DNA from: a virus | IMG/VR virus record: IMGVR_UViG_3300045988_007515 | Location: 1-39,688 of that record | Strand: one strand, 5' to 3' | Length of the DNA: 39,688 nucleotides | In this document: piece after piece, positions 1-39,688 of the stretch | How the letters are laid out: the number at the start of each line of letters is the position of its first letter | Numbering within the stretch: the stretch's first letter is position 1 | The notes under the pieces: generated by a model | The model's database searches: none | The model's input: the letters and a program-made list of their open reading frames with translations, nothing else | What the model was told of the DNA's origin: nothing | Position numbers and translations under genes: made by a program

Positions 1-119
1 ACGTTAAAAAATGCCCCCGCAACCGTGGGCGTCACCGTCGCAACGGAGGACGGGAGCGGCTCACCGTCAACCGCAATGGCAACGGAGATGGGGCCGGGGG
101 TCCCGCCGGTGCTTACGGC
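1..119. repeat. terminal direct repeat copy 1 (assembly overlap of a circular molecule)
   Basis: acgttaaaaaatgcccccgc...ccggtgcttacggc at 1-119 is identical to 39570-39688. Confidence 0.95.
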
Positions 120-305
120 AATATTGCCGATAAAGTCCACCTTATAGCGGACGCGGCACTGGGAGCAGTTACCACGGAGGTTAAACAGGCCAGAGCCTGC
201 GCGGTGCGTCACAAGGCCCTTAGTGCAGGGGATCGGTGCTTCCGTAAAAAGCACGTTCTGGTTTGCCGCCACAGTCTGCGTGGCAATCGCAGTGTATTCA
301 GGCAT
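1..305 (-). CDS. hypothetical protein, BclA-C-terminal / C1q-TNF-like jelly-roll candidate (N-terminal part; ORF continues across the junction to 39449; 141 aa on the circle)
   Basis: ATG at 305-303 preceded by AGGAG 7 nt upstream. My translation is MPEYTAIATQTVAANQNVLFTE...GPISVAIAVDGEPLP...SNANLIITRVC. The pattern resembles exosporium BclA C-terminal domains. Confidence 0.6.
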   Translation of the reverse strand, partial: MPEYTAIATQTVAANQNVLFTEAPIPCTKGLVTHRAGSGLFNLRGNCSQCRVRYKVDFIGNIAVSTGGTPGPISVAIAVDGEPLPSSVATVTPTVAGAFFN

Positions 306-420
306 AGAAAACTCCTTTCATAAAATCAGCGGCAGGGCTATTGCCCCGCCGCGTTGTCGTAGTATCGGCACGGGGCCGACCATTTCCCCAGCATGGGGAA
401 AAAGCTATGCTATGCAGTTG

Positions 421-1197
421 TCAGCAGCCGCACCCGTTGCAGTTGTACTGATTGCCGCATCCAGTATACTGGTACGGAGCAGGAACGCTGAACGAGGGAA
501 CGGGGCGCGGATTGTAATACGCGAACTGTGCGCTAACATAGTTGCGCATATCAAGCGTCTGAGCAGACTGAGAGGCGGCGAGGTCAGCAGCAAAAAGACG
601 CTGGTTCTGTTCAGCAATCTTCGCATCCTTCGCAGCGATCTCCTGTGCGGTCAAGCGCTGATCAACTCCGCGGAATCCGTTGTTCATTGCGTCGATGATG
701 TCCCGGGTGGCGTTCTGCACCGTGTTCCGGGTGTCGCAAGCCTGCGCCGCCATATCATAGCGCACGCCCTCGATGCTGCGCTGGGTGTTGCAGCAGCATT
801 CAGCGGCCTGCATCTGCATGGCAGTCAACTGCTGCATAAGAGCCGCCTGCTGGTTGGCGCGGGAAAGCTCGGCCTGTCCGAAGCCGTTTGCCATTGCCAT
901 GTTGGTGTTGTTGATGAGCTGCGCCTGCTGGTAAAATCCGTCGCAAAGACCCTGATTTACACTGTCGATCTTGCGCTCGACATTGGCAAAATCAGAGGTC
1001 AGGACATAACCGTCCATCACGCCGTTGCCGCCGCCACCGAAACCAAAGCCGTTACCCCAGCCACCGAACGCAGCGAAAATGAGGAACAGCACGATCCACC
1101 ATGCGCCATCGCCGCCCCAGCCGAAGCCGTTACCGTTTCCGGTGTTGGCAGGAGCCACAGGCATAGTCAGCATGGTGCCGTCAGAGGAAAGAGACAT
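421..1197 (-). CDS. hypothetical membrane protein, Gly-rich N-terminus with one TM, Q-rich coiled-coil middle, Cys-rich C-terminus (CGNQYNCNGCGC)
   Basis: 258-aa ORF; AAGGAG 7 nt upstream of ATG; WWIVLFLIFAAF hydrophobic segment flanked by GNGFG repeats; CCC and terminal CxC motifs. Confidence 0.7.
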   Translation of the reverse strand: MSLSSDGTMLTMPVAPANTGNGNGFGWGGDGAWWIVLFLIFAAFGGWGNGFGFGGGGNGVMDGYVLTSDFANVERKIDSVNQGLCDGFYQQAQLINNTNMAMANGFGQAELSRANQQAALMQQLTAMQMQAAECCCNTQRSIEGVRYDMAAQACDTRNTVQNATRDIIDAMNNGFRGVDQRLTAQEIAAKDAKIAEQNQRLFAADLAASQSAQTLDMRNYVSAQFAYYNPRPVPSFSVPAPYQYTGCGNQYNCNGCGC

Positions 1198-1250
1198 AGT
1201 ATCACTCCTTTTGAAAAAATATTTATATCAAACCGTGGCCACGATTTTGA

Positions 1251-1472
1251 TTACTTGAAAAGCCCCTGAAATTGGTTTGCCATTGACTGTATCTTGTTCA
1301 ACTGATCTTGTGAGATTTTGCCGCTTTGCAGCATCTTCTCCACTTCCGCTTTTGGGTCGCCTTTAAAACTTGCCTTGAACTGCTTGAACTGCTGTAAAAG
1401 CTGAGGAAAGCCGCTCATCGACCCCGGCATCTGTCCGCCACCTAACGCATTGAAAAACGGATTGTTACTCAT
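1251..1472 (-). CDS. hypothetical small protein
   Basis: 73-aa ORF; 8-nt overlap with the upstream gene; GGAGGAAGAGG upstream of ATG. Confidence 0.6.
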   Translation of the reverse strand: MSNNPFFNALGGGQMPGSMSGFPQLLQQFKQFKASFKGDPKAEVEKMLQSGKISQDQLNKIQSMANQFQGLFK

Positions 1473-1905
1473 CGTCCTCTTCCTCCTCTACCTTGCGCTT
1501 CTTCTTGCCCTTCAATTCGCCCACAAGCGCCGCTAGTGCGTCGAATTCTTTTCTGGTGACAAACTCCACGCCCTTTTCCTGCGTGGCTGTACGGGGCGTT
1601 TCTGTGCGTTCTACGAGGTCATAAATCGTGAGGGACGGTTTACCGCTGGCATCCGCCTTCTTGAGGTACACCGTAGGCGCGGAGCTGTCCCACAAAGCCA
1701 CGGCGGCATTGGGAGCAATCATCCAGTTGCGGGCCTCCTGCTCACCGGCTACCCACTGGACGCCGCTCTGCGCCACCGGGTTTTGCGGGGCCTGCAGCAT
1801 TTGAGGTTGCATCTGGGGCTGCTGCATTTGCCGCATCTGCATCAGATTGTCTTGCATTGGGGGCGGATAATAGGGGTTCTGCCATCCGTAAGGTGTGTAA
1901 GCCAT
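1465..1905 (-). CDS. hypothetical protein with Q/P-rich N-terminus and acidic C-terminal tail
   Basis: 146-aa ORF; AAGGAGG 7 nt upstream; MQQPQMQPQMLQAPQ low-complexity segment, then a globular part; ends KKKRKVEEEEDDE. Confidence 0.65.
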   Translation of the reverse strand: MAYTPYGWQNPYYPPPMQDNLMQMRQMQQPQMQPQMLQAPQNPVAQSGVQWVAGEQEARNWMIAPNAAVALWDSSAPTVYLKKADASGKPSLTIYDLVERTETPRTATQEKGVEFVTRKEFDALAALVGELKGKKKRKVEEEEDDE

Positions 1906-1907
1906 AA

Positions 1908-2300
1908 TCAGTCCTCCTTAACCCAGTAATACAATACGTTTTCGTTGCTGCTGTCCCAGCTATCCCAGATTGTGCCATCTTGCACGCAAACCACATGGCC
2001 GGACAGAGCCAGAATATAAGTGCCTGCCGGATGATCTGTTGCAAACTGTCCAACCGTATAACAATCCGGGCAAGTATCCGGAACAATGTACCGTCTGTAT
2101 CCATTGCTTCGCAAATACCGCCCCCAGCAAGCGTTTGCCGACGGCATATCGCCGTCCAGATACCCTTGGATGCAGAGCCTTAAATACACCTCGCCCCACT
2201 CCACCCCGGTTGCCTTAGAGATCGCCCGCACGGTGCAGTCTCCAACATTTTTTCCGCAGGGATTGGGGTTGAAATACTTATACATATTCCCGGCGGTCAT
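1908..2300 (-). CDS. hypothetical protein with papain-like Cys/His signature (NVGDCTVRAIS ... LSGHVV)
   Basis: 130-aa ORF; Cys in a GDC context and a downstream GH, as in small cysteine-peptidase/amidase folds; no clear SD. Confidence 0.5.
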   Translation of the reverse strand: MTAGNMYKYFNPNPCGKNVGDCTVRAISKATGVEWGEVYLRLCIQGYLDGDMPSANACWGRYLRSNGYRRYIVPDTCPDCYTVGQFATDHPAGTYILALSGHVVCVQDGTIWDSWDSSNENVLYYWVKED

Positions 2301-2448
2301 CGTAGAGCAATTCGTTTGCTCTCACCAATTCAGCCAGCCCTTCTTCATCATCCTGTGCTGCGTATTTATAACAAATATCTGTGGCGCTGGATTCGCTCAT
2401 TCCGCACGCCCGCAGACGGTCAATGTATTCTCTACCATTTGTAATCAC
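2278..2448 (-). CDS. hypothetical small protein (first gene of the accessory cassette)
   Basis: GTG start at 2448 with AAGGGAGGG 7 nt upstream; 56 aa; the ATG given in the ORF track lies inside the upstream terminator. Confidence 0.5.
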   Translation of the reverse strand: MITNGREYIDRLRACGMSESSATDICYKYAAQDDEEGLAELVRANELLYDDRREYV

Positions 2449-2472
2449 GGAGAATCCCTCCCTTGCTCTGCT

Positions 2473-2501
2473 TTCATAGTAAGCCAAAAACCTCCATTCA
2501 A
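2473..2501 (-). promoter_or_regulatory. sigma-70-type promoter for the accessory cassette
   Basis: Minus strand reads TTGAAT - 17 nt - TATGAA, directly downstream of the terminator at 2531-2561. Confidence 0.5.
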
Positions 2502-2530
2502 AGTGGCAGGAAAAGGGCAGAAAAGTGCGC

Positions 2531-2561
2531 AAAAAAGACGCGGTTCAATTTGAACCGCGTC
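2531..2561 (-). terminator. rho-independent terminator ending the late/lysis operon
   Basis: Minus strand GACGCGGTTCAA-tt-TGAACCGCGTC followed by TTTTTT. Confidence 0.8.
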
Positions 2562-2563
2562 TC

Positions 2564-2806
2564 TCAACGTGTAGTATAGATTTCGTCTTGCAATTTTCGG
2601 TAAGCAGAGCGCCGTAGCCGCTTTACGGTGTCCACGCTCACATGCAGCCGCTCCGCCGTTTGGAGGCAGCTCTGGCCGTGGACGTCTACCGCCAGCACCG
2701 CTGTTTCCTCATCAGGCGGAAGCCCTACCAGCCGGACGGCTTGCACCGCCCGGGCCGGGGCCATGGATGACAACAGCGCCCGGATCTCTCGGTTTGTTTT
2801 CTCCAT
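2564..2806 (-). CDS. stand-alone sigma-70 region-4-like HTH protein
   Basis: 80 aa; LQTAERLHVSVDTVKRLRRSAYRKL matches the region 4.2 HTH pattern; no regions 2 or 3. Confidence 0.6.
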   Translation of the reverse strand: MEKTNREIRALLSSMAPARAVQAVRLVGLPPDEETAVLAVDVHGQSCLQTAERLHVSVDTVKRLRRSAYRKLQDEIYTTR

Positions 2807-2881
2807 GGGTTTCCCAGACTTGCAGAGCGCGGATTAACCGCGTGGATGTTGTTGCCATCTTCTGGCCCTCCTTTCGGATGT

Positions 2882-3283
2882 TTAGTCTGTCCAGTCGGAG
2901 CGTTTCTCCCGCACGTCGATGTGGGTAAAGCCCTTCCTGGCGTACACGCCCACACCGCCCCAGTCCGGCATGATCTGCCGTGCGAACGCTGCCACCGTTG
3001 CCGGTGCCTGCCCCCTGACGGTGATATCCGCAGCCGTGCCGTAGCAGTGCTGACTGTGGGCCACACCGCCGACCTTGGCGTTGTACTGCGGCGTTCTGTA
3101 CCCGCTGTTGATCCTCACCGCCGTGCCGAAGTGGGTGCGGATGGTCTCCAGCACCATCACCAGCCGGGGAGCGACCAAAACAGCGTCACTGCCGTCTCCA
3201 CACGCAAACTCCCGCACCTTAAAATGCGTGGACAGCTGCTTGCCCCCGAAAGCGGCCTCGCTGTATGCGTTAATCTCAACCAT
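2882..3283 (-). CDS. peptidase M15-family cell-wall hydrolase (zinc D,D-/L,D-peptidase type endolysin)
   Basis: SGYRTPQYNAKVGGVAHSQHCYGTAADI matches the SxHxxGxAxD zinc-peptidase motif; lies in the lysis block. Confidence 0.75.
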   Translation of the reverse strand: MVEINAYSEAAFGGKQLSTHFKVREFACGDGSDAVLVAPRLVMVLETIRTHFGTAVRINSGYRTPQYNAKVGGVAHSQHCYGTAADITVRGQAPATVAAFARQIMPDWGGVGVYARKGFTHIDVREKRSDWTD

Positions 3284-3956
3284 TTTCGTCCCCCCAGATC
3301 TGATACAGCGCCCGGACCATGTCGGCGCGGGTCACCGTGTCACCGGCGTTGGCATCCGTCAGCAAGCCGTGAGCCTCGCCCCATACGAGGGCTTGATCTT
3401 CCGTCTTGGCGGACCGTTCCCAGAACAGCAGCATGGTAGGCACCTTCCGGGAGCTGGTCACCTTCCCGCCGGGGAAAATACCCTGCGTAGAGCCGCCGCC
3501 GTCCAGCATGAGGGCATCCACCACGCCCAGCCCCAGCAGCTTGTTCTGGAGCTGCTCGCGGGTCAGGCTGGCCTTGTCGCACCACAGCACCACCTTGCCG
3601 TTGGCCAGCCAGCCCACCGCCGTCCGGGCGGCAGGCCGGGCCACGTCCGTCGTCAGATTCCGGTACAGCTTGGAGCCGCCCTTGAGAATCGGGACGCCGG
3701 AGAGGAAGGATCCTCCCCGGTCCGTCAGCATCTTCGGCAGGCCGTCAGAGCCGATGGAAATGCCCCAGTCCTGATACGCGTCCCGGCTGATGATCTTACC
3801 GTCGATCACCGTCCAGCCCACCGGCTGAAATTTCCCGTTGAACAGGTAGCCGTTGATGATGTGGGTGCAGCCGGTCTTGGTCTTGATCTGCGCCGGGGTC
3901 AGCTTGCCGGTGTTGTGGTAGATCTGCGCACGGGCGCAGTCAAACGTATCAACCAT
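3276..3956 (-). CDS. phosphodiester glycosidase (NAGPA/DUF2233-like) protein with SLH-like C-terminal tail
   Basis: RTAVGWLANGKVVLWCDK...LGVVDALMLDGGGSTQ matches the NAGPA-domain pattern; C-terminal GDTVTRADMVRALYQIW is SLH-like. Confidence 0.6.
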   Translation of the reverse strand: MVDTFDCARAQIYHNTGKLTPAQIKTKTGCTHIINGYLFNGKFQPVGWTVIDGKIISRDAYQDWGISIGSDGLPKMLTDRGGSFLSGVPILKGGSKLYRNLTTDVARPAARTAVGWLANGKVVLWCDKASLTREQLQNKLLGLGVVDALMLDGGGSTQGIFPGGKVTSSRKVPTMLLFWERSAKTEDQALVWGEAHGLLTDANAGDTVTRADMVRALYQIWGDENG

Positions 3957-4275
3957 TGATTCTCACGGCCTTAGTGGCGTGGCCGTCCTCGTCAAAGGTA
4001 ATGCGGTAATGGCCTTCGGGGACCCAGACCTCCTCCTCGGTGTTGGCTTTGGCGGGGTCACGCCGCATGTAGTCATGCAGGTGCTTCACGTCCTCCGGCT
4101 CCTTCTCCGCAGGGATGAAGCCCTCCCGCATTTCGTCCTTGGTCCAACCAGACACGCCGCCGTCGGGATTCAGGTGGAAGTTGGCACCGGCCTCCTTCAG
4201 CTCTGCGTTGATGGTTTCCACGGCCTTGCCGTTCTTCTTGCCCTCGTTGATGATGTTCTCGTAGATCTTTTCCAT
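3949..4275 (-). CDS. hypothetical protein in the lysis block
   Basis: Start MEKIYENI at 4275 with GAAAGGGG upstream; 108 aa. Confidence 0.55.
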   Translation of the reverse strand: MEKIYENIINEGKKNGKAVETINAELKEAGANFHLNPDGGVSGWTKDEMREGFIPAEKEPEDVKHLHDYMRRDPAKANTEEEVWVPEGHYRITFDEDGHATKAVRING

Positions 4276-4320
4276 GGTATGTACCCCTTTCAAATTTTTC
4301 GGTTGATTCTTCAACCGGTT

Positions 4321-4527
4321 TTAACTGTTCTTGTCTTCGTTGACTCTCTGGGTGCCGAAGTAAAAGCCGATGACCACCGTGAAGATGGTCAGGAACTCGC
4401 TGCCGCTAATACTCTCCCGCAGGGCCAGCACCGCGAACACCACCGTCAGGGTGATGGTCACGAGGCTTTTCACCGCAAGCAGATTGCCCAGCCGTTTCTT
4501 GATGTTTTCCATGTCTCCTCCTTTCAT
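4321..4527 (-). CDS. holin (two TM segments)
   Basis: 68 aa (or 63 aa from ATG 4512); two hydrophobic helices LVTITLTVVFAVLAL and FLTIFTVVIGFYF; charged C-terminus; ATGA overlap with the upstream gene. Confidence 0.7.
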   Translation of the reverse strand: MKGGDMENIKKRLGNLLAVKSLVTITLTVVFAVLALRESISGSEFLTIFTVVIGFYFGTQRVNEDKNS

Positions 4528-4748
4528 CGGTCGCTCACATGCTCCAGATCCTGAATCCTGTGATTGATTACTTTAATCTGTTCCTCGATCACCGGCACCC
4601 GCTGGGCAAAGTTGTTGTGCTCCCGCACCTCGCGGGTCAGCTCGTCCAGCTTCGTATCGGTGATCGCTTGCTGTTTTCCGTTGGCGATGAGCACGCCCAT
4701 CAGCGTCAGCCCCCCTGTAATGAGGGCGCAGATTATCGTCTCCGTCAT
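4524..4748 (-). CDS. XhlA-like membrane/coiled-coil lysis-associated protein
   Basis: 74 aa; N-terminal TM (IICALITGGLTLMGVLIA) then a coiled coil; directly precedes the holin. Confidence 0.55.
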   Translation of the reverse strand: MTETIICALITGGLTLMGVLIANGKQQAITDTKLDELTREVREHNNFAQRVPVIEEQIKVINHRIQDLEHVSDR

Positions 4749-4756
4749 AACACACT

Positions 4757-4778
4757 CCTTAAAGTTGCAGTTTTAAGG
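4757..4778 (-). promoter_or_regulatory. hairpin that pairs with part of the SD of the first lysis gene
   Basis: CCTTAAA / TTTAAGG stem with an 8-nt loop (GTTGCAGT on plus). On the minus RNA the 3' arm TTTAAGG overlaps the AAGGAG SD of the 4748 start. Confidence 0.45.
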
Positions 4779-4809
4779 CCAAATCCGCCAAATTCCGACA
4801 CGGCCCCTG

Positions 4810-4818
4810 TGGTATCAT
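4810..4818 (+). promoter_or_regulatory. extended -10 promoter candidate for the plus-strand micro-ORF
   Basis: TGgTATCAT; no good -35. Confidence 0.35.
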
Positions 4819-4840
4819 CCTCTCAAAGGAGGTGACCCAA

Positions 4841-4981
4841 ATGACCCAAGCCCAGAAACAAGCCTACGAGGAACTCTACTACATGACCGTAGAGTTGCTC
4901 GATGAGCTGGACGATCTCAAGCGCAAGATCATCGCCCAGCAGGCCGCGTCGGAAGCATTGTGGGATCTGCCGGAGGATTAA
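4841..4981 (+). CDS. 46-aa acidic helical micro-protein on the opposite strand to all neighbours
   Basis: AAAGGAGGTGA 5 nt upstream of ATG (7 nt from the AGGAGG core). My translation is MTQAQKQAYEELYYMTVELLDELDDLKRKIIAQQAASEALWDLPED. Below the ORF-track length cutoff. Confidence 0.5.
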   Translation: MTQAQKQAYEELYYMTVELLDELDDLKRKIIAQQAASEALWDLPED

Positions 4982-4989
4982 CCCTCCGT

Positions 4990-5099
4990 CCCCCGTCCCT
5001 TGCCCCGTCTCCGGGAGCGGGTTTCCAAAGGGAGAGGGCCGCAACCCCCGTCCCTTGCCCCGTCTCCAGGGGCTGGTTTCCAAAGGCGGGGGCCGAAGC
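4990..5099. repeat. two tandem ~55-bp GC-rich direct repeats
   Basis: cccccgtcccttgccccgtctcc...ggtttccaaagg at 4990 and again at 5045; first 23 nt and an internal 12 nt are identical. Confidence 0.85.
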
Positions 5100-5222
5100 C
5101 CCCGGCCTTTGTGCCAGAGGGGGTATGGGGGACGGTGGCGTCCCCCATGTTTCGGGTGGGGGTTTAAGGGGGAGGGACCTTTGCGCCAAAGGTTCCTTCC
5201 CCTTGCCCCCTTTGAGCGGTGC

Positions 5223-5390
5223 TCAGCCCTCCGGCTTTCCCTTTGTGCCCCCAAACTCAGCAGGCACCAGCTCCGGCAGGCCGCACTCGTTGATGAGAAT
5301 ATCCGCCACCTGCTGTTTCAGCTTCGCGGGGACCTGCTCAAATTCGGTTTTCCCTAAAATCACTCTTTGCGCAAACAACATTGCCATCAT
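5223..5390 (-). CDS. XkdX-like small phage protein
   Basis: Start at MMAMLF (5390) with AAAGGAGC upstream; 55 aa; GKTEFEQVPAKLKQQVADIL pattern; lies between fibre and holin. Confidence 0.55.
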   Translation of the reverse strand: MMAMLFAQRVILGKTEFEQVPAKLKQQVADILINECGLPELVPAEFGGTKGKPEG

Positions 5391-5448
5391 GTCTCTTGCT
5401 CCTTTCGACAGTAAAAAATATAGGGTCAGGGCGGCCTCCGCCCAGAAC

Positions 5449-5793
5449 TCACGCATAGACGATCTCTGCCATCTCGGCAATGCAGTCCTCGTAAAACTCC
5501 GCTTGATTTGCCTGAGCATTGATCTGCTCCTTGAGAAGTTTATTTTCATTTTCCAGCTTTGCTACTCGCGCATTCACCGTTGGTATAGGTTCCGGTTCCG
5601 GCTCCGGCATGGTGCCCGGCGTTAGGGCCGTCACGATGCCGTCCTGAGCCTCTACTCCCACAAAAGGAAAAGTTTCTGGCAGCGCCACTTCCTCCGGAAT
5701 AACGGCCCAGCCATTCGGAACGGGCAGCAGCCCACTGGTGGTCTGATTGCGGTGCGCCCCGTTTTTCAACGGTGTAAGTTCAATGATAATCAT
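5449..5793 (-). CDS. hypothetical tail-fibre-associated protein (XkdW-like position)
   Basis: Start MIIIELTPLKNG at 5793 with AAAGGAG 7 nt upstream; 114 aa; PEPEPEP linker plus coiled coil. Confidence 0.55.
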   Translation of the reverse strand: MIIIELTPLKNGAHRNQTTSGLLPVPNGWAVIPEEVALPETFPFVGVEAQDGIVTALTPGTMPEPEPEPIPTVNARVAKLENENKLLKEQINAQANQAEFYEDCIAEMAEIVYA

Positions 5794-5806
5794 TTCGTTT
5801 CTCCTT

Positions 5807-6751
5807 TTATCCGATGGCAACGTAGTAATAAGTGTCTCCAGATGAATTGCATTGATCGCTTGCCGACCTCGAATTATACCAGGATAGTGTTTTGTCGTTT
5901 AACGTAAATCGTTTATCTCTGGCAAGACCCGGCTGGCCAATGTATATAAAAGTAGACTGATCACTTAAATCTGTACGGCTTTCGTACAACACAATAACGA
6001 TTTTGGGAACAAAATCGAATGTTAAACTGTTTTGATTCCCCTCTCCATATACGCCAGAGCCTACGTAGGTTCCAGTTTGAATTTGCAACTTGTTGCCTAT
6101 TTTTCCCAGCGCATCATACTGAACGTTACCTACAGTGCCGCTAGGATACGCATCAGCATTCGGAGAATTAAGATACTGTGCAGGGCCTAGAGTGAACTCC
6201 GAGTATTGTGCATATCCTTCAAAAATAGCATCGTAGGGTGGGTCGCGTTTAGTAACTCGATAGAAGGTATTTACGGGCCACGGATCCTCGACATATGGAT
6301 AAAGCATGTATTTTCCAATAACCTTGTCCCATTCAACGGATCCATTGGACTGATTTACAATTTTGTGCTCTCCAACCCCCACAATTTTTTTGTTAGCCAA
6401 ATCTAGCTGCACTGAGTCGTAATAATAAAATGTATCATCTTCTGGCATTCTTCCTAACGAGCTAGGTTCAGTGGCCTCTTTGAGTACGCCGGAAATTGAT
6501 TGCTTTCGCCATAAATAATCATCGCCCAGATGTGTGTGCAATCGAGACAGTATTTTGAGGGCATTATCCGGAACCGCATCTGCTCCCAAATCAAGCATTG
6601 CCGCTGTGGCATCCGTGAGCAGGCTTGCCTTATTCAGCGGGGTGCCCGCTTGTGTGGGCTCATCCGCCCGCACCATGTCAAAGGTGTTGGCCTGCCCCGC
6701 CACAGGCGTCATCTTCACCCGGCCCGGGTGCAAAGATACTCTGTCTTGCAT
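5807..6751 (-). CDS. tail fibre / receptor-binding protein
   Basis: 314 aa; N-terminal RVSLHPGRVKMTPVAGQANTFDMVRADEPTQAGTPLNKASLL is a conserved fibre anchor in Firmicute phages; the C-terminal two-thirds is visibly AT-richer. Confidence 0.65.
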   Translation of the reverse strand: MQDRVSLHPGRVKMTPVAGQANTFDMVRADEPTQAGTPLNKASLLTDATAAMLDLGADAVPDNALKILSRLHTHLGDDYLWRKQSISGVLKEATEPSSLGRMPEDDTFYYYDSVQLDLANKKIVGVGEHKIVNQSNGSVEWDKVIGKYMLYPYVEDPWPVNTFYRVTKRDPPYDAIFEGYAQYSEFTLGPAQYLNSPNADAYPSGTVGNVQYDALGKIGNKLQIQTGTYVGSGVYGEGNQNSLTFDFVPKIVIVLYESRTDLSDQSTFIYIGQPGLARDKRFTLNDKTLSWYNSRSASDQCNSSGDTYYYVAIG

Positions 6752-6763
6752 ACCGTTCTCCTT

Positions 6764-7156
6764 TCAAACCTCTCCGGCGTACAGCTCGCCGGAGAAGTAC
6801 CACGATTTCATGAGCTTGTCGAGCAGCGTGTCGAGGTCGAGCAGGATACGCTCGATGTCATTCGCCTTGACATAATCCAAAAAACGCATGGTTTCTGGCG
6901 TCTTCGGCGTGGACTGCATCACCGCGATCTGCCGCCGCAGGGTGGCAATGTTCTGCCGGTACACCTCCATCTGGCTGACTGTTGGCGTGTCCGATTCGGA
7001 CCAGTCCTTCTTGACGCTTACCGGGCAATCATAGCCCAGCGCCTGGAACCGTCCCGCCACATACTCTACCGCCGCACCTACCCGGTTGATATCTGTGGTG
7101 TTGTAGTATGTGCCATCGCCTCGGTCTGTGACGAGGGTGGAAATGTCAAAACTCAT
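6764..7156 (-). CDS. hypothetical baseplate/fibre-associated protein
   Basis: Start MSFDIS at 7156, ATGA-coupled to the upstream gene; 130 aa. Confidence 0.55.
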   Translation of the reverse strand: MSFDISTLVTDRGDGTYYNTTDINRVGAAVEYVAGRFQALGYDCPVSVKKDWSESDTPTVSQMEVYRQNIATLRRQIAVMQSTPKTPETMRFLDYVKANDIERILLDLDTLLDKLMKSWYFSGELYAGEV

Positions 7157-9273
7157 GTGCCCTCCTTGTCCCAGTACACCACAACGCAGCCGGAAGCGCC
7201 CATCGCGCCATCCGCGCCAATGCCAGGATAACTGTAGATTTTCCAATACGAGTGAGATGCACCACTCTCGTCTGTCCACTTAACTTTCTTCCGCCGGCCC
7301 TGCGTGCCGCCTTTGCCACCGGCCCCGCCGTCTCCGGTTCCCGCCCTTGGCTTTGCCACGCCCGTCCGGGCGAAGCTGTCGCCGCTGGCCACGTCCGTGT
7401 AGCCATTTTCATAGCGCTTGCCGTTGGCGGAGGAATACGCCCCGAAGGTTGTGTTTTCGCCAAAGGCCACTGGAAACTCCTGCCCATCGTTAATATTGAT
7501 GGTCCCCGTCCAAACCAGACCGCCTAAACCGTCTGTACCGTCATTGCCTGCGTATTCCCACGTGCCGTCAGTTCCTCCCGTGCCGTTGCCGCCCTTGCCC
7601 ACAAGAATGACCCGCAGAGACTTCTTGCCCGCCGGGGCCTTCCACGTGCCGGGTGTGGTGATAACCTCCCGGCCCTGATACAAAAAGCTGCCGTCTGCCT
7701 GTAGCAGCTGGCTCTGGCACCCCTGCATGACGCCGCCCGAAAATTGGAACGTCTGCATGGTCAGCCGCGCCGTGGTGGCCTGACTTTCGTCCAGCCACAC
7801 CGTCTCCACGTCACCGATCTCAGAGGATGGATCGCCCCGGCCCGTCAGATCCAGCACGTTGCCGCCGTAGGTGGAGAGGATCAGCCGCGCCGCCGCCAGC
7901 GCCTGCGCCTCCGTCTTGATGAACGGATTGTCAATGCTCACCGTCTCGCTGGACGATGTGGCGTTTCCGGACACGATGTATTTTGTGCCCGTCCCATCGT
8001 TGAGGGTGAAGATCAGCGCCGCCACGTCCCCGTTGGCTTTCATGGTGGGGTAGCTGTTGAGGTTGTCCAGCGTCACCCGGTTTCCCTCGCTCCACAGCGG
8101 CTCGGCGGTCAGGTCTCCGGTGGAGGCATCCGCCCGGGGCCATGTCCCCGTGGCCTGACACACCCAACGGAGGATATCGCCGCACGATTTCCCTTGCAGA
8201 TCGTCCGCCGCCCGCACCGTCACCGGCAGTGCCGTGTAATTGGGATCCACGTGCCACCGGTCCTGGAAGTTGACGCCCAACTGCGCCGCCAGAGCGCCGA
8301 TCCACCCCCCAAGCGTAGTGGGTAGTGTGGAGGGTGCCAAAAATTCCCGGTTTGCCAGCAGGCCGATAATGTCCACCAGATTCCACTGCATCGTCAGGCC
8401 GTTGTCGCCAGTTTTCCAGCCGCCGGAGTACTGGTAGAAGATCCCCAGCCGCTTGTACTCGTCCGTGCCGTCCGCCAGCCGAACGCCCAACGATACGTCG
8501 ATGCCCTGCCGCTCCTCAATGGATTGAAACAGCCCGTTTTTGCTTCGCGGTTCAAACCGCCGGGACAGGTTGTCGATCTTGAGGGTGCACGTGCCATACG
8601 GCAGCGCCGTGGCTGCGATGTTGCCCTGCTGCTTCACGTTAAACTCCGCGATCATTCCGCCGTCCCAGCCCTCGTACACGCCGGGGACGATCTCCACCAC
8701 CCGCATCCGCCGCCCGGGCCGTGACCACTTGGTCACCGTTACCCGGATAGCGTCAGGGTTGTTGACCGTGAAGCCCTCCAGAGCCACGCTGGCCGCTGTG
8801 TTCCCGGTGTACGTCCGCGTGTGGTACGCCGTGCCGCCCTGTTTGACCTCCACCGTGAAATCCTCCGGAAGCCCGTCGTAGTCATTGTCCGGAAAATACA
8901 CGGAGCACGCCTGCAAGACAGACACGCCGGAGAATTGCAGTTCCACCCACGGCGGCGTGGAAAACGTCCCGTCCGTGCTGGAAAGAACGTTGCCAATGTA
9001 GCCCATCTGGCCCACCGCCTGAGTGGGATCGTCCGGGAGAAGGTCCCACGTCCCGTCCAGCGCCCACCGGTCACGCTCTAACGTAGCGTACTTGGCGGGA
9101 TTTCCAAAAACCTTATCGTGGAGCTGCTCCGGCTTGCTCCACGGAATCTGCCCGGAAGTCTCCCCGGCACCAAACACGATGTCCGGGGAAATGATGTCAA
9201 TGACCGCCCGCAGCAGCACCCGCCGTGCGTCGCCTGTGATCGCCGCATGATACGCCTGCCCGCTTTTAATCAT
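7153..9273 (-). CDS. tail-associated (Tal-like) baseplate protein with Gly-rich C-terminal domain
   Basis: 706 aa directly after the Dit-position gene; C-terminus GKGGNGTGGTDGT...GTGDGGAGGKGGTQG. Confidence 0.6.
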   Translation of the reverse strand: MIKSGQAYHAAITGDARRVLLRAVIDIISPDIVFGAGETSGQIPWSKPEQLHDKVFGNPAKYATLERDRWALDGTWDLLPDDPTQAVGQMGYIGNVLSSTDGTFSTPPWVELQFSGVSVLQACSVYFPDNDYDGLPEDFTVEVKQGGTAYHTRTYTGNTAASVALEGFTVNNPDAIRVTVTKWSRPGRRMRVVEIVPGVYEGWDGGMIAEFNVKQQGNIAATALPYGTCTLKIDNLSRRFEPRSKNGLFQSIEERQGIDVSLGVRLADGTDEYKRLGIFYQYSGGWKTGDNGLTMQWNLVDIIGLLANREFLAPSTLPTTLGGWIGALAAQLGVNFQDRWHVDPNYTALPVTVRAADDLQGKSCGDILRWVCQATGTWPRADASTGDLTAEPLWSEGNRVTLDNLNSYPTMKANGDVAALIFTLNDGTGTKYIVSGNATSSSETVSIDNPFIKTEAQALAAARLILSTYGGNVLDLTGRGDPSSEIGDVETVWLDESQATTARLTMQTFQFSGGVMQGCQSQLLQADGSFLYQGREVITTPGTWKAPAGKKSLRVILVGKGGNGTGGTDGTWEYAGNDGTDGLGGLVWTGTININDGQEFPVAFGENTTFGAYSSANGKRYENGYTDVASGDSFARTGVAKPRAGTGDGGAGGKGGTQGRRKKVKWTDESGASHSYWKIYSYPGIGADGAMGASGCVVVYWDKEGT

Positions 9274-9685
9274 GCGGCGTCACCTCCCGCAATTCCACGG
9301 TAAAGTCTGCCCACAACGGGGTCTCTTTGGTCTCCTCTCCATGTCCGCTTCGCCGCGACCACATAAACTTAGGCCGGGTAAAAGACGTTACGATAAAGCT
9401 GGAGTATTGCAGCGCGCCATCGGATTCCTGTGGCAAAAAACCGCAGATAATCGGTTCCCGTGTTCCCTTCTCACAGGCCGCGATCACCTTGTTTTTCATT
9501 TCCGCATCAAAATATCCGTATTGATAGGATACCTGCCACACATTCCCTCGCAGTTCCCGTGCCGTTCGCCCAGAGATCATCTGTACGTCAACCGACAGAG
9601 GGATATTTTGCACATTGTATCTGCCATCCCGGCTCTCCGGCAGCACCACCGCCATGCCGTTGGCGTCTAAAATCAATTCCGTCAT
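9266..9685 (-). CDS. distal-tail-position protein (small)
   Basis: 139 aa between the tape measure and Tal; call rests on position only. Confidence 0.4.
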   Translation of the reverse strand: MTELILDANGMAVVLPESRDGRYNVQNIPLSVDVQMISGRTARELRGNVWQVSYQYGYFDAEMKNKVIAACEKGTREPIICGFLPQESDGALQYSSFIVTSFTRPKFMWSRRSGHGEETKETPLWADFTVELREVTPHD

Positions 9686-9693
9686 GTTTCACC

Positions 9694-11229
9694 TCATGCA
9701 ATGGGGTTCAGAATTGGCGTACCGTTTGCCTGCGCATAGCCGGTCAGCGGGTCAAACACATAGGATGCAAATTTGGTCATGTCAGGGAACATCAGATTAA
9801 ACGTAAATGATCCGCCGGATTGCTTCCCTTCGCACAGCCCATTTACAATGGCCGCGCTGGAAATGCCGATGCCGGAATCCGCAAAGCCTACCGACGCCGT
9901 GCCGAAGTCCAGCCCGGAGGTAATGCCACGCCTGATATTGCCGTATTCGTCATTCCACCCCTCGCCGAGGCCCAACGCCATGTTCTCGCCGATCCCGGCG
10001 AACACGCGGGACGGGGAATGAATACCAAGAACGCCCTTCACTCCATCCACAATTCCGCCGAAAAACCCGGTTACCTTCTCCTTGATCCAGCTTCCCATCG
10101 CCTTGATTCCCTCCCAAACGCCTCGCACGATATCTTTTCCGATTTCGATAATGTCTGGGATAGAATCAACCAACGTGTCAATGATCGTTGCCACCATATC
10201 CAAAACGCCCGTCACAAGCTGTGGGAAGTTTTGTGCCAACCCCTTTACCAGTGCAATAACCATCTGTATGCCCAGATTGATTATGTCCGGCAGTTTCTCT
10301 ACCGCGTAAGAAACAAACCTTTCAATCATTTCTGGCCCTTTTCCCTGCACAATCGTTCCAATGTTTTCAAGCACCCGCTCTATGACCGGCAAAATGTTTT
10401 CCGCCACGGTCACAGCGCTATCAATTAGATTGGTCGCCAGTTCTGCAATGTCCGCATTTTCGTCGCCAAGCCCTGTTACAAAGTTTTCATACGCAGCCTT
10501 CATCGACGAAATAGACCCCTGAATTGTTGTCGCGGCTTCTAACTGCGTTGTGCCCGTGATTCCCATTTCCGTCTGGACTGTGTGAATGGCATCCACGATG
10601 TCCGCATAGCTGTCAATGGTGTAATTGGTGTAGTTTCCCTGTGCGGCATTTAAGGCGTTAGCATCGTCGATCAGCCGCTGCATTTCCTCCTTGGTGCCGC
10701 CGTATCCGAGCTTCAGGTTATCCAGCATGGTATAGTTTTGCTTGGCGAACCCCTGATAGGCGTTCTGGATGGACTGCATGTCCGTGCCCATCTTATTTGC
10801 GTTGTCCGACATGTCGGTAATGGACAGATTCGCCTTTTCAGCCGCTGCATCCGTGTCGCCGCCCATCGATTGCAGCAGAGACGCAGAAAATGCCGTCACC
10901 GTAGTCATGTACTCGTTTGCGCTCATGCCAGCCGTCTGGTATGCGTTCGCGGCGTACTGCATCACGGTATCGGCAGAAGACTTAAAAAGCGTTTCCACGC
11001 CGCCGACCAGCTGCTCATATTCGCCGTAATTTTCTACGGCCTGCTTTGTAATGGCGACCGCAGCCGCGCCAGCCGCTACAATCGCGGCGCCGCCAACCTT
11101 TGCCGCCGTTGCAAGCCCGCCTTTCAGTTTGCTTGCCAACGCATCCGCTTTTTCTCCTGTTTCAGAAAATCCGCTGTCAACATCGCTGTCATCGACGCTG
11201 ATTTTCACAAATAGGTCTAATAAATTCAC
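9694..11229 (-). CDS. tail tape measure protein
   Basis: 511 aa, Ala/Gly-rich helical; NAYQGFAKQNYTMLDNLKLGYGGTKEEMQRLI core typical of tape measure proteins; lies after the G/GT chaperones. Confidence 0.8.
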   Translation of the reverse strand: MNLLDLFVKISVDDSDVDSGFSETGEKADALASKLKGGLATAAKVGGAAIVAAGAAAVAITKQAVENYGEYEQLVGGVETLFKSSADTVMQYAANAYQTAGMSANEYMTTVTAFSASLLQSMGGDTDAAAEKANLSITDMSDNANKMGTDMQSIQNAYQGFAKQNYTMLDNLKLGYGGTKEEMQRLIDDANALNAAQGNYTNYTIDSYADIVDAIHTVQTEMGITGTTQLEAATTIQGSISSMKAAYENFVTGLGDENADIAELATNLIDSAVTVAENILPVIERVLENIGTIVQGKGPEMIERFVSYAVEKLPDIINLGIQMVIALVKGLAQNFPQLVTGVLDMVATIIDTLVDSIPDIIEIGKDIVRGVWEGIKAMGSWIKEKVTGFFGGIVDGVKGVLGIHSPSRVFAGIGENMALGLGEGWNDEYGNIRRGITSGLDFGTASVGFADSGIGISSAAIVNGLCEGKQSGGSFTFNLMFPDMTKFASYVFDPLTGYAQANGTPILNPIA

Positions 11230-11270
11230 GCTTTCACCACACTTTCTTGGTGATTTTTAAGAAATCGCCC

Positions 11271-11299
11271 GTGACATTTTGATAAATAAGGCGTATACT
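11271..11299 (+). promoter_or_regulatory. promoter of the PH-domain moron
   Basis: GTGACA - 17 nt - TATACT, 22 nt upstream of the ATG (about 6 nt upstream of its GAAGGAGGG SD). Confidence 0.55.
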
Positions 11300-11321
11300 T
11301 TCATCGAAGGAGGGTTTTGCC

Positions 11322-11705
11322 ATGATTAACTTTAACAACAATTCCGCATGGGACTTAAAGCCCATCAATGTCTCCGAGGTACGCGATGAGGTCAACGGTC
11401 TTCTGATTGAGGGCGAGAGCGTCGCCTGCGCTTTCAAAACGGTTCGCGACCAACTAATTTTTACCAACAAGCGCATCATTTCCGTAGACGTTCAGGGCAT
11501 CACCGGAAAACGGAAATCATTCAGTTCTATGCCCTATTCTAAGGTCCAGTTCTTCAGCATCCAGACCCCCGGCTTTGTCGAACTGATCCCAGACAGTGAA
11601 TTGGTCCTGACCTTCTCCGATGGTTTTGTGGCTAAATTTGAATTTAAGGGCCAGACAGACATTGGTGAGATCGGCAGAATGATTTCTGATTACGTCCTAA
11701 AATAA
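11322..11705 (+). CDS. bacterial PH-domain protein (YokE/DUF1696-like)
   Basis: 127 aa; LLIEGESVACAFKTVRDQLIFTNKRIISVDVQGITGKRKSFSSMPYSKV matches the bPH pattern; opposite strand inside the tail module. Confidence 0.6.
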   Translation: MINFNNNSAWDLKPINVSEVRDEVNGLLIEGESVACAFKTVRDQLIFTNKRIISVDVQGITGKRKSFSSMPYSKVQFFSIQTPGFVELIPDSELVLTFSDGFVAKFEFKGQTDIGEIGRMISDYVLK

Positions 11706-11980
11706 TCTCCTTCGCAAGCCTCCCCATCTTGGGAGGCTTTTTTTATTGTCAGCCCGCACCGCGCGACCACATCGGCGGTGATCTCTTCACATGTCCTATT
11801 GTCCGGCTTCTTCGGCTCAATCATGTCGGAGTACCTTGCCTTGATGTAGCTCCCGCCTGCGTATCGCGCCGTGTTTTCCGCAACAAACCGCAGCGCGTCC
11901 GTCACATAAATGCGGTACGCCTCTGCCCTTGCCCGTTCAACAAAACGCGCCGCGCAGTACCCCGCAAACGCCTTTACACT
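11690..11980 (-). CDS. -1 frame extension of the tail assembly chaperone (gpT-like part of a G-T fusion)
   Basis: The -1 frame relative to 11974..12369 is open from about 12055 to 11690; an A5 run (GGGGCAAAAAG) lies just before the G stop. Confidence 0.5.
   Translation of the reverse strand, partial: SVKAFAGYCAARFVERARAEAYRIYVTDALRFVAENTARYAGGSYIKARYSDMIEPKKPDNRTCEEITADVVARCGLTIKKASQDGEACEGDYFRT
11716..11746 (+). terminator. rho-independent terminator of the PH-domain moron
   Basis: AAGCCTCCC-catctt-GGGAGGCTT followed by a T run. Confidence 0.8.
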
Positions 11981-12369
11981 TTTTGCCCCTCGGTATTCTC
12001 CCGCGCAGAGCCAGATGAGTTCTCGCTCTGCGCCGAGATAAAAAGTGCGGTAAACGCATCATCGGTCAGCAGCTCCGCCGTGTCCCGCGTCAGTTTCACA
12101 AGGTTCAGCGTGCCCTTGTAAGCGTCCGCGCTCACGCCCTCAATAGCCGCAAGGATGGCGATAATATCGCCCTTGTGCCCCTTGAGCAGCGCAGGGAGCG
12201 CCTTCCGCGCCCTCTGCGTCACAAACTGTTTCGCCGTCATGCCCTCCGGCAGCTTTTCCCGCCGGAACATGGCGGAAGCCTTCTCGTCCTCTGCGATGTT
12301 GGCAATGGGGTCAATGATGTCTGCGATAACATCAAACACCCGCTCGCCGTGAATATCGGAAAGTTTCAT
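11974..12369 (-). CDS. tail assembly chaperone (gpG-like)
   Basis: Start MKLSDIHG at 12369 adjoins the major-tail stop; 131 aa; lies between the major tail and tape measure genes. Confidence 0.65.
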   Translation of the reverse strand: MKLSDIHGERVFDVIADIIDPIANIAEDEKASAMFRREKLPEGMTAKQFVTQRARKALPALLKGHKGDIIAILAAIEGVSADAYKGTLNLVKLTRDTAELLTDDAFTALFISAQSENSSGSARENTEGQKV

Positions 12370-12370
12370 A

Positions 12371-12955
12371 TCAGCCCTCCGCCGTACCGGCCTTAATATA
12401 GATCTCAAAGGGGACCGTGTTCTGTGCTGCCATGGAGTAGTGGGCGGTATACTCAAATGCAAACTGGCCCTTTGCCTTGTCGCTGGTCTTCAGCTGGAAG
12501 CCGCCGGTAGACAGTGCGTTCATCATGTGGATGGCGATGAAGCCGCCGTTTTTCTCGCCGTTCTTGTCGGAATAGTCGCCCACCAGCCAGATGTTGGCAA
12601 AGTCAGCGTCCGACAGATCGTTCCGAGGCGTGACTTTCCCATCGCTGGTTCCCACGTCGGCAGCACCGCAAAGGCTCTTTGCAATCTTGGTGTCTGCGTT
12701 GACGAACGTGCCCGTCATTTTCGCTTCCCAGGAATCCAGCCGTTTCAGCTCCTTCATGTTCTTGGGGCAGTTGTCAATGTCCTCGCCAAAGTCCGAATAG
12801 GTCGGCGTTGCGGTAAAATTCACGCCGCCGGTAGTCGCGCCGATCTGTCCCGCCTCTCCGATGGTTCCGGTGGCCGGGGTAAAATCGGTGGTCAGAATAC
12901 CGGCGTTGATCTGCAATTTCTGAAATGCGTCGGAAGGAATTTTTGTGAATTTCAT
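12371..12955 (-). CDS. major tail protein
   Basis: 194 aa; position; MKFTKIPSDAFQKLQINAGIL...GGVNFTATPTYSDFGEDID typical of siphovirus major tail proteins. Confidence 0.75.
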   Translation of the reverse strand: MKFTKIPSDAFQKLQINAGILTTDFTPATGTIGEAGQIGATTGGVNFTATPTYSDFGEDIDNCPKNMKELKRLDSWEAKMTGTFVNADTKIAKSLCGAADVGTSDGKVTPRNDLSDADFANIWLVGDYSDKNGEKNGGFIAIHMMNALSTGGFQLKTSDKAKGQFAFEYTAHYSMAAQNTVPFEIYIKAGTAEG

Positions 12956-12970
12956 AGTTTCGTCCTTTCA

Positions 12971-13339
12971 TCAGTTTTGCGACAGATATTCCACCGTGAT
13001 GTTGAGATACCGCCGCTTGATGTTCTTATCGCTCTCGTCCACGATGTTCTGACACCACGGGGAGCCGCGCTTAATCCACATCGCGCCTCCGTCATAGGGC
13101 ACGAACGCGCCGCCCATGCCGATGGCGTCAGAGATTTCCTGTGCCTTGGCGTTGGGAATTGCCTCGCTTTCCGTGTAATACCAGAGGTTAACCGTCAGCG
13201 CGATTTCGCCGCTCTCCCATGACCCGGTGATAAGCTCATAGGTCAGCCACGGAAACACTGCGTCCTCCGGCACATTGGATGTTGGGTATGCCGGGAGAAA
13301 TTGAGAAAACCACGCATGGAGCGCCTTATCCTTCGTCAT
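12971..13339 (-). CDS. tail terminator / tail completion protein (by position)
   Basis: 122 aa directly upstream of the major tail gene. Confidence 0.45.
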   Translation of the reverse strand: MTKDKALHAWFSQFLPAYPTSNVPEDAVFPWLTYELITGSWESGEIALTVNLWYYTESEAIPNAKAQEISDAIGMGGAFVPYDGGAMWIKRGSPWCQNIVDESDKNIKRRYLNITVEYLSQN

Positions 13340-13695
13340 TTCGGCAGCTCCTTTCGCTCCGCTGTGAAAAATTTCAGTGCCTTAATGATTGCACCTGCAG
13401 ACCTCGGCGCGGCCTTTTCCTCCGGGTTTGAGGTCACGCGGTAGGTGTTGCCGGTGGACGTGTCGCGAAAATAGTCGTTATACTCGATGGGGACGGTCTT
13501 GTTGACCAGTGCGGAATACACCGAGGTCACACCCTCCTTTTCCGCCCTGCGGGCCTCCATCGAGGTGTCAAGCGCCTGATAGTTGAGAAATTCCGCGCCC
13601 TCGGCCCACGCAACGATGTAGCCGCCTGCACCATCCGGCGTTCGCGTCTTTTCCATCAGCACGCATTTGCTTGCGAAATCGTCCAGTAAACTCAT
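13336..13695 (-). CDS. head closure / head-tail adaptor protein
   Basis: 119 aa; position; 4-nt overlaps on both sides. Confidence 0.5.
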   Translation of the reverse strand: MSLLDDFASKCVLMEKTRTPDGAGGYIVAWAEGAEFLNYQALDTSMEARRAEKEGVTSVYSALVNKTVPIEYNDYFRDTSTGNTYRVTSNPEEKAAPRSAGAIIKALKFFTAERKELPK

Positions 13696-14141
13696 GGTTC
13701 CACCCCCTTGAGCTTGCGCCAGTCATTTAACCGGCCTTTAAAAGCGCCCTGCCAGCCCGTCCCAGCGCTCGTGTCGGCATTTCCGCCGCTCGCCTTGGTG
13801 TAACTGTACCCGCCAAAGCTTTCGCTCGTGTACGGGCTTAAAACGGCTTCACCGTTCTTTTCTTCCCACGCGGCGATATCTTCGGCAAGCACAACCACAG
13901 CCTTTGGCACAGCCAACACCCACACCGTCCCGATAAAGGTTTCATCCGTCAGGTCAGCCGCCGGATACTGGTGCAGGCCATCGTTGAACATGGAGCCGCA
14001 GATGCGGAAATATTGATTGGTTTGGAGAAAGGGCAGCGCAATGCTGCCATTCTCCACGGTGAACGTGCCCTCGTGAGTGTCCACAAGGAACCAGTTGTTC
14101 AAGTGCCGTAAGACCTGTTCAAGCATTACGCTGCCCCCCAT
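13692..14141 (-). CDS. head-tail connector protein (by position)
   Basis: 149 aa directly after the capsid gene. Confidence 0.4.
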   Translation of the reverse strand: MGGSVMLEQVLRHLNNWFLVDTHEGTFTVENGSIALPFLQTNQYFRICGSMFNDGLHQYPAADLTDETFIGTVWVLAVPKAVVVLAEDIAAWEEKNGEAVLSPYTSESFGGYSYTKASGGNADTSAGTGWQGAFKGRLNDWRKLKGVEP

Positions 14142-15044
14142 TTAGCCCGCACCGGCCACCGAAACGGTAGCCACGGCAATTCCGTCCAGATATTCAGCCC
14201 ACAACTTCATGCCCATGATGGCGTACATATCGCCGGTAGCGCGGCTGTAATCGCCGTCGACGTGAACGCCGATCAGGTTGGTCTCGCCCTTCACGGTGTA
14301 GTTCAGGCCCAGCTTGGCAAAGTCGCTGTCGCTGGGGTCCACATAATACAGGTCGATGTTCTCCACGGGCAGAGCGATCACCTTCTTGGAGGCGATGTAC
14401 TTCTCAGGCAGCAGGAACAGAGTGCGGTAGCCCATGAAGTTCTCCACGTAGTTGATGCCGAACATGGTCTGCACGGTGATCTCCTTGTCGCCCAGGTAAT
14501 CGTAAGCGTCGATGATGTTGGCGAAGCCCACCACCTCGGTCACGTCCTTATCCAGACCGGCAAACTTGTCCAGCACCTTGCCCTTAGCCATAGCCAGAGC
14601 ACGCTGCCACGTCTTCTCGGTCACCTTCAAAGTGCCGGTACCGAGGAAGGTATAAAAGTCGGTCAGGACCTTGTTCTGCAGGGCCACGAGGAAAGCCTCG
14701 TCGGTCTTCTCCACGGCAACGTCAGCGCCGTACTTTGCCACGCTCTCGATGGTCACGCTCTTGGCATACTTGGAAATGTCGATGTCGCCGTAGGCAACAG
14801 GCTCCACCTTCATCTTGGTGAAGGGGATCTCGTCACCCTCAGCCACAGCGCCGCCCTTGAGACCGCCGTCCACGCTGGCCTTGTAGGAAACCAGCTTCGT
14901 GCCGGGGGCCTTGCGGATAGGACGCATAATGCCCATGATGTTGCGAAGTGCGTCCCAGTTATCAGCAAAGCGGGACACGAAATCCACCTCACGGGCGGAA
15001 GTGGTAAACTGGGCAGAAGTTGTTACGTTAGTTTTCGCAGCCAT
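14142..15044 (-). CDS. major capsid protein
   Basis: 300 aa following the scaffold gene; size and order are typical. Confidence 0.75.
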   Translation of the reverse strand: MAAKTNVTTSAQFTTSAREVDFVSRFADNWDALRNIMGIMRPIRKAPGTKLVSYKASVDGGLKGGAVAEGDEIPFTKMKVEPVAYGDIDISKYAKSVTIESVAKYGADVAVEKTDEAFLVALQNKVLTDFYTFLGTGTLKVTEKTWQRALAMAKGKVLDKFAGLDKDVTEVVGFANIIDAYDYLGDKEITVQTMFGINYVENFMGYRTLFLLPEKYIASKKVIALPVENIDLYYVDPSDSDFAKLGLNYTVKGETNLIGVHVDGDYSRATGDMYAIMGMKLWAEYLDGIAVATVSVAGAG

Positions 15045-15064
15045 AAATAGCTCCTTTCAAAAAA

Positions 15065-15676
15065 TCAGTTGTTTTCGCTTGCCATCAGATCTGCAAGCGC
15101 TTTCTGGCGCTCCGCCGTAGACATCACATAGCGGCCCTTATCGTCCTTCTTGTAGATGTCCTCGCGGGTCTTTGCGCCGCCGGTGTTTGCCGGGGGGTTG
15201 GCGGGATTCGCCCCGTACGTCTGCGTGGTGGAGACCAGCCCCTTGTAGGTGCCGTCTACGAGCGCATCAAGGCTTTTGGTGTCCTTGATTTTCTCGCCGT
15301 CCAGCTCCAATGCGGCCATTTCCTCGCCGCAGCCGCGCATCGCAAGGTCGAGATTCGCGCCGGTGATGTTTTTGCTCTCAAAGTAAGCACGCACAGCCTT
15401 TTCCTTTGCCGCCTTGCTTTCCTTTGCCGTGACGTCGGATTTGTAAGTTTCAAAGGCCGAGTGTTCCTTCTCGTACTTTTCCTTATAGCCGCCGTCACCT
15501 GCCGCCTTGAGATCGTCCAATTCCTTCTGGACACCGGGCAGCTTCTCCGCGTCGGTCTTGTAGCGGCTCACGTCCTCTTTCAGGCCGTCCACGGTATCGG
15601 TATGTGCCTCGATGATGGTATCCACCTGTTCGTCGGTGAGACCCATGCCCTTCAAAAGTTTGCGTGTAAGTGCCAT
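15065..15676 (-). CDS. scaffolding protein
   Basis: Start MALTRKLLKGMGLTDEQV at 15676; 203 aa, charged and helical; directly upstream of the capsid gene. Confidence 0.7.
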   Translation of the reverse strand: MALTRKLLKGMGLTDEQVDTIIEAHTDTVDGLKEDVSRYKTDAEKLPGVQKELDDLKAAGDGGYKEKYEKEHSAFETYKSDVTAKESKAAKEKAVRAYFESKNITGANLDLAMRGCGEEMAALELDGEKIKDTKSLDALVDGTYKGLVSTTQTYGANPANPPANTGGAKTREDIYKKDDKGRYVMSTAERQKALADLMASENN

Positions 15677-15761
15677 TGTTCTATCTTCCTTTCCCTTGTC
15701 CGCAGTCCGTCGCGGCGATAGATTGTATAAAAACCGCTGTGCTTTGCGGTGTTTACCTGTT

Positions 15762-16127
15762 TTAAATTGCGTTTGCCGTTTCCCACGCCTTGTGGATTTT
15801 TGGGCCTTGCCATGCGAACCAGTCGACAAGCTCTTCATTTTTGCACCATGCTCCTTCGTAAGAAAGCCCGCTATCCGAAAGGCCGCTTTCGTTGAAAAAT
15901 GCGTGTACGATTTCATGCCGTAGTATTTGCTTTTGAGCTTCTTTTGCCGTTTCTACTGGCTCGTTTTCCCACCCCTTATAGGTTGTCATGTCGCAAATTA
16001 CGATTTGCTTCAAAAGGTAATCGCAATATCCGTCAATGCTTCTGCGCTCAAACTCCTCATCGTCGCCGTACTTTTTAACGACAATTTCGTAATCCGTGCC
16101 TAAAATAATGACTTTGCTGTTAGCCAT
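15762..16127 (-). CDS. putative zinc metallopeptidase (HExxH)
   Basis: 121 aa with ILRHEIVHAFFNE; AGGAGGGAG SD; AT-richer than its surroundings. Confidence 0.5.
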   Translation of the reverse strand: MANSKVIILGTDYEIVVKKYGDDEEFERRSIDGYCDYLLKQIVICDMTTYKGWENEPVETAKEAQKQILRHEIVHAFFNESGLSDSGLSYEGAWCKNEELVDWFAWQGPKIHKAWETANAI

Positions 16128-16140
16128 GCGCTCCCTCCTG

Positions 16141-16184
16141 AAAGAAAAAGAGCCAACCCGTAAGCGTTCCTTACAAGTTGGCTC
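16141..16184 (-). terminator. rho-independent terminator inside the morphogenesis region
   Basis: Minus strand GAGCCAAC...GTTGGCTC followed by TTTTTCTTT. Confidence 0.6.
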
Positions 16185-16207
16185 CTATTGCCCGTTCCCA
16201 CGTCCAA

Positions 16208-16354
16208 TTACGCGGAAGTTGAATATTTGATTGTCTTTTTTACCTCTAACACGATATACCCGTCGCCTTTTCGGCGTATTTCAGCATCGTTGCCGCGCTT
16301 GATAATGGCTTCAATGGCCTTGATGGTCTTTTCACTTAACAACAGTTCCTGCAT
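16208..16354 (-). CDS. 48-aa hypothetical protein
   Basis: GGAGCAAGG SD. My translation is MQELLLSEKTIKAIEAIIKRGNDAEIRRKGDGYIVLEVKKTIKYSTSA. Below the ORF-track cutoff. Confidence 0.5.
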   Translation of the reverse strand: MQELLLSEKTIKAIEAIIKRGNDAEIRRKGDGYIVLEVKKTIKYSTSA

Positions 16355-16593
16355 CTGTGCACCTTGCTCCTTTTATCAAGCAACAGCGGGCGGATTTTCT
16401 GGGGATGCGGTATACGCCATTTTGTTTTATTGCCGTATACAGGGCAACTTTTTATTTTTTCAAGCACATCCGCTATCGCATCGAGAATCTTGGGAACGGT
16501 TTGGGTCCAAGCGTCTAACACGATGGCGATTGCATTATGCAATTCTTCTGCGGCCTGTTGAGCCTTAATCATCACTTCGTTAAAGTCATCCAT
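16336..16593 (-). CDS. hypothetical protein
   Basis: 85-aa ORF; helical N-terminus; basic Cys-containing C-terminus (HRCRNCC). Confidence 0.5.
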   Translation of the reverse strand: MDDFNEVMIKAQQAAEELHNAIAIVLDAWTQTVPKILDAIADVLEKIKSCPVYGNKTKWRIPHPQKIRPLLLDKRSKVHRCRNCC

Positions 16594-25434: not shown

Positions 25435-25808
25435 CCCACCTCCTTTGGCGGTTCCGGCAGCGGCATCCACGCCAAAGCACGAGCATTTTTTCCATTGGCA
25501 ACTTCACCGCCCCATCTCCCGTTGTTTTGATATCCGAGTGCATAATTTACAAACAACCCATTAAAGTCTCCATAGCGGAAATACTCACCCCAACACAGCA
25601 CTTTCCGAAAATTCTCCGGTAGCCGCTCCTCCACCGGGATCCAGTGGGGCACCTGCCTCCGCAGTTTCTCAATTTCTTTCGCCTGCGCTTCGATCCGGTC
25701 GGCGGCCTCCGTCAGATCATCGCCCAGCGTGATCGGCGTTTCCCACTCATTTGCCCGTGCCCATTCTGCGTGCTCACGCAGCGCACTTACGAGGTTTGTA
25801 TCTCTCAT
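25431..25808 (-). CDS. DUF551-like domain protein
   Basis: HWIPVEERLPENFRKVLCW resembles the DUF551 core. Confidence 0.5.
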   Translation of the reverse strand: MRDTNLVSALREHAEWARANEWETPITLGDDLTEAADRIEAQAKEIEKLRRQVPHWIPVEERLPENFRKVLCWGEYFRYGDFNGLFVNYALGYQNNGRWGGEVANGKNARALAWMPLPEPPKEVG

Positions 25809-25817
25809 AGTTCCTCC

Positions 25818-26000
25818 CTACATTTCTTCATTCAGCCAGCTTGCCCACGTCACCATGCGGGTATCATCGGCATTGGATAGCTTCTCTGGGTATTTCAGAT
25901 CAAGTGAGCAGCCCTTTGCTTCCAGCGCGTCATCCACGGCTTTTTCGATCAGCTCACCCAATCTGGCTGCGTTTTTCGTGTAAAACTCAAAGTTTGTCAT
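25818..26000 (-). CDS. hypothetical small protein
   Basis: 60 aa; ATGA-type overlap with the upstream gene. Confidence 0.45.
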   Translation of the reverse strand: MTNFEFYTKNAARLGELIEKAVDDALEAKGCSLDLKYPEKLSNADDTRMVTWASWLNEEM

Positions 26001-26869
26001 TCCTCAAACCCCCCAAGCACTTCCTGCCCCGGCAAAACGCCGTCCTCCATCCACCAGTGGAATACATCCACGCCGGAGCGCCAAGAGTATGCCTCCATGC
26101 CCCGTTCGATCCGTATTATCAACATTTTGTCAAACGAACGTATCCACGCTGCCTTGATCTCTGGATAGCGGGCAAATTCCATGATTCTGGTTTTGGATGC
26201 CATGGGACAGCCGATGCAACCAACCCGGCAGAATCCCTCGCAGTACAGCGGATTCATGGGTATTTTTTCTGCGCCGACGTAATCCCAAATATCTGCCGTT
26301 TGCCAGTCTACAATGGGGTTTACTACTCGTTTCCCCTTGAGCTGACACGTTTCAAATAATCGGCGATCCTCGTCGTTATCGTTTGATAGGATCAGTTTGT
26401 TTTGTGGCTTAGACGTTAATACCTCTAAGCCGCCGCGGCGTTTCCTGGCTGTGGATTCGGCCCAGCGAACACCCGTAGCGATAAACCGATCCTTGCCTCC
26501 CCCCTCTTTAAGGACGGCGCAACAGTACCGCATCAGGCGTGTGGGCGGCATGAGTTTCTTTTGAATCAGTTTCCACATGGTCATACGGGAGCCGTCCGGC
26601 TGGACGTGCTTGTCCACGTCGCACTTGATGCCCTTGCATTCCAGCCGATAAAACGTATCGTACACATGGCGCACCGTCTCCGGCGCGTCTGCCGTGGTCA
26701 GGCTGTGCAATACCTCAAATGGGATGCCGCTGGCCCTTGCCAGATGCAACAGTACATCGCTGTCCTTCCCGCCGGAGTAGGTAATCACCAACGGTTTTTC
26801 AAAAAGCCGTAGGCTCATATCCGATGCCGCTTTCAGCCGCTCGATGGCGGTCTGCTCCAAGTCGCTCAT
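25997..26869 (-). CDS. PAPS-reductase-family PP-loop ATP pyrophosphatase with DUF3440-like C-terminus (IbrA/DndC-like)
   Basis: VITYSGGKDSDVLL (SGGKDS PP-loop); C-terminal CRVGCIGCP Cys cluster; start MSDLEQ is ATGA-coupled to the methyltransferase stop. Confidence 0.75.
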   Translation of the reverse strand: MSDLEQTAIERLKAASDMSLRLFEKPLVITYSGGKDSDVLLHLARASGIPFEVLHSLTTADAPETVRHVYDTFYRLECKGIKCDVDKHVQPDGSRMTMWKLIQKKLMPPTRLMRYCCAVLKEGGGKDRFIATGVRWAESTARKRRGGLEVLTSKPQNKLILSNDNDEDRRLFETCQLKGKRVVNPIVDWQTADIWDYVGAEKIPMNPLYCEGFCRVGCIGCPMASKTRIMEFARYPEIKAAWIRSFDKMLIIRIERGMEAYSWRSGVDVFHWWMEDGVLPGQEVLGGFEE

Positions 26870-28260
26870 AAACTCTCCAATCTCCAATCATCGCCCCGCA
26901 CCTGAAACGCATCCCCCAACTGCACCGTTTCCGGGTAATTGTGCTGTGTGGTTTGGATGGCGTACTTGTCGATCTCGGTCGCATAGTAGGCAGTAACATT
27001 CACGCCCAGCTTGTCCAGCGCGATATGGCCGCAGCTCATACCGTCGTACATCGACAGCACTTCCACCGGATCCTCCGTCAGCCCTTCAAAGTGGCTCATG
27101 ATGTGCGCAATCACGTCCACCGTCCAGCCGTTGCCCAGCATCTTGTAGGCTTGGGTGTCGCTCACCGGGAAAACGTACTCCTCCGGCACGGTCTGGAGGC
27201 GCATACACTCGCGGACCGTCAGCTTGCGGATGATGTAAAAGCCGTCTCGCAACTTGATCGGATACCATGTGTTTCCGATGGAGATTTTCCCGTCTCGCAC
27301 CTCGTAAATTTGCTTCGCCGTCGTCGGGTTCTTTTGGCAATGCCCCTCCTCGTCTGTCTGCGTCGGGACCATAGGCACATGTCCGCCGCCCATGCCCATG
27401 CTTGCCGTGATGGTCGGGCATTTCCCATCCTTAGCAAACACGCCCCAGCGGGAGTGTTGGCCGTATAGACTGCCCAAATGCAAAATCCCATCTGCATCTG
27501 TGGCAACCGGCGTTGCATAAAGGCCCGTCTTGGCTCCCAGGCCGCCGCCATTCCCGCAGAGGGTTATGCTTTTGCCATCCGGGCTGTAAACACGGTATTG
27601 CTGGCTGTCAAAAGTCTGGTTCTTTGCGTCATTCTCAATGGTTCCGATTCTGACCGGCTCCGCTACACAGGTCTTGCGGTCTATGGTGTTGCCAACCATG
27701 TTACGGATACCGTCTTTGTAGTAGGTAGCCCGCAGACATTGGGCTTTACCGTCCACTGTCATGTTGACTGGCTCCGCCACGCCCATATAGCCAAAATGTC
27801 CATTCGTTTCGATGTGTCGCAAAACATTTGACACACCCTGTTTTGTCGCCGCACTCGCTCTCAATGTGTACGCTTTCTCGTGCCACGTCACAGCACCGCT
27901 TTCCAAAATGTCCCGCAGGAGGATCCCACGGTCCGCCGGCTGCTCCACTGCCACTTGGCTGTATGTACCGTCCGGCTCACGCTTGCCTACCCAATATAAG
28001 CGCTGGCGGTTCTGCGCCGATACCAGCGCGGAATTGATAAGCACGGGTTCCACGCCCAGCTCCTTGCTGATTTGTGCCTTGATGGCCGGTGCCATGCTTT
28101 TGTTATTTTCGTACAGGAAAAAATCCGGCTGGTACTTATCCCGTGCGATACGATAATTCAAGAACAGTTCCCAGCCGATGCCGCTGGCCTCTGTCTCCCG
28201 GTTCTTCGTCTGTGCGATGCTCCAATGGGTGCAGGGACTTCCGCCGATCAATAGTTTCAT
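26866..28260 (-). CDS. DNA (cytosine-5) methyltransferase, circularly permuted motif order
   Basis: Starts MKLLIGGSPCTHWS (motif IV), then FFLYENNK (VI), QNRQR (VIII), LTVRECMRLQTVP (IX) and GNGWTVDVIAHI (X). It ends with LSMYDGMSCG (I) and YATEID (II). The start is ATGA-coupled to the upstream ORF. Confidence 0.8.
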   Translation of the reverse strand: MKLLIGGSPCTHWSIAQTKNRETEASGIGWELFLNYRIARDKYQPDFFLYENNKSMAPAIKAQISKELGVEPVLINSALVSAQNRQRLYWVGKREPDGTYSQVAVEQPADRGILLRDILESGAVTWHEKAYTLRASAATKQGVSNVLRHIETNGHFGYMGVAEPVNMTVDGKAQCLRATYYKDGIRNMVGNTIDRKTCVAEPVRIGTIENDAKNQTFDSQQYRVYSPDGKSITLCGNGGGLGAKTGLYATPVATDADGILHLGSLYGQHSRWGVFAKDGKCPTITASMGMGGGHVPMVPTQTDEEGHCQKNPTTAKQIYEVRDGKISIGNTWYPIKLRDGFYIIRKLTVRECMRLQTVPEEYVFPVSDTQAYKMLGNGWTVDVIAHIMSHFEGLTEDPVEVLSMYDGMSCGHIALDKLGVNVTAYYATEIDKYAIQTTQHNYPETVQLGDAFQVRGDDWRLESL

Positions 28261-28589
28261 ACGTCCTCCACCTCCTGCATCCAGAACTCGCGGCGGCAAA
28301 TATCACAACCTCTTCCAGTCGGGCAATGTCCGCGTAACGTTGTATCAACAAGGCATGGGTTTAAAGCAACGTTATGTGTGTTCGTATATATTGGCGCATT
28401 TGGAAACTGTTCCAGAAACACGCTCTGGCGTGTTTTGATGGGGTGCTCGGTGGCCCACTGTTCAGCAGCTTCCACCATCCCTTCATAATCGTTCTTTTTT
28501 TGCGCAGATATATATTTTTGAATCGCACAATCTATCGTACCCGACCTCAACATCCGAGTAACTGCCTTCATACACTCCACAGCGTCCAT
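28257..28589 (-). CDS. hypothetical protein with C-terminal Cys cluster
   Basis: 110-aa ORF; CPTGRGCDIC. Confidence 0.5.
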   Translation of the reverse strand: MDAVECMKAVTRMLRSGTIDCAIQKYISAQKKNDYEGMVEAAEQWATEHPIKTRQSVFLEQFPNAPIYTNTHNVALNPCLVDTTLRGHCPTGRGCDICRREFWMQEVEDV

Positions 28590-28966
28590 TACTTTTCCTC
28601 CTCAATTTCCACGCGGATCGTATCTCCGCTCCAAAATTTGTGTTCCACGGCACGGAACCACTCAGGGTTGTCATCCGGCAGTATGTAGCCCTTCATCGCA
28701 TCCACAAAGGCCTTGCCCAGCGCGCCGTGATTGTCGATGTCCAGATTGTCATTCCAGAAAAATGTCACCTTGACGGGGTGATTTACCAGACGTTTTGTAA
28801 TTCCTGCTTTTCGCATTGCCCAGTGGGCAAGCTCGTGCAGCTCTTCCGCGTCCTTCTTCCGCTGCGACCAATGCTTACCGGCGTAATACGCATTCAGGCC
28901 AAACCGCTTGTTCCACGCCGCTTTACCGCGCTTTGTTGCCGGATAAGGGATCTCAAATGCAATCAC
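28589..28966 (-). CDS. rusA: RusA-family Holliday junction resolvase
   Basis: DIDNHGALGKAFVDAMKGYILPDDN matches the RusA catalytic Asp pattern. Confidence 0.7.
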   Translation of the reverse strand: MIAFEIPYPATKRGKAAWNKRFGLNAYYAGKHWSQRKKDAEELHELAHWAMRKAGITKRLVNHPVKVTFFWNDNLDIDNHGALGKAFVDAMKGYILPDDNPEWFRAVEHKFWSGDTIRVEIEEEK

Positions 28967-29619
28967 CGCTTTTCCTCCTCACAAGTAAACAAACTGATCT
29001 GCGCCGTGTGTTCCGCAAAGCGCTTTTCCTGCGCCTGAAAATAGTGATGGTCGATCTCACACCCAACAAAGTCCAGCCCAGCGTCCCATGCGGCGATCCG
29101 GCTCGATCCACTTCCTAAATGCGTGTCTAATATTCTGTCGCCCGCCTTTGCAAAGCGTGAGAATATCCACGCATACAGAGCGATAGGCTTTTGCGTCGGG
29201 TGGATTGTCCCGCCCTCGCGCGCAAGTTGCCCGCGGTTAATTATTACAACTCTTGTCGGGGTATCAAATGAGGAATAGGCCAGCTCGCAGTCACTCATAG
29301 TCAAATCCTGTTGGCCTTTGTACCACACGATCCAGCCTTTATGCCCATGTTCCAGCGCGGTGACAAAATAATTTGCACCCCATATAATTTGGTTCTTTGA
29401 AACACGCTCCAGCTCTCTAAAATACTCCAGAGGCGGTATGTGCGTGTCCCACCCCCTTTTTGCGTGTTCCTTTCGGTTATGCTTTGGGTTCTTGTTGATA
29501 GACAATTTTTGACCGTCTATTCCGATTCCATAAGGCGGGTCCACTACGGCCAGATCAAACGCCTTGTCCTGCAGCGTCCGCATATACTCCATGCAGTCTA
29601 CGTTATAGGCTACGTTCAC
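28963..29619 (-). CDS. DNA methyltransferase, N6-adenine/N4-cytosine (beta class)
   Basis: DLAVVDPPYGIG (DPPY), HPTQKP, LDTHLGSGSS (AdoMet motif). Confidence 0.8.
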   Translation of the reverse strand: MNVAYNVDCMEYMRTLQDKAFDLAVVDPPYGIGIDGQKLSINKNPKHNRKEHAKRGWDTHIPPLEYFRELERVSKNQIIWGANYFVTALEHGHKGWIVWYKGQQDLTMSDCELAYSSFDTPTRVVIINRGQLAREGGTIHPTQKPIALYAWIFSRFAKAGDRILDTHLGSGSSRIAAWDAGLDFVGCEIDHHYFQAQEKRFAEHTAQISLFTCEEEKR

Positions 29620-29750
29620 CGCTTCTCCTCCTTGCCATCGGTAATGACGCTAACCACCCGGACACGGCCCAGAGGCTCCAGCAGCATCGCCACCGCCTCC
29701 TTCGTGCCCTGCGTGTCTTCGCCGTAAATATCAATCACGATCCGCATCAT
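29616..29750 (-). CDS. 44-aa hypothetical protein
   Basis: Start MMRIVIDIYGE; the longer track ORF upstream of it overlaps the better 29731..29988 ORF. Confidence 0.4.
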   Translation of the reverse strand: MMRIVIDIYGEDTQGTKEAVAMLLEPLGRVRVVSVITDGKEEKR

Positions 29751-29988
29751 TTCCCAGATCACCATCCAATTCCAGGTACGGCTGGAAGGATCGCATTTTT
29801 TTACCGCACCTTGCGCACTTGTAGTTATACATGGCATCGCAGTAGCAGCAGCCTGCTTCATCGTAGCTGTAATCAACTCCGGTGCGTTTCCAGTCATGTT
29901 GCTCGCATGGGCAAAGCCGTTCTTCCAGCTCTGCTGCTCGATAACTCAGCCGGACTATTTCTGCTTTCAAGCGCTTATTTCCAAACAT
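29731..29988 (-). CDS. hypothetical zinc-ribbon protein
   Basis: 85 aa; CPCEQH ... CARCGKK. Confidence 0.5.
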   Translation of the reverse strand: MFGNKRLKAEIVRLSYRAAELEERLCPCEQHDWKRTGVDYSYDEAGCCYCDAMYNYKCARCGKKMRSFQPYLELDGDLGNDADRD

Positions 29989-29995
29989 TTTTCAA

Positions 29996-30250
29996 TCATC
30001 CCCTCCTGAATTTTGGGCAGGCACGGACGCTGAAAGATTTCTCTACAAACTTCCCGCCGACCGTCCGTGTTGTGGCTATCGCATCCCATCCAGGAACCGG
30101 CTCAAACCGCGCCGACCACTCGCAGCCGCCGTATACATTGGCGCAGTCCCAACAGAGCTGCTGAGACTGGTACGTCACCTCCGGCGTCCTTGCCGCTTTC
30201 CATCTCCGGCATGGGCGCAACAGCTCGGCCAGCTTAAAATCTCCCGCCAT
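29996..30250 (-). CDS. hypothetical Cys-rich protein
   Basis: Start MAGDFKL shares 1 nt with the upstream stop (TGATG); 84 aa. Confidence 0.5.
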   Translation of the reverse strand: MAGDFKLAELLRPCRRWKAARTPEVTYQSQQLCWDCANVYGGCEWSARFEPVPGWDAIATTRTVGGKFVEKSFSVRACPKFRRG

Positions 30251-30990
30251 CACACATACCCCCAAGCGTCCTCGCATTTGCAGCCGGGGCCTTTTGCGCC
30301 CTTACGGCCACCGCGATCCTGTTCTTTGGCAAGCCAGCGAGTAATGAATCCACGCACACCACGCGCCGTTTTCCGCTTCGCCGGGTTATTCAGGCACCAT
30401 TCCCGCATCTCCCGCAACTGCTGTATCACGTCGACAGCAGGGTATACGCCTGCCCATTCCTGGCATTGCTCCTGCGACACCGGATATTCAGTGCCGTCAT
30501 TGAGGGGGATGGAAACCACCGGCGGGGATGCCGTTTGCGGCTCGCCGCCTACTTCTTCTGGATTCTGGATTCTGGATTCTGGATTCTGGATTGGATTACG
30601 GGCGCATTTGCTTTCACCTGCTTGCAATTGATTGCAATTGATTTCAGATGTAATCAATCCGTCAGCAGGTGCCGGGAATTTGCTTACTTTGTTCCTCACC
30701 GTCTGGTGTTCGCTCCAGTTTGGAAAACACAGGTACGGTTCTCCGTCAACTTCATAGAGGATCACAGAGCCTATGGTCGCCAATTCTGCAAGCGTCTTAC
30801 TGATCGTTCCCTCAGTCACACCTTTTCTGCGGGGAAATACAAAGCCTTTGAGCAATTCCGGGTCTGCGCTGCCGCGCCCATAATCATCAACGTAGGTGAT
30901 CAGGTACGCCCACAATCGGAATTGGAAATCCGACATTGCGTTGATGCTTTTGCTCGTCCTGATACTATCCTTGATGATCCTGTTCGGCAT
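30250..30990 (-). CDS. replisome organizer / replication initiator (DnaD/DUF4373-like N-terminus)
   Basis: 246 aa; FQFRLWAYLITYVDDYGRG N-terminal pattern; internal iteron-like repeats; lies next to ssb. Confidence 0.55.
   Translation of the reverse strand: MPNRIIKDSIRTSKSINAMSDFQFRLWAYLITYVDDYGRGSADPELLKGFVFPRRKGVTEGTISKTLAELATIGSVILYEVDGEPYLCFPNWSEHQTVRNKVSKFPAPADGLITSEINCNQLQAGESKCARNPIQNPESRIQNPEEVGGEPQTASPPVVSIPLNDGTEYPVSQEQCQEWAGVYPAVDVIQQLREMREWCLNNPAKRKTARGVRGFITRWLAKEQDRGGRKGAKGPGCKCEDAWGYV
30557..30591. repeat. five tandem copies of the 7-bp unit tctggat inside the replisome-organizer gene (iteron/origin candidate)
   Basis: Read directly; encodes IQNPESRIQNPE. Confidence 0.9.
30622..30641. 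repeat. two tandem copies of ttgcaattga (each contains the CAATTG palindrome)
   Basis: Read directly, 31 bp from the heptamer array. Confidence 0.85.
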
Positions 30991-31002
30991 TCAACCACCG
31001 CC

Positions 31003-31425
31003 TTAGAACGGGAGGTCCCCATCATCCTCAACCTCGCTGAAACCGCTCTGCGGTTCGCTCTGCGGTTCGCTCTGCGGTTCGCTCTGCACCGTGTCGCCGC
31101 CGTCCCGCTTGGAATCGCCAAAGTATACGCTGTCGGCCACGATCTCGGCACTGCGGCGCTTGTTGCCGTCCTTGTCCGTCCAGTCACGGATCTGCAGGCG
31201 GCCCTCCACCACGGCCATGCGGCCCTTAGAGAAATACTTGCTCGCAAATTCGGCTGTGTTGCGCCATGCCACCACATCGATAAAATCCGTTTCCTTCTCG
31301 CCGGACTGGGACTTGAAATCCCGATCCACCGCCACGGTGAAGGATGCGACCGCCGTGCCGCTGTTGGTGCGGCGCAATTCAGGGTCACGGGTCATCCGGC
31401 CCATCACAATAATTCTGTTCAGCAT
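31003..31425 (-). CDS. ssb: single-stranded DNA-binding protein
   Basis: MLNRIIVMGRMTRDPELRRT OB-fold start; acidic tip DDGDLPF; 140 aa. Confidence 0.9.
   Translation of the reverse strand: MLNRIIVMGRMTRDPELRRTNSGTAVASFTVAVDRDFKSQSGEKETDFIDVVAWRNTAEFASKYFSKGRMAVVEGRLQIRDWTDKDGNKRRSAEIVADSVYFGDSKRDGGDTVQSEPQSEPQSEPQSGFSEVEDDGDLPF
31045..31087. repeat. 3.6 tandem copies of the 12-bp unit gctctgcggttc (encodes the QSEP repeat in the SSB linker)
   Basis: Read directly. Confidence 0.9.
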
Positions 31426-31736
31426 AAATGTTCGCCCTTTCTGTAAATCATGTCCTCCCGGTTCCAATCCGGGTAAAATGCTTTCAGGTGCGCCACCAGC
31501 CGCACGTAGATGCGCTCGCGGTCTCTCAATGGTCCCTCGTCAAACAGGCGGTGGCAGTGGGGACAGAGGGTTGCAATATTCTGCTCGATCCCTCTGCCGC
31601 CCTGCGAACGCCGTACCACATGGGCCACCGGCGCACCTGCGGGAGACCCGCAAATCACGCACTGGTGATTGTCCCGCGCCCATACAACAACCTTCACGGA
31701 TTGCGAAATGGACGTGGCCTTTGTCATTTTGTGCAT
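31419..31736 (-). CDS. HNH endonuclease
   Basis: Start MHKMTKA with GGAGGAA upstream; CVICGS...HVVRRSQGG...NIATLCPHCH. Confidence 0.7.
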   Translation of the reverse strand: MHKMTKATSISQSVKVVVWARDNHQCVICGSPAGAPVAHVVRRSQGGRGIEQNIATLCPHCHRLFDEGPLRDRERIYVRLVAHLKAFYPDWNREDMIYRKGEHLC

Positions 31737-32257
31737 CCCCATTCCTCCATCATCCCCGCCAGCTTGTCCGGAGACAGGGTCTCGATACCTTGCTCCACGC
31801 AGTCCTGCACTGCCATATCGATCAAATGTGACATTTGCCGGGTGTTGTAGGTGCTGGAGCCGTAATACAAAATCACGTTGGTGCAGCCGGGGATCCTGCT
31901 TGCCATGGTATCCGTCTGCCAGCCAAGCCCATTGTGTTCCCACCCGTTCCGCAGCTTTTCCACGGCTGAATCGATCACGCAGACCATTTCATGATTGCCG
32001 CCGATCTCCCGAATGTATCTCCGGTAAATATCCGTCTTGGGAATTCGGATCTTTTCGGCCAGCCGATCAACCAGAACCCAGAAGTACGCATTCGCATCGA
32101 GGCTCCGCTTCTCCCGGTGTTCTTTGATCTCCACGTCATAGACTTGACCCTCTTTCAGTGCGCCAAGCACCTGCCGCGCCTTGTTGGTCTGGATGCACAA
32201 CCAATCACCGGCGGCATCCATCGTCCAGCGGAACGATGTGGAATTAACCCGCTCCAT
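31724..32257 (-). CDS. NinB/Orf-like recombination mediator (tentative)
   Basis: EKRSLDANAYFWVLVDRLAEKI resembles the NinB RSLxQN motif; sits in the recombination module. Confidence 0.4.
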   Translation of the reverse strand: MERVNSTSFRWTMDAAGDWLCIQTNKARQVLGALKEGQVYDVEIKEHREKRSLDANAYFWVLVDRLAEKIRIPKTDIYRRYIREIGGNHEMVCVIDSAVEKLRNGWEHNGLGWQTDTMASRIPGCTNVILYYGSSTYNTRQMSHLIDMAVQDCVEQGIETLSPDKLAGMMEEWGCTK

Positions 32258-32831
32258 AAAATTCCTCCATGCTGGGCCAATGCCCTGTCCGCAAGCATCT
32301 TGCCAAATACTGAAGCCTTGGCAAATACGCGTCTCTCACCCAACGCTCATCATACTGGACTTCATGGCTGGATAATCGCCGGGTGTCCACCGCAATAAAG
32401 TAATTCTGCATTTCGGCCTCAGTCAAACGGTATGCCACAATATTGCATCGCTTCCGATGTCTCCAAAAACCGTAGCCGCTGGCAAACATTTCAACCTGGC
32501 ATTGTTGCCAATATGCTTTGCTGACCTTAAATACCGGTTTCCCGTAGGTTTTTACCTCAATGATCGTATCCGGAAACTCACCGTCATAATTTACCCGCAG
32601 CCGATATCTCCGTATTCGGATTTGCCTGTCCATCGTACTTACGCCGATTGCAGACAAAATCCGATGCTCATAGGCCGTCCCTGCCTGCATTGCTGGCGTT
32701 GTGAAATGGTCTGTGCGTACACCTATCTTTTGCAGCCACCAGCGGCGAAACGTCTCTGTGTCCCACCGGCCCATGATGATTGCTGTGTCTGACGCGCCAA
32801 ACCATCCGCTCCGGTCATGGTTGTGGATCAT
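32244..32831 (-). CDS. YqaJ-like viral recombinase-domain exonuclease
   Basis: WFGASDTAIIMG, GTAYEHRIL, DGE...IIEVKT (PD-(D/E)xK). Confidence 0.65.
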   Translation of the reverse strand: MIHNHDRSGWFGASDTAIIMGRWDTETFRRWWLQKIGVRTDHFTTPAMQAGTAYEHRILSAIGVSTMDRQIRIRRYRLRVNYDGEFPDTIIEVKTYGKPVFKVSKAYWQQCQVEMFASGYGFWRHRKRCNIVAYRLTEAEMQNYFIAVDTRRLSSHEVQYDERWVRDAYLPRLQYLARCLRTGHWPSMEEFYGAG

Positions 32832-33475
32832 AGCTGCATCACAGCCTTTTCCAGCTTATCAATCGTTGCGAAATATCCAAGCATCGTTCCAAGCTGCTTT
32901 TCGTTGATATTCAGCGCGTGTAGCAGATCTTTGTGGTCAAGGCCCCGCTGCTCTTTTGCCGTAATCAGCCTTTCCAGTCTCTCCTTAATGGCCCAGATGC
33001 TATGGCGGCTCAAATCATCCTCGCCGTCATCCGCATCAGATTCCGCCCATAAGTCAAATCCAAGACCGGTTCTGATGGCAACGCCCTTCACGAATGCTCT
33101 GGCAAGGGCATTGTTAATCCGCAGCTGGTTCAGAGTGTCAGTGTAAACCACCAAGGATCCATTCAGCAGCGGCGTATCGTATACAAATTCCAAATCATCA
33201 ATGTGAATCAACACCCGCACAAACCAGCATTCCGTATCGCGCCCCTTGCTGGTGGACACTTTTGCTTGGGGCCAAAGATAAGTGTGAGTGGTTGGGCACT
33301 CCACCGGCGCATACCACACATCATTCGCTCCGTTTTCGTGCAGCAGTTTCACACATTTGCCCCAACTCAAATACGGGACTTTGATTGTCTTCCCGTTTTC
33401 GTCTTTGGCATCCCGCGTATCGCATTGTGGACGCACATCGATTTTAATTAACTCGTTAAATGATTTCAGTGCCAT
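32828..33475 (-). CDS. Rad52/Sak (DUF1071)-like single-strand annealing protein
   Basis: Start MALKSFNE with AGGAGGAAAG upstream; VPYLSWGKCVKLLHENGANDVWY pattern; adjacent to the exonuclease. Confidence 0.55.
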   Translation of the reverse strand: MALKSFNELIKIDVRPQCDTRDAKDENGKTIKVPYLSWGKCVKLLHENGANDVWYAPVECPTTHTYLWPQAKVSTSKGRDTECWFVRVLIHIDDLEFVYDTPLLNGSLVVYTDTLNQLRINNALARAFVKGVAIRTGLGFDLWAESDADDGEDDLSRHSIWAIKERLERLITAKEQRGLDHKDLLHALNINEKQLGTMLGYFATIDKLEKAVMQL

Positions 33476-33683
33476 TTTCTTTCCTCCTATATCTCGCAAA
33501 CCGCACAGTCTCGCCATAGCGGTTCTTCTGTGTGACCGTCTCCACGTCCAGCGCCACGCCGTCCCGCCGCAAGTCAGAGACCCGCGCCGTGAAATTGGCG
33601 ATGCCGCACTCGCTCATGGCCTCGGCCCGTGTGATGCTGCCGTGTTCATCCAGATACTTCAAGATCCGCTCACACTGGTTCAT
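33456..33683 (-). CDS. winged-helix DNA-binding protein
   Basis: MNQCERILKYLDEHGSITRAEAMSECGIANFTARVSDLRRDG. Confidence 0.5.
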   Translation of the reverse strand: MNQCERILKYLDEHGSITRAEAMSECGIANFTARVSDLRRDGVALDVETVTQKNRYGETVRFARYRRKENGTEII

Positions 33684-33684
33684 A

Positions 33685-33888
33685 TCAGTCCTCCGGGATG
33701 TCGATGATCGCGATCCCCATGGCCCGCGCCACGGCTTCCGGATCGCTGTCAACTTCATCCTTGAGCCAATCTTTCGCGCACTCCGGGCAGTAGCACTCGC
33801 CGTTGATCAAAAACCCCGGAGCCACATCGTCAAACGCATTGGGGTTCATAACGATGGAACATCTTGCGCACACCGGATAGATCTTCAT
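33685..33888 (-). CDS. hypothetical zinc-ribbon protein
   Basis: 67 aa; CARC ... CPEC. Confidence 0.45.
   Translation of the reverse strand: MKIYPVCARCSIVMNPNAFDDVAPGFLINGECYCPECAKDWLKDEVDSDPEAVARAMGIAIIDIPED

Positions 33889-39688: not shown

Follow-up and report, generated by a model that had tools for sequence, protein, structure and literature searches.

A small antisense gene and an inserted hairpin-array repeat as the probable occupants of a phage tail/lysis boundary

The described systems that most resemble the locus presented here are intergenic repeats of bacteria and the moron genes of phages. REP elements often lie, as reported by Liang, Rudd, and Deutscher (in 2015), near the upstream gene's stop codon. 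REP/BIME elements and REPINs are extragenic, GC-rich imperfect palindromes of 20 to 40 nt in mosaic arrays. REP/BIMEs transcribed within operons are mRNA stabilizers or attenuators (PMC2817692, PMC3733652, PMC3049150), REP palindromes are marked at one of their ends by a conserved tetranucleotide (GTAG or CGTC; PMC3733652), and REP copy numbers exceed 100 per genome (PMC2817692). The BOX elements of Streptococcus pneumoniae are modular (i.e., boxA-boxBn-boxC), and BIME, ERIC, and Correia elements affect co-transcribed genes (PMC3049150). Transcripts of MITEs (e.g., Correia, ERIC, and RUP) can contain RNase III/E sites (PMC3049150). Phage morons are accessory, autonomous units with their own promoter and terminator, located on the opposite strand between late-gene modules.

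We analyzed a window of 39,688 nt (IMG/VR virus record IMGVR_UViG_3300045988_007515, positions 1 to 39,688), in which an intergenic gap (4749 to 5222) separates an XhlA-like gene from a CD1375/XkdX-like gene. The explanation that we favor, and consider fairly probable, is that this gap combines two independent things, i.e., a micro-ORF gene and an intergenic repeat resembling BOX and REP/BIME elements, and that it contains no dedicated lysis-timing device.

The gap and its opposite-strand micro-ORF

The 474-bp gap upstream of the first lysis gene is present as a sequence-only reading had described it, and all of the sequence features listed in that reading were found in the letters. Since the gap recurs with 99.8 to 100% identity in four other assemblies (three full, one partial) from four samples, it is not an assembly artifact. 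The CD1375/XkdX-like late gene (5223 to 5456, minus strand; TGA stop codon at 5223 to 5225) is convergent with the micro-ORF and matched phrog_1382 (E = 2e-11) and, short of the curated cutoff, Pfam PF23792 (E = 1e-4); public assemblies annotate a 77-aa gene at its position. The first gene of the lysis cassette (4524 to 4748, minus strand) is divergent from the micro-ORF and encodes a 74-aa product taken to be XhlA-like, an assignment that no Pfam or PHROG family match backs. It is followed by a holin gene (4321 to 4511), a gene for a 108- to 121-aa protein (3949 to 4275 or 4314), and genes for a NAGPA-domain protein and an M15 peptidase. Family matches in the cassette were to phrog_1863, phrog_13256, PF09992, and PF08291.

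The plus-strand unit proposed earlier (i.e., an extended -10 element, a Shine-Dalgarno sequence, and a 46-aa ORF) is there in full, and it is a real gene under purifying selection. The micro-ORF (4841 to 4981; ATG at 4841, stop codon at 4979 to 4981) encodes an acidic protein, and 5 to 6 nt upstream of its ATG lies the Shine-Dalgarno sequence AAAGGAGGTGA (4825 to 4835, plus strand), which is conserved in relatives. The putative promoter is an extended -10 element read from the sequence (TGGTATCAT; 4810 to 4818, plus strand), and the same position in 23 related loci is occupied by TGGTATCAT, TGCTATACT, or TGGTATTAT. No -35 element was recognizable upstream of it, and since a scan with the sigma-70 consensus gave no full promoter, we infer its activity rather than assert it. 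Among 15 distinct coding variants, the median dN/dS was 0.12, with 15, 9, and 36 variable sites at the first, second, and third codon positions, respectively. Relatives were found in 26 protein clusters (80 to 96% identity) and at 30 viral loci, and just five representative clusters are present among 1.84 billion proteins; loci L025 to L031 have lost the ORF of this narrow family by deletion. The protein had no match to any Pfam or PHROG family, and AlphaFold predicted a single long helix (residues 3 to 41; pLDDT, 94.5). In the relatives, the micro-ORF is always antisense and at the tail/lysis boundary, irrespective of which gene opens the lysis cassette.

Relatives of the micro-ORF end in an intrinsic terminator, i.e., the hairpin CCGGAGG-ATTRAC-CCTCCGG directly followed by CTTTTT, and at L003 and L022 the stop codons of the XkdX-like gene and the micro-ORF overlap in a TTAA palindrome. 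In the window, a remnant of this hairpin (CCGGAGG-ATTAAC-CCTCCG; 4970 to 4988, plus strand) overlaps the micro-ORF at its final codons and stop codon, and the T-run is displaced to about 5234 to 5246. The gene resembles phage morons in being an opposite-strand unit between late-gene modules with a conserved -10 element (of predicted promoter activity) and Shine-Dalgarno sequence, in having a terminator in relatives, and in being lost in some of them. It differs from them in that its product belongs to no known family and that its boundary position is unusually constant. We regard it as an accessory, moron-like gene antisense to the late genes; transcriptional interference from its promoter is possible.

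The hairpin-array element and its family

The GC-rich block (GC, 0.65 to 0.68) is an inserted element of 238 bp (about 4989 to 5226) whose sense strand, the minus strand, is that of the late genes. A small hairpin (GAGC-GGT-GCTC; 5214 to 5224, minus strand) occupies the H0 position of the family according to its sequence and the covariance-model alignment; it overlaps the TGA of the XkdX-like gene (5223 to 5225), and the stop codon is therefore supplied by the inserted DNA. The strong hairpins noticed in the sequence-only reading could be located on the minus strand as H1 (18-nt arms at 5166 to 5183 and 5187 to 5204; 3-nt loop), H2 (a perfect 10-bp stem, ATGGGGGACG-GTGG-CGTCCCCCAT; 5125 to 5134 and 5139 to 5148), and H3 (sense strand, CAAAGGCCGGGGGC-UUCG-GCCCCCGCCUUUG; arms at 5081 to 5092 and 5100 to 5111; inner GGGGGC-CGAA-GCCCCC at 5088 to 5103). 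Two tandem 55-nt units (4990 to 5099) lie at the 3' side of the element when it is read along its sense strand; each of them holds a small hairpin (GCCCC-GTCTCCA-GGGGC; 5057 to 5073 and 5002 to 5018) and the motif GGTTTCCAAAGG (sense strand, CCUUUGGAAACC). These repeats of ~55 bp, also seen earlier, were confirmed by TRF (4990 to 5111; period, 55; 2.2 copies; 85% matches; score, 172), and their 23-mer core occurs twice in the window versus zero expected. Folding of a 261-nt block gave z values of -4.0 (minus strand) and -4.3 (plus strand) relative to shuffles. A covariance model detected a single copy in the window (5075 to 5245, minus strand; 170 bits; E = 2e-38).

Several other candidate identities were rejected. 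The long ORFs in the block are by-products of its GC richness, and the 55-nt period and the indels between copies, of lengths that are not multiples of three, rule out coding. The changes between the two units (G>A, A>G, and G>T) are not adenine specific as in a DGR, and the units are contiguous, i.e., without the spacers of a CRISPR array; a possible likeness of the 5' end to the type I-C CRISPR repeat was dropped because of its weak pairing. ARAGORN called a tRNA-Arg(tcg) at 5117 to 5213 (plus strand), but there is next to no probability that the block holds a tRNA or tRNA-like gene, and we treat the call as a false positive: it spans 97 nt, the 10-bp and 18-bp hairpins misfit a cloverleaf, the Rfam tRNA model had no match there even at E = 10, and the L006 copy was called tRNA-Glu while 12 other copies of the family were not called at all.

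The G-quadruplex pattern reported for the minus strand is indeed present at 4982 to 5006 (canonical pattern GGGGCAAGGGACGGGGGACGGAGGG, i.e., four G-tracts of at least 3 with loops of 1 to 7), as one of only two in 39.7 kb. It is not conserved in the family, of which only 3 of 65 copies show such a pattern on the sense strand. The fourth G-tract moreover lies on the phage side of the junction, and the G-tracts are tied up with C-tracts in very stable hairpins, and thus a G-quadruplex element is scarcely credible.

On sequence comparison, the block is one copy of an undescribed modular family of intergenic hairpin arrays in the chromosomes of gut Oscillospiraceae and in their phages. The window element is 81 to 95% identical to copies in 22 other viral contigs, and scans of metagenomes and genomes yielded additional copies; more than 100 copies from at least 13 unrelated contexts were collected (about 100 sense-strand copies with the covariance model). 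An H3-anchored scan revealed three sequence types with a common architecture, i.e., H0-H1-H2-H3 and then tandem units, the number of which ranges from one to five (spacing, 41 to 57 nt) among 59 unique copies. In phages, the element lies just after the holin gene in two different cassettes, with a second copy 2.9 kb downstream. Chromosomal copies in Oscillospiraceae lie at recF-gyrB, pnp-mnmE, arcA-rnhA, and smc-ftsY, after miaB, and upstream of argF and of hisS. The orientation is almost always sense, and the element starts 1 to 42 nt past the stop codon of the upstream same-strand gene in eight measured contexts (0 nt in the window). Its 5' boundary is sharp (TGCTCCCGCAG) and its 3' end variable; the 5' flanks differ among copies (GGGCT, CTGAC, TTCCC, CGTC, TTTTT, TTTGA, and others). 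An exact-H2 scan of 185,579 species genomes, which misses divergent copies, had matches in two species, with a single copy in each.

No description of the element was found in the literature. Rfam 15 at gathering thresholds had no match on the element in the window or in any of 11 loci whose copies are full length, and permissive Rfam scans of three stretches gave generic hairpin matches only (the best being Clostridiales-2, with 18.6 bits versus a threshold of 58.6). The pattern CCCCTCTGGNCACAAAGG had no match in viral contigs.

The structuring of the block is real, in agreement with the sequence-only reading, and its stems are kept by compensatory changes across the family. In the stems, 94% of cells were paired versus 79% in shuffles (46 to 61% in slid controls), 29 of the 45 pairs had changed on both sides, and double-change cells numbered 378 versus 94 in shuffles, a count that none of 500 shuffles reached. 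Compensatory changes occurred in 11 of the 16 pairs of H1 (helix 3), 6 of the 10 pairs of H2 (helix 4), and 6 of the 11 pairs of H3 (helix 5; 95% of cells paired). H1 exists in three unrelated sequence versions at the same site in related phages, and in the other sequence types, H2 is a hairpin of the same kind built from different sequences. Conservation across the three sequence types extends to the single-stranded motifs ACCCCC, GAAAC, GGCACAAAGG, and UUUGGAAACC. The numbers of G-U and A-C mismatches (82 versus 69) left the functional strand undecided, and the element may have a role at the DNA level.

The strong covariation over four hairpins, the retention of shared linker motifs among three unrelated stem sequences at one site, the orientation bias, and the lack of an Rfam family match would all suit a new functional structured RNA (i.e., a protein-binding or sponge RNA with repeated GGA motifs, a processing signal, or a ribozyme) that phages place past the holin gene. 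We nevertheless judge this to be distinctly unlikely, given that no long-range or tertiary helices are supported beyond pairing of G-runs with C-runs, that the unit number varies freely, that a ligand-specific riboswitch would not have such diverse genes downstream, and that sister phages dispense with the element. An exhaustive search of the model-based alignment for extra helices gave only nonspecific pairings of G-runs with C/U-runs. A pseudoknot of the 5' CCGCAG with the H3 loop CUGCGG was rejected, the loops varying with no matching 5' changes.

Among known repeats, BOX elements share with this family a modular intergenic design with fixed end or core modules and variable tandem internal units of ~45 to 55 nt, extensive predicted stem-loops, the lack of a dedicated encoded transposase, and co-transcription with neighbors with proposed effects on expression (predicted for the family described here). 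There is no sequence similarity between the two, however, and the hairpin-array family is GC rich, occurs in Oscillospiraceae and their phages, lacks terminal inverted repeats, and is apparently low copy. It is also strongly sense biased and starts right past stop codons, whereas BOX elements are overrepresented between convergent genes. The palindromes of the family, with compensatory changes, are of REP/BIME type in size (H1, 39 nt; H2, 24 nt; H3, 31 nt), and they too form GC-rich, extragenic mosaic arrays that lie near upstream stop codons and are predicted to be transcribed within operons. In contrast to REP/BIMEs, the GTAG/CGTC tag is not conserved (CGTC occurs only in type-alpha H2 and GTAG only in some H0 versions), the units are head-to-tail direct repeats rather than alternating in orientation, and the element is longer (150 to 350 nt) and has conserved single-stranded linkers. 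No RAYT was identified, and the exact-H2 scan revealed no high copy number.

Insertion into the micro-ORF terminator and its bearing on lysis

Alignment of the window with L003 and L022, which lack the element and represent the empty site, showed it to be a secondary insertion into the micro-ORF terminator hairpin in this phage lineage. The insertion separates the terminator stem from its T-run and is flanked by two copies of the direct repeat CCCTCCG (4982 to 4988 and 5227 to 5233, from the same alignment). This 7-nt repeat agrees with the motifs CCGCAGGGG and GACGAGGG within the element itself, and microhomology is therefore an alternative to target-site duplication; a candidate duplication was seen at the window site and at no other filled/empty site pair. 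Since both junctions lie in CGGAGGG-like microhomology, recombination appears likelier than transposition.

Of the 30 related loci with the micro-ORF or a remnant of it, 28 lack the element within the 3 kb examined, and L006 is the only micro-ORF locus among the 30 in which it was found. The window and L006 copies are 95% identical, versus 86 to 88% for flanking coding DNA, which hints at selection or at a more recent transfer. Judging from the sister phages that have no copy, the element is dispensable.

A modest possibility is that the element is purely selfish, nonautonomous mobile DNA of the MITE, REPIN, or PATE kind, which would move in hairpin form through a transposase whose gene lies elsewhere and would be of no use to the phage. 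It is accessory, occurs in many unrelated contexts with the sharp 5' boundary TGCTCCCGCAG, and has a filled/empty pair with a 7-nt direct repeat. Like MITEs (e.g., Correia, ERIC, and RUP), it is about 100 to 350 bp in size and highly base-paired, is polymorphic in insertion between related genomes, and has a short direct repeat at the window junctions. Hairpins with compensatory changes would also suit recognition by HUH transposases (IS200/IS605 and RAYT), for which hairpin recognition is established (PMC6006769), and the strand bias could track replication direction. On the other hand, no terminal inverted repeats were found at the ends of 4989 to 5226, where all inverted pairs are internal hairpins, and the element is GC rich rather than AT rich, two points in which it differs from MITEs. 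A third is that the only candidate target-site duplication coincides with microhomology to the element's own sequence. The 5' junctions share no common target sequence, and the lack of fixed 5' flanks and the variable 3' end set the element apart from IS200/IS605-derived PATEs, which insert 3' of a fixed tetra- or pentanucleotide and have subterminal hairpins at each end. The copy number is apparently low, no transposase was identified, and the single-stranded motifs are kept in three sequence types.

The sequence-only reading had proposed that convergent transcription from the micro-ORF and the block itself gate late read-through into the holin gene or insulate the holin in lysogens. Its premise holds in that the late minus-strand transcript has to cross the block, and no terminator-like site was predicted within 4989 to 5226 on either strand. 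The invariably sense-oriented occurrence of the family at three different positions within lysis cassettes, the constant antisense position of the micro-ORF at the tail/lysis boundary, and the higher conservation of the element than of its flanks between the window and L006 are also consistent with such a device. We consider it very unlikely, however, and the idea of a built-in lysis gate was not sustained: the block is an insertion absent from 28 of the 30 related loci, and the family is not lysis specific, being found between chromosomal housekeeping genes as well. The hairpins have no U/T run as an intrinsic terminator would, and the block breaks the micro-ORF terminator without forming another. 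The earlier reading would have yielded to related phages that lack the block with lysis regulation unaltered; the absence itself, i.e., the first part of this, is what the comparison revealed. A rule of one copy per lysis cassette was likewise rejected, as sister phages have none within 3 kb.

Probable role and biological meaning

Under the favored explanation of two independent components, the micro-ORF would be transcribed opposite to the late genes from its own extended -10 promoter, with its own Shine-Dalgarno sequence and intrinsic terminator. Because the element is co-oriented with the late genes and has no U-tract terminator, the late mRNA would include it as a segment that separates the XkdX-like gene from the lysis genes. 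By analogy with BOX, REP/BIME, ERIC, or Correia elements, it would most likely act as a stable intercistronic RNA hairpin array directly past the stop codon and may modulate mRNA stability, processing, or local translation; in the window, the parting of the micro-ORF terminator stem from its T-run would be a side effect. Three points sit uneasily with this explanation. The element seems to be present in few copies, far fewer than those of the classical REP and BOX families; a purely stabilizing hairpin leaves the conserved ACCCCC, GAAAC, GGCACAAAGG, and UUUGGAAACC motifs unexplained; and the recurrence beside holin genes at three sites could reflect a lysis-related role.

A further proposal, which we think unlikely, is that the family represents a new class of cis-acting structured RNA past stop codons, notably that of the holin gene, whose single-stranded motifs recruit an RNA-binding protein or nuclease and whose unit number tunes the holin:endolysin ratio. 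The motifs concerned are ACCCCC, GAAAC, GGCACAAAGG, and the repeated UUUGGAAACC/GGAGAC with GGA cores. The recruited protein or nuclease could come from the host or the phage; alternatively, the element could couple the holin:endolysin ratio to host physiology.

A region that resembled a single regulatory block was thus resolved into a real small gene and an inserted repeat, which averts a wrong assignment as a lysis switch. The 46-aa protein, tightly conserved, restricted to its lineage, and encoded at a fixed position, is a good candidate small protein for expression from prophages. What is new is a covarying, orientation-biased, modular hairpin family that is common to Oscillospiraceae chromosomes and phages and is not in Rfam 15. 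If it acts at the RNA level, its three stem "alleles" and one to five units would provide a natural series for studying intercistronic structure and the expression of lysis cassettes. If it is mobile DNA, the family would mark DNA exchange between these hosts and their phages.

A small gene in the gap ahead of the lysis genes

The window represents a phage or prophage whose host is a gut member of the Clostridia; the deposited phages nearest to it infect Faecalibacterium and Flavonifractor. Its late genes lie on the minus strand. Tail-fibre genes are followed by a CD1375/XkdX-like gene (ending at 5223), a 474-bp gap (4749 to 5222), and the lysis genes, which encode a 74-aa protein taken as XhlA-like (4524 to 4748, minus strand), a holin (4321 to 4511/4527, minus strand), and, also on the minus strand, a 108- to 121-aa protein, a NAGPA-domain protein, and an M15 peptidase. 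Elsewhere in the window, Rfam identified a tRNA at 22389 to 22457 (minus strand; 49.5 bits), where ARAGORN made no call, and two short sequences are perfectly repeated in tandem (TTCTGGA x5.3, 30556 to 30592; CGCTCTGCGGTT x3.7, 31044 to 31087).

All features described for the gap by the sequence-only reading were located at the positions it gave: a promoter-like TGGTATCAT, a Shine-Dalgarno sequence and a 46-codon ORF (4841 to 4981, plus strand; the micro-ORF), a 55-nt tandem repeat (4990 to 5111; TRF score, 172), and three strong hairpins. The 23-mer core of the repeat occurs twice in the window (0 expected), and on both strands the fold of the block is about 4 SD more stable than that of shuffled sequence. 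The gap recurs at 99.8 to 100% identity in assemblies made independently from four further samples, which excludes an assembly artefact. An ARAGORN tRNA call inside the GC-rich block is spurious, and readings of the block as a coding, DGR, or CRISPR sequence were rejected, as it has no such pattern.

By the comparative evidence, the micro-ORF is a real gene. The protein collection includes 26 close relatives of its product, most of them with a called length of 46 aa, and the gene or its remnant is encoded in 30 viral contigs. The median dN/dS is 0.12 (15 distinct coding sequences), variable sites at codon positions 1, 2, and 3 number 15, 9, and 36, and the extended -10 and Shine-Dalgarno sequence are kept in relatives. 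The predicted protein is a single helix (residues 3 to 41; pLDDT, 94.5). Pfam and PHROG have no family for it, and just 5 clusters among 1.84 billion representatives matched in a profile search. The gene always runs antisense, with the last tail gene on one side and the first lysis gene on the other (XhlA-like in the window and in the relative L003; a "MEKKF..." protein in L004). In seven contigs (L025 to L031), the promoter and N-terminal codons are deleted, while the last 13 to 22 codons and the terminator hairpin are kept; this points to accessory, moron-like behaviour, and retention of the terminator does not seem to depend on the gene. Direct half-repeats TTCCGAC...TTTCGAC (ATCCGCC/ATTCCGAC in the window), just 5' of the -10 (4790 to 4806), could be a candidate operator.

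An interspersed family of hairpin arrays

The perfect hairpin ATGGGGGACG-N4-CGTCCCCCAT of the block was found again in 22 other viral contigs, which share 81 to 95% identity with the whole block. Further copies, from one scan of metagenomes and one of genomes, belong to human-gut assemblies, an uncultured Oscillibacter, and Neopoerus faecalis (Oscillospiraceae); the hairpins matched in Myxococcales, Kofleriaceae, and Kineosporia are unrelated. With the conserved linkers (GGCACAAAGG...CTTTGGAAACC) as anchor, another scan recovered copies in which hairpins H1 and H2 differ wholly in sequence and keep their shape; three such H1/H2 types at times share one site in related phages. Copies contain 1 to 5 units with UUUGGAAAC. 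A covariance model built on 28 unique copies detected approximately 100 sense-strand copies in the collected DNA and exactly one in the window (5075 to 5245, minus strand; 170 bits). No Rfam 15 family matched the element. The G-tract pattern at 4982 to 5006, which the sequence-only reading saw as fitting a G-quadruplex, is present in the window but is not conserved in the family, and we discarded that reading.

In an alignment of 60 distinct copies, which was fitted to the covariance model and is hence biased toward structure, standard pairs occupied 94% of cells (79% in shuffles and 46 to 61% in slid controls), 29 of 45 pairs had changed on both sides, and 378 double-change cells were counted against 94 expected, a number reached by 0 of 500 shuffles. 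RNAalifold recovered the same hairpins from an ordinary MAFFT alignment. Judged by these substitution patterns, the stems are shown to be under selection. A search for long-range helices supported none; the element consists of separate hairpins in a row, with conserved linkers between them.

In phages, copies immediately follow the stop codon of the holin gene in two kinds of cassette (with an 88-aa Hol44-type holin or a 63-aa holin of the window's type), and next come a 68- to 133-aa protein and the endolysin; a second, divergent copy is located 2.9 kb further on. The window's own holin site has no copy, its junction being an "empty site." Chromosomal copies lie between recF and gyrB, pnp and mnmE, arcA and rnhA, and smc and ftsY, after miaB, and upstream of argF and of hisS-aspS. 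The family is therefore neither lysis specific nor phage specific. By our own tally, 11 of 13 contexts have the element and its upstream gene on one strand, and the element starts 1 to 42 nt past the upstream stop (8 contexts measured; 0 nt in the window). The family is strongly orientation biased and close to stop codons.

Several further features accompany these copies. Directly 3' of most phage copies is a gene for a conserved lysis-cassette protein of unknown function starting MEK(I/K)Y..IINEGKKNGK (window 3949 to 4314, minus strand; L033 10369 to 10752; L050 8771 to 8977), reduced to its C-terminal half (68 aa) in L050-type phages. Some chromosomal copies are followed by a second conserved module, GGGGATAATCGGTACGGAGTGGCGAGAAAATCCAGAAGTCTACTACCGGCTGCGC...GCCCGCAGTTGGAAGTGCGGTTGAAAA, that looks structured (L096 ~8800 to 9000, upstream of hisS-aspS; L069 ~4570 to 4700; L099, L106, and L111, the last with compensatory-looking differences); Rfam has no family up to threshold there. 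Another module, AGCGGCAGCGGAAAGAG..GCAG.GGG.GTCC.ATTTGC, and its reverse complement also recur with chromosomal copies (downstream of the element in L077, L095, L105, L076, and L080), which suggests larger mosaics assembled from several repeat types. One 72.6-kb contig (IMGVR_UViG_3300045988_090059; L002 and L041) carries a micro-ORF locus without the element and a separate holin-element-MEKKY cassette, and may represent two prophages or a chimeric assembly. The element-carrying phage contig L033 also has an int-alpA RNA (4816 to 4881, plus strand; RF02996, 53.7 bits).

Insertion into the micro-ORF terminator

In relatives, the end of the micro-ORF lies within a hairpin, CCGGAGG-ATTRAC-CCTCCGG, followed by CTTTTT; because the minus strand lacks a U-run after the hairpin, this would be a plus-strand-only terminator. 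In the empty-site relatives L003 and L022, the micro-ORF and the convergent XkdX-like gene have overlapping stop codons (palindrome TTAA). In the window and one IMG/VR contig (L001/L006), ~238 bp separate the hairpin from the T-run, the direct repeat CCCTCCG flanks the insertion (4982 to 4988 and 5227 to 5233), and the XkdX-like gene takes its new TGA stop from the inserted DNA. Because both junctions resemble the element's own motifs (5' CCGCAGGGG; unit-internal GACGAGGG), we favour microhomology-mediated recombination over transposition as the probable origin. The insertion also takes the T-run away from the micro-ORF terminator, and plus-strand transcripts may therefore continue into the element and the XkdX-like gene.

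Among the results that would refute it, the sequence-only reading named related phages that lack the block without any change in lysis regulation. As far as the absence goes, relatives agree with this: of the 30 loci with the micro-ORF or its remnant, each spanning the lysis cassette, L006 alone carries a copy. What the sequence-only reading observed is confirmed, and its interpretation is supported in part: the gene is genuine and the block structured, and the block is a dispensable insert rather than a built-in lysis device. A point against dispensability is that the window and L006 share 95% identity in the element and just 86 to 88% in the flanks, which points to either constraint or more recent transfer.

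A further hairpin, CGGTTGATTCTTCAACCG followed by GTTTTAA (4300 to 4317, plus strand), stands between the holin gene and the lysis gene that follows it and reads as a putative terminator of the plus (antisense) strand. It is found directly 5' of the micro-ORF promoter in other phages (L004, L005, L007 to L009, and L014 to L021), and in context-B phages the element has its insertion site after the holin stop and before the counterpart of this hairpin.

Proposed role of the element

The element is a secondary insertion belonging to an interspersed hairpin-array family, lies in sense orientation, and has no U-tract terminator. It would be transcribed as part of the late mRNA and, like comparable repeats, would most likely form a stable intercistronic structure that changes how the mRNA decays, is processed, or is locally translated. 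A precedent for orientation-dependent effects on neighbouring genes comes from BOX elements, to which we liken it: boxA and boxC have a stimulatory effect on genes downstream, and boxB has an inhibitory one; BIMEs act in transcription attenuation, ERIC elements contain RNase E sites, and Correia elements contain RNase III sites (PMC3049150). Alternatively, the element may have a DNA-level role or purely selfish mobility; wobble counts do not single out a functional strand, the block has no terminal inverted repeats, and the element has no fixed target sequence. The gap comprises a genuine small accessory gene and, as a dispensable insertion, one copy of a hitherto undescribed element of BOX/REP-BIME-like kind, and the family of these hairpin arrays is a more interesting result than the window's particular copy.

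Follow-up and report, generated by a model that had tools for sequence, protein, structure and literature searches.

The Locus and Its Translation Signals

The window, i.e., the whole 39,688-nt (39.7-kb) stretch of viral DNA that was analyzed, carries a complete gene of the C5-cytosine methyltransferase (C5-MTase) family, in which the conserved motifs stand in permuted order. The sequence-only reading had placed this gene at the correct coordinates but did not state the strand, which is minus. The ORF runs from an ATG at 28260-28258 to a TGA at 26868-26866, and the N-terminus of its 464-aa product reads MKLLIGGSPCTHWS. The ATGA coupling of the start codon to the upstream ORF, which had been noticed earlier, is evident from the sequence, and the downstream end of the gene is ATGA-coupled as well. 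A TTG start at 28299, which would give a protein of 477 aa, was rejected since 119 of 120 close homologs match from residue 1. Ahead of motif IV the frame stays open for at most 41 codons in 72 out of 75 genomic loci, which leaves no room there for motifs I-III. The methyltransferase is an orphan phage methyltransferase and one of three in a 6-kb block. The features of the locus are as follows:

28265..28276, minus strand: double Shine-Dalgarno AGGAGGTGGAGG, 5' of the ATG and within the end of the upstream ORF (from reading the sequence)
28257..28260, minus strand: ATGA overlap ('tcat') of the stop of the upstream 110-aa ORF and the MTase start
26866..28260, minus strand: permuted C5-MTase gene, complete (464 codons plus TGA stop)
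28219..28254, minus strand: motif IV, LLIGGSPCTHWS, residues 3-14, with catalytic Cys10 (DNMT3B alignment from 82; beta-strand 4 at the extreme N-terminus; DSSP strand E2-7)
28099..28119, minus strand: motif VI, FLYENNK, residues 48-54, with Glu51 (PDB alignment and conservation)
27994..28020, minus strand: motif VIII, SAQNRQRLY, residues 81-89, with Arg85 and Arg87 (PDB alignment and conservation)
27256..27960, minus strand: variable (target-recognition) region, residues 101-335 (module indels, phrog_17284, low pLDDT)
27184..27234, minus strand: motif IX, IIRKLTVRECMRLQTVP, residues 343-359 (M.HhaI alignment from 272; PF00145 profile positions 274-320)
27097..27147, minus strand: motif X, YKMLGNGWTVDVIAHIM, residues 372-388 (PF00145, PDB alignment, N377 conservation)
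27067..27096, minus strand: X-to-I linker, SHFEGLTEDP, residues 389-398 (conserved spacing; contiguous DRM2 alignment)
27028..27066, minus strand: motif I, VEVLSMYDGMSCG, residues 399-411, AdoMet loop and beta-strand 1 (PDB alignment, tblastn, conservation, AF2)
26968..26988, minus strand: motif II, YYATEID, residues 425-431, with Glu429 (PDB alignment and conservation)
26911..26928, minus strand: motif III, TVQLGD, residues 445-450, with Asp450 (comparison with canonical relatives and conservation)
26869..26910, minus strand: C-terminal tail, AFQVRGDDWRLESL, residues 451-464 (invariant columns, loop length)
26866..26869, minus strand: ATGA overlap ('tcat') of the MTase stop and the start of the PAPS-reductase-like gene
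24019-24603: MT-A70 gene (PF05063), near the permuted MTase
28963-29619: N6_N4 MTase gene (PF01555), near the permuted MTase

Order of the Motifs and Position of the Break

Every C5-MTase motif occurs once in the 464-aa ORF, in the order IV-VI-VIII, variable region, IX-X, I-II-III, with GGSPC (including Cys10), YENNK, QNRQR, GNGW, YDGMSCG, E429, and D450 all present. Motif I has the form DGxxxG instead of the FxGxG consensus, a form that is also found in canonical relatives and in DNMT3. Three comparisons bear out the order that was proposed from the letters alone. The PF00145 profile matches strongly (E=4.6e-30; 105.6 bits versus a cut-off of 22) and its match is indeed split, being distributed over three separate stretches. 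A phmmer search of the PDB aligns query 3-154 with DNMT3B 82-233 (motifs IV-VIII), query 345-388 with M.HhaI 272-315 (motifs IX-X), and query 397-440 with DNMT3B residues 11-56 (motifs I-II); query 366-452, spanning the X-to-I junction, aligns without interruption to DRM2 195-286. Finally, canonical relatives, whose identity reaches about 50%, match the MTase in two pieces that have exchanged places: a tblastn search of the whole window with the canonical P0130 puts its residues 66-509 at 28260-27097 (E=4e-120) and its residues 3-56 at 27066-26905 (E=9e-15). The same searches with canonical-order relatives revealed no second significant copy of either part in the 39.7-kb window, in agreement with the earlier statement that no motif is repeated nearby.

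The break had been assigned to the loop between motifs III and IV, and the loop lengths agree with this. In 31 of 33 canonical relatives the loop from GD to LIGGSPC comprises 14 aa; the permuted MTase has 14 residues after the GD at its C-terminus, plus MK ahead of LLIGGSPC. The C-terminal tail (residues 451-464), of which R455 and W459 are conserved across the permuted clade, is thus the remnant of the III/IV loop, and the X-to-I linker is the new peptide bond region uniting the ancestral C- and N-termini.

Homologs with the Same Motif Order

Full query coverage (1-464) in a similarity listing is no proof of colinearity, as the enzymes of HTVC134P and Saba are so listed and yet are canonical; the topology was tested explicitly for every homolog set. 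The search for homologs with the same order, which had been proposed as a check, was successful: 352 of the 356 retrieved homologs are permuted (120/120, 118/120, and 114/116 among the matches listed in three homolog sets). Of the 150 best-matching representatives of clusters built at 50% identity, 69 are permuted and 41 canonical, and in bacterial genomes (Oscillospiraceae and other Clostridia) 75 out of 80 loci show the permuted order. This order is kept in hundreds of genomes, even among sequences that share as little as about 40-45% identity. It also occurs in an MTase of the deposited complete genome of phage nd4 and, in an isolate genome, on an 813-kb contig of Oscillibacter sp. 1-3. The rarity that had been supposed does, consequently, not hold for this protein, which belongs to a very large and diverse clade of enzymes of gut Clostridia phages and prophages. 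The earlier comparison was with Dcm-like enzymes; by sequence, the closest solved relatives are of the DNMT3A/B type and not E. coli Dcm.

Predicted Fold and Closure of the Sheet

An earlier AlphaFold run with 52 close homologs (at least 78% identity) gave a mean pLDDT of only 35.8 and was replaced by a run (AF2) on a 118-sequence alignment obtained after two further profile searches. The resulting model has a pTM of 0.71, with the core blocks mostly at pLDDT 77-97, and contains each strand once, in the order b4-b7 and then b1-b3. The variable region has a pLDDT below 50, and the part comprising the small domain and TRD is of low confidence. Foldseek returned M.HhaI (E=4e-11; TM to target 0.56-0.58), DNMT3A/B, M.HaeIII, and ntDRM as top matches. 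The predicted fold is, therefore, the two-domain one of M.HhaI/DNMT3. According to this model, the chain would begin with the catalytic Rossmann-like half (IV-VIII), followed by the modular target-recognition region and IX-X; a linker of ca. 10 residues would then lead to the AdoMet-binding half (I-III), which would pack against the N-terminal strand and so complete the usual seven-stranded sheet within the same chain.

Alternatively, the sheet could be closed in trans, motifs I-III of one subunit packing on IV-X of another in a domain-swapped obligate dimer. Oligomeric action is known for DNMT3A/B, the closest solved relatives by sequence (the matched structures are complexes), split C5-MTase fragments are able to complement one another (PMC5944983), and the class beta amino-methyltransferases, which have the same IV-TRD-I order, have been argued to function only as dimers (PMC7544214). 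That argument, however, rests on the orientation of the TRD, which the permutation does not change here, and laboratory single-chain permutants of a like type are active. Moreover, the distance between the X and I blocks is tightly conserved (26 or 28 aa separate GNG and motif I in 48 of 50 permuted representatives), the linker aligns without interruption to the corresponding junction of DRM2, which in the solved structure is closed in cis, and AF2 places the I-III block in cis with high confidence. We, therefore, consider closure in trans improbable, although it is the alternative that survives best.

Evidence for a Probably Functional DNA Methyltransferase

The permuted protein apparently functions as a C5-MTase, judging from the conservation of its residues. 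Among 57 diverse permuted representatives, C10 is present in all 53 sequences that are ungapped there, E51 in 57, R85 in 55, R87 in 56, N377 in 57, D406/G407 in 57, E429 in 57, and D450 in 53 (with Asn in the other 4), and these conserved catalytic and cofactor residues match those of canonical relatives. Seven comparisons of the relocated I-III block gave dN/dS values of 0.07-0.25, dS being saturated in the more distant pairs, which indicates that the block is under purifying selection. In addition, inteins home into the catalytic Cys site of permuted members and must splice out. An ordinary reaction is expected, in which Cys10 would attack C6 of a flipped-out cytosine held by Glu51 and Arg85/Arg87, and the methyl group would be supplied by AdoMet bound by motifs I-III and X. 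Pre-methylation of phage DNA against host restriction seems the most likely role.

The variable region contains four xGKxxx(T/C)(L/I)xA modules, which begin near residues 127, 170, 228, and 278. Close homologs gain or lose whole modules, module 3 resembles module 4 (z=4.3), and phrog_17284 matches the region in three stretches. The four TRD-like modules suggest that the enzyme may recognize more than one target sequence.

Two other readings of the gene product were considered. The enzyme might act on a substrate other than DNA C5, e.g., on RNA, as Dnmt2 does, or in a hypermodification step together with the coupled PAPS-reductase-like (PP-loop) protein, whose gene overlaps that of the MTase by ATGA and forms a constant pair with it in this phage lineage. 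A functional link between the two was rejected, since the pairing is restricted to the phage's own lineage and occurs in none of the 64 loci of the wider permuted family; the sequence and fold matches are, furthermore, with DNA C5-MTases, whereas DNMT2/tRNA MTases match weakly (E about 0.01). Such an action is thus highly unlikely. Hardly any more credible, and if anything slightly less so, is the view that catalysis has been lost. The protein would then be an N-truncated MTase joined to what is left of the 5' end of a second, vanished copy, and DNA binding or regulation would be the reason for keeping it, if it is kept. A tandem duplication that has decayed incompletely would look like this, but the conserved catalytic and cofactor residues, the low dN/dS of the I-III block, the persistence of the order over such divergence and so many genomes, and the inteins that must still splice out in permuted members all speak against a dead protein.

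An artifact (a collapsed tandem pair, a circular contig opened within the gene, or a miscalled start), conceivable because the window is a metagenome-type contig, is already effectively refuted: nine independent contigs, differing in sample and assembler, carry the identical 464-aa protein (P0001) with the same boundaries, the gene lies inside the window and is coupled to a neighbor on either side, the permuted order is found in the deposited genome of phage nd4 as well as on the contig of Oscillibacter sp. 1-3, and the upstream frame is closed so soon in nearly all loci. An annotation artifact had seemed unlikely to the sequence-only reading as well.

We infer, with a probability of roughly 0.8, that the gene encodes a functional single-chain DNMT3-like phage C5-MTase that is permuted in the III/IV loop; its activity, cis folding, oligomeric state, specificity, role against restriction, and evolutionary route are here deduced from sequence and model.

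Comparison with Canonical and Permuted Methyltransferases

The canonical DNMT3-like phage C5-MTases (e.g., Pelagibacter phage HTVC134P gp5, Proteus phage Saba gp007, and the metagenomic P0130/P0144) belong to the same subfamily, with 31-50% identity. They share with the permuted enzyme DGxxxG (I), SEIDKYAI (II), GD (III), LIGGSPC (IV), ENN/ENV (VI), SAQNRxR (VIII), GNGWT (X), and a multi-module variable region. In these relatives, however, I-III are N-terminal and connected to IV by the 14-aa loop, whereas here this loop is cut and I-III follow X via the linker of ca. 10 aa. The multispecific Bacillus phage C5-MTases (M.SPRI, M.Phi3TI, M.Rho11sI) are phage-borne orphan enzymes whose variable region holds several short TRDs in tandem, each with a T-(L/I/V) core. 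They are of canonical order. The permuted enzyme has four T(L/I)-type modules, which are gained and lost whole among close relatives, and may likewise be multispecific.

The plant DRMs are broken between V and VI, so that motifs VI-X precede I-V. Motif IV of the phage MTase is located at residues 3-14 and not after III; only the X-to-I junction is common to both. DRM1/2 (PDB 4ONJ, 7L4C) are DNMT3-related, and ntDRM is among the Foldseek matches, but they are eukaryotic, carry UBA domains, and have a role in RNA-directed DNA methylation. Natural permutants of the M.BssHII type (M.BssHII, M.Alw26I, M2.Eco31I, M.Esp3I, M2.BsaI; 27 in REBASE; Albert et al., 2018, PMC5944983) share with the phage enzyme the C5-MTase fold and a motif X covalently followed by motif I. 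Their break lies in the variable region (IX-X-I...VIII) and leaves each structural domain contiguous (PMC5944983), whereas the phage MTase is broken between beta-strands 3 and 4, within the large catalytic domain itself, and has its variable region inside the chain; its N-terminus is not in the variable region and IX-X do not precede I-VIII. The assertion that M.BssHII and the DRMs have other break points is, therefore, correct (PMC5944983; DRM2 alignment).

Breaks of this kind have been made artificially. When the N-terminus of M.HaeIII, M.MpeI, or M.SssI was shifted in the laboratory to a site between II/III or III/IV, the permutants were active single chains (PMC5944983); cpM.HaeIII was described by Peisajovich, Rockah and Tawfik (2006), as cited in PMC5944983, and types B and C of cpM.MpeI/cpM.SssI by Albert et al. 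(2018; PMC5944983). From the Discussion of the latter paper, the III/IV break appears to be their 'Type C'. The laboratory permutants were made through tandem-duplication intermediates, a route that may also apply to the phage MTase. According to Albert et al. (2018; PMC5944983), their search of REBASE yielded no natural enzyme that is broken in such a place.

The linear order IV, TRD, I by which class beta amino-methyltransferases are defined (M.PvuII, M.RsrI, CcrM, MT-A70/METTL3; PMC7544214) is also that of the permuted C5-MTase. Class beta motif IV is, however, (D/N/S)PP(Y/F/W) and serves methylation of an exocyclic amine, whereas the phage MTase has GGSPC, for carbon 5, and its Pfam match is PF00145, not PF01555 or PF05063. 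It is, therefore, no member of class beta and not specifically related to it; the topology alone is common. Two enzymes of the class beta kind (PF05063 and PF01555) are encoded close to it in the window.

Evolutionary Origin of the Permutation

Single ORFs with a tandem I-X/I-X arrangement exist in the same family (P0123, P0236, P0273, P0468), and one such ORF was verified on a 148.6-kb contig. They represent the intermediate predicted by the duplicate-and-trim route that had been proposed and thus support it. Most probably, a canonical gene was duplicated in tandem and in frame, after which motifs I-III of the first copy and IV-X of the second were lost. The two P0123 modules group as sisters in an NJ tree and fall in the canonical clade, adjoining the group of the query. 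A Kimura-NJ tree requires one change of topology, with a single change in 106 of 200 bootstraps, and the permuted sequences form two groups in an NJ tree based on BLOSUM distances; a single origin of the permutation is, therefore, weakly supported. The permuted topology may have arisen once or a few times and then spread through gut Clostridia phages.

Implications

C5-MTases have been regarded as the one class of DNA methyltransferases in which the order of motifs is almost fixed. According to Albert et al. (2018; PMC5944983) and Woodcock et al. (2020), no permutation other than the M.BssHII type occurs among natural C5 enzymes of prokaryotes, and the former argued that evolution favors breaks that leave both domains intact (PMC5944983). 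This generalization is contradicted by a huge natural clade broken within the catalytic domain. No description of a natural III/IV-permuted C5-MTase was found in the open-access literature, and the variant is apparently undescribed. What we report is a real and abundant topological variant of a known enzyme. On balance, with odds slightly in its favor, we regard it as the first recognized natural C5-MTase clade permuted inside the catalytic domain (III/IV, class-beta order), comprising thousands of genes of gut Clostridia phages and prophages, of which canonical sisters and tandem intermediates survive, so that the test-tube pathway of M.HaeIII would be readable in living sequences and the 'uniformity' noted in 2018 would be a sampling effect.

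The clade matches topologies obtained by directed evolution, and the coexistence of canonical, tandem, and permuted forms at 50-60% identity offers a natural system for studying the origin of new protein topologies. Annotation by motif order and REBASE-style scans miss or under-describe permuted enzymes, as illustrated by the copy in phage nd4, which is annotated as 'hypothetical protein'. In methylome studies of gut phages, 5mC derived from permuted enzymes is to be expected.

Motif order, single copy and break point

The window encodes, among the genes listed here, a C5-methyltransferase with the motif order IV-VI-VIII, variable region, IX-X, I-II-III, as the sequence-only reading had described; all details of that description were right, although the strand had been omitted.

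DNA methyltransferase genes and the PAPS-reductase-like gene in the window
24019-24603, minus strand: MT-A70 type DNA methyltransferase (Pfam PF05063)
25997-26869, minus strand: PAPS-reductase-like gene (PF01507, phrog_424), ATGA-coupled to the 3' end of the C5-methyltransferase gene
28260-28258 (ATG) to 26868-26866 (TGA), minus strand: permuted C5-methyltransferase gene, single ORF of 464 codons
28963-29619, minus strand: N6_N4 type DNA methyltransferase (Pfam PF01555)

The protein begins with MKLLIGGSPCTHWS and ends with ...TVQLGDAFQVRGDDWRLESL. ATGA overlaps couple its gene to the neighbours on both sides (28257-28260 and 26866-26869), in line with the proposed translational coupling of the start, and AGGAGGTGGAGG stands ahead of the start. 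The Pfam profile PF00145 (C-5 cytosine DNA methylase) matches at E=4.6e-30 and, as anticipated, in three separate stretches. In a search of PDB sequences, residues 397-440 correspond to DNMT3B 11-56, which identifies the C-terminal segment as the motif I-II part; residues 3-154 correspond to DNMT3B 82-233 (motifs IV-VIII) and residues 345-388 to M.HhaI 272-315 (motifs IX-X). Compared with all solved bacterial or mammalian enzymes, the two halves have thus exchanged places. An uninterrupted alignment pairs residues 366-452 with DRM2 195-286; to our knowledge, DRM is the sole solved family in which motif X leads straight into motif I.

When canonical-order relatives were compared with the whole window (tblastn), the metagenomic homologue P0130 matched with residues 66-509 at 28260-27097 (E=4e-120) and with residues 3-56 at 27066-26905 (E=9e-15). 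No further significant match to canonical relatives was found elsewhere in the 39.7 kb, so every motif occurs exactly once, and the reported absence of a second copy nearby holds.

Relatives with the ordinary order, i.e., Pelagibacter phage HTVC134P gp5 and Proteus phage Saba gp007 (31-34% identity) and metagenomic P0130, P0144 and similar proteins (up to ~50%), share the layout ...LSLFDGMSCG...SEIDKYAI...LGD-(14 aa)-LLIGGSPC.... The window protein ends 14 residues past GD and starts 2 residues ahead of LLIGGSPC, which puts the cut at the end of the III/IV loop, the loop named in the sequence-only reading, and so between strands 3 and 4 of the Rossmann-like beta-sheet. Across the new junction, GNG (motif X) and motif I are 26 or 28 residues apart in 48 of the 50 representatives of 50%-identity protein clusters with the permuted order. 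The permuted motif order is confirmed, and its interpretation as a circular permutation is supported.

Recurrence of the permuted order

The same 464-aa protein occurs with the same boundaries on nine contigs from differing samples and assemblers, with differing upstream neighbour genes. Motif IV precedes X, and X precedes I, in 120/120, 118/120 and 114/116 of the matches listed in three homologue searches. A full HMMER search against 1.84 billion cluster representatives found 1717 matches at E <=1e-30; the best 150 of these, with mutual identity below 50%, comprise 69 permuted, 41 canonical and 2 tandem proteins, the remainder being fragments. In species-representative genomes of GTDB, at least 565 pattern matches (out of 600 listed) encode relatives; the nearest among those listed (80% identity) comes from a Dysosmobacter MAG, where its contig is 40 kb long. 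Among the 80 GTDB loci kept, mostly from Oscillospiraceae and other Clostridia with cultured isolates among them and contigs as long as 980 kb, 75 have the permuted order within one ORF. In 72 of these 75 the frame upstream of motif IV is shut within 41 codons, too few for motifs I-III. Together with the identical boundaries, this bears out the view that the gene is not an annotation artefact. An artefact or one-off is effectively ruled out by the nine contigs and the widespread permuted homologues. Phage nd4 (OR777945.1) also carries a permuted copy, annotated merely as "hypothetical protein."

Origin of the permutation

Two full canonical modules (I-X/I-X) are present in the single ORFs of the relatives P0123 (962 aa), P0236 (618 aa), P0273 (886 aa) and P0468 (844 aa); P0273 was checked on its 148.6-kb contig and is one gene (L004 4001-6661). 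P0392 (787 aa) combines a permuted and then a canonical module in one polypeptide. A tandem I-X/I-X protein trimmed at both ends has exactly the permuted order seen, and tandem duplication followed by trimming of both ends would thus yield the permuted gene. Permutation by duplication has been demonstrated experimentally for M.HaeIII in work cited in PMC5944983. The two modules of P0123 are mutual nearest relatives inside the canonical clade adjoining the query's group (NJ tree). The Kimura-NJ tree has one topology change, a single change recurring in 106 of 200 bootstraps, and the BLOSUM-NJ tree places the permuted sequences in two groups. In the tandem proteins GNG lies 30 or 44 aa from motif I, vs 26-28 aa in permuted ones. 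P0291 and P0293 (787 aa) are permuted C5-methyltransferases with a D12-class N6-adenine methyltransferase domain (PF02086) in the same chain.

Some relatives carry an intein exactly at the motif IV catalytic cysteine (GGSP|CFVAGT...VVHN|CT[YH]WS), supported by the Pfam families Hint_2, LAGLIDADG_3 and Intein_splicing. Permuted hosts are P0254, P0242 and P0138 and canonical hosts P0137, P0187 and about 9 others; the frequency is 5/57 in permuted vs 11/41 in canonical representatives. The inteins of P0254 and P0137 contain a LAGLIDADG homing-endonuclease domain, that of P0187 is a mini-intein (~155 aa), and the N-extein of permuted hosts counts just 10-11 residues (MIKMLIGGSP).

Predicted function and fold

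By every homology criterion tested, the protein is a member of the C5-methyltransferase superfamily, from which it departs in chain topology only, and we infer that it is functional as such. A set of 57 diverse permuted representatives retains the catalytic Cys, the Glu of ENN, the two Arg of QxRxR, GNG in motif X, the DG...G loop, Glu in motif II and Asp in motif III as completely as 41 canonical relatives do. The relocated I-III block has a Nei-Gojobori dN/dS of 0.07-0.25 (7 comparisons; at larger distances dS is saturated and ω rough), much like the remaining conserved blocks (0.05-0.17). An AlphaFold model built from a 118-sequence alignment (pTM 0.71) has a catalytic core largely at pLDDT 77-97, with the variable region (residues 122-316) at low confidence. 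It contains, each once, b4 (residues 2-7), b5 (47-53) and b6/b7, then the motif X helix (381-388), b1 (399-404), b2 (422-428) and b3 (446-447). The proposed comparison with M.HhaI also agrees: Foldseek returned it at E=4e-11, with a target-normalised TM of 0.56-0.58, followed by DNMT3A/B, M.HaeIII and ntDRM. An aligner that depends on sequence order is unable to give the full TM for a permutant. Most likely, the enzyme would use the usual C5-methyltransferase chemistry, the chain closing on itself via the X-to-I linker.

The variable region (235 residues) contains four xGKxxx(T/C)(L/I)xA modules spaced ~50 residues apart, with significant similarity between modules 3 and 4 (z=4.3). Close homologues have whole-module deletions (residues 161-198 in 18/51; residues 253-297 in 2) and 53-95-residue insertions following residue 249. 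Multispecific Bacillus phage C5-methyltransferases carry tandem target-recognition regions (TRDs), which the four modules resemble; by analogy, this suggests that the enzyme may recognise more than one target sequence. Matches from the PHROGs library cover residues 170-255 and 342-442. The profile phrog_17284 ("unknown function"; 3 stretches, E=1e-63) consists of repeated TRD modules, and phrog_16427 ("DNA methyltransferase") runs contiguously over the X-to-I junction, so the permuted order already sits, unremarked, in a PHROG.

Gene neighbourhood

The block also holds HNH nuclease and RusA-like resolvase genes, and fits an orphan, anti-restriction methylation module. Its three DNA methyltransferase genes lie inside 6 kb, all with the catalytic motif before the AdoMet motif (class-beta order). 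The pairing with the PAPS-reductase-like gene is constant on the nine contigs of this phage lineage; in the wider permuted family, all 64 loci compared lacked such a partner.

Elsewhere, perfect tandem arrays of TTCTGGA (x5.3; 30556-30592) and CGCTCTGCGGTT (x3.7; 31044-31087), in or adjoining the minus-strand ORF 30250-30990, could be replication-origin iterons. A 55-bp tandem repeat (2.2 copies, 85% match; region 4990-5213) directly adjoins an unusually long (97 nt) tRNA-Arg(TCG) predicted by ARAGORN; this region could be an attachment site, or the tRNA call could be false.

Relation to known permutations

As the sequence-only reading had stated, known break points differ from the III/IV break: plant DRMs have their break between V and VI, M.BssHII-type enzymes theirs in the variable region, and the window protein is of neither type. 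Albert et al. (2018) scanned REBASE for C5-methyltransferases with motif X ahead of motif I and obtained 27, all cut in the variable region (M.BssHII type, order IX-X-I...VIII), and concluded that permutation in nature follows a single pattern that keeps both domains intact (PMC5944983). Their designed permutants with N-termini between II and III were active, and evolved M.HaeIII permutants starting between II and III, in III, or between III and IV are described there as active (PMC5944983). Woodcock et al. (2020) likewise give the 5mC motif order "one alternative permutation," and define class beta amino-methyltransferases by the order IV-TRD-I (PMC7544214), an order that the window protein shares, but not the ancestry. 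The full-text literature searched contained no account of a natural C5-methyltransferase permuted at III/IV, although an earlier mention is possible; homologous sequences are already public, labelled just "cytosine-specific methyltransferase," "DNMT3A" or "hypothetical protein."

The permuted clade is very large, it contradicts the published generalisation on natural C5-methyltransferase permutations, and its presumed evolutionary intermediates, the tandem forms, are still extant. It is chiefly for these reasons that the clade is relevant to specialists in methyltransferases and protein evolution.
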